NCBI GenBank assembly: GCA_951406725.2
Contig: OX597815.1
Coordinates: 79,670,001 to 79,734,000, forward strand
Length of the DNA stretch: 64,000 nt
Source: Octopus vulgaris
Lineage: Eukaryota
Direction: 5' to 3'
In this document: positions 1 through 64,000 of the stretch, in pieces
How positions within the stretch are numbered: the first letter of the stretch is position 1
Layout of the letters: each line of letters starts with the position of its first letter
The notes under the pieces: model-generated
Databases searched by the model: none
Seen by the model: the letters and a program-made list of their open reading frames with translations, nothing else
What the model was told of the DNA's origin: nothing
Translations under genes and position numbers: made by a program

Positions 1-1331
1 GTAGATATCTCGACGTAATAACGACAAATTATTAAACATTTCAAGTTCAAACCTACAACATATTATCTAGAAGGAAACTATATTTTGTGCTACGCGAGTG
101 ACAAATTTTGCTACAAACAGAAACAAAAATCTGTAAGTGCATTGTAGATACCTTATACACACACACGCGCACATGCACACACACACACACACACACACAC
201 TCTGCAAATCATGAAGAAAGTGTCAACAAGCGTCTGGCACATTGCTTTTGGATACCCAATCTTGGTACAAAGCTTTGTATACACAGAAATGACAAATTCA
301 GATGCTAAACATATTGAAATCTCTGAATGTCTTATAGAATCCTCTTATAACAAACATAAACTGCAATAACTATTATAAGTAACATTATACCCATATTCTA
401 AGACATCGCCTCTCACTGATACAAAAAACAAAGAAAATCATTCAGTTAGATATTATTGATGAAGACACTCGCATAAATATCGTCTTTTACTAATATGTAT
501 ATCAAACTCAAAAGATTATCTAAAAATATGATCTGAAAATAGAGTGAAACAAAATGCAAAGGGATTGAAAACAGAAGCGGCTTTATAATGAGATCACTGG
601 AAGTGATATAGTAAGTAATATGTTAACAGGATATCGTACATATTATGTACACAGCACACAAATTATGGCATTACTAGGTACTGGACACATTACATTGAAT
701 TTTATAAATACAATGAAAGCACACACATACACACACACACACATATGCACGTACTCACATACAAGTAAGGACACACATACAAGTAAGGACACACATACAA
801 GTAAGGACACACATACACTACTACAACAATAACATTACTACTACTACTACTACTACTACTAGTAGTAGTAGTAGTAGTAGAACTGCTGCTGGTGTTGATG
901 ATGGTGATGATAGCGCCGATTTAATTGCCATAAGGGACACGTTTTTACAAGGGTTTTAACAACAATAATATAATAATGAGATCGATAATAACAATAATTA
1001 CAATAATTGGAGGAATAACAACAGCAACAACAAAAATAATGAAATTGACAACAATAGAAATATTAGCCTACTCTGTTAATATTATGTGACATATTTGCTC
1101 TTATATATAAGCGTAGGCTTCGATTTGCGCTAATGTTTAAGGAATGAAGGGGCAAGAGGAAGAAACAAAACAAAACAAATAAAAGGCAAATGTACAGAAA
1201 GTGAATAATAAAATAATAATAATAATAACAACAACAACAATAATAATAATGATAATAATAATGATAATGATAATAATAATAATGATAATAATAATGATAA
1301 TAATAATAATGATAATAATGACAAGAATAAC

Positions 1332-1396
<65 letters not shown>

Positions 1397-2582
1397 GAAG
1401 AAGAAGAAGAAGAAGAAGAGAGAGAGTATGGGAAAGAAAGAAGAAAAGGATGAAAGAGGGAGAGTGAAAGAGAGAGAGAGAGTTAAGCAGAGGAAGCTGG
1501 ATTCATGACTTCCTTCAGAATATTTGCTTCCTTTAAGCCTCCACCACCCGAGACCTGACTATATTAGCGAAACAGAAATGTGATAAGATTGCTAGCACTT
1601 TACATTTAGAATTATCTTTGCTTGTCCATACATTTTTGGAAAGAACCCAATTACTGCTTCTGGAAATACCTTAATCGATTCCACTTAAGCATTGTAGGAG
1701 ATAATCCTAGGATTTACTTTCTAAATAAATATTTGGATCAAGATGGGATTCTATGGTTATTTAGCTATTTATTCCAATCACTTAATGTGTCCATTGCCTG
1801 CAAAAGGCAGAGGAGAAAAAAAGGTAAGGTTTTATTAAAAGTAAATTAGCTCGAGCCATTTAACGTGATATAGTTGATTGGCTGTATTGTTTTTATTCTT
1901 GTTCTCCTGGTTCTTGTTGTTATGGTGATCTTTCTCTTCTTACTTTTACTGTGCTTGTTCTTATTGTTTTTGAATATATTGTTTGGTGGTGGAAATGGAG
2001 GCAATTAAAGATGTGAGGATGTGAAGAAGATGGGTTAGGAGGTAATGAAAATAGTTGTAATGGTAGAGTGTTATACTAGAATACTTCAAATTATTTGGTT
2101 CGTGATCTATACATTCTGAGTTCAAATTCTGCCGAGTGCTACGTTGTCGTTCGATATTCCAAAGTCAATAAAATAACATCTATTTGGATACTGTACCAAT
2201 CCAAGCAAAAATATCCCTCTCGCCAACTCCTACAATAATTGGTACTTAGTTTGAGATAGGTAACCACTGCTGTGTATGTTATCATTGTAGTTGTTTAGTT
2301 GTTAAGGCAACTCGGTTTCTTTACAGTTTAAGCACCTCAGATAATCTAAACTACTACCCTCGATGCACATGATTAACAGAGCCGTATCAGTCCAGAAAGG
2401 TTCCACAAGTAAGTGGTCATTCACACTACAGCCTCAAACTACAGAAGTCCCTTTTTACATGCTTCTATCGCAAAACCTTTTTTTTTTTTCCCAGAATGGT
2501 TTCTATCAACCAGAAGCTCTGAGACTCAGCAATGTATGCTCACAAACTTGTTTCTGAAATAAGCCTTGGTAATTCTAAAGTA

Positions 2583-3126
2583 CAGCGATACCTCACTTTA
2601 CGGGGACCCGCTTTACGAGACCCCGGGCTTACGAGTTTTTATTTTATAATAAATATAAAAAGGTTAAACAGCTAAGATCCATATTTTGAACGAAAGCAAA
2701 AGTTTCTACTACCATAAGAAATGCTTCTGCGTGTAACCGAGAAATTTATGGAGAACGAAAAAAAGCTTCTTCTAAGCAAACAACTCTACAAGTCCGTCTA
2801 CGAGAGCTTATGAATCGGTGATCACGTCTACAAATGTGTGCAAGTCTAGTGTGAGTGAAAGTGATTCAGAAAGCTATAATAATAATATTTTTTATTATAA
2901 ATGATCTTGACATTCTTTTTTACTTTACATAAAATATTCTTTACATTCCACTGTTATTTTTTTGCCATTTATTTATGAGTATTATAAATTTTATCAGTAA
3001 AATATTTTTCTAGGAACGAATTACGATTTATAGCATTGCTACTATGGGAAATTATTGCCCCACTTTTTGAGGTTTTGCTTTACGAGCGGTCTCCAGGAAC
3101 AAATTAACTTGTATATCCAGGTATTA
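2583..3126. mobile_element. Tigger/pogo-like (TcMar) MITE, degenerate
   Basis: Starts TA|CAGCGATACCTCACTTTACG and ends ...GCTTTACGAGCGGTCTCCAGGAACAAATTAACTTGTATATCCAGGTATT. Both resemble Tigger-type terminal and subterminal motifs; the right end is decayed. Confidence 0.55.
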
Positions 3127-3787
3127 ATTTAATTCTTGAGATTTAATCCTTTTCGCACGCATTAAGGAAAAGACCTAAATAATTGGTTTGCTGTTGTTAT
3201 GGTGTCATTATTTTAAACTGTTCGTGGAAGAAGATATATAGATATAATGAGACAGGTATAAGTAATTCTTGTATTCCTACCGCCACGCATATTTGTAATG
3301 TAACGTAGCGTACAGTGTAATCTAAATGTAAAGTGTAGCTAGTGTATGTAGTCTATCGTAGTGTAGATAGTATAGTATAGGGTAGTATTTTGAATGTATA
3401 GTGAAGTGTAGCCTTAAGTAATAATATAGTTTTGTAGTTAAATAGTGAAAACTAACTTTTAAGTGTAGTGTTTTAAAAGGAAAGGTAACAGGTAATGTTG
3501 CACACAAAAAAATTATTGCTCAGAATAGTCGCCATATTACTCTACTCTGACTTCACATTCCTATTAATATAAAATTTGAAGTGGTAATATTTTTATACTC
3601 ATGACTATACACCGTTAGTAATATGATGTTTAAAGCGGTCGAAATAGTTTTATACTCCGAGTATATCTTCCAAGTAATATGTTAATTGGAATGGTCACAG
3701 TATGTTTAAATTGCACAAGTTTATATTAATGTTTCAAAATATCAATCCACACCGAAGTTCTAATATTTCTGTATCAAATATTTTCTT

Positions 3788-3905
3788 GTGATCACGTGAC
3801 CGACCAGGCTATCAGATGTTCTTACACATCGCTGGCCACAATGCGTTTTGCATTGTTTTGACCTTCACATGACGTCACCTCACTGGCTAGGCAAGCAAGC
3901 CAACA
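3788..3905 (-). mobile_element. SINE 3' fragment (same family as 23991-24284)
   Basis: Reverse complement matches the tail ...GCATTGTGACCAGCGATGTGTA...CATCTGAT...TGGTCGGTCACGTGATCAC seen at 24230-24284 and 25100-25160. Confidence 0.7.
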
Positions 3906-4538
3906 TTCCTCACCGATAGTGTTTCATTTTTGGCAAATCATTCGAAGTGCACTTTCTTTGACAATGTTTCACATTCTTGGCCAAAACGCTTAATTCTCAG
4001 TGTCTGAGTCCACTCAGAGTGGAATGGTTCTTCGGTGCAATCCTCATAATTCTCAACAGCAAACGAGTAACAATGACAAAACGACAGATATTCGCAAAGC
4101 GTTGTATGTTGGGTTCGTTTACTGTGAAAAGTAGAGAAATGCTTTCTTGAGAACTCCCTTTTGTTATACATTAAGCCTCATCCAAAACGACGGTATCTTT
4201 TCTTCTGAAAGAATACCTTCGTATATTATACATTCATTAACTTAAGAAACAAGAGAGCTTCTATACAATCGCTCTATTTGTTAGAAACAGCCGCCTTCAA
4301 TTCACACTCTACTATCAATAGGGCAGGGACTCCGTGAAAAATGTGATACACTACGCACACTTTCTGTGAAAGAAACAAAATATAACAGAAAGAATGATCA
4401 TTTCTTGAACACCTTTGATCGAAGATCTGATGGATAAGGGCTGTTTTGGGACTTAAAAATTGGTTTTAAGCTTGAGGTAAGAAGTGAGAACCGTTAAGAA
4501 TGTGAAGCTGTAAAGTGAAGTGCAGTAACAAAATATAG

Positions 4539-5190
4539 GGATCTTTGCTTTTTGACTTACAGATTTAAAAAACATTTTTTTTTTAACTAAACACTTTCAA
4601 ACTTCGGACACTGGTACAATGTGTCATATAAAACATCTTTTACTCTTAGCATTTTTGAAAAAAAAACTTATATTTACGAAGTTATTTCACGTTAAAGTTC
4701 TCGTATTTCGGTAATTTCAACCAATCAATGACGTGTATTCAGCTGAATAAAATTACTGCCGTTGTTTGTCAACAACAACTATCCGCGGTGTATTTTTCGT
4801 TTGTCACTGTTATTCATGACATCGTTCGTGCCTTTGTACTGGTTTTAAGGTTTTGGGGTTAGGGTTTTAGGGTTAGGATTAGGGTTAAGGTTTTAGGGTT
4901 AGGGTTAGGGTTGTCATAAATAACAGTGTCAAACGAATATACACCGCCGGAAGTTCTTGTTGACAAACAACAGCAGTAATTTTATTCAGCTGAATACACG
5001 TCATTGATTGGTTGAAATTACTGAAATACGAGAACTTTAACGTGAAATAACTTCGTAAATATAAGTTTTTCTCAAAAATGCTAAAAGTAAAAGATGTTTT
5101 ATAAGACACATTCTACCAGTGTCCGAAGTTTGAAAGTGTTTAGTTACAAAAAAATATTTTTTAAATCTGTAGGTCAAAAGGTAAAGATCC
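4539..5190. mobile_element. Foldback MITE with ~280-bp inverted arms around a (TTAGGG)n-like core
   Basis: Termini GGATCTTT...AAAGATCC. Arms 4539-~4820 and ~4910-5190 are reverse complements. The centre, 4845-4911, is degenerate TTAGGG repeat. Confidence 0.85.
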
Positions 5191-6018
5191 CAAAATTGTT
5201 ATAACGAACGTTAATATTGGTAGTGTCAAGCTTAAAGGTTCCGATTTGTTTTTGGGATCTCTTGATTCCGTTTTCAAATCTTCCCAAGCTATACTTCGTC
5301 GCTCAACACTCCAGGGCCAATAAAACAACTTTCATTTGTTTACTGCATCGATTCTATTCATTTCACTCTATTTTTCTCCTCTCACATTACCACAACATTT
5401 TATTTAGTGGTTGAGGCAGTGAGTCACTATCGTATGGGAATTGAAACCTAGTCTCGATATCTGCTTGCTGACAGCTCACGAAATCGTGACTTAAATATAA
5501 ACATAGTAACAAAAGGAAAGCGTGTGTCAGTGTATATGTGTGAATGTGTATGTACATCTTTACATATGTGCATATCTGTGTTTGTGTGTGTATGTGCATG
5601 TTTGCATGTGCGCATATCTGTGATTGTGAGTGTATGTATGTGCATGTTTGCGTGTGTGCATATCTGTGTTTGTGTGTGCTTGTATTAATCAGACTTCTAT
5701 GCACAGTTTGAGACACTTGATCGTCTGCTAAACTAACCTGATTGCTTCGTAGCGACTCTAAACTGTTGAATAGATTCAAACTTATCAAGTTACTAGTGAC
5801 TAATTAGAAAAAATTATTAGTTCTCTTGTTATCTTTCACTTTTATGTCACCGTTGGTCATGTTTAGCCATTTATGTTAGGACAGACATGGAACACACACA
5901 CAAACACAAACTGATACGCTTTTAAAGAGAACACATCCATCATTCATTCTTCTCCACACAATTTGCTATATTTATCCATATAGTAGTAGTTGTTATTAAC
6001 ATCATCGCCGTCGACGTC

Positions 6019-6081
<63 letters not shown>

Positions 6082-6109
6082 GTTGTTGTTCTTGATGTTA
6101 TTATTATTA

Positions 6110-6189
<80 letters not shown>

Positions 6190-6729
6190 GTTGTTGTTAT
6201 TATTATTATGTGTGAGTGAAATTGAATAACGTAGTCTTGGTGACAGCTCTCTTTTTTAAACTGTGTGACACATTCGAAGCAAAGAAGATATGAAATCAGA
6301 AATAGTAGACTGTTGGATAAGCAACATGATGTCTAATTGAGTGATACATACATACATACATACATACATACATACATACATACATACATACATACATACA
6401 TACATACATACATACATACATACATACATACATACATACATACATACATACATACATACATACATACATTACATACATATATACGTACGTACATACACAC
6501 ATACATATATATATATATACATACGTAATATGTACACACATACGTATATATACATACGTATATATACATACGTATATATACATACGTATATATACATACG
6601 TAGGTACGTATATACATACATACGTACGTACGTACATATATACATACTTATCCACATATACGGATATTCTCGTATCCGAGAATTTAATTTCATCTTTGTT
6701 GAACGCTTCCTTTATTTCCTTTATGAAGA

Positions 6730-7210
6730 TAGTGTTGATGACTGTAGACCAATTCTTGCACGAAAGAGTCGATGGCATTGATTGTATGGTAATTGTATGG
6801 TCGATTTGCCGAGCCCTTCTTTCATGTTGTTTGATGTCCTCCTTTTCTCTTCTGGTGGCTTCGAAGTTTTTGGTTCTGTTGGTGATGGAACACCGCCGGT
6901 GGCACGGTCTGGGGCTTATGTTTCAAGCGATTTATGCTCAAGTCCAGTGGCTTTCAGTGTTGTTTTGAGTTGGTCCTTGTACCTTCGAAGAGGGCTACCC
7001 ATGGAAGTAAGCTTGCTGAAAAGGACTTGGCGTAGCAGCCTTGTCTCTTCCATTGTTGCTACATGTCCTGACCATGTTTTATGACCGGTGTTTTATGGCC
7101 AGCGATTCGATGCTTTGACTGTTGGCTCTTTCCAGGTCTTTGTTGTTGGTTACATAGTATTCCTATTTTTATGTTCAAGACTGAAGAAAGTTTTTGCTGG
7201 TGAAAAGCGT
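6730..7210 (-). mobile_element. RTE-clade LINE 3' fragment (decayed RT C-terminus)
   Basis: Minus-strand translation fragments WSGHVATMEETRLLRQVLF, PLRRYKDQLKTTLK and CHRLFRARIGL match the RTE ORF C-terminal pattern, with stops and frameshifts. Confidence 0.75.
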
Positions 7211-7369
7211 TCTAATTTATATATATTAATATTAATTCAGAAATATACATCAAATTACTAATTTTCTTGGACGTTGTTTGGGAGCCGTCGTTAAGCCGAA
7301 AAATATATCCATGTTGGATTGAAATTTTATAAAATGCAGTTTTCTAAATGAATAATACGCACACACACG

Positions 7370-7403
<34 letters not shown>

Positions 7404-7814
7404 ACTCACATAGAAATACTCGCGTACATACACACATGCATACGTACGTACGCGTGTGTATTTCTGTGTGTGTACCGAAAAATAATTTGTTTACCACGTA
7501 AGTAGAAGTATAAAAAAGGAAAGTTGAAATGCGTCAAGAGGCTTTAAGATTTATTTAAATTAACTTAACCTGTTTCATAATTTCATGAATTTTAGAAGTA
7601 GTGTTTGATCGAGGAATCTGGGGCGCTACGGCATTTATCTCGTCTCTGACCAGAGTTTGAAAGTTAGTTTCCTTTTATGGAGAAATTATGACTCAAATGG
7701 TTATTACTAGAGATACAGTTTGATTAGTTGAAATCAGTCAAAGAATTACGTTACCTCATCGTTATGTCTGTGCATTAGATTCATGTAACTGTTTGAATAA
7801 TAACTGCATCCAGG

Positions 7815-8141
7815 GAGTTATGTTCGCGTGATAAAAGAGCACAAAGGAAAAGGTACAAGGATTCTGTCAAGGAATCCCTCGGCGCCTGCTACATTGATCA
7901 CCACCAGTAGTCTAATGTTGTCGCTGGCCGTGAAGCCTGACATCTCACTATTCACCGAGCCACAGCCTTCCCTGAAGATACCTGCAGCCAAGAGAAAAGA
8001 GAGTGAAAACAAGAACACTATGATCAGCCTTGACCATCCCACGTTGGTATCTGTGGACATGCCTGCTTGTCTCGAATCAGACATGTCAAGCATGAGCAAT
8101 AGACACCCGTAAGTCTTCGTTCGTGAAGCGAAGCCAAGAAG
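7815..8141 (+). mobile_element. RTE-clade LINE 3' end fragment
   Basis: Plus-strand QRKRYKDSVKESLGACYID...ICGHACLSRIRHVKHE (C-terminal Zn-finger-like motif), ending in GCCAAGAAG next to (AT)n. Confidence 0.7.
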
Positions 8142-8148
8142 ATATATG

Positions 8149-8190
<42 letters not shown>

Positions 8191-9286
8191 TTGCTGGGCA
8201 ATTTTTACAATAGAATGTCTTATATAAATTTTTATTTATTCCATGTCAGAGCATCCCTTCCTCGAGAGATAGGCAGATTTGTGCAATTTTTCAGATAGGA
8301 CAGATAGGACAGATTTGTTTAATTTTTCACCAAAAACCTTCGTTGAGGATTTTTTTTTTACCTTTTTAGATTATTTACATGACTGTTCGACCTTTTCACA
8401 TGGCTATATTCATTAAAACTTCAGTTCTTACAGCTTTGGCCGTCGTAATGCTTTGCTTTCGTTTGTTTAATAAAAATCCCTCTTTCTCATATTTTGCTTT
8501 CATTTCGTGATAGACAGCCATCATGCAGGTATCACGCAGAAAATGGCAGCTATCGCGCAGCCATTATACAGAAAATGCCAGCTTCCAAATCCTGTTTTCT
8601 GATTAGGTAAAATTGATTAAACTTTAAACTTCAGTAACATTTTCGTGCACTTTTCTGAAACAAATAAATAACAAAATAGGATTTAACGTAGAAAATTATT
8701 TCACTTTACCAAATTTGAAAATGTTGACGTAAGCTTAAAATCTCATAATGTAACAGCAACAGGGAAGACAATACAAAAGTAGAGACAGACAGTTATAGGC
8801 CGTCCAACACACATATACACACACACACATGCACGTACATTTACAAACGTACACAGATAATCGCAAATTTAAAATGGTGTATAGAAGACATATATATATA
8901 TATATTTATATATATATATATATAAAAATATATATGTACGTATGCATGTATGCACGTGCGTATGTATGCAGCGTCGTGTGTATATGACAGCTGTATTAAC
9001 GTCACATCCCATTGCCACCGTTTTTCTACCTTCACTGTTATAAGTTATCCTGTAGCTACCTCTCCTTCTGATTAATACTTTTTGCAAATTTCTCATTTCA
9101 TCATATGATTCGCCCAATGTCCCTGGGGGATACATAATAGATTTTTATTTAATCCAATTAGTCTATTATTGAACTGGATGTTAGTGTAACATGTACGCAA
9201 ACTTTCATGAATATTGGTTTGCCGGTTTTAGCACTAAGATGGTAACAGTCAGCCAGCCATAAATTGGCATTTATATATTAATATAC

Positions 9287-9360
<74 letters not shown>

Positions 9361-9377
9361 TTGTGTGTGTGCCGGAA

Positions 9378-9411
<34 letters not shown>

Positions 9412-10316
9412 CTGCGTATTTTAATGTTTTGTTATCAATCGTAAACGGAGTAAAATTTACATTCTTCAAAATATATGTTTGTTAGTTATTTGGATATCAC
9501 ACATACAATCGCACTAGGTACCATGTTATGCATTAGGAGAATTACAGTGAGTTAAAGGAAAAAGAATATTAAAATACACAAACACAATAGAAATATATTC
9601 ACATAGATAAGTACAATAACATCGTAAATTTTTTTCAGATACCGACTACATACGTTGGAAAAAATATCTTTTGTTTGCAATCGCTAACGTTTTATTTAAC
9701 AGCAGATCAGATACAATTTTTGAAAACTTAATAGAATACAAGTGGGTTTCAGATCCGATGGAGATTCTTTGTTTTTCATTTTTAAGCCACCACATTTTTT
9801 TGTGACATGCCCGTCTCTATGTATTCCAAGTACTTTCCGCGTTATTCAGAAACCACCACGTAATTTATATAGCTTGTTAACTTAAATAACACTTGATATA
9901 CTTGAAAAATACCAGACCTGCTTGAAGGTACAAAAGCATATACTATTACACATTAAACTGCTGTACTTAGGCATATTTTAAAATATCTTAATCCTCTTGT
10001 AAAATGGCCTGTGAAACTATAATGAAGGTTATTTAGAAAATACGTCTCTAACAGCTACAGAACAGTTATTTTCCATCTGATTGATGATTTGAGGTTTGTG
10101 ATCTATAGCATACCTCGTCTATCCGGTCTTTATTAAACTTTGCCTAATAAAATATATTGGATTTATGTTTATAGTAAATACCGATATAGAAATATAAAAA
10201 TGGATAATTTTAGATGAAAGCAGACTACGTATTGAAATTTGAAATAACTTGCGATAAAGCACTTAATAACATCATAGTCAATTAAAGGCTAAACAATATA
10301 TTCAGATTTACACCGG

Positions 10317-10355
<39 letters not shown>

Positions 10356-10617
10356 TGTGTAATATCAAACGGTGATATCTAAGACTATTGACAAACCACA
10401 AGAAATGGAAGGTTCAGGTGACATTCGATTTTACTTCAATCTACTTTGCAGGTAGAATCGAACAATAATACGTACAACACGATCACGAGACCTTGGGTTA
10501 TGTATATCCGTGTGTGCATAAATGTGAAAGTGTCTCTATGTAAATATATACATTAATACATACATACGTACGTACATTCATACATACATATCTACATTTA
10601 CATATTTACGTAAACGT

Positions 10618-10678
<61 letters not shown>

Positions 10679-11072
10679 CATATGCATATCTATGTATATA
10701 TACATATTTATATATAGATTCACACACACACACATACACACATACATGTTTATAAATATATATATATAAATTCATATTTATAAATATATATATAAATTCA
10801 TATATATGCATATATATATATGAACGTATTTATAATTATATATATATATATATATATAATATATATACAAATATATATGTATATGCATATATACATATAT
10901 ATATTTATATACATGCAAATATATTTATATATGCAAATATATATATATATATATATGAATTTATGTATATATTTATAAATATGAATGTATGTATATATAT
11001 ATATATATGTTTATATTTATAAATATGTATATATGTATATATATATAAATATGTATATATATATAGATATGC

Positions 11073-11120
<48 letters not shown>

Positions 11121-13832
11121 ATGCACATTTATAGGGAGAAAGGGGGACAGAGAGACAGACAGAGAGATAGTATTTGGCACCACTTTGTTTTCATTATATC
11201 ATTTGACACTGAGTTTCACAACAGTAATTTTGACAGAGCCATTGACACTCTGTTATGGTGAAAACAGTGGAACAAACATTTAATATTGTGCGTGACAGTT
11301 GACTGTGTGTGACGTCAAATTTGTTAAAGAAATTTTGAAATTCTAACTTGTGCAGCTGAAAAGATAAATTACTGTAGGACATAAAAAAATGTTGATTGCT
11401 ATGTTGAATAATGAGATGGTAGAATTTTTTCTGCTGTTTATGTTGTTTCACAAAATGTAACAATTATTATTGCGTCTTAAAATATGCTATGGTCTCGATA
11501 GGAATGAAACACAATGATGTTCTCGATGCATTTAACACTTCGCATATGTCTTGATCGAGCAGTACTATGATCAAAGACGTACCAGTTGTCATCAAATCAT
11601 CTTCTTGTATTGAAGACTACATTTTTAATGCAACATTTCCCCTAATTTTTTACACTTGGGGACTCTTCAAATACATTTCAAGGCTAAGTGAACTTCTACA
11701 TAAAAGTTATCATTTTTCCTTTCTTTTTCATAAAGTTTAATTTCATAAGAGATTAAACACCTCATAAAATTGTTTCTGGAAAGTTTGGTAGTGCTAAAAT
11801 CAATCAAACGCCACAAAGAGGATTTAAGAAAAATTATTAAGACAATGTTTAGAATAAATTCCCGTACAATTCTCTACTTAGAAGTAATTTTCCTGTTGGT
11901 TTTCTAACTACGAGCAGGAGCCAGCATTTTCCTGTCTCAGGGAATATATCGAGACAAAAGTATAGCTCGAAGATTCATATAATCAGCCTACTTATTACTA
12001 TTTCTTGCGGAACTTCTACCATTGTGGAGGATCCGATTGGGAGACACCGAATTAACGTGTCTTTTTTTCTTGTAAGACAGTAGTTTCATTTCAGGGAGTA
12101 TTTGATGCTATTTATAACATGTTATGATCATGTAGAAGAATATTGTGGATGGTCGAGTCATCTAAAGAGACAAACCCAATGACTACGTTGTAACCAGAAA
12201 CATAATGACGTTTTTAATACTAAAGTTATTTGCAGAAATTGTTTATAATGATATAGGTGAGGTGTTTTAAAATTACTTTTGAGCAATGCAATTAAGGGGT
12301 TTAAAAAAATATGTAATGTGATTTCAGTGACTGAAAAAAAAGGAGAAAAATATTGCTTTACATTAATATTTCGGGAAAAATCGCTTTACAACACACTTGA
12401 ATGACCTACCGATAACAATCCATTTCTTTGAACTTTTGGATTCTCTTTCTTATATTTGAAAAGGAGAATTTTCCCCGAAATATTTTAGGATCATTAAACA
12501 ACCTATGTAAGATAATGCAACATCCTTTACGTTATTTTCATTCATTAACACCACTTTACTTTTTTTGCCTAACTTTTCTAGTGCATTGCTCAAATGCTCT
12601 TTTAGACATATAGTGCTTGAAGCAAATTACAATATTTTACTTTTGTATGGCGAAATTGATTGTGATGTATTGTAGTTTCAGTGATGGTATTTATAGTGAA
12701 GTAGATGTGATTGTTTGGTGTTGTAAAGAAAATGCAAAATGTCTTCCAGTGATACTTCACGCTGGCTTCATTACGCAGATCAAAGAAATATACTTCTCCC
12801 TTCAAATTGGAAAGCATTCCAAATTAATCAGGTGAATATTTCTGATAGTTTAATGAACTAAACCAATGTAAAGTAAAGTACAATGTGTTCAGATAAAAAC
12901 AATAAACGCTTGCAGAAGAAACTAACTCATGACCCTTGATAGTTCGATAACGTATCTGTTTGGTTCATCACTGCCTTTGTTACTACTGCTGTTGTTTCGT
13001 CTTGGGTTAGCCCTCTCAATGTGTAGGTGTATAATAAAAAGTATTTAAGCCGTCTCTTCCGTATTTTTTCAGCAGTATGAAAACTAGGTAATGTATGACT
13101 TCCTTATCTAATAGTATATTGTACTATGGAGTGTGTCTACACATTTCGGCCAATACTATATATAACAGACCGGTGTAAAACCTAGTTCATATCTACGGTA
13201 TCTATGTGTACAGAAAAAAGAAGGGATAAGCAGACTGTATTGTGATTTCATCGGTGACTGAGTACCCTGTTTAACAGTCCGTGGAGGAATTGCTTTTAAA
13301 CAAATAATACAAAAAGATTAAATTGTATAGAGCAATTTGTCTATCTATAGCTTTGTGAGCAGAACAAGAAGGATCAACTGGATTGATTTCAGTCTTGCAT
13401 TAGGACTTCATCAGTGACTAACTTCTCTCTCCACCGGGACACTGCTTATGAATTTATTACTGTATAAAGCTTCAGGAAATGTGTATCTGGGATGACATTA
13501 GCGAATATATCGTTGCCTTTTTTAAGATGGTTTAATTTGAAGGAAATTTGAGTGTTATTCGTATCATGTCGATTGACTACGGGGAGGCTTGCTCGTTGGC
13601 TCGTCAAAAATGCTGTTCTTGATGTAGTTGCCGTTGTTGTTTTTGGGGATGTTGGTGGTTGGAATTGGAGATGGAATTGAATATTTAGTCATAACATGTT
13701 GAGTCTCGTACGTGTGAGTAGATTGTATACACATTCATGCGCGTACAGGCACACGCATACATGTATTTATGCATGTATATATGTATAAATGTCTGTACGT
13801 ATGTGTTTATCTGTTTGCTATCTGCATCGATC

Positions 13833-13899
<67 letters not shown>

Positions 13900-13930
13900 C
13901 TTTCTATCTCTCTCTCCCCTCTCTCTCTCT

Positions 13931-13964
<34 letters not shown>

Positions 13965-14013
13965 TATATATGTACTATACACATATATATGTACATATAT
14001 ATTTGTGCATATA

Positions 14014-14053
<40 letters not shown>

Positions 14054-14678
14054 CGTATATATATGCGCGTGTATACACACACACTCTCACTCACCCACAT
14101 ACACGTATGTGCGCATGCGTCTATGAGTCTATGTCGCTGGATGTATGCTCTTGCGTCGATTAGTTTGACGTTAAGTGTTCGTTTGTATCGTGAGCTCCAG
14201 TTTAATATTATCCGTTTAGTTTTGCATATACCTGATTCTATCATATACGTTTGTATGCGAATGTGAGTGTGCATTTGTGCATGTGTGTGTGAGTGTGAGT
14301 GTGTGTGTGTGTGTGTGTATTGTGTAAGTTTGTGTGTGTGTGTGTGTGTGCATTGTTGTACACCATATATATGTGTGTGTGTGTGTGTTTGTCTGAATGT
14401 ATCTATGTATATCTATGCACATGTATGTTTAGATGCATGCATGTGATTGCAGTTGCATGCGTGTACGCGTATATCTGAGAGAGAGAGAAGATGGGTATCG
14501 TGAGATAACCTTACCAACATTGTCGTTAACTGTGCTGGTAGACTTAGCACCTGCTTCCACTACATCAGCAACAGCAGCTGCATGCAACTGTAATTAGTAC
14601 CCGATTGGTATGGATGCTCTTAGCAGCCTCAGCAAATACAGTCACGAACATACAGTACTCTCAGCAACAACAACAACA

Positions 14679-14752
<74 letters not shown>

Positions 14753-15847
14753 CACCACCACCACTGAAGCAATATTGAATCAATAAGTGAGCGTTTGCAA
14801 AATTGCTTGACCTATAGGAATTAGCAGTTAGAACCCCCCCTCTCATATTACACCCCATTGTTTTAGAAAAGAATGGGACATTGATTAGTTTGGTCCTGGG
14901 TGGTCTGTATCTTGGGAAATGATGGAATAGAAACGGTTGAAATGTCTGACCTTAGGTCCACTCAATCAGAATTGACTGATATACTGACTAGAGATAATTG
15001 CCTCTGGTGAATAATAGCATTGCAGTTGGAAACATCCAACCATTCATCTTTGATATCAGTTCGTAACAGGCGGTAACAGCAAAAAGATAAGATTAATTTT
15101 CGCGCCTAAAGGCTTGCTAGAACATCCTAGGAAGTTGTGGTGAACATATAAAAAGCCCTGAAGTACAGTTTTCTCGAGGGATATTTCTCATTATGGCCGG
15201 AGACTACGTGTCTTTAGGACCACGTTTAATACGATAAATTTTCATACCTCAACTTTATTATTCTTTTATAATCATATTCTAATGTATAGGAAGTATTTTA
15301 GCTCTGATCTTTTGACAATATCATTACATCTTGATTCACACGCATAACGTGCATAGAACAAAGTATACATTATGTATTGAACATGTTTAGCGTTATTAAC
15401 AAACGTTGTTGAAAGTGATTATTTTTCTTATTAATTATTTGACATATAACACAACTAAAAATAATGTCATTGTAATATTTATAATGTCAGACAAAACACC
15501 CAGCAATATTTAGTTATGCACGAAGGCGACGAGCTGGCAGACTCATTAGCGCGCCGAGCAAAATACTTAGCAGCATTTCGTCTATCTTCACGTTCAACCC
15601 ATCCCTTCCTCTGAAATTGCTGGCCTTGCGCAATATTTGATACCAATATTTAGTTATGCATCTTTGCGTTCTGAATTCAAATCTCAGATTTCTTCGTTCA
15701 GGGTTAATAAAATATTATTCAATGAAATACGGGTAGATATAATGGACGGTAACTTTTCCCTACATTTGAAGCCTTGTGCCTGTGTTACAAATTAGTATTT
15801 ATATAATGAAAAGGTTCTCTTCCTTCTTCTCAAGGCCTAGTCATGTA

Positions 15848-16026
15848 TAGGGTGTCCATATATTATCTTTACAACTTGATCCATCAATCAACTTTGCACC
15901 ACTGGCAATCGACTATTTCTTTTCATCGAGATGGTACGTCATCCCTAAAACTCTGATTAGTTATCTTTATTTTTCAATTTTTTCCCTGAATTTTTCAAAT
16001 TGTAAAGGTAATTTATGGACACCCTG
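15848..16026. mobile_element. Mariner-type MITE
   Basis: TIRs (T/C)AGGGTGTCCATATATTATCTTTACAA and TTGTAAAGGTAATTTATGGACACCCTG, flanked by TA on both sides. Confidence 0.8.
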
Positions 16027-16319
16027 TATATTGAGAAGCTGGTTTAAATTTTTATCAGGAAGGAGAGTAGTGTCCATGATCCTTCACAGGGCCTTCTAGG
16101 TTGACGGAACTGAGGAAGTTGTCTTCAAACCGGTGAAAAGGCCTGAAACGTTGCAATAGAGTGGGCTCTACTGAAGGCAACTGAGATTTTAAGTGGTGGT
16201 TTATGCCGGGCTTCAGAATAACTCTACCACAACATTAACTCTACCAATTCTATATTTCTGAGATGAAAAATTTATATTATGTACACTGTTTAAGCACAAG
16301 CCCGAAATTTTTTGGGAGG

Positions 16320-16968
16320 GGACCAGTCGATTAGATTGATCCCAGTACGCAACTGGTACTTAATTTAACGTAACGATAGATGAAATGCCTATTTTTTTAC
16401 TAAACACAGAGAGGACAAACAAGGACAGACTTAATCAGTCGACTATATCGACCCAGTGCGTAACTGGTACTTATTTAATCACCCCGAAAGGATGAAAGGA
16501 AAAGTCGACCTCGGCGGAATTTGAACTCAGAACGTAACGGCAGGCGAAATACCTATTTCTATACTACCCACAAGGGGCTAAACACAGAGGGGACAAACAA
16601 GGACAGACAAAGGGATTAAGTCGATTATATCGACTCCAGTGCATAACTAGTACCTATTTAATCGACCCCGAAAGGATGAAAGGCAAAGTCGACCTCGGCG
16701 GAATTTGAACTCAGAACGTAACGGCAGACGAAATGCCTATTTCTTTACTACTCACAAGGGGCTTAACACAGAGAGGACAAACAAGGATAGACAAAGGGAT
16801 TAAGTCGATTATATCAATCCCAGTGCGTAACTGGTACTTATTTAATCGACTCCGAAAGGATGAAAGGCAAAGTCGACCTCGGCGGAATTTGAACTCAGAA
16901 CATAAAGACAGACGAAATACTGCTAAGCATTTCGCCCGGCTTGCTAACGTTTCTGCCAGCTCGCCGCC
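16320..16968 (-). mobile_element. tRNA-derived SINE with tandemly amplified ~184-bp body (~3 units)
   Basis: Head GGCGGCGAGCTGGCAGAAACGTTAGC...GAGTTCAAATTCC at the 16968 end. The block CCCCGAAAGGATGAAAGGCAAAGTCGACCTCGGCGGAATTTGAACTCAG recurs at ~16482, ~16666 and ~16850. Confidence 0.85.
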
Positions 16969-17036
16969 ATGTACGCAGTTTATATTAATTTATATTATAT
17001 TAATGGTACTGGTGTCTTCATCTTGATTGTTGCTTT

Positions 17037-17078
17037 CACTATGTTTCGGCTCTTGTTCGCTCCAACCTACTTCAGGTG
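17037..17078 (-). ncRNA. Degenerate hammerhead motif (same repeat family as 61251-61395)
   Basis: Minus strand CAC-CTGAAGTAGG...CC-GAAACATA-GTG followed by CAAGATGAAGAC, homologous to the 61287-61355 copy. Confidence 0.5.
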
Positions 17079-17721
17079 TTTTGTGATTCACGTTAACATT
17101 TTTTATTTTACCTTAATCACCCAACATTAAGTCCACCATCCTAGTGTACTATGAAAAATGTGCACGCATGATGTGTGTGTGTATGTCTTACAAATGAAAA
17201 AAGTTTCGAATGAGTTTATGTGGTGTAGATATGAATGGTAGAAAGGGTGATTTGCTCGTTTTAAGCTGGGATAGTGCGATTCGTTTGCATTGATATCTGT
17301 GTAATTAGGAGATAATATTTTAGTATTTCGTTGTATGAGAGGGATATGAGATACATGGAAAAGACATTTCCGAAATATTCTGCTTCTATAAACTTTTACC
17401 CTCGCCAGGCTAGTGGCAGTACTGCTGTGTTCATCGTCGTCATCGTCGTTGTTATCATCATCGTCACCACCGCCACCGCCGCCGCCATCCCCCCCTCCTC
17501 CTCCTCCTCCTCATCATCATCCTCATTCATTAGAAACTATGATAAACGAATTTATTAAAACGAACAATAACAAAGTCTACTCCCCCCACTACTACTACTA
17601 TCACCATAAGCGTTGCCATTACCAACAGAAACAACAGAAGCCACTATATCCTTTCATACCCAACAACTATCACTAAGAAAAATCAACATCAACACCATCC
17701 TGATCACGATCATCATCATCG

Positions 17722-17773
<52 letters not shown>

Positions 17774-18050
17774 TATCATCATAATCATCATCATCATCAT
17801 CGTAGTCGTCGTCATTGTAGTCGTCGTCGTCATCATCATCACCAATATCTCACTATAACCACCACCACCACCACCACCAGCCGCAGTGGCAGTATGAAAT
17901 TCATTGTTATCATCAATATGAACAATTACATTCATGTAATAAAATAATGTAAAAAAAAACAAAACACAGCTAATTACATCAAATACACCTTATTGCAACC
18001 ATTATTTCCACTACCGAAATCTACAGCAAACACTATTAAGCAACCAACAA

Positions 18051-18081
<31 letters not shown>

Positions 18082-18307
18082 AAAACAACAACAGCAAAAA
18101 CCAACAGTGTACTACTATATAAAACCAAACCACAGTGTCAACAGTGGAAGTATCGTTATACTCGACAAATGATTAACGAATATAATAACAATAGGGACGC
18201 CATTATTTATTGGTTATGACGTCAGAGCCGTTCTCGGCTTCCACCTTCCTTACCGTCTCTCGCCAACTTCACAATAAGGATATCCACCTCAACTACTGCT
18301 GCTGCTT

Positions 18308-18346
<39 letters not shown>

Positions 18347-18883
18347 GAACCACTGCTACCACATCCGCCGCCGCCACCACCACCACCACCACTACCACCA
18401 CGACGACCACCACGACCGCCACGATGACCACGACCACGACAACCACGACCACGACAACCACGACCACGACAACCACCGCCATCACCAACACCACTACTAC
18501 CAACACCACAGCAACCGCGTATACCAACAACACCGCTGCCATCATCCACATCTGTCAATAGTTATCATCACTACGAATGCCCCCGACACATCTTCCTCAT
18601 TACTGCATTGACCACCATTAATTGCCAACATGTCAATTGACAGGGTCAACAACAGCAAGCAACACGAAAATCACGACAACGACGACGACGACGACGATCA
18701 CCACCACCACCACCACCACCACCACCACCCACCACCACCAGTTACTGCAAGTACTACAACTGAATAGTTATATAACCATTTTCCAACCACTATCACAACC
18801 ACTAACATTGCAACCACTATCAACATCACCAGTATCATCAATACCACCACCACCACAACCACCACAGAAAAAAATTGCTTAAC

Positions 18884-21800
18884 ATGGAAAATTTGTTGAC
18901 TTGCGTGGTGCAGCTGCAACAACAACAGCAACAACAACAACAACAACAACAGCAACAACAGCAATTACAACAACTACAACAGCAACAATAGCAGTTACAA
19001 CAACACCTACAACAGCAACAACAACAATACCAACAGTTACTGGAAGTGATGTTGAAGAAAATTCAATTGGAGAACTTATTTATAATCCAGAACAATGTAC
19101 TACTTTTTCTGCATATTTTAGAAAATTCGAAGAAATCTTCAAAGAAGAATGTAAAAATTGAAATGACGAGAAGGTGTGTCTACTTTCAAGAAAGTTAACC
19201 CCTGTCAAACACGAAAAATACTGTAAGTATAGTCTGCCGAAGAAACCAAGTGAAATTTGTTTCTATAAAACAGTTAATTTGTTATCGAGAATTTTCAGTG
19301 AAGGAAGTTCCCTGTTCAATACTCGTTGGCAATGTTTAGATTTAGTTAAAGATGATGAAGATTTCGTCCCCTATGCTGGGATGGTTAACAGAGAGGGTGA
19401 AAATTCAAATTAAATGAATTAACCATGGATTTGCTCAAATGTCTAACTTCTGTTCAAGGGTTAATATCAAGAAAAGATACTGATATACGTTCCCGTATAT
19501 TAACAAAATTAGAACAGGACTAAACATTAACTCTACAGGCAGTGGCTGAAGAATGCCAGAGGATTATAAATTTAAGGCATGTCGCAGATAAAATTGAAGA
19601 AAAAGATTACTCTCAGATACACGCGTATCGTCCTGAAACAGATAAGGAAAAAAAAAGAACGAATCCATGCTATGGGTACGGAAGTTTACATTTTAAAAGT
19701 AATTGTCCTTTTAAAAATTGTAAATGTATTGATTGTGGAAAATTCGGACATAAGAGTTCGCATTGTATAGCGAAAAAAAAATGGGTGAAACAAAAACATA
19801 TTCTAGAAAGAATGTATAGTTTAAAAAATCCAAACCGAAGCTCAGAAAAGGAAATTTGTGTCCATAAAAATGAATAATGTGAATATCAAGTTACAATTGG
19901 ATACAGGAAGCGATATCTCAATAATTAATACAGATATATGGAGAAAAATAGGGAACCCTAGATTAAAGGAAACTTCGAAAATTGTGCGAGGTGTTTCAGG
20001 AAAAAAATTGCATTTTATGGGCGAAATGATAAGTGATGTTACATTTCGTGGAAATCCTTGAAAGCCAAAGTTTTTGTATTGAAAACTACGACAAATTTAT
20101 TTGGAACAGACTGGATGGAACTATTTAACTTATGGGACCTCCCTATAAATATTTTTAGTAAAAATGTGAATGGTTCTTCTGCCAGTAAAAAATAAGGCGT
20201 TGGAGGATTTAAAAAAAGAATTTAAAAAAATTTCCTGGAGTTTTTCTGAGGAATTAGATCTTTGCACCAAAACAGAGACGAAATTTCAAGAGAAAGAAAA
20301 CGCTATACCAGTATTTAAACCTAAACGAACGGTACCTTTCGCAGCGTTGAAATAAGTCAACGAAGAATTTGATAGACTTGAAAAGCTTGGCGTTATTAAA
20401 AATATTGATTACTTAAAATAGGCGTCCCCAAAAATTTATGTAAAAGAAAACAAAACAATCGCTGATTTCTCAGCGGGATTAAACGAATGTTTGATGCCAT
20501 ATAATTATCCGTTACTTAGTCCGGGAGAAATGTTCGCGAAGTTGAACGGAAGAAAATCTTTTTCAAAAGAATATTTGCTGGTAAAAATAGATGAGGAATG
20601 TTAAAAATTATTGACAATAAATACTCGTAAGGGTTGTATAAATTTAATCAGCTCCCCTTTGGTATAAAGGTAGCACCTGGCATTTTTCCAACAAATTATG
20701 GACATTATACTCGCAGGTTTGGATTTCGCTGTAGCTTACCTTGACGACATACTCATAAAAAGTGAATCCCGAGGCCAGCATGCTGAGCATGTTAAAAAGG
20801 TTTTCGAAAGAATAAAAGAGTATGGTTTTAAGCTCAGCGAGGAAAAGTGTGACATTTTTATGCCAAGAATAAAATACCTTGGGCAGATTATTGATGAAAA
20901 TAGCCGCATACCAAACCCGTCGAGGGCGAGTGAAATAAAAAATATGCTTCTCCCAACAAACATTATAACGTTACAAGCATTTTTGGGGTTTGCAAATTAC
21001 TACCAGGTATACATACTGAATATGCACGATTGAAGGGCATCCCTGAATAACTTGTTAAAAAAAGACGTTAAGTGGAAATGGTCGGGAAAATGCCCAAAAT
21101 CTTTTGAAAAGATTAAAAACCTCTTAACGTCGGAATTGTCGTTATCACATTTTGAACCGAACTTAGAAAGAGTACTGGCAGCAGATGCTAGTGAAAGTGG
21201 TATCGGAACTGTGATTTTACATGAGTATGAAGATGGTAGCCTGAAAGCCTCGTGGTCTTTATTGCTGGCTGAGAAAAGTTACAGTCAAATAGAAAAGGAG
21301 GAAAAAAATCCATAAATTCTTACATGGAGGAAGGTTTCATTTGCAGACAGATCACCGCCCATTGTCGATCTATGAATCAAAAAAGGGTATCCTCACTCAT
21401 ACAGCCAACATATTGTAGTACTGGGGAACGATCCTACTGAATTACGACTTTAAGATGGAGTATTTGCCATCGAAAAAATTGGGATATGGAGTTAAGATTA
21501 ATACCAAAATACAGTGAACCACTAGAAGACACAGTGATAGTGGCGTAAAAGCCGAAAGTGAAATAAAAAACATATATTGTACAATGTTGTGCACGAATTG
21601 CTTGTGAAATTGGAGGAAATAAAAATTAAGGCAGAAAACGGACGAGTTTGTCATAAAAATAAAAATATAGTAAGATCAGAAGAAACAAATAAGAAAAATA
21701 CGTGTGGCTGGATGTAACACAGTTTCGAATCTGTATTCGATATGTGATAATGTTCTTATGCATGCACAGAGGGTCGTAATGCCTACCTCACTACAAAGTC

Positions 21801-22800
21801 GAATGTTAAAGGAATTCCGCACTGGACATCTAGGAATTTCTAGAATGAAGTCACTTATGACGAGTTACATTTACTAGTTAAAAATAGATCTAGTTATTGA
21901 GAAGTTGGTAAAATCCTACAGAGCGTGTGCCTTTGCCGAGAAATCACCACCTATAAAATTTCAACCCTAGCCCAAGACCGACATTCCATGATCCAGACTA
22001 CACATAGACTTCGCAGGACCGTTAAACCGTTCATATTATCTCACAGGGGTCAGAAATGTGTAAATGTAGCAAACCGACATCCACGATAACAGTCAAATTT
22101 CTACACGAACATTTTGCTAGGTATGGTGTCCCGGATACCATAATCTCCGATAACAGCACACAATTCATGGCGACTGAATTTAAGAATTTTTGCAAGATGT
22201 ACTCAATTGAACATATTACTACTTCTCCATATCACCAAAGATCTAACGGGAAAGTGGAAAGGTTCGTGGATACATTTAAAAGAACATTAAAGAAATCAAG
22301 AAAGGTACTAGTCGATGACGCAGCATTGGCACACTTCTTGAGGGTTTATAGGATAACACCAAACCCAGATGCTTTTTCAGGCAAGTCGTCTGCTAAACTA
22401 AGGTTTGCTCGAAAAATAAAGTCAGATTTTGACAAGCTGCTACCAGTAAGAAAAACAAATAGGGAAAACGCTAAAAATACGACAAAGTTTTTTAATATCG
22501 ATGACAAGGCGTTTTTCAAAATATATAAAAGTGAAAGACAAGGTTGGGCAGACGAAGTAGTAACAAAAAGAATAGGCAAAATGACATATATGATAATAAG
22601 AGGCGAAAATGGGAACAAAGGCATTTAAACCAGGCAAAAACTAGATATATGGAAAAAAAGAAAAGTGATGCCCATGGAAGTGTTCTATGACATCTTACAT
22701 GTTCCAATGCCATAAGAAATCGAACCTAGTCGTAGCAGCACAAGAAAGAGGAAACAAACAGAACGGCTGGAAGTAGTGTCTAAACGGAAGAAATATTAAA
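18884..22800 (+). mobile_element. Ty3/Gypsy LTR retrotransposon gag-pol, pseudogenised (K02A2.6/Mag-like)
   Basis: Domain relics in order: gag (YNPEQCTTFSAYFRKFE), Zn knuckle CIDCGKFGHKSSHC, protease LDTGSDISII, RT AYLDDILI, RNase H LAADASESGIG, integrase LHIDFAGP / ISDNSTQF / SNGKVERFV. The PR-RT-RH-IN order is Gypsy. Many stops and frameshifts. Confidence 0.93.
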
Positions 22801-22821
22801 CTTCCCTAGGAGAAAAATCTC

Positions 22822-23232
22822 AAAAAGGGAGATGTGATGAAAGAAAAATAAACAAATAAAAATGATAATATTAACTTCCAAAGAAAGACAATCTCAAAGG
22901 TGGAAGTGTTGTGGCTAGAGTCATTGACACCCCTGGGAGATTGGAAGAATGGACTAGCCGAACTCTTATAAAGAGTAGAGGTCGGGAGTAGTCGTGACAG
23001 GGCGTTTTGGTAGTCTTGTGAAGTACGTCGTGTAAACACATTGATTAACCTCCGCTTCATTAATTTATATATCCAACGTATGTCAATGATATAAAATATA
23101 CTGACTGGATTATTAAAGGCTCTAGTCATTTATTGACTTCAACCAGAGATTAAGTGTATGTGGTATAAGAGGGGAAACAATTATGAATTGAATCCTACTG
23201 GCAGACATATTAGGAGCTTAAGACACCTTTAC
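22822..23232 (+). mobile_element. Polypurine tract and probable 3' LTR of the Gypsy element (right boundary uncertain)
   Basis: AAAAAGGGAGA is immediately followed by TGT at 22833, with TATAAA at ~22967. No matching 5' LTR is seen. Confidence 0.5.
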
Positions 23233-23904
23233 AGTAGTTTTTGAGTATTCTTCCTCTCTCTTTCTCTCCTTCTCTCTTTCTCTCTTTCTCTCCTTCTCTC
23301 TTTCTCTCCTTCTCTCTGTCTCTCCCACTCTCTCTCACTTTCCCTCTCTTTCATACACATACTAAACATTTATGTACACATACAGAAACACAAACACTCA
23401 AAAATGTGCATATAAATACGCAAACACACACACACGCGCACTCACATACACACATACATTCATGAAAAAAGAAAAATGCGTACATACACATCTTTGTATT
23501 GTGTTTGTGTGTGTGCGAGTGCATACGTATGTGTGCGTGTATATATGTACGTAGAAGTATACAGCCACGTATAGACAGCGCTACAAGTATGCATACTGTC
23601 CACACATAATGTGTATAATGAAAAATAAAAGCATTACGAGGCAACGTTGACATTGGCAACTGGAACAAATTTCAAGAGTAAAGACGACGAAGGTAAAAAC
23701 AACAGCTATAAAAAGAGAGAGAAATCTAATAGCCGGAAGTAGTGCCATTGTGAACAGCAGAAACGTAGCTAATCACTATGGCAACAATATTTTTTGTGTG
23801 TGTTGTTTATTACGTTTATGTTATAAGCGATGACCAACAGTAAACGAAACTATCAGAGCGTATGCATGTGTGTGTGTCTCTGAGAATCACCGGTTGTCTG
23901 CCGA

Positions 23905-23990
<86 letters not shown>

Positions 23991-23992
<2 letters not shown>

Positions 23993-24284
23993 AGGCGCAA
24001 TGGCCCAGTGGTTAGGGCAGCGGACTCGCGGTCGTAGGATCGCGGTTTCGATTCCCAGACCGGGCGTTGTGAGTGTTTATTGAGCAAAAACACCTAAAAG
24101 CTCCACGAGGCTCCGGTAGAGGCTGGTGATCCCTGCTGTACTCTTTCACCACTCTTTCTCCCAGTCTTTCTTCTGTTAGCCTGCTCGCTTAGCCAGCGGG
24201 GTGACGTCATTCGAAGGCTAAAACAATGCGAACGCATTGTGACCAGCGATGTGTAACTACATCTGATGGACTGGTCGGTCACGT
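23991..24284 (+). mobile_element. tRNA-derived SINE
   Basis: A-box TGGCCCAGTGG and B-box-like GTTTCGATTCC. The body is repeated at 24983-25160 and 3788-3905. Confidence 0.85.
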
Positions 24285-24361
24285 ATATATATGCACATAT
24301 GTATATACATATATACATAAATATATATACATATATACATATACATACATACACACACACA

Positions 24362-24401
<40 letters not shown>

Positions 24402-24636
24402 TACACGCACACATATATATATATATATATATATACATACATATATCATATATATATATATATATAAACATACACACACATACCTAAATACATTTATTTA
24501 GTTATTTGCATATATACACACTCATATACATACACATATGCATATACAAATATGCATATGCAGAGACACACATGTATGCTTGTACACGAACACTCAGTTA
24601 CATATAACATAAATTTAACATATGCACATCTAGGCA

Positions 24637-24719
<83 letters not shown>

Positions 24720-24799
24720 GTGTGTATGTGTGTGCGCGTATATACCCATATATTCATTCATACATACATACTAATATATACATATATATATATATTTTA

Positions 24800-25160
24800 T
24801 ACACTCTTTACTCTTTTACTCGTTTCAGTCATTTGACTGCGGCCATGCTGGGGCACCGCCTTTTAGTCGAGCAGACCGACCCCAGGACTTAGTCTTTGTA
24901 AGCCCAGTACTTATTCTATTGGTCTCTTTTGCCTAAAAGCTAAGTTACGGGGACGTAAACACACCAACATCGGTTGTCAAGCGGCAGGGGGTGGTGATCC
25001 CTGCTGCACTCTTTCACCACTCTTTCTCCCACTTTCTTCTGTTGGCCTGCTCGCTTAGCCAGCGGTGTGGCGTCGTTCGAAGGCTAAAACAATGCGAACG
25101 CATTGTGACCAGCGATGTGTAGCAACATCTGATGGTCTGGTCGGTCACGAGATCACGTGA
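24800..25160. mobile_element. Two abutting SINE fragments (minus-strand tail 24800-24982; plus-strand body 24983-25160)
   Basis: The first part is the reverse complement of the 44300-44470 tail. The second part matches 24117-24284. Confidence 0.75.
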
Positions 25161-25210
25161 TATATATATATATATATATAAATATACATATATATATATA
25201 TATGCTATAT

Positions 25211-25243
<33 letters not shown>

Positions 25244-25248
25244 CATAT

Positions 25249-25335
<87 letters not shown>

Positions 25336-25444
25336 GTAAAAAGTGAAAAAACTACAGAAGGCTTAAAGGTTAAAAAATATATATATTTGCGTCAATATGT
25401 CTGAAGAATATTAAAAATGTTTTTCTTACAATAACATAATTTAG

Positions 25445-25483
25445 AAGAAAGACCGGTTTCGCGTTTAGCTTTTCAAATTTCTT
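25445..25483 (-). ncRNA. Minimal type I hammerhead motif, U3-A8 core variant
   Basis: Minus strand AAGAAA-T-TTGAAAA-GC-TAAAC-GC-GAAACCGGTC-TTTCTT: 6-bp stem I, 2-bp stem II, palindromic ACCGGT stem III, GUC site. Confidence 0.7.
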
Positions 25484-25598
25484 GCGACGTTATGTTTATA
25501 TTGAACAGAGTTATATTTATGTTTATGTTTAAAAGAGTTCTAAATAAGGGGAGGTAGTGAGTGATTTCTTCCGGTGTAAGGGAGATAATCGCTTGAAA

Positions 25599-27152
25599 TT
25601 AAAAAAAAATTTTTTTTCCTTTCCCTTGGTGTGAATTTCTCTGTATCAGTATGTTGGCATGGTTAAGTCTGGGCTTGTACTTTTCAATGAAGAATGTTTC
25701 CTTGTTTAGTCTAATTTGTGTTGATGATCCGATAGCACATTGGTAAAATGGAAAGATTAAAAATTGTGGCAGTAGTTGCTTTGCGCATTTCTCAATGTGC
25801 TCACTAAAAGGTATCATTCTGTATTCTGGGAATGCAATCTGTTGTCGATGCAGTGTGCATCTACGTCTGAGTGATAGTCCCGTGGATCCCACGTAGTCTT
25901 GGTGGCAGCCCGAGCATTTTATGACATAAATTATGTTTTCAGAGGCACAAGTAAAGTTAGATTTGATCTTGAATTTCTGTCCCTCTTTAAAGAGGAATTC
26001 TGATCCTTCTAGCAGGTTTGGACATGTTGCACAGTTCGATCTACCACATTTTTTTACTTTTGCATCCGTAATTTCAGAAAACAATTTTGCCTTTTTGAGA
26101 ATCTTTTTAAGTGATTTAGGTTGTTTGTAGCTTTTAATGATTTGGTGTATGTTTAGAATTTCCTTTAATTTGGGGTCCTTATGAAGTATTGGTAAATTCT
26201 GGGTGATGATGGTGAAGGCTTCTTTGTTTCTGGGGTTGTATGTAGATATGTAAGGTAGTATTTTCGGGGAAGGTGTGTTGTTGTGTTGAACTTTTCTTAA
26301 AGTTTCTATGTTGATTTCTGTTGCACGTCTGATCCCATCCTCTATGAGTTGAGCTGGGTAGTGTCTGTCAATTAGGGTGTTTTTGAGTTCTTGCAGTCTA
26401 AAGTTCCTGGTATTTTGTTCTGACACTATTGTGCATATCCTTCTTGCAAGGTTGAAGGGGATGTTTGTTTTAGTGTGTCTTGGGTGGCATGAATTAAAAA
26501 GAAGGTATTGTTTGGCGTCTGTGGCTTCGTAAAAAATGTCTGTTTCTATTTTAAGGCTAATTTTTTAAATTAGTATATCCAAGAACGGGAGCTCCTTTTG
26601 GTTGTATTCCATTGTGAACTGTATATTTGGGTTTATGCTGTTCAATAGGTTTTTAAATTTTAGGAGTTTATCTGTGTTTTCATTCCAGAGTATAAAACAA
26701 TCGTCTAAGAATCGTTTCCAATTCTCTTTTATGTATTGAAAAAGGGGGTTTCCAAAGATTGATAAAGATTCCTGGTAAATGATTATTTCCATGTAGCCCA
26801 TTGTTAGGTTCGCAATGACTGGTGCTGCCCTTGTACCCATAGCAATTCCGGATTTTTGACGGTAAAATGTATTGTTAAACATGAAGTGGTTATTATGTAG
26901 GATGAATTCAATTGATTTAGTAATGAATTCTTTACTGATCCTTTTTGGTATTTCTTCCGGAAATTGGTCCAGCCAGAACTGTATTGCCTCTAGTCCATAA
27001 TTATGAGGTATACTGGTATACAAGTTAACTACATCAAATGAAACCAAGATTGTTTCTTCCTTGGCTTTTTTTGGGAGGTGGTTTAACATATCTAAGTCAT
27101 CTCTGATATGGCTATCGATATGTTTAAGGAAGGGTTTCAGGAGGATGTCCAT
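25599..27152 (-). pseudogene. PLE reverse transcriptase + GIY-YIG endonuclease (frameshift near 26567)
   Basis: RT motifs LVSFDVVNLYTSIP, GIAMGTRAAP, WKRFLDDCFI, LPFLDI. Endonuclease CASENIIYVIKCSGCHQDYVGST...H...E...PRLN. Confidence 0.92.
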
Positions 27153-28544
27153 GGTTTCGTTAGAGCTTCTCGAAAACATATACTTTTTGTAGAGACGCAT
27201 CAATCATGAATTGGGTAGAAGACATGAGATTCTGTACCAGTTGCTAAAACAATATTATCCAATGTGTTGGGCCTCAGTAAAATTAGGAGGCTATTTCAAG
27301 CTTTTCCATTAGTTTCTCTTGACAATTCAAGGAAAGTTGTGTTTGGAAGTAACATGTTAAAAAGTCTGTTGTTCTCAAACGGTGTATCTACTGTGAATGC
27401 TCACAGCACTGCAAACTCTTCAAAAAGCACCCAAGGACCAGGAGACGAGGATAAAGTAGGTGACGTATTCAACCTACCATTTGAAAGCAGCAAGAAAGAA
27501 GAGACCGCTGTGTGTTTATCATGGAATGTTTGTTGCTATCAGAAAGAGAGAAGAAAATGTAGAAGATATGAAAAAGGGAAAGGATATTTGGACAGAATGT
27601 TAGAAAAGGTTGGTTGATAGATTAGGTAGACAGAGAGGCTATTAACACATATTTTACGGCGTGAATGTCCTTAAGATCAGTGAGAGTCTTAGATCTGACA
27701 AGAATGATAATAGATCTATGAAAATTTAAAATTATAATGTCCAGGAGGGGAAAAATAGAAAAAAAAAGTAAAATAAGCTAAACTTAGATGTTGCTAGTGT
27801 TGTAATTTTTTTTTTTTTTATCAACAGTAGCGAACAGGAAAATTCATTATACGTCGGACAAAACGTTTAGCAGCATTTTTCCGCCTCTGCATTTTAAGCT
27901 CAAATACCGCTGAGGTCAATTTTGCTACTCATGCTATTGGATCGATAAAGTAAAGTACTAGTCAAGTGGTGGTGCTGGCGCAATCGATCTGCCCCTAACT
28001 AATCGACTTGCCCTCTTCCTCTAAAGTAGCTGGCCTTGGGCCAAAATTTGAAACAGTTGTTGTTATTGATGTTGTTTAACTCTCGGAAAACTCCTATCAA
28101 GTGAGCATATGATCAAAGGTATTCCAGACATTAATTCTCGCGTCATTTCAAGAGTTTCTAGAACTATGTTAGTCTAATGTGTGCTTCTCTTTATTAAGAT
28201 GGTAGGATCTGATTTGAGGGACATTTGAAGATTTGGCTGCAAGCTACTTCACTGGTCAGACACTTTGAAATGGTTTCTTATACTAGAATAAATACTTTGA
28301 AGGAAATACTTTGTAGTATGCAACAGAAGCATATATTTAAGTGAAACAAATCTACAGACTTGAAAAGGGATTACAGATTTGACTAATCGAGATTCACTCG
28401 CTGCTATTCTTTGGCGTTCACCGAAAGGGGTTTAGAAATGTATGTCCTATCATGACGCACGAAGCTTTAGACATTATGAAGAAATGAGAAGTTGTGACGT
28501 TCACTTATCCAATAGTACCAACAACTTAAAGCGGAGAAAAAGTC

Positions 28545-29172
<628 letters not shown>

Positions 29173-29271
29173 AACTTGTTGGAAATTTCTCCTCCATTGT
29201 GATGATGGAAAATGTCTCTTGATCACGTTCACCTAAAACTAGGTATGAATCGGTTAGCCGAATAAATTTGG

Positions 29272-29688
29272 GTATCTTTTCGGTTTGAACGGCAGTTTTT
29301 AAAAATAATTTCCACGTAACTAAACACTTTTAAACTTCGTATACTGGTAGAATGTGTATATAAAACATCTTTTTCTCTTGGCTTTATTGAGAAAATTCTA
29401 TAGTTTGTAAGTTTAACGTAGTTTAATTTCTCGAATTTCGGCAATTTCAACCAATCAATGGCGTCTATTGAGGTAAAAACCATTCTGTGCCGTATGAATA
29501 TGTACCTCGTTTAAGAAATAGATTGGGTTTATTTACATTTCTGAAGAAAAAAGATACCCTTCCCCCCACCCCTAACCCTAACCCTAAAACAGATTGAAAT
29601 GCAATAGATCGATACTAGGGTCATAATTATGGGTGCCAATTTCATATGACACCGCTAGAAAAAACTGCCGTTCAAACCGAAAAGATCC
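29272..29688. mobile_element. MITE with ~28-bp TIRs, 8-bp TSD and internal (CCCTAA)3
   Basis: TIRs GTATCTTTTCGGTTTGAACGGCAGTTTT and AAAACTGCCGTTCAAACCGAAAAGATCC. TSD AAATTTGG at 29264-29271 and 29689-29696. The subterminal sequence is shared with 4539-5190. Confidence 0.88.
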
Positions 29689-31758
29689 AAATTTGGTAAC
29701 AGATAAAGCAATCGAGCAGCCAGTACTTAGTTTCTGGTCACTCGTGCTTTGCTATGTCAAGGGCTGGGACACTTACTTCTCGAAAGCTAATGTCCATTTT
29801 ATTTGTAAGGCGTACAATGTGATATAGTTCATCGCAGCACAACAGCTGCTGGATTGTAAAATTAATAAGTGTTTTTATTTTTCGCATCTTTCCCATGGAT
29901 ATGGCTATTGAATGGAAAGGTGGTTACTTCTGGCCTCATATAACACGTTCAAGTGAAGCCATGCGAAACTAAACTAATAAACCCTCCGACCCCGAGACAC
30001 TAACATAGAAAATTAAAACTAAATTCTGACACCATTCAACTATTTACAATGGTTTATGTACCCTGTCCACCTCAGTGGATGAAGGTTAACGGTTATCAAT
30101 GATGATGATGATGTTGTCGCTAATGATGATGGTGATGATGGTGATAATGATACTTTTTACCTAGGAACAAATAATGGCCGAGTCCACCTGGAACAGGTTA
30201 TTGTTCACAGCTGGGGATACTGATGACAATGACGGTGGTCATTTTGACGATAATATTGTTCATGATTAAAATATTAATGATGATGATGACCCATGATGAA
30301 AATCATAACTATGATGATGATCACATTGATGATGATGATTATCATCATCATCGTCATCATCATTATTGTCGTCGTCGTCATCATCATGATGATAATCATC
30401 ATCATTATTTTCGTCGTTGTCAATTTCATTTGTCCTCGTCGTCAAAAGTGGTCACACATCAGACGCCATGTTTGTCATATGCTTTTAACTATTTCTATTC
30501 ATCTTATAAACTAACCGGTAACTATGACACTACTACAAATTATAAACGACGACAACAACAATAACAAGATGACTATTAATTAACCTGTTGTTATATTGTT
30601 ATTGTTATAGTACAGTGTTGTATTGTAATTCTTAGTTTCAGGCTTTTTTCTCCTGTGTATTTTGTGTGGTTGTTTTTCTAACCGATGAATAAGAGAAGTC
30701 TGGATAGAAAAATGACAAAAGGCAAAGAAGAACAACAATAGCAACAATAATGATAATAATAACAACAACAAAAACAATAATAATCATGTTGATGATAATG
30801 ATGATGATAATAATTTCTGTAATAGCAAAACTATTTTAAGAGGAATATTTCTCTCAAAGAAACAAAAAAGAAAATAATGATCTTATACTTCTATCAAAGC
30901 ATCATTTCTGTCATATAACTGGGCTGACCTGAGGGCAAAGAACAATGACGACGATGACGACGACGACGACAATTATAACAAGAAGAAGAACAACAACAAT
31001 AATATCAGTATAATAGGATGGGCAACAAGGAATCTTCTGCGTCGTTGTTCGACCAACTAGAAATACCAGTCAAATCTGCCATAAACCTTACTCTTCAATC
31101 GTAAAAAAAAAACACGAAGGACCCACCTCTATAATAGGCCTGCTTGATTAAGACTGGAAGAATTTCTAAGCAACTGCATTATTTCATTTAATCTAAGAAC
31201 GGAACGGCTTATTAATAAAACACAATGTATGCATTCGATTCAGAAATCTGTCGAATGTATAACTAACAATTCTCAATGGAATCTAAGATTCGATACCTGG
31301 ATATAAAAATAAAACCGGCGAAACTTAGCCTTTTTAATTTCGTTTGAATGTAGTTCCATTTAGATACAGGTTTTGTGATTTGCTTCCCAAATCTACCAGA
31401 TTAGCAACACATCGTTTAAAGATTTTATTTTACACAGGCACACACACACATACACGCGTGCACGCACGCACGCCCACACGCACTAACGCATGCATGCATG
31501 CATGTTAGCATGTATGTATGTATGTATGTATGTATGTATGTATGTATCTACACACATTTCAACCACCTTTACTTATTCGTTTTTAATTTTCCCACCACCT
31601 ACTCCAGTTCTTTTATTTTTTCTGATGACAGACTTGTGTCCGAAGCGGCAAAGCTATTTCCCCCACTTTCTAAGCATTAAACTAATAAGACGTTGATTAG
31701 AACATGTCCTTCCTGTGTGATTTTCTTTTTGTGCTCATTGCTTTTATATGTATATCGA

Positions 31759-31836
<78 letters not shown>

Positions 31837-31982
31837 CTAGCTAGTCTGTCTGTCTGTCTGTCTATCTATCTACTAGCTAGTCTGTCTGCCTGCCTGTCTG
31901 CTGTCTGCCTGCCTGTCTGCTTGTCTGTCTGTCTCTGTCTCTGAATACAGTGAATACAGACACACACACACACACACACGCT

Positions 31983-32378
31983 TTTATTCTTTTACTTTTG
32001 TTTCAGTCATTTGAATCCGGCCATGCTGGAGACCTGCTTTGTAGGGCTTTATGTCGAAGAAATCGACCTCAGGACTTATTCTTTCTAATCATAGTACTTA
32101 TTCTATCGGTCTGAGGTAGAAGGTAAGTCTCTTTTGCCGAACCACTAAGTTACGATGACTTAAACACACCAACATCGGTCGTCAAGCGATGGTAGGGGTA
32201 CAAACAGACAGACAGACACACACACACACATATATATGTACGACGGGCTTCTTTCAGTTTCCGTCTACTAAATGCCCTCACAAGGCTTTGGCCGGCCGAG
32301 GCTATAGTAGTAGACATCTGTTACGCAGTGAGACTGAACTGGGAACCCTATGACTAGAAAGCAAGCTTCTTACCACAG
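31983..32378 (-). mobile_element. SINE (family of 43973-44471)
   Basis: Reverse complement of the head and tail blocks (TTTCAGTCATTT...GGCCATGCTGGAG...CGACGGGCTTCTTTCAGTTTCCGTCTAC...CTTACCACA). Confidence 0.8.
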
Positions 32379-32387
32379 ATATATATA

Positions 32388-32426
<39 letters not shown>

Positions 32427-32959
32427 TGTATATGTGTATGTATATGTATATATATATATGTATATATGTATATATATGTAGGATTTTATGTATTCGGATA
32501 AATATGTATATCCGTGTGTATGCGCGCGTGCGTAAAGGTTAATTGTATGTGCATTTATATATTCATAATTACACTGGGTTATATTTGTTAGTGACTTGAG
32601 GAGGACGCTTGGTTAGTAGAGAACGAGTAGCGTGTATGACTTTAGCAGGATCCCTGGAACGGAAAAGGAGAGTAAAGAGCAAGGAGCAGAAACTTAAGAA
32701 AAAACGTCGACATGCATACAGATGAAGTTCGCCCTGTAATGGCAACACTTTAAGAACTGTCCTCAATGCTTGGTGTCTGTTAACGGTCTCCAAAGAGGTC
32801 AGACAACCTGACCCCTTTGGAGTTTCTACCTACTGAAATTTACTTACAAGTTTTGTGTCTACCAGCAGGATCGAACCCGGAAATACGTGATTGCGAAGCA
32901 AACTTAATTACACGGCCATAAATACAAAATGAGTTTTCTCTTTATCTCATCTTCGTTCC

Positions 32960-32997
<38 letters not shown>

Positions 32998-33021
32998 TTG
33001 TGCGTACGCGCGTGTGCGTGT

Positions 33022-33056
<35 letters not shown>

Positions 33057-34806
33057 GATGTGTATATTAGGCGTCTGTTAGTGTTTTGTTCTGAAAGAAG
33101 CATTTTCTTACAGTATGTCTTAGCTATTGTATATACTGAGCGTGTGTTATATCCTATCAATAAGATTGTGTTGTGTCTGTGTATTAAAGTGCGTGTTGAT
33201 GTATGCGGCTGTCTGGGTTCGTGCATATATGTGTGTCCTAGACGTGTGTTCTGGGTACGTGGGAGGAGGATTGCTTGTCATGTACAGCAATAGATGACAA
33301 TGGAGTGCTTTTAAAAGGTGTAATATCGTTGTAATGGCGCACCAATAACTTTTAAGTGTCATTATGGTGGAAAGACAAGCAAATAGAAAGAAAAAAAAAA
33401 AGAAAAGAGATCGAGCGAAAAATAAAGAAAGACAATAAAAGGGTGAAGGAAAGAAGATGGGATGGCGGACGATAAAGGGAGAGAACTATGAAAAGACAGG
33501 TAGAAAAAAAAAAGACAGACCGTTGTCAAGCTTCTCGTTATAGCTTTGAATACATTTCTCTCCTTTTCTCTGTCTCTTTCTTTTTTCCACACATGTTTGC
33601 TTCACCCCTCACACATACTCGCGCACATGCGAGCAACACACACACACACAAACACACACACACACGCGCGCGCGCACACATTGTTATTACTCTTTAAGTA
33701 TCTATATCATTCACACATGCATACCTCTCAGTTCATACAATGTGTTTATGAACGCACACGTGTGCATGTATGGCTATGCTATGCATATGTGTGTGCATTT
33801 GTGCGTGCGTGCGTGCGTGTGTGTGTGTGTACGTGTGTCTATATAAACATTGGCGTCACTAAGCGGCTTGACAAAGGAAGATAAATGAAGCAAAGAAAGA
33901 AAGAATGAAAAAGAAGAAAAACAAAGATTTCAGAAACACACACACGCACACACATACACACACATACACACATATACACACATACACACACACATGCACG
34001 CACATATACTCATGTATGTGTGTTTACGTTTGTATATATATATGTGTGTGTGTGTGTATGTGCATATACATACACGTTCGTATCTATGCAGATACACAAA
34101 AGCGTATAGTCAGACACACTTCAAGTGAATCAAAAATGAAGAGATACAAAAAAAAAAAGAACTAAGTAAGATGGAAATAAAATTAAAAGAAAACTAGGAA
34201 GGGACAAAACAGGTGAATGAAAGTCGGGGTAGACATACTATGGTGTGAGGTGGGGTAGGATCTGGGTGGGAAGAGTCGAGATTGTTATGCGGTTTTTCTA
34301 TTTTTCTACTTTCTGACAGTTGACGGCTGAAACTGAAGGTGTATTACTTGGACATCACAAGAACGACTTCGGCTTTGAATAGTCGTGGAGAAGTAGTATT
34401 TCAGTACATCATCATCAACATTATCATCCTCACCACTACCACCAACACAACCACCACAACCACCAAAACCATCATTACCATCACCACCGCCTGCCCCCCT
34501 CATTTTCGTCATCATAATCATTGTTGATGTTAGGAGGAAGGGGATTGGTAGAAATGGTTTGTATTGAAGTACGAGATAAAATGTTTTTATGGTATTTATT
34601 TACATTCCTTGTTCAAATCTAATGACGGTGGATTTAAGTCTATGGAATTTAAGCATGCGAAAAAGGCGAAAAAGAAAAGAAATCAAGGTAAAAATAGGAA
34701 AACTAATAAATGAAGCAATGAAAGAAGAAAAAGAAGGCAAATGATTAAAGAAGAAAGGAAAACAAAGGGGGAAGGATTTAGAAACATATACACACTCACG
34801 TGTACA

Positions 34807-34872
<66 letters not shown>

Positions 34873-34900
34873 CATACATACATATATATACATACATACA

Positions 34901-34989
<89 letters not shown>

Positions 34990-35219
34990 ATCTATCTTTT
35001 CTGTTTGGTTGCCATCGTCAATTTCTGATCGAATTGATTTCACATTCAATGTAATGATACACTTTTATAGGCTAATCAATGTCACGAAAATCATTTTCGC
35101 CATAAATCAACAGTTGTTAGCAATTAAAGTTTGGAAATTTGGGGATAAGTTTAACCAACCGTAAGCCACTGACACATTCATACCTGTTTCCATAGGAACA
35201 AGCGGAACACGAGAACTTT

Positions 35220-36030
35220 TGTCTGCGAGGAAGCACGTGTTGACAAATATATTGAAACCACTTGTTGACGCTGTGTTCTACTATTTTATCCACCTGGAAA
35301 TTTTACCGATCTCATTGATTATGACATCAAGCACCGGTAACCACGCTTCTATGATCGTGACACTGAAAACAGAGGAGGATGCTATGTCGTACCTACAAGA
35401 AAAGGGTGTTGTACTCAAAAGAAAATTATGTAAAAAGAAGCATGTTATGAGTACAATAAAGACGTGGTGGAAATGTGTACTGGCGACGCTCGCGCTGAAA
35501 ATGCATGGAGTCTGTGTCAGTGAGGAAAAACACATGGTTTGAAGGTGACACGCTTCCTCTTAGGACTGTAGTGCTTTTCCTTTACTCATGGGTTAAGGAA
35601 TTGACTTCAGTCCGGTTTTGTGTTGAAGAACCGGGGATGAACCATTGCACAGCTGTTGATTATAAATTAATGGTTACAGTTTTGAGCATAGAACTGTGAA
35701 CCACGCAGCGTTGAGCTTGTTAACTCGAAAGATGGTAACCTCACTCAACAAGTAGAGAGTACATGGGCCTCTGTATGCATATTGAATGCTTAAAACTACA
35801 AAAGACATGTTGTTTACTCTTTCTTTTTTGTTGCTGTTGTCATTGAGGTGGTTATGATAAAAATAACGACTAAATAACGCTTTAGGATAAACATTTCAAG
35901 TTCGTTGCTATCGCATTAAATGCATACTGAATGCCTCAAACTACAAAAGACGTGTTGTTTACTCGTTTTACGCGTGTAGTATACAAATATTGACAACACG
36001 TGCTATTTTCAGGATGTTGACAAAATGTGC
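35220..36030 (+). mobile_element. Merlin (IS1016/ISXO2-like) DNA transposon relic, internally deleted
   Basis: N-terminal fragments EEDAMSYLQEKGVV...C and SVRKNTWFEGDTLPLRTVVLFLYSW. C-terminal RTVNH...VNSKDGNLTQQVESTW matches the IS1595-family TVNH...HTQxIExxW motif. An imperfect inverted motif GCACGTGTTG lies at ~35233 and ~35994. Confidence 0.7.
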
Positions 36031-36224
36031 AGTCACGCACAAAATGACAGCTTCCAAATCATGTTTCCTGACCAAGGTGAAAATGATCAGACTTCAAAAA
36101 CATTTTTCTGGAAAGAGTGAAATAACCCCAGCAATTCAGCTTTGAAAACTACATTAATGTGCCAAATTTTAAAATTTTCGATAAACATTCATTTCTGCAA
36201 TGCTCGCAGCCAAACAGAAAATAT

Positions 36225-36264
<40 letters not shown>

Positions 36265-36268
<4 letters not shown>

Positions 36269-37042
36269 AAACAAGTCAAAAATAGAAAATGCTAAAATAA
36301 TTTTATAGTGAACATTTCAGTACCGGTTTCGGTCATTTTGAGACCTTTTCAACTGTAACGATTAAATAATTAAATTTAGAAAAATTAGAAGAAAAGTTTT
36401 TTTAAAAGAATATTTCTATAGTAGTGTTCAGATTTAAGTGGCATTCTGCCTTTCTCTGACTCCCTTGTTTGCACTTGTCGGAGGTCGTTGTGAGTTCTTG
36501 GAAGGGTAGTAGAGGAAGAAGGCTGGTGGGGAAAGGGGGATGGGAGAATCTGGGAGTGCCCTGATGGTCGTATTTTGAATGGTCAGTGGCGGCTGGCAGT
36601 CTCAGTTCAATTCAGGAGAATATTTATATTGACAGGCTTGTTTATAGAATTAGCGTAGGTGTTATACTAAAAAACATTAGAGACAAAGTTAAGGGGTAGG
36701 GGGTGGAGAAGAGAGAAGAAGAAGAAGAAGAAGAAGAAGAAGAAGAAGAAGAAGAAGAAGAAGAAGAAGGAGAAGATGACGATGATGGTGGTGGTGGTGA
36801 TGATTATGACGACGATGATGATGATAATGATGATGATGAAGAAGAAGAAGAAGAAGAAGAAGAAGGAGGAGAAGGAGAAGATGGTGGTGATGATGGTGGT
36901 GATGATGATGACGACGATGATGATGATAATGATGATGATGAAGAAGAAGAGGAAGAAGAAGAAGAAGAAAAAAACAGAGAAGGGGAATATGAATGGGTGT
37001 AAGTATAGCTATGAAGGGGCTGATTAGTAATGGATTCTATGG
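36265..37042 (-). repeat. 3' pLTR (contains (GAA)n/(GAT)n tracts and a hammerhead motif)
   Basis: Reverse complement of 39632-40424 with only a few differences. Confidence 0.93.
36313..36360 (-). ncRNA. Minimal type I hammerhead motif, U3-A8 core variant
   Basis: Minus strand CGTTACAG-TTGAAAA-GGTC-TCAAAAT-GACC-GAAACCGGTA-CTGAAATG: stem I with one mismatch, 4-bp stem II, palindromic stem III, GUA site. Confidence 0.75.
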
Positions 37043-37100
37043 AGTGTAATATTTGTGTGTGTATATATATTTTTTTCTTTTATTCTAAAGTTGAGGTATA

Positions 37101-39370
37101 TTAATTGTTTGTCGTAGACCCGTTTAGAAGTGGCTTGTATTTTGTAATAAAGAGATTTTCTTTACTTATTCGTTGTCTCGAGGTTGTATCGTCCCTAAAT
37201 TGGTAGAGGGGGAAAATTCTGAAGTTTGGTGTTTTTTTGTTGGCGCAAGTATCTATGTGTTGGCTAAAAGCTATTTTTCTGTTTTGGGGAATTTTTATCT
37301 GGGATCTGTGCAGGGCCATTCGTTTACGCAAACCATTTTTTGTTTGGCCTATGTACTGCTCTTGACACCCGGAGCAGGTTAGTGAGTATATTAGGTTCTC
37401 CGAAGCACATGTGAAGTTGCTTTTCACTGTAAACCGTTGTCCCTGCTTGAAGGAGAACTCTGATCCCTCAATTAGATAGTCGCATATCCCGCAATTGGGT
37501 CTTCCACATTTTTTTACTGTCGGCTTCTGTGTTGAGGAGTGAATTCGGGCTTGTGTAAGGAGACTTTTCATGGATCTAGGCTGTCTTTTGCTTTTTATGA
37601 TCGTGTGTGTTTGGAGGATTGTGTTCATTCTGTGGTCTTTTTTTAGGAGGGGTATGTTGTGGAGGATGGTGTCGAAGGCTTCGTTATTGAGAGGGTTGTG
37701 TGTGGAGATGTATGGTAAGGCTTTTGGTTGTAAGTTTTTCTTTGATTTGGGATGTCTCAGTTCTTTGATGTTAAGTTGAAGGGCACGTTGAATGCACTTG
37801 TCAATAAGTGAAGGTGGATAGTTCCTGGTGATTAGGGTATCTTTTAGTTCTTGTAGTCGTGTGTCTCTGGTGTTTGCGTTAGAGACTATAGTGCATATCC
37901 TTTTTGCTAGATTGAAGGGGATATTCATCCTGGTGTGTCTGGGGTGGCATGAATTGAATGGAAGATATTGCTTAGAGTCTGTAGGCTTATAGTATATGTC
38001 TGTTTCTATTATATTATTAGCTTTCTTAATGAGGATATCGAGGAAGGGGAGTTGTTGTTGGCTATATTCCATCGTGAATTAGATGTTTACGTCCAGTCCG
38101 TTTAAAATTTTCTGGAATTCTATGAGTTTTTCTATATTTTTATGCCAAAGGATGAAACAGTCATCTAGATATCTCTTCCAGTTGTTTTCTATGTAGATGG
38201 AGAAAGGGCTGCCATATCTTTCTAGAACCTTACGATACAGACTGATCTCTAGGTATCCTATGACTAGGTTGGCAAAGGAGGGGGCCATTCGTGTACCCAT
38301 CGCAGTCCCCGATTTTTGTCGGTAGAAGTTGTCATTGAAGGCGAAGAAGTTATTTTCCAGGATGAATTTGACCCCTTCTATCACAAATTCTTTTTTGATG
38401 CGGTGTGGTAGTTCGTTGGCGTGATTCTCTAGTCAGAATTGGATTGCCTCTAGTCCTAGGTTGTGGGGGATATTGGAGTAGAGGTTGACTACATCGAAGG
38501 ATACCAGTATGGTGTTTTTGTTTATAGTATTCGGTAGGTGATTGAGCATATCTAAGTCGTCCCTTATATAGCTTTTGACATGTTTGAGGAGTGGTTTTAA
38601 CAGGGTGTCTAAAAAGTTACTGAGGCGGTGGGTTTCGCATGCGGGACCTGCTATTATGGGTCTCAATTTGAGGTCATTAGGATTAGGGACTTTAATTATT
38701 TTGTCTGTAGCTATCTTGCATGCGTTGCTTATTTTTTCACTTTTGTGGATCTTAGGTATACCGTAGAATTGGCTAGTTTTACTTGTGAAATTGGTCATAT
38801 AATCATATTCTTTGTCGGTGAGCCCTGCTTTGTATGGGTTTAATATGGATTTTAGTTCCCTCATTATTTTTTGTTGACTGTAGTTTTGTGCCTTTTCATA
38901 GTATGTTGTGTCTTCCAGCATAGAAAGTACCAAAGTTATGTAAAATGTCGTATCCATTAAGACAACAGCACTCCCTTTATCGGCCTCTTTGATTGTTATT
39001 GTTTTATCTAGTTTTAATTTGTTCAACTCAGCCCATTCTTTTTTGCTGAAGTTTGGTTTGTGTTTTTGTTTGTGCATATGTTGATATGGGTAATTTGATA
39101 TGTGGTCACAGAAATCATCAAGTGTTTTATTCTTACCTTTCGAGGGGGTGTAGTTACTCCTATTTCTGGCTAACGATTCGTCCTCGTTGTATTTATCGTA
39201 TAGCTCCTCAGTAAGTCTTAATTTTCTGCAGAATTCTGCGATGTCTTCTTTCATTTCATTGTAGTTGGGGTGTTGTGGGGTGGGTGTAAACTTGAGTCCT
39301 TTGGAAAGTATGTTTATTTGGTTTGCTGTTAGTTCCTTGTGAGTTAGATTAATAATTTTTATTACTTTTG
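37101..39370 (-). pseudogene. PLE polyprotein (RT + GIY-YIG) with two in-frame stops and one 5' frameshift
   Basis: IINLTHKELT...(fs)KGLKFTPTP, IKEADKGSAVV, FYGIPKIHK, LRPIIAG, SFDVVNLYSNIP, GTAMGT, WKRYLDDCFI, NLIYSLTCSGCQEQYIGQT. The ORFs 38433-39254, 38079-38384 and 37101-38072 share one frame, broken at W>TGA (38433) and Q>TAA (38079) relative to the 26.5-kb paralog. Confidence 0.93.
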
Positions 39371-39631
39371 GTTCCTCCTGCTTGTTTGGTGCTATCTTGT
39401 GTCTCTGTGTTTGCGTATTGGGTCTAAAAAATGAATGCGGTGGTTGGGACGGTAGCTAGTATATAGTTGTTCTTTGTTGATTAGGGGTCTCCTGTTGTGA
39501 TTTATGGTGTGTGTTCTTGGAGCAGTATTGAGGAGAGCATCCCGATATCCCATATTCGGGTGTGGTGTTCTAGGAGGCCTTCGTTGGTAATCATTGCAAG
39601 TGGTGTGGGTTTGTTGTGCATGGTTGTTTAA

Positions 39632-40424
39632 CCATAGAATCCATTACTAATCAGCCCCTTCATAGCTATACTTACACCCATTCATATTCCCCCTTCTCTG
39701 TTTTTTTCTTCTTCTTCTTCTTCCTCTTCTTCTTCATCATCATCATTATCATCATCATCGTCGTCATCATCATCACCACCATCATCACCACCATCTTCTC
39801 CTTCTCCTCCTTCTTCTTCTTCTTCTTCTTCTTCTTCATCATCATCATTATCATCATCATCGTCGTCATAATCATCACCACCACCACCATCATCGTCATC
39901 TTCTCCTTCTCCTTCTTCTTCTTCTTCTTCTTCTTCTTCTTCTTCTTCTTCTTCTTCTTCTTCTACTTCTCCACCCCCTACCCCTTAACTTTGTCTCTAA
40001 TGTTTTTTAGTATAACACCTACGCTAATTCTATAAACAAGCCTGTCAATATAAATATTCTCCTGAATTGAACTGAGACTGCCAGCCGCCACTGACCATTC
40101 AAAATACGACCATCAGGGCACTCCCAGATTCTCCCATCCCCCTTTCCCCACCAGCCTTCTTCCTCTACTACCCTTCCAAGAACTCACAACGACCTCCGAC
40201 ACACAAGTGCAAACAAGGGAGTCAGAGAAAGACAGAATGCCACTTAAATCTGAACACTACTATAGAAATATTCTTTTAAAAAAACTTTTCTTCTAATTTT
40301 TCTAAATTTAATTATTTAATCGTTACAGTTGAAAAGGCCTCAAAATGACCGAAACCGGTACTGAAATGTTCACTATAAAATTATTTTAGCATTTTATATT
40401 TTTGACTTGTTTTTTCATATATAT
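39632..40424 (+). repeat. Inverted 5' pLTR copy
   Basis: Reverse complement of 36265-37042. Confidence 0.93.
40321..40368 (+). ncRNA. Second copy of the U3-A8 hammerhead motif in the inverted pLTR
   Basis: CGTTACAG-TTGAAAA-GGCC-TCAAAAT-GACC-GAAACCGGTA-CTGAAATG, with one stem II mismatch relative to the left copy. Confidence 0.7.
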
Positions 40425-41323
40425 CAACTCGTGTGTTCCTTTTCACCCTTATACATATAGTGTGCGCGCGCGTGTGTGTGTGTGTGTGTGTGCAGGTATG
40501 TAGGCATACAATTGCTGTAAATTACACGCGAAAAATATGACATTTCTATAATCAACAACACAAATGTGATTAGAACGACACGTTTAGCAACAACAACAGG
40601 CACATTTTGCCTAATGAAAATAATTTTGGAATTTTAACGTCAGCTACAAAGTGGAAATCTAACCTCTCTTGCTAATGATACCAACAAGGAATGGGCACCA
40701 GATGTGGCCATCTTGCTGATAGAACAACTATCCAGCAGTACAATGCAAGCCTAACGTTTTTGTTTGAAGGCATCATACAAACACAAGAGAAGAGGGAAAT
40801 GATATATACATTTTCAAAGTTACAGTGATTCTTCTTGTGCACTCAAATGAGCAGTGGGAGATACATCTAACCGATACGTGACAGAGTATTTCCTTTATAG
40901 AACTTGGAAGAACTATGGAACTATGTATGTTTCCATGACAGTAGAAACATACTAGGAAACCGAGCGAAAACAAACATGGAGGGTTGTTAGATCAGAACGA
41001 GAGGAAAATAGTGAAAGCTGTTATTTTCCTCTCCTTCTGGTCTAAGGACCTCTATGTTTTTCTCGTTCGGTTTCCTTGTATGTCTCCACTGTCATGTTTT
41101 TGTTCTCAACTTTGACTCCCCCATAAATCCTAAGTTTTATTTTAGAATTTATGGGAGCAACTGTCTTTAAAGACTTAAATTGTCGTTGAATGCTCGAAAT
41201 GAGGAATAGATAGACAGCCGACAATTGATGAAGGGCCCTTTCTCTGTGTTTATTTTTCCTGTTTTCAATTTTTTTTACTCGTTAAACTTGTTATAAATTC
41301 TAACAACTTGTTTCCTTCATTAT

Positions 41324-41401
<78 letters not shown>

Positions 41402-41607
41402 GTATGATGAAGTTATGGAATGAAGTTCCATAAATCTCATCAAATTCGTTAAAAAAATATATATATATTGTGTGTGTGTGTGATGTATATGATATATTTA
41501 TATATTATTGCTCTCGTGCTTTATGAAGTTTTTGGGGGCCTAGCTGTTGAGAGCAAGAAAACAAATTCTTAATGTTTGACGAGTATTTTTTCTATATTGT
41601 TCCAATT

Positions 41608-42365
41608 CCGAAAGTTACTCGAGTAATAGTCGATCTCATGTAAAAGTCGACCTCTTATTTTTGGCTAAAAAATTGGGAATTTTCCATACACCCAGTGTAA
41701 AAGTCGACACCAGTATTTCACGAACAACAGGACGACAGTTGTAGGTCAAGGTACCGTATTATCCTGTACGTAGAAATAACACTGTTACAAAAGTTGTCTA
41801 CCTTAGTGTAGCCTGCACACTAGGTAGAATGTTTGGTGCTTATAATGGAATGCTCGGTGCTTATAGTAAAACACCATTTAATAGCAAGCACTGCACATCT
41901 GTTGATGGGTGCTACATCACCATTTTAAAAATGTATGCACAGGATATCCTGCAAGCCTGCATACATCTCCAAGCACAATACACACATGCATCATACACTC
42001 ATTGTTTACACGGTGAGAAACGTCTTTTACAGACAGCACTATTGGCAAACTCTGGCAAACATCGCTGTCTGAATCCGTACAAAGTTATGTCTTTGGTAAG
42101 CCTAAAAACATTCAATTAATCGCAAAATGTTTATGTTTTACTAGGACTTGTGTTTTGACTCATATAATTGGTAATATTGCTGTAATTCATTGTGCTTTTG
42201 TTTTTATTCGCCCAGAGATCAGTTTGATTTCTGCCGCTGATACGGTACTTCGGATTCTAACTTGAATTTCAACCCCTCAAAAGTAGAATCCTTGTAATAG
42301 TCGACTCCATAAATTTGACCATAGAAAATGGACTAAAAATTCGACTTGTACACGAGAATATACGG
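41608..42365. mobile_element. Pogo/Tc2-type MITE, diverged
   Basis: Left end CCGAAAGTTACTCGAGTAATAGTCGA with repeated TAAAAGTCGAC; right end TCGACTTGTACACGAGAATATACGG|TA. Confidence 0.6.
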
Positions 42366-43481
42366 TATACAAAATTTGCGGGTACTTTACGTGAGTGAAT
42401 TCTACCCGTGAAGTGTATTTGCTTGAAATTTAATAAATTGCAAATTAGTTTCTAATATTTTGTGTCACTGTTTTTTTTTCTCTTAAGAGGGCGAGTTGGC
42501 AGAATCGCTTGCACAGCCCCCGGTGGGCCAATGCTTGGCGGCATGTCTTCTGCCTATAAGTTCACATTCCGCCGATGTCAACTTTACCTTTTATCAATTC
42601 AGGATCCATAAAATGAGTACCACTTGAATAGCAGGGTCGGTGTAAGCAACTTACTTTCTCCCCTGAACATGCTGGCCTTGTGCCACAATTTGATACAAAC
42701 ACTTTGCTTTACTAATACTTATGTAAAGATATCTTTGGTAACTTACCGGTGGAGTGAATGCACGTGTCTATGTGTGTGTACGGGCAGGCGTAGGCGTTTA
42801 TTTATGTGTGTGTGTGTGTTTGTGTGTACGAGAGAGTGAGGGAGAAAGAGAGTGAGAGAGAGTGAGAGAGAGTGAGAGAGAGTATGTGCTCTCTCATGGA
42901 TATAAGAATGTATTTTTGAAATGAGGCTTACATTAGAAATCTTCTTTTATTTCAAAACATGGGGAGAGAGAGAGAAAGAGAGAGAGAGAAAGAGAGAGAG
43001 GGTGGAGTGTGTGGGTTTGTAAATATACATTCTTATATCCATGTATAGCATTCTGGTATTCTGAAATAAAGGGAAGTTTTAATGTAAAGCCCATTTCAAA
43101 TCCATAACCTAATCTCCAAGCACGTCATGACAGATACCGGACATGTTATGTTCAAGCATAATGTACGAGGGCGAGTGAAGAACGAACTGAAGTGATTATT
43201 GGGCCTTCTTTAGATAAGTTTAAAAGCCAATGATTTATATTCACTGCTGGCGGTGTTGGGTTTACGAAATGTGAGTCCCTCACCCTTTCGTACCGCTTCT
43301 ATGAGCGTGTGCGAACTTATAAAACCAAATGACTGTAGGCTATTACGTAGTATATTATAACCGATAGTGTTTCTTTTGCTATCTATATCAAGTGGATCGC
43401 AAAGTGCTTGTGTCAAAGACCAGCTAAATATTTACAGTGTTTATAGCTCTCACGAGATCTCGGAATCCTATATATTTATCC

Positions 43482-43803
<322 letters not shown>

Positions 43804-43972
43804 ATGTATGTCTGTCTGTATGTATGTATGTCTGTGTATGTGTTGTGTGTGTTTATTAAATTTTTACAAGGAAAAGATTGACGTTGACTTCGAAGTTTCA
43901 GCTTGCTCGCCTTAGACTGGTTGGCTGGCTGGCTGTCTGGTGGATTTCTCCAGTGAAAATTTACATCGTGTA

Positions 43973-44145
43973 GGCGCAGGAGTGGTTGTGTGGTAAGTAG
44001 CTTGCTTACCAACCACATGGTTCCGGGTTCAGTCCCTCTGCGTGGCACCTTGGGTAAGTGTCTTCTACTATAGCCTCGGGCCGACCAAAGGCTTGTCAGT
44101 GGATTTGGCAGAAAGAAACTGAACGAAGCCCGTCGTATATATATG

Positions 44146-44179
<34 letters not shown>

Positions 44180-44189
44180 ATTATATATA

Positions 44190-44268
<79 letters not shown>

Positions 44269-44471
44269 TGTTTGTGTATATGTTTGTGTGTCTGTGTTTG
44301 TACCCCAACATCGCCTGACAACCGATGCCGGTTCGGCAAAAGAGACCGATAAAATAAGTACTAGGATTACAAAGAATAAGTCCAGGAGTCGATTTGCTCG
44401 ACTAAAGGCGGTGCTCCAGCATGGCCCCAGTAAAATGACTGAAACAAGTAAAAGAGTAAAAGAGTAAAGAG
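43973..44471 (+). mobile_element. tRNA-derived SINE with central (TA)n and GTAAAAGA-repeat tail
   Basis: A-box-like TGGTTGTGTGG, B-box GGTTCAGTCC, body CTTGGGTAAGTGTCTTCTACTATAGCC. At least five related copies occur in the window. Confidence 0.85.
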
Positions 44472-44558
44472 TATAGAGAGAGGGGGCATGAGAATAAAAG
44501 AGAAATACAAAGAGAGTTAAAGATGTACAGAATGATGGCACATACTAGGCTTGATGGC

Positions 44559-44598
<40 letters not shown>

Positions 44599-44867
44599 GT
44601 GAGTGAGTGAGTGAGCAAGAGTAAATGGCTCAGTAGTTATGAGAGGAGCTATATATAGGAGAAATATGTTCTTTTAATTCTATTTTAAGGTAATAAGTAT
44701 TTTTCTTTTGAAAATTAGTATCCATTTTATCATTTTGTATAGGAATCGTTAAATTTGATACAGCTTTTAAAAATAATTATTGTATGTATGCCATACTTTC
44801 TGATATTGCCTATGATGTTAAAAATGTGCTTCCAAAGTTACTCGTCATATGACGAGTAACACTCTAG

Positions 44868-44904
<37 letters not shown>

Positions 44905-44985
44905 ATATGTATATAAGTACATATACATAAATACATACACGCGCACACACACACACATATATACATAAACATATACATATATTAG

Positions 44986-45158
44986 TTATTAGTGATAGAA
45001 GCAGTCTCTGTATCGAACATTAATTAGCACAAATTGGATGGTTTCTTTAGAACGCCTTAGACTGCGGTGAACGTCTAAGACGTTCCAAACAACACTTCCA
45101 ATTTAGGTTGAATGTGCTAATGAATATTCGATACAGATGTTACTTCTATCGCTAATAG
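44986..45158. repeat. ~170-bp imperfect palindrome (MITE-like hairpin)
   Basis: TATTAGTGATAGAAG...TCTGTATCGAACATTAATTAGCACA...TTAGAC / GTCTAAG...TGTGCTAATGAATATTCGATACAGA...CTTCTATCGCTAATA, with a ~10-nt loop. Confidence 0.8.
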
Positions 45159-45870
45159 ATAATTAATTCACAACCTGCTCACTTTTCGTGGCATCACTGG
45201 CTGTTTGGCTAGTGTTATACTATATCTGTTTGACCGATTTTTCGATCTAATATTCGGTGCTTAGCTACTGCTGATGATCTACAATTTGCGATGAAATCAG
45301 GCGATGCAATAGTGTCATCCGCCGGTGCTGACAAAAATTTCGTCAGCCGATATTGTCTGTGGATTGGAAAAGAAGTATTAATCAAAGAAAGGAAAATGGT
45401 AACTAAGTCAATGGAAACGACTAGCAGTTTTCGTTAGTAAGAATCAGTTTAAAAGGTATGCAAAATGGAATAAGTCTGTCTAGTGCTAGGAGGGGAAACT
45501 TTTAACGTTTCTGACAGAAAACTGTTGACGCACATGATATCAGGAGAAAGGTACTGTATAGTACAAATGCGTTTCCAAAATTTTACTAACTGAAATTTTG
45601 TTAACCAGATACTATCTGCAGGACTGGTTGTCAGGTTATTATGTTGTCTATAACCCTCTCTTCACTGTCTCTCCTAACATTTACTCATTCATAAAATCTA
45701 ACACTTATACGAACACACATATACATTAAAACGAGTCCACACGCATACACACACACACTCAAACATACACAAACATACATGCATACATACACACACACAT
45801 ATATATATATATGTGTGTGCATATATATATATTTATATATATATGTATGCATCTATCTATCTATCTATCC

Positions 45871-45934
<64 letters not shown>

Positions 45935-46604
45935 GTCTATCTATATATATACACACACAAAGACGTGCGCACACACACAAAGACGTGCGCACACACACAC
46001 ATACACACAAGCGCACACACATTCATAGGTCCACACATCCTAGAAGCTCGTGCACTCATTACTCACAAAGTTTAAGAAAGGGACAAGAAATGGGTTGGTG
46101 GACGGGGAGGAAATAACATTTACATGCTCCCTACCATTCCTTCTTCCTTAAAACTTACCTTCCCATCACAACTCCTGAAAGAAAAGAAAACACTACCCCT
46201 CCCGTCATCATAGACAAGTTACAACCGCCTTAGTCTACACCTATCATAACCCCATACATTACTAAGGGGTTTCACAGCGCCCGAATAGTACATTTGTTAT
46301 CTCTGGATAGGTTAAGCACTTTAGGTTGTCAGTAAACGGGGGGAAAAGAATGTTGGCTCTGGTTGGTTGCAGTGGTAAAGTGCCGAACAGCATGTCTGTG
46401 GTAGGCCTCATTTTAGGCTTTAACTTCTCAGAAAAAAGAAAAGGTTGCGCATATAACTTTTAGAAGGGTCTCTCAGACTGACTGGGTAAAGAATGGAAGC
46501 AAAAACCAAAGCTCAATAAGTATAATACACGCGACTGGGATTCCGCGCACTTTGCCTTCAACGCAATTTCACTCGTATCAAAGCTATGGTAAAAGTTACC
46601 TGTT

Positions 46605-46951
46605 TCTTTATTACCCACAAGGCTAAACATAGAGGGGATAAACAAGGACAGACATAGGTATTAAGTAGATTATATCGACCCCAGTGCGTAACTGGTACTT
46701 AATTTATCGACTCCGAAAGGATGAAAGGTAAAGTCGACCTCGGCGGCAAGGTTGTTTATGGAAGACCAGCAATCGCACATGCATACCGGCCTCCCCTCTC
46801 CACGCCACCAGTGTTATCCAAAGGAAAAGCAAAGGCACCTGAGACGTCGCAACTCATTTTTACAGCTGAGTGAACTGGAGCAACGTGAAATAAAGTGTCT
46901 TGCTCAAGAACACAACACGCAGCCCGGTCCGGGATTCGAGCGAGCCATGCG

Positions 46952-46952
<1 letters not shown>
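46605..46952 (-). mobile_element. Fused fragments of two SINE families
   Basis: 46605-46747 matches the 16320-16968 family and 46748-46952 matches the 59150-59470 family. Confidence 0.75.
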
Positions 46953-47003
<51 letters not shown>

Positions 47004-48247
47004 TGTGTCTGTGCAAGTTGGTGTGTGTATATGTGTATATGCATATGGGCTTGTGTGTGTGTACTCGTACGTATAACGATATGTATGTACTCTTTTAGCC
47101 TTTATCCAACAGAGATTAGCAGGTCTAAACTTCGAAGTCACTGTCACCCCTCTTCTTGAAAAGTATAATAAACATGTACTCTACAAAAATGTATTGTGTA
47201 ACATCAGCTTGTTTTTATTATAACTCGACATAAAAACAAACATTAATAGACGATACACATAATATGATAGCTTTCCGCATCTTATCCAAGCGTCCAAAAG
47301 ACCCAACACTCAAACAAATACGGGAGTACGTCCTTAGAAATGAAACTCCCCCAATACTAAATAGGAAATATACATAGTAGATACCATACCCCCATAGCCA
47401 CAGTTTACACAGGTAGAGTAGAATAGTTAGTGGGCTGTTATGTAGATAGATGTAAGTGTGTATGTGGAGGTGTATGTATGAATGTGTACATACACATGTA
47501 TACAAGCATGTGGATGTGAAAATAAATAGATCAACAGACAGATAGGTACATAGGTTATATGAACAGACAAGCACACATACGCAAATGGAGACTGAAATAG
47601 ATGACCATATATACACACACACTTTACTTCACACAAGGACACATATGGAGACACGTGTTCACACATATGGAGATGCACATCCACACATACAAACACGGTA
47701 CATAGTTGCAAAACACACACACACACACTCAGACATGCACACACATGGAGACAGAGGTGCATACATATACAAACACATGCACACACACACACATATATAA
47801 AACACACAAAGACGGACACGCAAGCACATGAATATGCAGAATACATAAATACAGATGCACACACATACATACATATATACATACACACATGCATATATAA
47901 ATACATACATATATACATACATACATACATACATACATACAGACATGCATGCATAGGCGCACACACACACACTGACCCCCACGCATGCGCACAAACAAAC
48001 AAAAAGGAACGCAGTGTAAATAACAGAGTCAAGACTATTGAAAAGGTTGTAAGACGCAACGAAAATTTTAGGAAAATAAAAATAAGAAACAAATGGAAAT
48101 TTTACCGGTGAGTGTCTTAAATTATAAGGCACAAAAAGAAAATGATTCTCCCCAGACACAACAGAATATGCTTCAACACACGAACTCACATAAAGAATCT
48201 TGCAAGCCAAATCCAAAAACGATATATATATATATATATAATATATA

Positions 48248-50706
48248 CTAGCAGAAAGACCACCCTCCAGGCGGTTTTCTGCTAGCCACTCGATAATAAT
48301 TACACATGTGATTCCTAATTTTGATAATTTTTGTATTTTACGTCTAATTATTTCTTTGTGTAATTATTTCTTAGTAAATATTGCTTTCATTATTTTATCA
48401 GTCATAATCTCTCTTTTTTTAAAGAGTCAATCTGTTATATATTTATCATTAATAATTGGTAGAACTTACACAGGTGCACATAGATAGATGTATAGACACA
48501 CAGATACACACGCACATACACACACACACACACATATACACATGCACACACAAATCTGGTGCAGTGAGAACGCATGGGAATGATGTTTCCTTACTTTTTC
48601 AAATATACCCAAATTTAAACGATATCATTCATTTGGCATGTGTTGAAAAATGCCAAAATAAATTAATTCCATACAAATATATATTACAATACATATGATT
48701 TATGTGTTAATTCTATTTACTGAAACATGCTAAAAAGTATATTTTGTTTTAAAGTAGTATCTCCTTGTAGACACCGTTGTCAGTAATCATACCATTTCCA
48801 TTTCTCTCAGCCAATATTTCTCTCAGCCAACTCTAGATAATGCAACATACAGCTGACCATGTGAGAAGAATTGTGTCGGAAGATATATTCCAATTTGTTC
48901 AGAAGTCTGTTCCTGTGCCTTGTTGCACGTCAAGGCAAAAGCTGGCTTGACAGGAAATTGTTTGCATGTAAATGTAAATGGAAATTCGATTTCTTGAGAC
49001 ACGTGGTATTCGTGGGATTAGTAGAGTTGATCCTGCATAAGGACCAAAAGCAACATCAGCCTCAATAACATGAGTGTGTGCCATTGCAATGTCCATTAGT
49101 AGTATCTAAATTTCTCAGAAACATTATGCATCATTTTCTCTTCAGTTTGAGAATGTGTGGTGGAAGCCCTGACGTTGTAAGTTTGTTGATGAATTCGATT
49201 GGGTACAGAGTTTCATTATCAACTGTATCTGAGCTTCTGTATATTTTTAGCTTACCTGGGATCTTGGTCAACAGAAAATCATTCACAAATTGTGCTGCTT
49301 CGTTTGTTAGAGTAACGATGGTTCTATTTGCAAGCCACACAGGGTTTGTGAAGTTATTTTTGAGGTCAGCATATACAAAATCTCATAGATCTGAAAGAGT
49401 ACCACTTTCAAAGCAAGGGTCATTGGGTAGTTTGATTTTGAATTCACCTAGGCTTTGTTCAACAGAAATGTCACCATTTCTTATATCAAGAAGGTAATTA
49501 GCAAACTCTCTTTCATCAGAATGACCTTCTGTAAGGAGTCTAAGATTGGTTGTCAACTCCACTACTTCCAAAGAAAAGATCTCTTTAGTGTTGCATCAAT
49601 AATTTGTGATCTGACACCATTATTTTGAAGTAGAATATTCTCCTCTCGAGATACCCTCTCCTCTCGGTCATGTGTAGCGGAAACAGAATCATGTCCACGT
49701 TCCCCGTGCATATTCAGGCATCTGTTTCAGTCGCTTTGCCCTGGTTTCATCTGATTCAATTTCTTTCTGCCATTGTGCCTTTGCTGCTAAATTTTCTTTT
49801 TCAGTTGCATATTATATATAAATGAAAGCTCGTTAAGAACTATCTTGTTTACCGTGCTAGAAACAGCAGCGATTATGTAGTTATTATTGTAAGGCTTATA
49901 GTGTTCCAATAAAATCACTTCTTCATTTAAGAAAAAAATATACCGGTATGTTAAAGAATTTTCATTTTATCAAAAATATTCCTTTAACTATCTCCGGAAA
50001 AATGATAATATTCTTGAAATTGTGCCTCGTATCAAAGTTATACAGCTATTTTGTATAAACATGAAATGAAAAAATCGTATAAGTGAAAGCTTGTTAAAAT
50101 ATATCTTGTTTAGCGTGCTAGAAGTAGCAGCGATCACATAGTTATTATTGTAAGGCTTATAACGTTCCAAGTAGCCATACCAAGAAAATCCTTTCTTCAG
50201 TTAAAAATAATAATAATAATAATACCGGTATATTAAATAATTTTCATTTTCTCAAAAATATTCATTTAATAAACTTCGGAAAATGATAATATTCTTGAAA
50301 TTGTGTCTCGTATCAAAGTTATATAGCTATTATTAAATTATCATTAATGAAAATAGAGGCGAGCGAGAATGAGAAACAGTTGCGAATAAAAACGTAAAAT
50401 GTTGCCTGCAACGAATTAATATTGTTTATTATTAAACATTAAAATCTACTTAGCATTGAATGTAATGAATATTTAAATTAATGAAGAAGTGAACGTAGTG
50501 AATACAAAGAATATTTAAATTTGCGAGAATTTGGAGTTTAAAAAATTCAATAAACTTCAGAATTCGAAATTATAGGCAATTTCTTAGAACATGAATTTAT
50601 GAAAAATATTTCCAGACGATCAGGCTTTTAATATTGCTTTCTTTTAGTACTTTTAGTAATTGTTACATACCTAATTAATAAGCAGCTTTCTCCATTATAG
50701 TATAGA
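48248..50706 (-). mobile_element. Helitron, internally deleted, both termini present
   Basis: Minus-strand 5' end A|TCTATACTATAAT at 50706. The 3' end has the hairpin ACCGCCT-GGA-GGGTGGT, then TTTCTGCTAG|T at 48248 (A/T target, no TSD). PIF1 helicase relics lie inside. Confidence 0.88.
48740..49575 (-). pseudogene. Helitron PIF1-like helicase C-terminal fragment
   Basis: ELTTNLRL...FANYLLDI.NG, YPIEFINKLTTSGLPPHILKLK, LLIPRIP, KAQGQT...FSHGQLYVALSRV. Confidence 0.9.
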
Positions 50707-50837
50707 TATATAGAAGGGTCCCGTTGAAGAAATTTGTTTGAACATTCTCATGGAAACGCCTACCACGTATAAACCTGATATAATTGTTTGGAACAAAGTA
50801 AAATTAAGTAGTTATAGTGGTTATATGCTGAATTAGA

Positions 50838-50908
50838 TGTTTTTCTTCAAACATTTTGTTTTTCTTCAAACATTTTGTTTTTCTTCAAACATTTTGTTTT
50901 TCTTCAAA
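50838..50908. repeat. 19-bp minisatellite, ~4 units
   Basis: TGTTTTTCTTCAAACATTT repeated in tandem. Confidence 0.9.
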
Positions 50909-51342
50909 ATCAAACCGAGCGAATATTTATGGACTGCTGTTTCAAAATGAATAAAGAAAATTGCATAAAAACTAACAGTTTCACTCTCCTGATTATAAAA
51001 ATAAATTTATATCTATAATTATAGACGGTCTCTAGAAATTGCTTTATCAAATACCTAAGTGGTCATCTCGAAAAGGCAATCTGTAAGTGGCCCACTTGTT
51101 ATATGGAAGCGACCAAGCATTGTTATTGTTGGGGGAATAATTAAAATACATGAAAAAGAAAGTTAACATATATGCACACATAAGATAATATGTTCGCTTC
51201 GCAACCACATGGATCCAGGATCAGTTCCAGTATTGCAGCTCTCGGGGCAAGTGACTTTTACCATTGACTCAGCTCATCTTATGACTTGTAAGTGAATTTG
51301 GTAAACGGAAACTGTCGGAAACACGTTGTGTGTGTTATGGAC

Positions 51343-51628
51343 TCTCTCGTCAAAGACGGCGTATGAGCATCCAGCTTTTGTCGAACGACCTGCACAAATT
51401 ATTTGTTTTACAGTGATCAAATGTTCGTGCCACACATTAGCTCACTCTCTCCATCAAATCGACGTTGTCTGAACAGGTGCAGGTGTCATGCGCCAGGTGT
51501 CGAAGTGATCTCAGAGCAAACTGAGATGAAGTGTTTTGCTCAAGGAAACAACGTACCATCCGGTCTAGGAATTGAAATCACGATCGCTAGATCGTCAGTG
51601 CAACATGCTAACCACTAAACCATGCGCC
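51343..51628 (-). mobile_element. tRNA-derived SINE
   Basis: Minus-strand head GGCGCATGGTTTAGTGGTTAG...TTTCAATTCC...CCTTGAGCAAAACACTT. Confidence 0.65.
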
Positions 51629-52296
51629 CTCTTTCTCTCTCTCACCCCACCCACAAACTATCTGCATTGGCAAGACATTGTAAAACCAATAAAAAAAGTA
51701 CAGTGAACTTATCGCCAGGAGTGGAAAATCGAACGTCTCGTGCAGTCCTCCTTCAGGGGAAAGATGAAAGAAAAGAAATCAATGAAACACAGCAGAGTTT
51801 TACATCCTGTAAGTTAAAAAAGAATGGTGGCTACTGTTAAGGGACGTAGAACCACGTGAGTTTCATACGTGGATAAGAACTGGTAGGAGAAACAGTGTGA
51901 GAAGACAGAAGGAAAGTGTAATGGAATGAGGAGAAACAGGCAAAATCGAAAGTGAGGTGAAGGGAAAAGATGAGGAGACAAGAGAATTCAAGGATAAGAA
52001 AAGATTTAATGAGTTAATATGAAGCGTAGGCGGAGAATGAAAACGTTCATTTAAACTTGACGAAAATATGGGTCCAAGTTCGAATAAGAAATGTAATTCC
52101 TTCTGTTTCCTTGAGAATGTGGATCCATGGTAAGTGGTAGCGCTCAAATGGATGACAACAGGTTGGCCTGGGATTTATAGTAGTACGTTTCAGTTATGGT
52201 CCCGAAACTGATCAGTTAGGCATCGACCTGTTTCTCCAATGTAAAGGGCACCTGTTCGAAACGTTGAATTTTCCACTCATCACGGCATGTTCACTG

Positions 52297-52355
<59 letters not shown>

Positions 52356-52406
52356 TAAATAAATAAATAAATGTAGTTGAACGAAGATGTTAATAAAATT
52401 CCTTTA

Positions 52407-52488
52407 CTTTCGACATATGTTTCGAAGACAACATAGTTTTATTCCAAAGGAATAAACGCTGTAAGATGCAATCTTCTCATCAGGAAAG
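52407..52488 (-). ncRNA. Type I hammerhead ribozyme with canonical core
   Basis: Minus strand CTTTC-CTGATGA-GAAGA-[43 nt including a TTTATTCC/GGAATAAA hairpin]-TCTTC-GAAA-CATATG-TC-GAAAG: perfect stems I and II, palindromic ACATATGT stem III, GUC cleavage triplet. Confidence 0.88.
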
Positions 52489-52801
52489 AAAGAAAGAGAG
52501 CCTCTCTCAACAAGACATTATAACAATTACGATGACTGCCTACATGATAAACAGAACGTTATTAAGTATTTAAAAAAAACCGTTAGTAGATTTGACGTTA
52601 CCCTGGTAACGGTTCATTGAATTTTCCATGTTAACGGTAAACATAGGATAATTCATTCACCCATCGAAATATATATATATATATATATATTAAGTATAGG
52701 AAAAAATGGAGCTGAACGAAGATTTAACAAAGTTCCTTTATTTACCCAGGTATCGGTTATCATTTGAATTATCCATAATAAGATAATTCATTTATTTACT
52801 T

Positions 52802-52876
<75 letters not shown>

Positions 52877-53591
52877 TGTGTATATGTGCATTTGTGTATG
52901 TGTGCGTTTGTGTTTGTCCCCGACTGATTGGTAACCGGTATAGCTTTGTTTACGTCCCTTTAAATATGCGGTTTGGCGAAAATAGTTCGATAGAACCAAG
53001 TCCCAGACAGAATAACAACTGTGGGTAACTTTGATCGCGCACTCCCCTCCCAAAGATACAGAAGTCAGACAAACAAACAAAAAAACTCCTCCAACCCGAG
53101 CGCACTCCAATCACTAAAACAAGACAATGAAATACGTGTACGCACATACACACACACACACACACACACATTCATTCATTCATTCATTCATTCATTCATT
53201 CATACACAAATACATGCATGTGTACATACACAAACGTACATAAGCATAGATTCACGTATACACACACATATACGAACACGCACACACATTCAGACGCAGG
53301 CGCAGTCATGTATACAACAAATCCAGTCAGCATGTATTAATATAGTGTTAAATGATATTTCCTTTGATTTATAGACTAACACAGTCTCTTTACCTTCGCT
53401 GTCCTTGCATATTGTATTCGCTTACTCTTATAATTTATTTCTGTTTTATTAACAGTCAAAATTACTGCTTTTCATGCATGTTTGAAGTAGGTTAAATGGT
53501 CTATAATTGTGCCTGTAATTCAATTATTCACTAGTTCTCCGTCGTTTTTTTTCTGTTTGACAAAGAAATCGTTGGGTGAAATATACAGTTA

Positions 53592-53651
<60 letters not shown>

Positions 53652-53764
53652 GTATGTATGTATGTATGTATGTATGTATGTATGTATGTATGTATGTATG
53701 TATGTATGTATGTGTGTATGTATGTATGTATGTAAGTATGTATGTATGTATGTATGTATGTATG

Positions 53765-53859
<95 letters not shown>

Positions 53860-54140
53860 CATTTATCTATTTATCTATCAATCTATCATTCCATTACGTG
53901 CTCACACTCAGTCACCCACACATACATATATACATGCACATTCTTCTTTTCTCTTTTCTCTCTCTGTCACTCTTCTTCTGTATACACTCACACACACACA
54001 CGCACACACACACGCACACACACACAAACACACACACACACACACACACACATACTTGTAGATAGATGCATAAAAACATACATACTAAAGCCTCGGGCCG
54101 TGTGAGTGGATTGGTAGACGAAAACTGAAGGAAACCGTCC

Positions 54141-54207
<67 letters not shown>

Positions 54208-54211
<4 letters not shown>

Positions 54212-55449
54212 GGTTGGACAAAATAATGGAAACACCTTAAAATTTCAAGCAAATTTTTTATAATATGAGGTAGGACCGCCTTTGGCAGTAATTACAGCTT
54301 GAATTCTACGAGGTATTGTTTCCAAGTTAATTTTTGTCCATTCTTCAGCTAAAACAGCCTCCAGTTCTTGTGATGATGGTAGAAGATATTGACTCTTTAC
54401 TTCTTTTTCTAAAAGGTACCATAAATGTTCAATAATAATGAGATCTAGGGACTCTGGTGGCCAGATAAGATGTTCAACTTCACTAGAATGTTCCTTATGC
54501 CATTTAATTACAACTTTAGCTGTGTGAATTGGTGAATTATCATCCTGAAAGATTGCGTTTCCATCTGGAAACAGTTCTGCAACCATAGGATGAATTTGAT
54601 CAGTTAAAATGCTTAAATAGTCTTGACTATTAATTCTTCCACGAAGGGAAACCATTTGGGCCGGCGGATTTCCAAGATATAGCACCACCAGATCATCACA
54701 GATCCTCCTCCATGTTTAACATTTGGAACAAGGCTGTCTGGGTCCAATGCTTCTTTTGGCTGTCCCCATACATATACTCGGCCGGTGGTTGGAAATAAGC
54801 TAAAGGATGACTCGTCCGAGAAAATAACATTCTCCCACTGCTCTAGGGACCAATTCTATAGTATTTTACTCCATTCTAAATGCTTTGCAACGTTTGATTT
54901 TGAAAGTAGTGGTTTTCTGATTTCAGCCCTCCCGTGAAATCCGGCTTTGCGCAGCTCCTGGCGAGCAGTTTTTGTGGAAACTGGGTTCTCGAGGTGGTCA
55001 TTAATTTCTGCAGTATTTTGTGATCCTTTCTAACAATTCGCGTAAGAGTCCGCCGGTCTCTATCTGAAAGTTTGATTAGCTTCCGGAGTTTTGTTTCGAC
55101 GAGGAGGTTTTTCACTCTTTCTCAAAGGATGTCATTACTTTTGAGACAGTACTTCTTGATACACCAAATATTTCGGTTGTTTTCGTCACGTTAGCTCCTG
55201 CCATACGACCACTAACAATTTGACTTCTTTGAAAGTCCGATAGATCTGTCATTTTAATGAATTTTAATTACCTTTCTTCTGATGATATCTGAAAAGAAAC
55301 AGCAATTTTAGAAAAAAAAAACATATTAAGCAACACTAATAATAAATTTAAAAAAACATAAAAATAAATAAGCTTTTGACGGTTTTATAGCTATTTCAAA
55401 ATTATGATGCTATGATGCTAGATGTTTCCATTATTTTGTCCAACCCCTG
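54208..55449 (-). mobile_element. Tc1/mariner DNA transposon, full length, transposase disrupted
   Basis: TIRs CAG(A/G)GGTTGGACAAAATAATGGAAACA with TA TSDs at 54206-7 and 55450-1. Confidence 0.95.
54245..55252 (-). pseudogene. Tc1-family DDE transposase
   Basis: MTDLSDFQRSQIV..., KLSDRDRRTLTRIV, VIFSDES, IFQDDNSPIH, WPPESLDLIIIEHLW, AKGGPT; frameshifted. Confidence 0.92.
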
Positions 55450-55465
55450 TATGTGTGTGTGTGTG

Positions 55466-55497
<32 letters not shown>

Positions 55498-55553
55498 TGT
55501 ATGTATGTATGTATGTATGTATGTATGTATGTATGTATGTATGTATACATATG

Positions 55554-55584
<31 letters not shown>

Positions 55585-55655
55585 ATGTTAAATAAAATGA
55601 GACGACAAAGTCAAGGCTGTGTGGAATTTTTAGGACATTTATAAAGAGAAAGTTA

Positions 55656-55703
55656 GTCTTACAGCTGTTTCTGGGATATTAGGGATATCTCTTCATTAGA
55701 GAC
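55656..55703 (-). ncRNA. Hammerhead motif with mutated core (CTAATGA)
   Basis: Minus strand GTCT-CTAATGA-AGAGATAT-CCCTA-ATATCCCA-GAAACAGCTGTA-AGAC: palindromic stem III ACAGCTGT and GUA site. G5>A probably inactivates it. Confidence 0.65.
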
Positions 55704-55739
55704 GATGTGAGATGGTTAAGTAGAGGGAAACAGTAGAGT

Positions 55740-57975
55740 TCAACATTCGATTCTGTCCAAGTCACCAACTTCGTTGGACTATACATTCTCCATCAGCTCC
55801 GAATACATTTCCCTAACATCAAAGGAGGCCTCTACAGAGATGACGCCCTGCTAGTCACAAAGTGCATTAATAAATCCTCTTTAGAACAAGTTTGGAAAGA
55901 TCTACACAAATTCTTCTCTAACCTCAACCTATCTATTACTTTTGAAAATTCCCACATAACCACTAATTTTTTTAGAAGTAGCTTTAAACCTTCCAATACT
56001 CCCCATATCAGAAACCTAACTATACCTTAAGTACTTAAACATTCATTCCAATTACCACAAATCCACCTTTGATAATATAGTTAAGGGTATCTCGATTCGT
56101 ATATCTGACCATCCACTGAGGAAATATTCAATAACCACGCCCTATATTACAACCAAGCGCTCGCTGCCAGCGGCTTCTCCCAACAAATAAAATACCTCTT
56201 TAATACTAGGCTCAAGAAACATATATGTCAAATCATATCACAACGATATGCCGACCATCAGAATCACAACAGATCACACATACACTACACTAGAACCCGG
56301 GAGAACCCAGATTAAGACAACTTAGACTACACACGCACATATAGTTAACACTAGGTGGTTATTGAATATTTCCTCAGTGGATGGTCAGATATACGAATCG
56401 AGATACCCTTAACTAACACTAGGTCAAAAGCTAAAACATCTAACAATAACGGGCCATATTACCCCACACTAATTTCTAACAATATAAATTACACTGGTCC
56501 TAAGCAAAGAAAAAAAGCGGCGGACGCTTTATTCTATGGTATACACCTCACTTCTCTCTAAACGTTAAGAACTTAGCTAAATCCTTTTTTAATGTATAGG
56601 ACTCCACTTCCCTCGTTAATATAAATATTGCTCTATATTTAATAGCTCTACCTTAAAGCTATCTTACTCCTCTCCGCCCAAATTTCAGTCTGTCATAACA
56701 GCCTCTAATAGACGAAAACTTTCTATTATCAAAATTTACACTGTAACAACTCTGAACACACGAATGCCCAACATACACATAGGTTCAATATCAAACCTCA
56801 TAATTTAGACCACAACTGAAACCCAACCAATCCCACTAACACAAACCAGAATACTACTACCATCTCTTCCACCACTATTACAGATAGGATAAATAACAAT
56901 AATGATAGAAATAGTAATGATGATAGTAATAATAAGGTTAATAACGTAGACCAATCTACCCATATTTAATAATCAGGCAATAATCTAGAAGCTCTGCGTT
57001 GGCAAGACTTGAAAAATATGGAAAAAGTAAAAGGGGTACAGAGAACTCGCCGTGAGGAATGGAATATCCAACATTTCGGATTCAATCCTTCGTCAAGGGG
57101 CAGAGAAAAAGAGAAGAAAAAGTGAAAAAAGTCAAACAGAGTTTACATCCCTTAACTTGAAAAACTGGCTGCAACTGATAATGGACGCAGAATAACACGG
57201 GCTGCTAACATGAAACAGAAGTTATCGGAGAGGGCGTGCAGAAAGGAAAAGGGTGATGGAGAGAGTAGAGGTAAGTAAATACGGGAATGTTGCAGAGAGA
57301 GTGTGGAAGGAGGATTAAAAAGGGTAAAAAAGAATTAAGAGGAGGTGAAAGGATGTTTGGCTTTTCCTCTTTTTCTTTTCTTTTTCTCTGTCCCCTGACG
57401 AAGGATTGAATCCGAAACGTTGAATATTCCACTCCCCACGGCAAGTTCACTGTATCCCTTTACTTTTTACCTGCATCTAACTTCTCCTTAGACAGCATTA
57501 CCTCCTCTATTCCTGAGAATACTCCCCACAATGCACTACTATGTAACTGCCGCCCTGGGACCATCTGCTCTCTACAAACCCGTTGCCGAAGACCTAACGT
57601 AATTCATAAATGCACCGCCCTCAACACGTCACACAATTCTACAACCATATATATAGAGTCAACTATAAATTTTAAACAGCGATACGCTGCGCATCTCAAT
57701 TCTTTAAGATATAAGAAACGCAGTAAATCCACAACACTCGCCAGTCACATACATCATCATAAAAATAGAAATACTTCTTGCAACTTGTCCTGGTCCATAA
57801 AAGATTCAGGACTTCCATACCAGAGTCAACGCTCAACCTGTAAGCTATGCCTAAAAGAGGTTTTCCACATAGTAAAACACAACTCTTCAATACTACCAAA
57901 TAAATATAACGAGGCCGTAGGTACATGCAACCACCGGTTTTTTTTTCATACCTTCAAATTTTACCACAAATCTAA
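55740..57975 (+). mobile_element. Old Penelope-like element (Neptune-like) relic
   Basis: RT motif GLYRDDALLV at ~55827. Endonuclease region CNCRPGTICSLQTRC...NVIHKC...YIEST.NFKQRYAAHLNS...WSIK...Y...CKLCLKE...CNHR at 57542-57940. Heavily decayed. Confidence 0.8.
57020..57471. repeat. Insertion with ~118-bp inverted arms, each carrying a hammerhead-like core
   Basis: 57020-57138 is the reverse complement of 57354-57471. The right arm has CTGACGA-A-GGAT-TGA-ATCC-GAAACGTT (57395-57421). Confidence 0.8.
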
Positions 57976-58292
57976 ATGCAACCTAAATCACCACACAGTA
58001 CGTATCTCGAACGCAAGGAATGAACCTATTTGACTTTCCATTGTCTCCGTTTTTAATTTTTTAACTCTCCAAGCTTATTTTTTAATTGTTTAATAATACA
58101 TATATAGACTTGTATACATGTATGCGTGCATGTATATGGATGTGTATACAAACACATATATGTATATGTGTGTGTGTGCGCGCGTGGGTGTGTGTGAGTG
58201 TGTGTGTGTATATACGTGTGTGTATATACGTGTATGTATGCATATGTATGTATATGTACGCATGTGTATGTGTGTATGCATATATCTATGTG

Positions 58293-58360
<68 letters not shown>

Positions 58361-58878
58361 TATATGCGTATGGGTTTAAGTACATAAGTATGCGGGCCTA
58401 TATAATAGTGAATATACACACGTATATGTATGCGAGGGCGCGCGAGTATATCAATATACATTTCTTTCTTTCTCTCTGTGATTCCTCAGCACCCCCCACT
58501 ACCACATTAGCCAGCACAATAAATACCTCCGGCTATTTTTAGAAACTTGACCATTATATCTTATTCTTCCCTTCTTTTTGGAGGATCACTTCTTACTTTA
58601 GTAACTCCACCCCTTCTGTACCCATCACTCCACCTTAGTGCCTTTCAAACATATCACCCCACCTCCCACTCTTCACACATATTCATTCCTTACATTCTTA
58701 TCTCTTCCTATCCCTCCCCTACTCCTTTCCCTCCTTCTCACAATATCTTGACCACCAAGTAACACTCCTTTTTTTTCATTTTCACTTCCTCTTTCTTTTT
58801 TCTTTCTTCTCTCCTCGCCTGTTCCTTTTGAATAGCACTTACATAGCCTTATCTGTCACCTTGGGTCTTCTGGATACC

Positions 58879-59106
58879 TATTTCTTTATTACCCATAAAG
58901 GGCTAAACACAGAAGGGACAAACAAGGACAGACTTGGTATTAAGTCGATTACATCGACCCCAGTGCGTAACTGGCACTTAATTTATCGACCCCGAAAAGA
59001 TGAAAGGCAAAGTCGACCTCGGCGGAATTTGAACTCACAACATAACGCAGACGAAATACCGCTAAGCATTTCGCCCGGCGTGGTAACGTTTCTGCCAGCT
59101 CGCCGC
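58879..59106 (-). mobile_element. tRNA-derived SINE (family of 16320-16968) with 12-bp TSD
   Basis: Full head and body. CTTCTGGATACC is duplicated at 58867-58878 and 59107-59118. Confidence 0.88.
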
Positions 59107-59149
59107 CTTCTGGATACCAATACCTTTCTTATATATATAGGGTAAAGAC

Positions 59150-59470
59150 ACTCTTCGGTCATAAATGACCATGAGGTTGCACCTATAAGGTTACCCTCCG
59201 AGGTACAAGTCCAGCCAAGGTTGTCTATGGAAGACCAGCGATCGGCTATGCATACCAGTTTCCCCTCTCCGCGCTACTGATGTCATCTAAGGGTAAGGCA
59301 GAGGCCGATACAGCTTGGTACCAGTGACATCGCAACTCATTTCTACAGCTAAGTAGCAACATGAAATAAAGTGTCTTGCTCAAGGACACAACACACAGCT
59401 CGGTTCGAGAATCAAACTCACTATCTCGTGATTGTGAGCCTGACTCTCTAACCACTGAGGCATGTGCCTT
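59150..59470 (-). mobile_element. tRNA-derived SINE with CORE-like block
   Basis: Minus-strand head GGCACATGCCTCAGTGGTTAG...GTTTGATTCTC followed by TGTGTCCTTGAGCAAGACACTT. Confidence 0.75.
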
Positions 59471-60860
59471 CACAATATATATATGTGTGTGTGTGTGCGT
59501 AATTGTGTCTGTGCGTGCGTGTGTGTATGTATGTGTATGTGTGTGTGCGTATTTGTGCCTATGCGTGTGTCTGCTTGTGTCCGTACGTGTGTGTATGTGA
59601 GTGTGTCTGTGCGTATGTGTATGTGTGTGTGTGCGTACTTGTGTCTGTGCGCGTGTGTGTGATTGCGCGCGTGCTTATGTCAGTGTGTGTGTGTACTTGT
59701 GTCTGTGCGTGCGTGTGTGTGTGTTTATTCCCCACCACCCCTTGATAACTGGTGGTGTTGTGTAAATGTGCCCTTAACTTAGCGGCTTGGTAAAAGAGAC
59801 CGATAGTTTAAGTACCAGGCTTTTAAAAAAAGAAGTACTGGGATCGATACATTCAACTAAAATTAAAAGACGGTGCTCCAGCATGGCTGCAGTCAAATGA
59901 CTGAAACAAATAAAAGATAACAGATAAGGGTGGAGAACATCAAATATGGTGCTGCAGCTAACACTTAAATACCCAACTATAGGCCAAAGATGCATTCATA
60001 ATACATACATTCATACAATATACATACGTATATTATTGACGACATTCCAGCAAGATTTATATCAAAGTAATAAGTATTACTTATTAAGGTGGAGTACAAT
60101 CTATGTACTCACAATTGTGCCTCACAGATCAATCATTCCTCCTTCATCATGTTATCAGAATAGATCCATATATTCTCCTCTTTCACCATAGGAATTTCCT
60201 GAGAAAGCTATTGAAAATCACCTGTCAAGACGGAGGTCGTCTTTCGAGTGATCTGCCAAGCATTTACACGCAGGTGAGGAGAGCGTAAGTCAGGTGAGCT
60301 TGCCACCTCGTTTGAATGCTTGACACGCGGCTCTCCAGGAGCCAGTTTTACAGCGAACTGGTGGAAGGCAAGCGCACGCAAGGTAAACAGAAAAAGCGCT
60401 CAAAGGCTCGCTGAAGTACTTTGAAATTAACCCCGTCTCCTGGGAAACGCAAAGGAATCGCTAACAGAGTGTCATTAGTGCCCGTGCAAATGTTTTAGGT
60501 CGAGTGCAGCTTTCACAACACTGCTACGACTCTCACTAGCAATACAAAGAAACCTAGAGATAAGCAAAGCGCTTAGTTGAGCAGCGGGTTTTATATACGA
60601 GTTAACCGTCTCCTAGAGTGATACTTTGACAAAAACCAAGGGTTCTACATTTCCAGTGGGCTTACTGCGCTCTCGGACACCAACCCGAGTATTTCAGCGT
60701 TCCGGTGCATACACACACAACGGAATTTCACACAGTTACCGCGTATCAAATTCACTCGCACACATACATACATGCGTACATGCATGCATGCATACAAGCA
60801 TGCATACATACATACATGTATACATACATACATACATACATACATACATACATACATACA

Positions 60861-60891
<31 letters not shown>

Positions 60892-60926
60892 GTACATATA
60901 CGCAAACATGTATGCATAAATCATTT

Positions 60927-61002
60927 ATGTTTCGGCTGATATGCCCTCCAGCCTTCATCAGGTGCCTTAGGGAAATTTGGAACCTGGGTTCTCATTCCTA
61001 AG
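60927..61002 (-). repeat. Inverted partial copy of the hammerhead-bearing repeat
   Basis: Minus strand CTTAGGAATGAGAACCC...CACCTGATGAAGGCTGGAGGGCATATCAGCCGAAACAT matches 61251-61326. Confidence 0.85.
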
Positions 61003-61099
61003 CAGACTGTGTGCAGACACGAATAGCATATGGGAGCCAGTATTAAGGAAGTATAGGAAGTATAGGAAAATATTAGCCCTAAAATTCAGTCCATAATTG

Positions 61100-61170
61100 C
61101 CCACGGGCATATGGCGTAGCGGTTAAGAGTTCGATTCCAGGCAGTGACCTGAATAATAATAATAATAATG

Positions 61171-61237
<67 letters not shown>

Positions 61238-61395
61238 CATCGAAAAATACCTTAGGAATGAGAACCCTGGTTCAAAGTTTCCCCAAGACACCTGATGAAG
61301 GCTGGAGAGTATATCAGCCGAAACGTTGTGTTAACAAAAAAACAAGATGATGACAAATATCTGTACATAATTCCTCATCTCTTAAATATAGAAAT
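61100..61395 (+). mobile_element. SINE-like element: tRNA-like head + (AAT)n + hammerhead-containing tail
   Basis: A-box TGGCGTAGCGG and B-box GTTCGATTCC (spacer shortened), (AAT)n at 61152-61234, HHR at 61287-61332. Confidence 0.65.
61287..61332 (+). ncRNA. Minimal type I hammerhead motif
   Basis: GACAC-CTGATGA-A-GGCTG-(10 nt)-CAGCC-GAAACGTT-GTGTT: 5-bp stems I and II, ACGT palindromic stem III, GUU site. Confidence 0.75.
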
Positions 61396-62571
61396 GTATG
61401 CATAAATACACGCATACATACATACATACATACATACATACATACATACATACATACATACATACATACACACGCATACATAAAGAGGATATAACTACGA
61501 ACAACTATTTCAAAACTTCCATGTTCTAAATCCGGAAAATAAGTTTACTTTGGCATCAATAATAATTGCTATACTTGGCTTTGTTGGTTATGGTTAAGCT
61601 GGGGGGTTTTCAGAAAAAGAAACCAGCCAGCTAACTCGCACATTAACATTACAATCTGTAAGCGGAACAGTAAAAATATGCAAGACTTTTTCAAGTTTAA
61701 GATATGAATTTCTTTTTGTAATCTATATTCCATCGATAAAGCCTCGTATTTTTGGGAGAAACCAGCTTCTTCCTTGCGGAATGATTTCAAATAATTAAAA
61801 ATAGGCATGAACGTACGTATACACACATACGAGTATGTATATGCGTGAACGTGTGTGTGTGTGTGCCATAACTCATTGAAGAAAATTTAATGATAATAAA
61901 AGGTATGCATATGGTCAGAAAGGAAGCACATGGCGTTTATATTCGTTAAGCTATTAAACAAACACTTTGCTCCAGTATTGCCGCAGTCTAATGATTGAAA
62001 CAAGTAACAGAAAAGATAAAAGAAAAAATACGGTGACACTCATTCCTGCAATCATATTTAGACACACACACACACATACACACACACAAGCACACACATA
62101 CACACACACATACACACAAATGCCCGCACGCACACACGTCAAAATATTACTGTGTAATTGTAATTAGAATAAAATAAGAACAAGAGGAAGAAAGCTAGTT
62201 TATACACTCATACATACTTGCATACATACATACATACATACATACATACATACATACATACATACATACATACACAGACACACATATGCTGACATACACA
62301 TATACATGCATATACCCCCGTATACATACATCAATATATATATATATACATACATACACACACACACATATATACGATGGAAAGAAATTAATGTGTATGG
62401 TAGAAGAGAAAGTGAAAGAGAAAGAAAGAAATAAAGATTGGGAGAGACAAAGAAAGTGAGAGAGAAGAAGAGAGAGAGAAGAGAGAGAGAGTAGGGAACA
62501 TCCAGAAAGAAAAAAAGAAAGAGAAGTGAAACTAAGGAATGAAGGGAGTAGTACACGCGACTGCTGGGTAG

Positions 62572-62645
<74 letters not shown>

Positions 62646-62971
62646 GAAGGGAGAGAGAAAGAGAGGGAGAAAGGATAAGGCATGGTACGGGAGATTATAT
62701 GCAAGGAAAGAAATTGTGATATGGTTGTAAATCAAATTTCCCCTCTGAAACCTGTTGCGAATGATCATTTGGTATGTGTTTAACGGGTCTGCAAAAATAT
62801 GAAACAATGCCAATCCCCATACATGTACACAAACACACACATAAATGCACACACACACACACACAGACGTACAAATATATACAGAAACAAGCATATATAT
62901 AATTATAAATATATATACATACATACATATATATCTATATATGTATATCTATATCTGTATGTATATGTATA

Positions 62972-63126
<155 letters not shown>

Positions 63127-63145
63127 GTATATATATATATGTATG

Positions 63146-63249
<104 letters not shown>

Positions 63250-63945
63250 TCTATACAGATATACATATACATACAGATATACAGATATATATGTATATAT
63301 ATATACATACATACAAATACGAATATAAGTCCGTTTATGTTTGTGAGTTCTACGTGTATGTGTGAGTGTGTAGACATGTGTGTGCTAATTGCTCCGGTGT
63401 TGATTTCTGAGTACTGACGTAACCTTTGAACATGTAACAGATGCGCACATATATAATACAAACATAGATGTATACATACGTGCATGCATTCACACATACA
63501 TATAGGCGTATATATCTAGTTGCCTCGTCAGCTGAAGCGCAATTGCTGTGAAAATGACGTCTACTGAGGCAGAAACTCATGTCCGAGACTGTCTTTTTCT
63601 AAATAGCATATAAATGTTGGAGAATTCCAAAGTCCTAAAATTACCTCCCCTTTTCATTTGGGGTTGTTACCTGTTGCCCCCAATCGATTACTTTATCTCC
63701 TTTGGAAGTGGAGAGATTATCAAAGCATCAAGAATTTAACCTATATGTCATTTAATATATGCTTATTCATCTTTGCTATTCAAATATATGGCATTAGACA
63801 CTAAGTTATTTCTCTTCTCTCATTTTGTCTCATTTATACAAATTATCTATACCACAAAGGTGTTCTCATTTTAGTGTATGTCTAAATTTCGCGTCCGTTG
63901 AGGATGAGCTACAACTATTGCAATACTGATGACACCTAAGAAACG

Positions 63946-64000
<55 letters not shown>

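Follow-up and report, generated by a model that had tools for sequence, protein, structure and literature searches.

A broken Neptune-type Penelope-like element (PLE) of Octopus vulgaris ends, very probably, in a minimal type I hammerhead with a U3–A8 core that is conserved across its family and likely cuts only as a dimer paired through the palindrome ACCGGU. The motif lies at 25445–25483 on the minus strand of the window (the whole 64,000-nucleotide stretch of contig OX597815.1 analysed here), and its identification draws on the sequence, on shuffled controls and on contigs from public sequencing runs. Observed directly are the anatomy of the motif, a position shared with the canonical hammerheads of related elements, invariance across the family and the occurrence of two forms that differ in one base, A1.1.

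Results

The motif sits at the 3′ end of a PLE, on the same strand as the open reading frame (ORF) and ahead of a (TA)n tract. The 3′ piece of the ORF (25599–26564, minus strand) comprises the reverse transcriptase (RT) thumb, a CX4CxxC linker (~26048–26022) and a GIY-YIG endonuclease with CCHH residues, and is 56% identical to an ORF at 37101–38078; the piece has no Pfam match of its own at E 0.001, and the 37101–38078 ORF matches Pfam GIY-YIG (E 1.3 × 10−4). In the same frame lies a 5′-truncated RT piece (26565–27203, minus strand; Pfam RVT_1, E 1.1 × 10−8), which ends at an in-frame stop (26565–26567). RT followed by a C-terminal GIY-YIG domain with CCHH is the organization of Neptune/Nematis-type EN+ PLEs, and the CX4CxxC linker, present in both PLEs of the window, agrees with the CX2-5CxxC linker between RT and endonuclease that marks the Neptune/Nematis type (PMC8557442), so that the element is assigned to one or the other type. 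From its sequence, we take the 25.4-kb element to be a broken Neptune-type PLE, with Neptune or Nematis indicated by the linker. This copy is solitary (its 3′ end occurs just once in the window), 5′-truncated and interrupted by a stop, and so is probably inert. Its 3′ non-coding region (25331–25598, minus strand), recognized from sequence as a pLTR-type end and very abundant in public runs, is followed by the (TA)n tract (~25253–25330, also from sequence). The hammerhead had been placed about 115 nt past the GIY-YIG stop by a reading of the sequence alone (hereafter the sequence-only reading), and this placement holds: the letters at 25445–25483 are exactly those that it gave, and 115 nt separate them from the stop at 25599–25601. 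Elsewhere in this part of the window are an integrase core fragment (22026–22628, plus strand; Pfam rve, E 5.8 × 10−7), probably from a decayed long terminal repeat (LTR) retrotransposon, and repeats at ~23990–24285 and 24990–25150, between microsatellites. These repeats are SINE-like and presumably resemble octopus SINEs, as would fit a cephalopod host; ARAGORN detected no tRNA in the repeat at 24–25 kb.

Read from the sequence 5′ to 3′ along the minus strand, the motif consists of the stem I 5′ arm (25483–25478); an unpaired U (25477) between stem I and U3; the UUGAAAA core from U3 to A9 (25476–25470); stem II with its loop (25469–25461; 2 bp, a 5-nt loop and G10.1–C11.1); G12 to A15.1 (25460–25457); the stem III palindrome ACCGGU (25457–25452); C17 (25451); and the stem I 3′ arm (25450–25445), with a cut predicted from this anatomy 3′ of C17, between 25451 and 25450. 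Both catalytic boxes (Y3 U4 G5 A6 N7 R8 A9 and G12 A13 A14) are present, with U–A as the 3–8 pair and canonical bases at the remaining positions, as are A15.1–U16.1, H17 (here C17) and the very short palindromic stem III. Stem II, closed by G10.1–C11.1, is short at 2 bp for the family of PLE minimal hammerheads, and no extra base separates A9 from position 10.1, where G10.1 directly adjoins A9. Stem I spans 6 bp with one U looped out; an alternative register with a U1.1–U2.1 mismatch was dropped on inspection, as stem I breaks at the fourth pair. Beyond an internal loop, the predicted fold contains a possible distal extension of stem I (25495–25491 with 25438–25434, minus strand; 25434–25495 overall), the ten positions of which show no substitution at or above 5% in the run contigs.

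Several searches bear on whether the motif might be a chance resemblance in AT-rich DNA. With a descriptor that was drawn up after the motif had been seen and that allows a 1-nt bulge, a match with a stem I of at least 6 bp arose in none of 200 windows shuffled by dinucleotide, and 5,000 shuffles of the 3′ untranslated region (UTR) yielded no match at all. Among stretches of viral contigs that matched the core pattern only (n = 40), none combined a stem II of at least 2 bp with a stem I of at least 6 bp; these stretches, used solely as a control, behave as chance, with one of the 40 having both stems at minimal length. In favour of chance, the monomer fold is no more stable than its shuffles (z 0.82), its lowest-energy form having stems I and II formed and the core mispaired, and up to E 10 none of the Rfam hammerhead families (clan CL00010) matches the 25.4-kb motif, the sole Rfam hammerhead row being a weak HH9 match to the 36.3-kb motif (19.7 bits, against a cut-off of 52). 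Against it stand the shuffles, the canonical hammerheads at the same position in all nine informative relatives and the invariance of the motif across its family (both below), by which a chance origin is already refuted; we regard it as extremely improbable. A search for the exact 25-nt motif in the genome contig collection returned 0 matches, and no protein relatives of the PLE were found in the viral and genome contig collections.

The window holds a second PLE, which is a sister to the first. Its hammerhead (36318–36355, minus strand), identified from sequence, fold and descriptor, has a U3–A8 core, a 4-bp stem II and A at H17, and recurs (40326–40363, plus strand; sequence and fold), with one change that breaks a stem II pair, in an inverted repeat of the 3′ region at the 5′ side of the element (793 nt, 98.6% identical; 36257–37042 and 39632–40424), an arrangement of a kind described for PLEs (PMC8557442). 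The 25.4-kb and 36.2–40.4-kb elements share 62% of amino acids in RT, 56% in the 3′ piece and 67% of nucleotides, in agreement with the earlier description of a second, divergent Penelope family, and in a tree of 12 rows (the 2 window elements and 10 relatives, with L006 and L012 excluded as too short and no named references) they form sister lineages with support of 100/99. Both families have the same 18 core bases, and four-fold sites are identical at 20 of 55 (~29% expected at random), so silent sites are near saturation. Stems I and II had been described as wholly different from those of the 36.3/40.3-kb motif, which is too strong for stem II, in that both have G10.1–C11.1; pairing had been described as kept, and stem I does pair, but only with one U looped out, in a register unlike that of the 36.3/40.3-kb motif. 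The two families had further been offered as evidence of covariation. This evidence is weak at most: the families are sisters, and the alignment of their stems and UTRs does not rise above that of shuffled sequence (45 of 500 shuffles score as high), which leaves no columns where compensatory changes could be counted. Because the families are sisters, U3–A8 in both is most simply a single inherited change, and probably one event on the sequences at hand; the informative double change is U3–A8 versus C3–G8 in the relatives.

Relatives were found at 12 loci of metagenome contigs, 9 of which extend more than 300 nt downstream and represent ~6 distinct families. In all nine (L001–L005 and L008–L011), a minimal hammerhead with a C3–G8 core lies 145–205 nt past the endonuclease match, the same place after GIY-YIG as in the 25.4-kb element, where U3 falls ~186 nt past the same conserved endonuclease end; the remaining three loci, in which the sequence past the match extends for 1, 15 and 180 nt, had no hammerhead. 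Across 12 motifs, which were chosen by their fit to the descriptor, include one misaligned in its 3′ half (L005) and are uncontrolled for relatedness, the 3–8 pair was C–G in eight, U–A in four and unpaired in none. The string GAAACCGGT occurs in seven of the nine canonical-core relatives and so is not specific to the U3–A8 variant. Besides the C3–G8 core, the relatives differ from the 25.4-kb motif at the base of stem II, where a U10.1–U11.1 mismatch replaces G–C in seven of nine (L001:2086, L003:3207, L004:1593, L008:1481, L009:3050, L010:2306 and L011:2631); the stem II sequences of these seven are fully different, and a mismatch of this type is mentioned in PMC3088659. L005 has a 2-bp stem II, as at 25.4 kb, and so does a second minimal hammerhead of L010 (2450–2495, minus strand), which is antisense, also contains GAAACCGGT and lies ~180 nt farther downstream than the sense motif.

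Other hammerhead-like features were noted in the window. A third U3–A8 minimal-hammerhead-like motif (48035–48071, plus strand) has a stem I of 3 bp, a stem II of 4 bp that follows an extra G, and the palindrome AATT. A (TA)n tract comes ~150 nt after it and no ORF precedes it, and it may be a PLE 3′ end standing alone; descriptor matches as loose as this one occur in 8 of 200 shuffled windows. The pattern match at 48585–48602 fails the stem descriptor and was rejected. The minimal hammerhead at 61287–61332 (plus strand) has the canonical CUGAUGA and 5 bp in each of stems I and II; an inverted copy of it, at 60929–60966 (minus strand), ends after GAAAC. With this canonical motif and the U3–A8 motifs, both core types occur in one genome.

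How far the motif is conserved among copies was assessed in contigs from 4 of 24 listed runs, labelled as four organisms, that were aligned to 25335–25640; all run data are assembled contigs, variation was measured on summed contig depth and the position table for these contigs is complete. None of the 39 motif positions carried a substitution at or above 5% of depth in any of the four runs, an invariance that is dominated by abundant subfamilies, and copies with several changes may escape alignment. By comparison, 24 of 78 positions were variable in the two flanks (Fisher P = 1.4 × 10−5) and, across the remaining 3′ region, at 35 of 225 positions there was variation (P = 0.002), in tests that treat sites as independent. 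The longest variant-free run in the 3′ region is exactly 25445–25483, limits that the sequence-only reading had fixed beforehand; further invariant blocks of 33, 26 and 23 nt occur in the same region. Nor did the runs contain a common C3–G8 form: copies with CTGAnGA had been named as an observation that would refute the sequence-only reading, and there is no substitution at or above 5% in the 39 nt in four of four runs. Identity across families, invariance in the runs and the hammerheads of the relatives together support the earlier proposal that the U3–A8 core is selected and not decayed. Nearly invariant blocks were also observed at 25534–25594 and 25335–25409, and depth drops steeply past 25594, where loose ends are varied; many copies may consist of a short 3′ unit that lacks the ORF. 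In two runs, one contig each rejoins the end of the ORF region to a point just past the hammerhead (25441–25622, with short sides), joints that give a weak hint of head-to-tail units of ~200 nt with two motifs per transcript.

Conservation of this kind could also mark a hammerhead descendant that has lost its ability to cut and persists in the 3′ end as a signal for protein binding, folding or reverse transcription. Consistent with such a role are the 2-bp stem II and unstable fold, the wide spread of a form without A1.1 (below), from which an intact cut site may be dispensable for multiplying, the independence of in vitro insertion from cleavage in a PLE of Anolis (PMC11167929) and the non-cleavage functions that PMC4209133 leaves open. 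All catalytic-box positions and the 3–8 pair are nevertheless kept across families despite nearly saturated silent sites, and a PLE hammerhead is reported to cleave with its protein and to respond to changes of C3 and G8 (PMC11167929); on balance, we consider loss of cutting unlikely and retain a hammerhead that cuts as the preferred reading.

As we envisage it, a single change from C3–G8 to U3–A8 would have taken place in the common ancestor of the window’s two families and preserved the core pair. A monomer would be unable to close stem III stably, and two copies in a tandem transcript would pair through their ACCGGU palindromes to form a double hammerhead, which, by energy evaluation, folds at −11.5 kcal/mol, against −1.8 kcal/mol per monomer fold. 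The dimer would cut 3′ of C17 and so process the RNA of the element, probably with assistance from the element’s protein, as for the Anolis PLE.

The copies in the runs differ from this one at 25450–25451 (minus strand), where others carry an extra A (position 1.1) that is absent here. A plus-strand T inserted behind 25450, equivalent to A1.1 in the RNA, was found in eight contigs (2, 1, 2 and 3 in the respective runs), and loose ends at 25451 with the same extra base in 11, 7, 3 and 4 contigs. A1.1 would pair with U25477 to give a perfect 7-bp stem I; in family copies with A1.1, this 1.1–2.1 pair seats stem I directly on the core, whereas the present copy loops out one U. The sequence-only reading, which left this U unpaired, missed its pairing with the extra A in other copies of the family. 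Among 13 listed long pieces with at least ten bases on both sides of the site (a small part of all pieces), 7 had a single one-base insertion, 2 had no gap and 4 had several gaps. By raw depth, the insertion amounts to 0.03, 0.05, 0.8 and 6% in the four runs, low values that probably reflect short contigs being clipped and not gapped; under a crude model of such clipped contigs, the form without A1.1 has shares of 0.49, 0.44, 0.53 and 0.16. Both forms would then be common, with roughly half of the copies, as a rough estimate, lacking A1.1. A private lesion of this copy was considered as the source of the missing base and dropped, since two long contigs in other runs also lack A1.1, and the large modelled share of this form likewise opposes it. 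No form without the U appears among the listed contigs, so loss of A1.1, and not gain of the U, offers the simplest history, and in the modelled stem the A1.1 form is the intact one. By analogy, the cut site of the form without A1.1 is probably impaired and a poor substrate, because natural hammerheads from salterns in which extra bases (2a, 2b) separate stem I from position 3 are impaired in cleavage (PMC3088659).

Selection might act on the form without A1.1 itself: in a mixed dimer it could serve as enzyme and yet resist cutting, so that cleavage is confined to the intact partner. The runs do contain both forms, no substitution at or above 5% falls in the 5′ half or the core, and in the modelled geometry of the double hammerhead the missing base belongs to the substrate strand alone. 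One deletion in a successful master copy, however, explains the spread without selection; moreover, no mixed tandem was seen in the run contigs, and the share of the form is itself a rough estimate. We therefore hold selection of this form to be improbable. The same low expectation applies to its larger implication, that a high-copy PLE family might keep intact and enzyme-only forms whose mixed tandems are cut on one side only, as an asymmetric RNA-processing switch; the data fit equally well with a single deleted master copy that simply spread. Were the form without A1.1 nonetheless an enzyme-only partner, it would represent a new mode of dimer control, and if it multiplies without a cleavable site, this would bear on whether PLE hammerheads are needed for transposition.

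Discussion

The sequence-only reading missed the publication of the U3–A8 variant for PLE hammerheads: Cervera and De la Pena (2014; PMC4209133) describe the U3–A8 swap in ~1,300 minimal hammerheads of Schistosoma mansoni. Both U3–A8 and the UUGAAAA string are thus known in PLE hammerheads, and the motif is of a published kind. The available parts of PMC6765202, PMC7151607 and bioRxiv 10.64898/2026.07.22.740005 leave our reading unaltered. What the 25.4-kb motif adds to the published variant is one more host and a Neptune-type lineage, together with a clean natural comparison, at the same site, of U3–A8 in two sister families with C3–G8 in ~6 related families. The alignments of Lunse et al. 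from 2017 may already cover this PLE family or the unpaired-U form.

Of the known systems, the hammerhead of the Anolis Poseidon PLE, in which the 3–8 pair matters, may serve to model the action of a weak motif. According to PMC11167929, this hammerhead needs the element’s protein to cleave, hammerhead mutants had no effect on in vitro insertion and the cut site did not coincide with the end of any RNA-seq read. It differs from the 25.4-kb motif in belonging to the Poseidon clade, in its canonical core, in its overlap with the start codon and in that its activity was measured, whereas that of the 25.4-kb motif is predicted.

The natural variants of Perreault et al. (2011; PMC3088659) resemble the 25.4-kb motif in their U3–A8 covariation, two-base-pair stem II and weak stem III; in that study, natural U3–A8 hammerheads are active in vitro and a 2-bp stem II is common. 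Those hammerheads are mostly prokaryotic or viral, and the insertion tested there was 2 nt, in contrast to the 25.4-kb motif, where one U is unpaired through the absence of its partner A1.1.

A further known system is the minimal hammerhead of the Cercyon PLE of S. mansoni (PMC4209133). Relative to it, the 25.4-kb motif belongs to a Neptune-type element in another host and has a stem II of 2 bp (versus mostly 4–8), no extra base between A9 and G10.1 (a consensus trait that some rows of Fig. S3 also lack), a palindrome of 6 nt and an unpaired U before U3. The two are alike in being type I hammerheads at a PLE 3′ end, with U3–A8, UUGAAAA, G10.1–C11.1, a palindromic stem III and U-rich and AU-rich flanks; the PLE-associated row S. 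mansoni (4) of Fig. S3 begins UUGAAAAA, with the same UUGAAAA letters, and the action of PLE minimal hammerheads as dimers, the mode favoured here for the 25.4-kb motif, is reported in the same source.

What the first reader, a model, noticed from the sequence alone, without database searches (positions are those of the whole stretch)
36313..36360. Penelope pLTR hammerhead with a compensatory U3-A8 catalytic core (UUGAAAA)
Seen: CGTTACAG-TTGAAAA-GGTC/GACC-GAAACCGGTA-CTGAAATG in both pLTRs (also 40321-40368), in the element's sense orientation near the 3' end. Known: in the active hammerhead C3 and G8 form a Watson-Crick pair, and U3-A8 is a rare tolerated swap; PLE HHRs are minimal type I with palindromic stem III. 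Inference: a PLE lineage has fixed the non-canonical core, which standard CUGAnGA searches miss, so these elements would be scored as ribozyme-less.
Basis: partly seen in the sequence, partly recalled or inferred. Interest (0 to 1): 0.82.

Follow-up and report, generated by a model that had tools for sequence, protein, structure and literature searches.

The report
Penelope hammerhead with U3-A8 core
A young Penelope-like jumping-gene family carries a small hammerhead RNA motif, likely a slow self-cutter, whose core base pair is U-A instead of C-G in nearly all of its roughly 2,000 copies, but this swap was already described in other Penelope elements, so this is a new example and not a new kind.

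Summary
The motif is real at 36313-36360 (minus strand), at the 3' end of a 5'-truncated Penelope-like element (PLE) with a Neptune/Nematis-type endonuclease linker. The copy at 40321-40368 lies in an inverted 5' repeat, is antisense to the ORF and has a stem II mismatch. U3-A8 is the family norm: of 2,004 genomic matches only 6 have C3 and 5 have U3 without A8. U3-A8 is reported in natural hammerheads (PMC3088659) and in Schistosoma Cercyon PLEs (about 1,300 hits, same UUGAAAA core; PMC4209133), and this scan found it in other genomes. The genome also holds about 21,000 canonical minimal hammerheads. Catalysis is untested; the predicted fold has a competing U3-A17 pair, and a young sister subfamily spread with U3·G8. 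Side findings: a conserved U-UUU-UUA site with a -1 frame step between an ORF1 and RT-EN, and a retrozyme-like repeat whose tree suggests U3-A8 to C3·A8 to C3-G8. Verdict: new member of a known kind.

The parts
36313..36360 (-). Type I hammerhead motif, family A: stem I CGUU-A-CAG / CUG-A-AAUG, core U3-U4-G5-A6-A7-A8-A9 (36352-36346), stem II GGUC/GACC, GAAA, palindrome ACCGGU, predicted cut after GUA (36321/36320)
40321..40368 (+). Second copy of the motif in the inverted 5' repeat; antisense to the ORF; stem II mismatch (C at 40338)
36257..37034 (-). 3' terminal repeat (pLTR / 3' UTR) ending in a (TA)n microsatellite; holds a long trinucleotide tract
39632..40424 (+). Inverted 5' copy of the 3' terminal repeat
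40425..40458 (+). 34-nt PLE 'tail', the same sequence that follows the (TA) end of the repeat ahead of ORF1 in tandem units
   Evidence: a 30-40 bp tail is described in PMC8557442
37101..39455 (-). ORF2: RT, CX4CxxC linker and GIY-YIG endonuclease with CCHH; two in-frame stops in this copy (38433-38435 and 38079-38081)
   Evidence: intact genomic copies are 784 aa
39395..39631 (-). 3' remnant of ORF1 (residues 333-411 of the 411-aa ORF1 of full-length units); the copy is 5'-truncated here
39425..39431 (-). Slippery-type heptamer T-TTT-TTA in the ORF1/ORF2 overlap, with ORF2 in the -1 frame
25444..25484 (-). Hammerhead motif of a second, diverged PLE family (B) in the same window, also with a UUGAAAA core; 2-bp stem II; stem I out of register by one base
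25599..27203 (-). Truncated RT and GIY-YIG ORF of family B (endonuclease part 55% identical to family A)

Best explanation
The motif is the type I hammerhead of a young Penelope-like retrotransposon family in which U3-A8 replaces C3-G8 in nearly every copy, and it likely cuts slowly after GUA, only as a dimer or with help from a protein, to trim tandem transcripts to unit length. Shown: the motif, its place at the 3' end of an RT-GIY-YIG element, its fixation in about 2,000 copies, its presence in sister families with covarying stems, and head-to-tail units of about 4.4 kb in which the predicted cut lies 123 nt before the ORF1 start codon. Inferred: the 2-bp stem III cannot form alone, so two copies pair through the ACCGGU palindrome; U3-A8 keeps the 3-8 Watson-Crick contact; a competing U3-A17 pair lowers the rate further. 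This locus is probably inert: two stops in RT, 5' truncation, and its two motifs lie on opposite strands, so they cannot meet in one sense transcript.
For: Fixation: 2,004 matches, control 0; 6 with C3; 5 with U3 but not A8; 30 of 30 fetched loci U3-A8 and A17. Youth: 150 of 150 scored endonuclease hits 100% identical, 32 of 150 (hand count) in a 784-aa open frame; tandem periods 4,383-4,433 bp. Lineage: families A, B, C at 57% ORF2 identity all have U3; ACCGGU-class counts U3-A8 7,097 (family A excluded by the pattern; control 70), C3-G8 315 (42), C3·A8 329 (50), U3·G8 427 (48). Structure under selection: all 6 stem I pairs and both counted stem II pairs change on both sides. Dimer: co-fold of two copies -27.1 kcal/mol against 2 x -9.8, pairing through the palindrome. 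Literature: PLE min-hammerheads cut weakly as dimers and not as monomers (PMC4209133); a PLE hammerhead cuts only with the element's protein (PMC11167929); 3-8 covariants are active in vitro per PMC3088659 (citing a paper I could not open).
Against: No cleavage was tested, and in the text I read PMC4209133 assays no U3-A8 PLE motif. The lowest-energy fold pairs U3 with A17, 2.3 kcal/mol below the hammerhead-compatible fold; this mirrors the C3-G17 pair presumed to inhibit G17 hammerheads (PMC3884650). A young family B subfamily spread with a U3·G8 wobble and no pair at 1.1-2.1, yet has a 775-aa open frame. A retrozyme-like repeat amplified in tandem with C3·A8. Hammerhead mutants did not affect insertion in vitro and no reads began or ended at the cut site in Anolis (PMC11167929). 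Naiad PLEs proliferate without canonical hammerheads (PMC8557442). The alignment was hand-picked from pattern matches, so the invariant core letters are built in and relatedness inflates the shuffle test.
Confidence: 0.68

Rival explanations
1. [quoted passage not shown]
For: Competing U3-A17 pair in the most active family; amplified U3·G8 and C3·A8 subfamilies; stem II reduced to 2 bp or A-U rich in families B, C, D; cleavage dispensable for insertion in vitro (PMC11167929).
Against: Both Watson-Crick states far outnumber both mismatch states across the ACCGGU class, H17 is never G in the 60 loci examined for it (30 unconstrained at this position, 30 constrained by the pattern), and the retrozyme-like repeat ends at C3-G8 in its youngest arrays; this fits selection on the active 3-8 contact.
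Confidence: 0.24
2. U3-A8 is mutational decay of a canonical core in dead copies, driven by A+T pressure.
For: The genome is A+T rich and both changes (C to T, G to A) go in that direction; with C at position 7, G8 sits in a CpG.
Against: Intact, near-identical, tandem copies carry U3-A8; single-change states are 0.5% of family A (11 of 2,004 incl. one C3-G8). Decay predicts the reverse.
Confidence: 0.03
3. The hammerhead is a passenger: a self-cutting motif that rides on PLE ends and matters mainly for the derived retrozyme-like circles, not for the element.
For: PMC8557442 raises that hammerheads may parasitise PLEs; a 359/360-bp tandem repeat in this genome has the same ACCGGU stem III and both U3-A8 and C3-G8 states; the preprint 10.64898/2026.07.22.740005 links retrozymes to PLE pLTRs.
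Against: The motif keeps its position and covarying stems across three coding families 57% identical in protein. I did not test homology of the retrozyme-like monomer to families A-C outside the motif.
Confidence: 0.05

Closest known systems
U3-A8 minimal hammerheads of Cercyon PLEs of Schistosoma mansoni (Cervera and De la Pena 2014, PMC4209133)
   Same: Type I, in the pLTR of an EN+ PLE, palindromic stem III region, U3-A8; their S. mansoni(4) entry has the same UUGAAAA core; pairs in opposite strands at truncated copies are also described.
   Different: Here stem III keeps a 6-nt palindrome (ACCGGU, against ACGU), stem II is 4 bp without the extra base after A9, the cut triplet is GUA, and the host element has the CX4CxxC linker of Neptune/Nematis type. 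Scale: about 9,000 ACCGGU-class U3-A8 matches here against about 1,300 in S. mansoni (different descriptors).
Natural U3-A8 core covariants (Perreault et al. 2011, PMC3088659)
   Same: Same compensatory swap of the 3-8 pair.
   Different: Reported there as 'several examples'; here fixed in high-copy mobile families.
Neptune / Nematis clades of EN+ Penelope-like elements (PMC8557442)
   Same: RT then C-terminal GIY-YIG with CCHH, CX2-5CxxC linker (CGRPNCGIC), (TA)n insertion, inverted 5'-truncated copy, 30-40 bp tail.
   Different: Two overlapping ORFs with a -1 frame step at T-TTT-TTA, whereas the abstract describes canonical EN+ PLEs as single-ORF. The Fig. 1 legend mentions an ORF1 separated by a frameshift, but I could not see for which clade.
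Non-LTR retrozymes with type I hammerheads (PMC7229834; bioRxiv 10.64898/2026.07.22.740005)
   Same: A 359/360-bp tandem repeat in this genome fits this description and shares the ACCGGU stem III.
   Different: The window's motif sits in a coding element, not in a short tandem repeat.

Membership tests
PLE-associated type I hammerhead (min-HHR and small-palindrome variants) | Core YUGAnRA ... GAAA ... UH with a Watson-Crick 3-8 pair | tested here: met
   UUGAAAA / GAAA / UA, U3-A8
PLE-associated type I hammerhead (min-HHR and small-palindrome variants) | Open stem I and closed stem II starting with G10.1-C11.1 | tested here: met
   Left copy: stem I 7 of 8 pairs, stem II 4 bp; covariation across families. 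The right copy has a stem II mismatch.
PLE-associated type I hammerhead (min-HHR and small-palindrome variants) | Palindromic, very short stem III allowing dimers | tested here: met
   ACCGGU; the dimer co-fold pairs through it
PLE-associated type I hammerhead (min-HHR and small-palindrome variants) | Located in the terminal repeat of a PLE | tested here: met
   About 750 nt after the endonuclease stop, about 65 nt before the (TA)n end
PLE-associated type I hammerhead (min-HHR and small-palindrome variants) | Self-cleavage after H17 | not testable with these tools
   Needs an in vitro assay or RNA end mapping; only contigs were available
Rfam hammerhead families (clan CL00010) | Reaches the family gathering score | tested here: not met
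   Best RF02275 19.7 bits vs 52, E 0.53
EN+ Penelope-like element | RT with DKG motif plus C-terminal GIY-YIG with CCHH | tested here: met
   EADKG; Pfam RVT_1 E 3.5e-8 and GIY-YIG E 3.8e-4 on an intact copy; Cys pair inside GIY-YIG and two His
EN+ Penelope-like element | Tandem or inverted terminal repeats and a 30-40 bp tail | tested here: met
   Inverted repeat and 34-nt tail in the window; tandem arrays elsewhere
Neptune / Nematis clades | CX2-5CxxC linker between RT and EN | tested here: met
   CGRPNCGIC, CGRPNCKTC, CGRSNCATC in families A, C, B
Neptune / Nematis clades | Placement in an RT tree with reference elements | not tested
   No reference sequences were fetched; Neptune against Nematis is unresolved
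Non-LTR retrozyme | Short non-coding tandem monomer | tested here: not met
   The window's motif is in a 4.4-kb coding unit

The most novel reading that the evidence does not exclude
A whole Neptune-like lineage with a -1-frameshifted ORF1/RT-EN layout runs on catalytically active U3-A8 hammerheads held partly off by a U3-A17 pair until dimer or protein binding, and the genome records a natural compensatory walk at the ribozyme's catalytic pair (U3-A8 to C3·A8 to C3-G8) in a dependent retrozyme-like repeat: a ready-made natural series to measure how much catalysis PLEs and retrozymes need.
Probability: 0.3. Interest if true: 0.52.

Novelty: new member of a known kind. Interest (0 to 1): 0.27.

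Why it matters
The swap itself is in print, so the finding does not change what is known about hammerheads. Its value is practical. About 9,000 motifs of this class in one genome are invisible to CUGAnGA strings, and the window's own copy stays below Rfam's threshold. The genome also offers all four 3-8 states in amplified subfamilies, including intact young elements, which makes the open question 'do PLEs need hammerhead cleavage?' easier to test. The conserved -1 frame step between an ORF1 and RT-EN may be the less known feature.

Tried and rejected
DNA similarity search of the own genome with the 111-bp motif returned nothing (the tool skips common words); patterns were used instead. The idea that U3-A8 dominates all hammerheads of this genome was tested and rejected: canonical CTGAnGA with GAAAYRTH has 20,974 matches (control 258) against 2,568 (control 1,099) for TTGAnAA; dominance holds only for the ACCGGU class. 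Expression: no RNA holder listed, and all runs laid were contigs, so nothing can be said on transcription or cut ends. A motif-independent survey (endonuclease hits under 88% identity in fetched loci) listed 16 stretches, 12 with a downstream motif, all U3; it is not unbiased because most loci were fetched by motif, and family C's motif lies beyond the 1.3 kb scanned. First metagenome scan found nothing. The second gave 80 loci; of 11 motif-like hits in them 7 were CUGAnGA, one weak TTGAATA, and the closest relative (L259, 41%) has too little 3' flank to show its motif, so the age of U3-A8 beyond this genome's close kin is unresolved. ORF1 has no Pfam match and no similarity to the 3' part of the upstream ORF of L259. 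No stimulatory structure is predicted in the 90 nt after the slippery site (-2.9 kcal/mol; pseudoknots not modelled). The first retrozyme tree split C3-G8 in two; array-end rows carried unrelated flanks, and it was rebuilt on aligned parts only (1 of 37 rows dropped as too short, 2 exact duplicates merged). The single C3-G8 copy in family A (L035) is one event and is not taken as evidence.

Full report
1. Observation. The reverse complement of 36313-36360 is CGTTACAG TTGAAAA GGTC TCAAAAT GACC GAAACCGGT A CTGAAATG. In hammerhead numbering: stem I CGUU-A-CAG with CUG-A-AAUG, core U3 U4 G5 A6 A7 A8 A9, stem II GGUC/GACC, G12-A15.1, the palindrome ACCGGU, A17, predicted cut at 36321/36320. The second copy (40321-40368) is on the + strand: the two terminal repeats are inverted (alignment), so it is antisense to the ORF. 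It has GGCC in stem II, which removes the predicted stem (pair probability 0.03 against 0.96). Rfam sees only the left copy, below threshold (RF02275, 19.7 bits vs 52).

2. The element. [quoted passage not shown] It has the DKG motif, a CX4CxxC linker and the CCHH residues; the linker marks Neptune and Nematis PLEs according to PMC8557442. The 3' end sits in a (TA)n run, the 5' end is truncated and capped by an inverted copy with a 34-nt tail, a layout described in PMC8557442. The copy is 96.8% identical over 3,401 columns to a full-length unit elsewhere. The genome is 2.8 Gb in 227 contigs; my guess of a cephalopod host rests on composition and size, is recalled, and was not tested.

3. Is U3-A8 the family state? 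A pattern that leaves positions 3, 7 and 8 free has 2,004 matches (control 0). Six have C3 (5 C3·A8, 1 C3-G8) and five have U3 with G or C at 8; A or G at position 3 were not counted. 30 of 30 fetched loci are U3-A8 with A17. The family is very young: all 150 scored endonuclease hits are 100% identical and 32 of 150 (hand count) lie in a 784-aa open frame. Head-to-tail arrays have periods of 4,383-4,433 bp. In contigs of four runs with four other organism labels (4 of 24 listed runs laid), no difference at positions 3 or 8 is among the 40 rows shown (25 rows not shown), and three of the runs have a contig that covers the core with no other letter.

4. Is it a lineage trait? A second PLE family in the same window (ORF 27203-25599, motif about 25484-25444, minus) also has UUGAAAA. 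For motifs ending in GAAACCGGTH the genome counts are: U3-A8 7,097 (pattern excludes family A; control 70; some nested matches count twice), C3-G8 315 (42), C3·A8 329 (50), U3·G8 427 (48). Intact ORF2 frames of families A, B and C are 57% identical. On 16 hand-picked representatives all six stem I pairs and both counted stem II pairs change on both sides: 85.4% of 144 cells pair, against 52.3% shuffled (0 of 500) and 31-54% for slid partners; the 3-8 column is U-A 11, U-G 2, C-G 1, unpaired 2 (the mismatch rows were chosen on purpose). The rows are related and were found by pattern, so this supports a conserved fold but gives no probability. The dominance is limited to this class: canonical cores with a minimal stem III number 20,974 (control 258) against 2,568 (control 1,099) for U3-A8.

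5. How it likely works. In a full-length tandem unit the order is hammerhead, about 65 nt, a short TA run, the 34-nt tail, ORF1 (411 aa from ATG), then ORF2. The predicted cut is 123 nt upstream of the ORF1 start, so cuts at successive motifs would release a unit-length RNA with both ORFs (inference). Stem III cannot form in a monomer; two copies co-fold at -27.1 kcal/mol against 2 x -9.8 through the palindrome. Published PLE minimal hammerheads show no monomer activity and low dimer activity (PMC4209133); the Anolis Poseidon hammerhead cuts only when the element's protein is present, and its mutants still insert in vitro (PMC11167929). I put slow, assisted cleavage at about 0.68 and a non-cutting structural role at about 0.24. 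Against strict need for catalysis: a young family B subfamily has U3·G8, has lost the 1.1-2.1 pair and still shows a 775-aa open frame, and a C3·A8 repeat forms tandem arrays. At this locus the motif is probably idle: the ORF is broken and the two motifs lie on opposite strands.

6. Comparison with what is known. [quoted passage not shown] S3 lists UUGAAAA in a PLE-linked motif, UUGAUAA in another, and a U3·G8 motif in Saccoglossus. PMC3088659 reports natural U3-A8 and cites in vitro activity of 3-8 covariants. Searches for 'hammerhead' with 'U3-A8' found only PMC4209133, and 'U3A8' none; an octopus repeat annotation does not mention hammerheads (PMC13282606). This scan reported U3-A8 PLE hammerheads in other genomes and has no notes on this one. 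So: a member of the PLE type I hammerheads, U3-A8 subtype, in a further element lineage.

7. Side findings. (a) ORF1 and ORF2 overlap, ORF2 has no start codon at its beginning and lies in the -1 frame behind T-TTT-TTA. The site has six T in 18 of 19 matches across families A, B and C (five T in one family C copy; two of the 19 rows are the same place in overlapping loci L065 and L117), and it recurs with the same frame step in a metagenome relative at 41% identity (L259). A programmed -1 frameshift is inferred; that this heptamer is a classic slippery site is recalled. No downstream stimulator was predicted. Searches for a prior description found none specific, but the Fig. 1 legend of PMC8557442 mentions an ORF1 separated by a frameshift for a clade I could not see. 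(b) A 359/360-bp tandem repeat of retrozyme type shares the ACCGGU stem III: 400 matches, of the first 100 listed 54 U3-A8, 40 C3-G8, 6 C3·A8, 0 U3·G8 (hand count). A tree of 34 copies built without the core letters puts C3·A8 and C3-G8 together (100/97) apart from the more diverged U3-A8 rows, two changes in all. With a midpoint root this reads U3-A8 to C3·A8 to C3-G8; the root is not independently fixed, and a direct double change followed by CpG decay of G8 is a three-step alternative.

8. What I saw of each paper. PMC4209133: parts 1-3 of 4 of the text, supplement PDF parts 1-2 of 3 (file 1 not searchable, figures not held). PMC11167929: parts 1-2 of 4. PMC8557442: Introduction and passages; its supplementary files on hammerheads were not opened. 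PMC3088659: section 8 and passages. bioRxiv 10.64898/2026.07.22.740005: part 1 of 5; supplements closed, so whether its descriptors allow U3-A8 is unknown. PMC3884650, PMC6765202, PMC7229834, PMC13282606, PMC3846280, PMC6431247: passages. Not held, so unseen: Lunse et al. on PLE hammerhead variants (PMC5785218), Przybilski and Hammann on 3-8 exchanges (PMC1986816) and Arkhipova et al. 2017 (PMC5850863); these may already cover U3-A8 activity in PLE motifs and the frameshift.

9. Verdict. Observation partly confirmed, lineage inference correct, novelty low. New member of a known kind; interest 0.27.

Noticed in passing
window 39425-39431 (minus); L167 3501-3564; L122, L117, L259 1300-1312: ORF1 and RT-EN overlap with a conserved T-TTT-TTA heptamer and a -1 frame step in three families (57% identity) and in a 41% metagenome relative; a likely programmed frameshift in an endonuclease-bearing PLE. 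ORF1 (411 aa) has no Pfam match.
   Followed up: partly
L226, L227, L134, L128, L129, L133, L229-L258: A 359/360-bp retrozyme-like tandem repeat occurs in U3-A8, C3·A8 and C3-G8 states; a core-free tree suggests a stepwise return to the canonical pair.
   Followed up: partly
L119, L120, L122, L132: A young family B subfamily with a U3·G8 core and a lost stem I base has long open frames and many inverted-pair insertions; cleavage may be dispensable.
   Followed up: partly
window 25444-27203 (minus): A second, diverged PLE (family B) in the window, also with a UUGAAAA hammerhead, ending at a (TA)n run.
   Followed up: yes
L122 (G000:C1:70848300-70858200): A family A unit is joined directly in front of a family B terminal repeat, the two hammerheads 96 nt apart in the same orientation and sharing the ACCGGU palindrome; cross-family dimers would be possible.
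   Followed up: no
G000 genome-wide; L171-L200: About 21,000 canonical minimal hammerhead matches (GAAAYRTH class), dominated by a few dispersed families; additional small U3-A8 families exist in this class too (for example L211).
   Followed up: no
L121, L078-L096: A dispersed canonical-core family with a long stem II loop and ACCGGU stem III; no ORF similar to family A was found near it.
   Followed up: no
L035 (G000:C13:524776-524806): A single family A copy has both C3 and G8, although single changes are rare (5 C3·A8, 3 U3·G8 of 2,004).
   Followed up: no
window 36714-36985 and 39690-39961: The element's 3' UTR carries about 270 nt of trinucleotide repeats, copied with each insertion and variable in length between copies.
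   Followed up: no
window 36262-36700 in runs X9, X17, X20: Contigs from runs with other organism labels match the family A repeat letter for letter over 88-145 nt: very close relatives, recent transfer or mislabelled runs.
   Followed up: no
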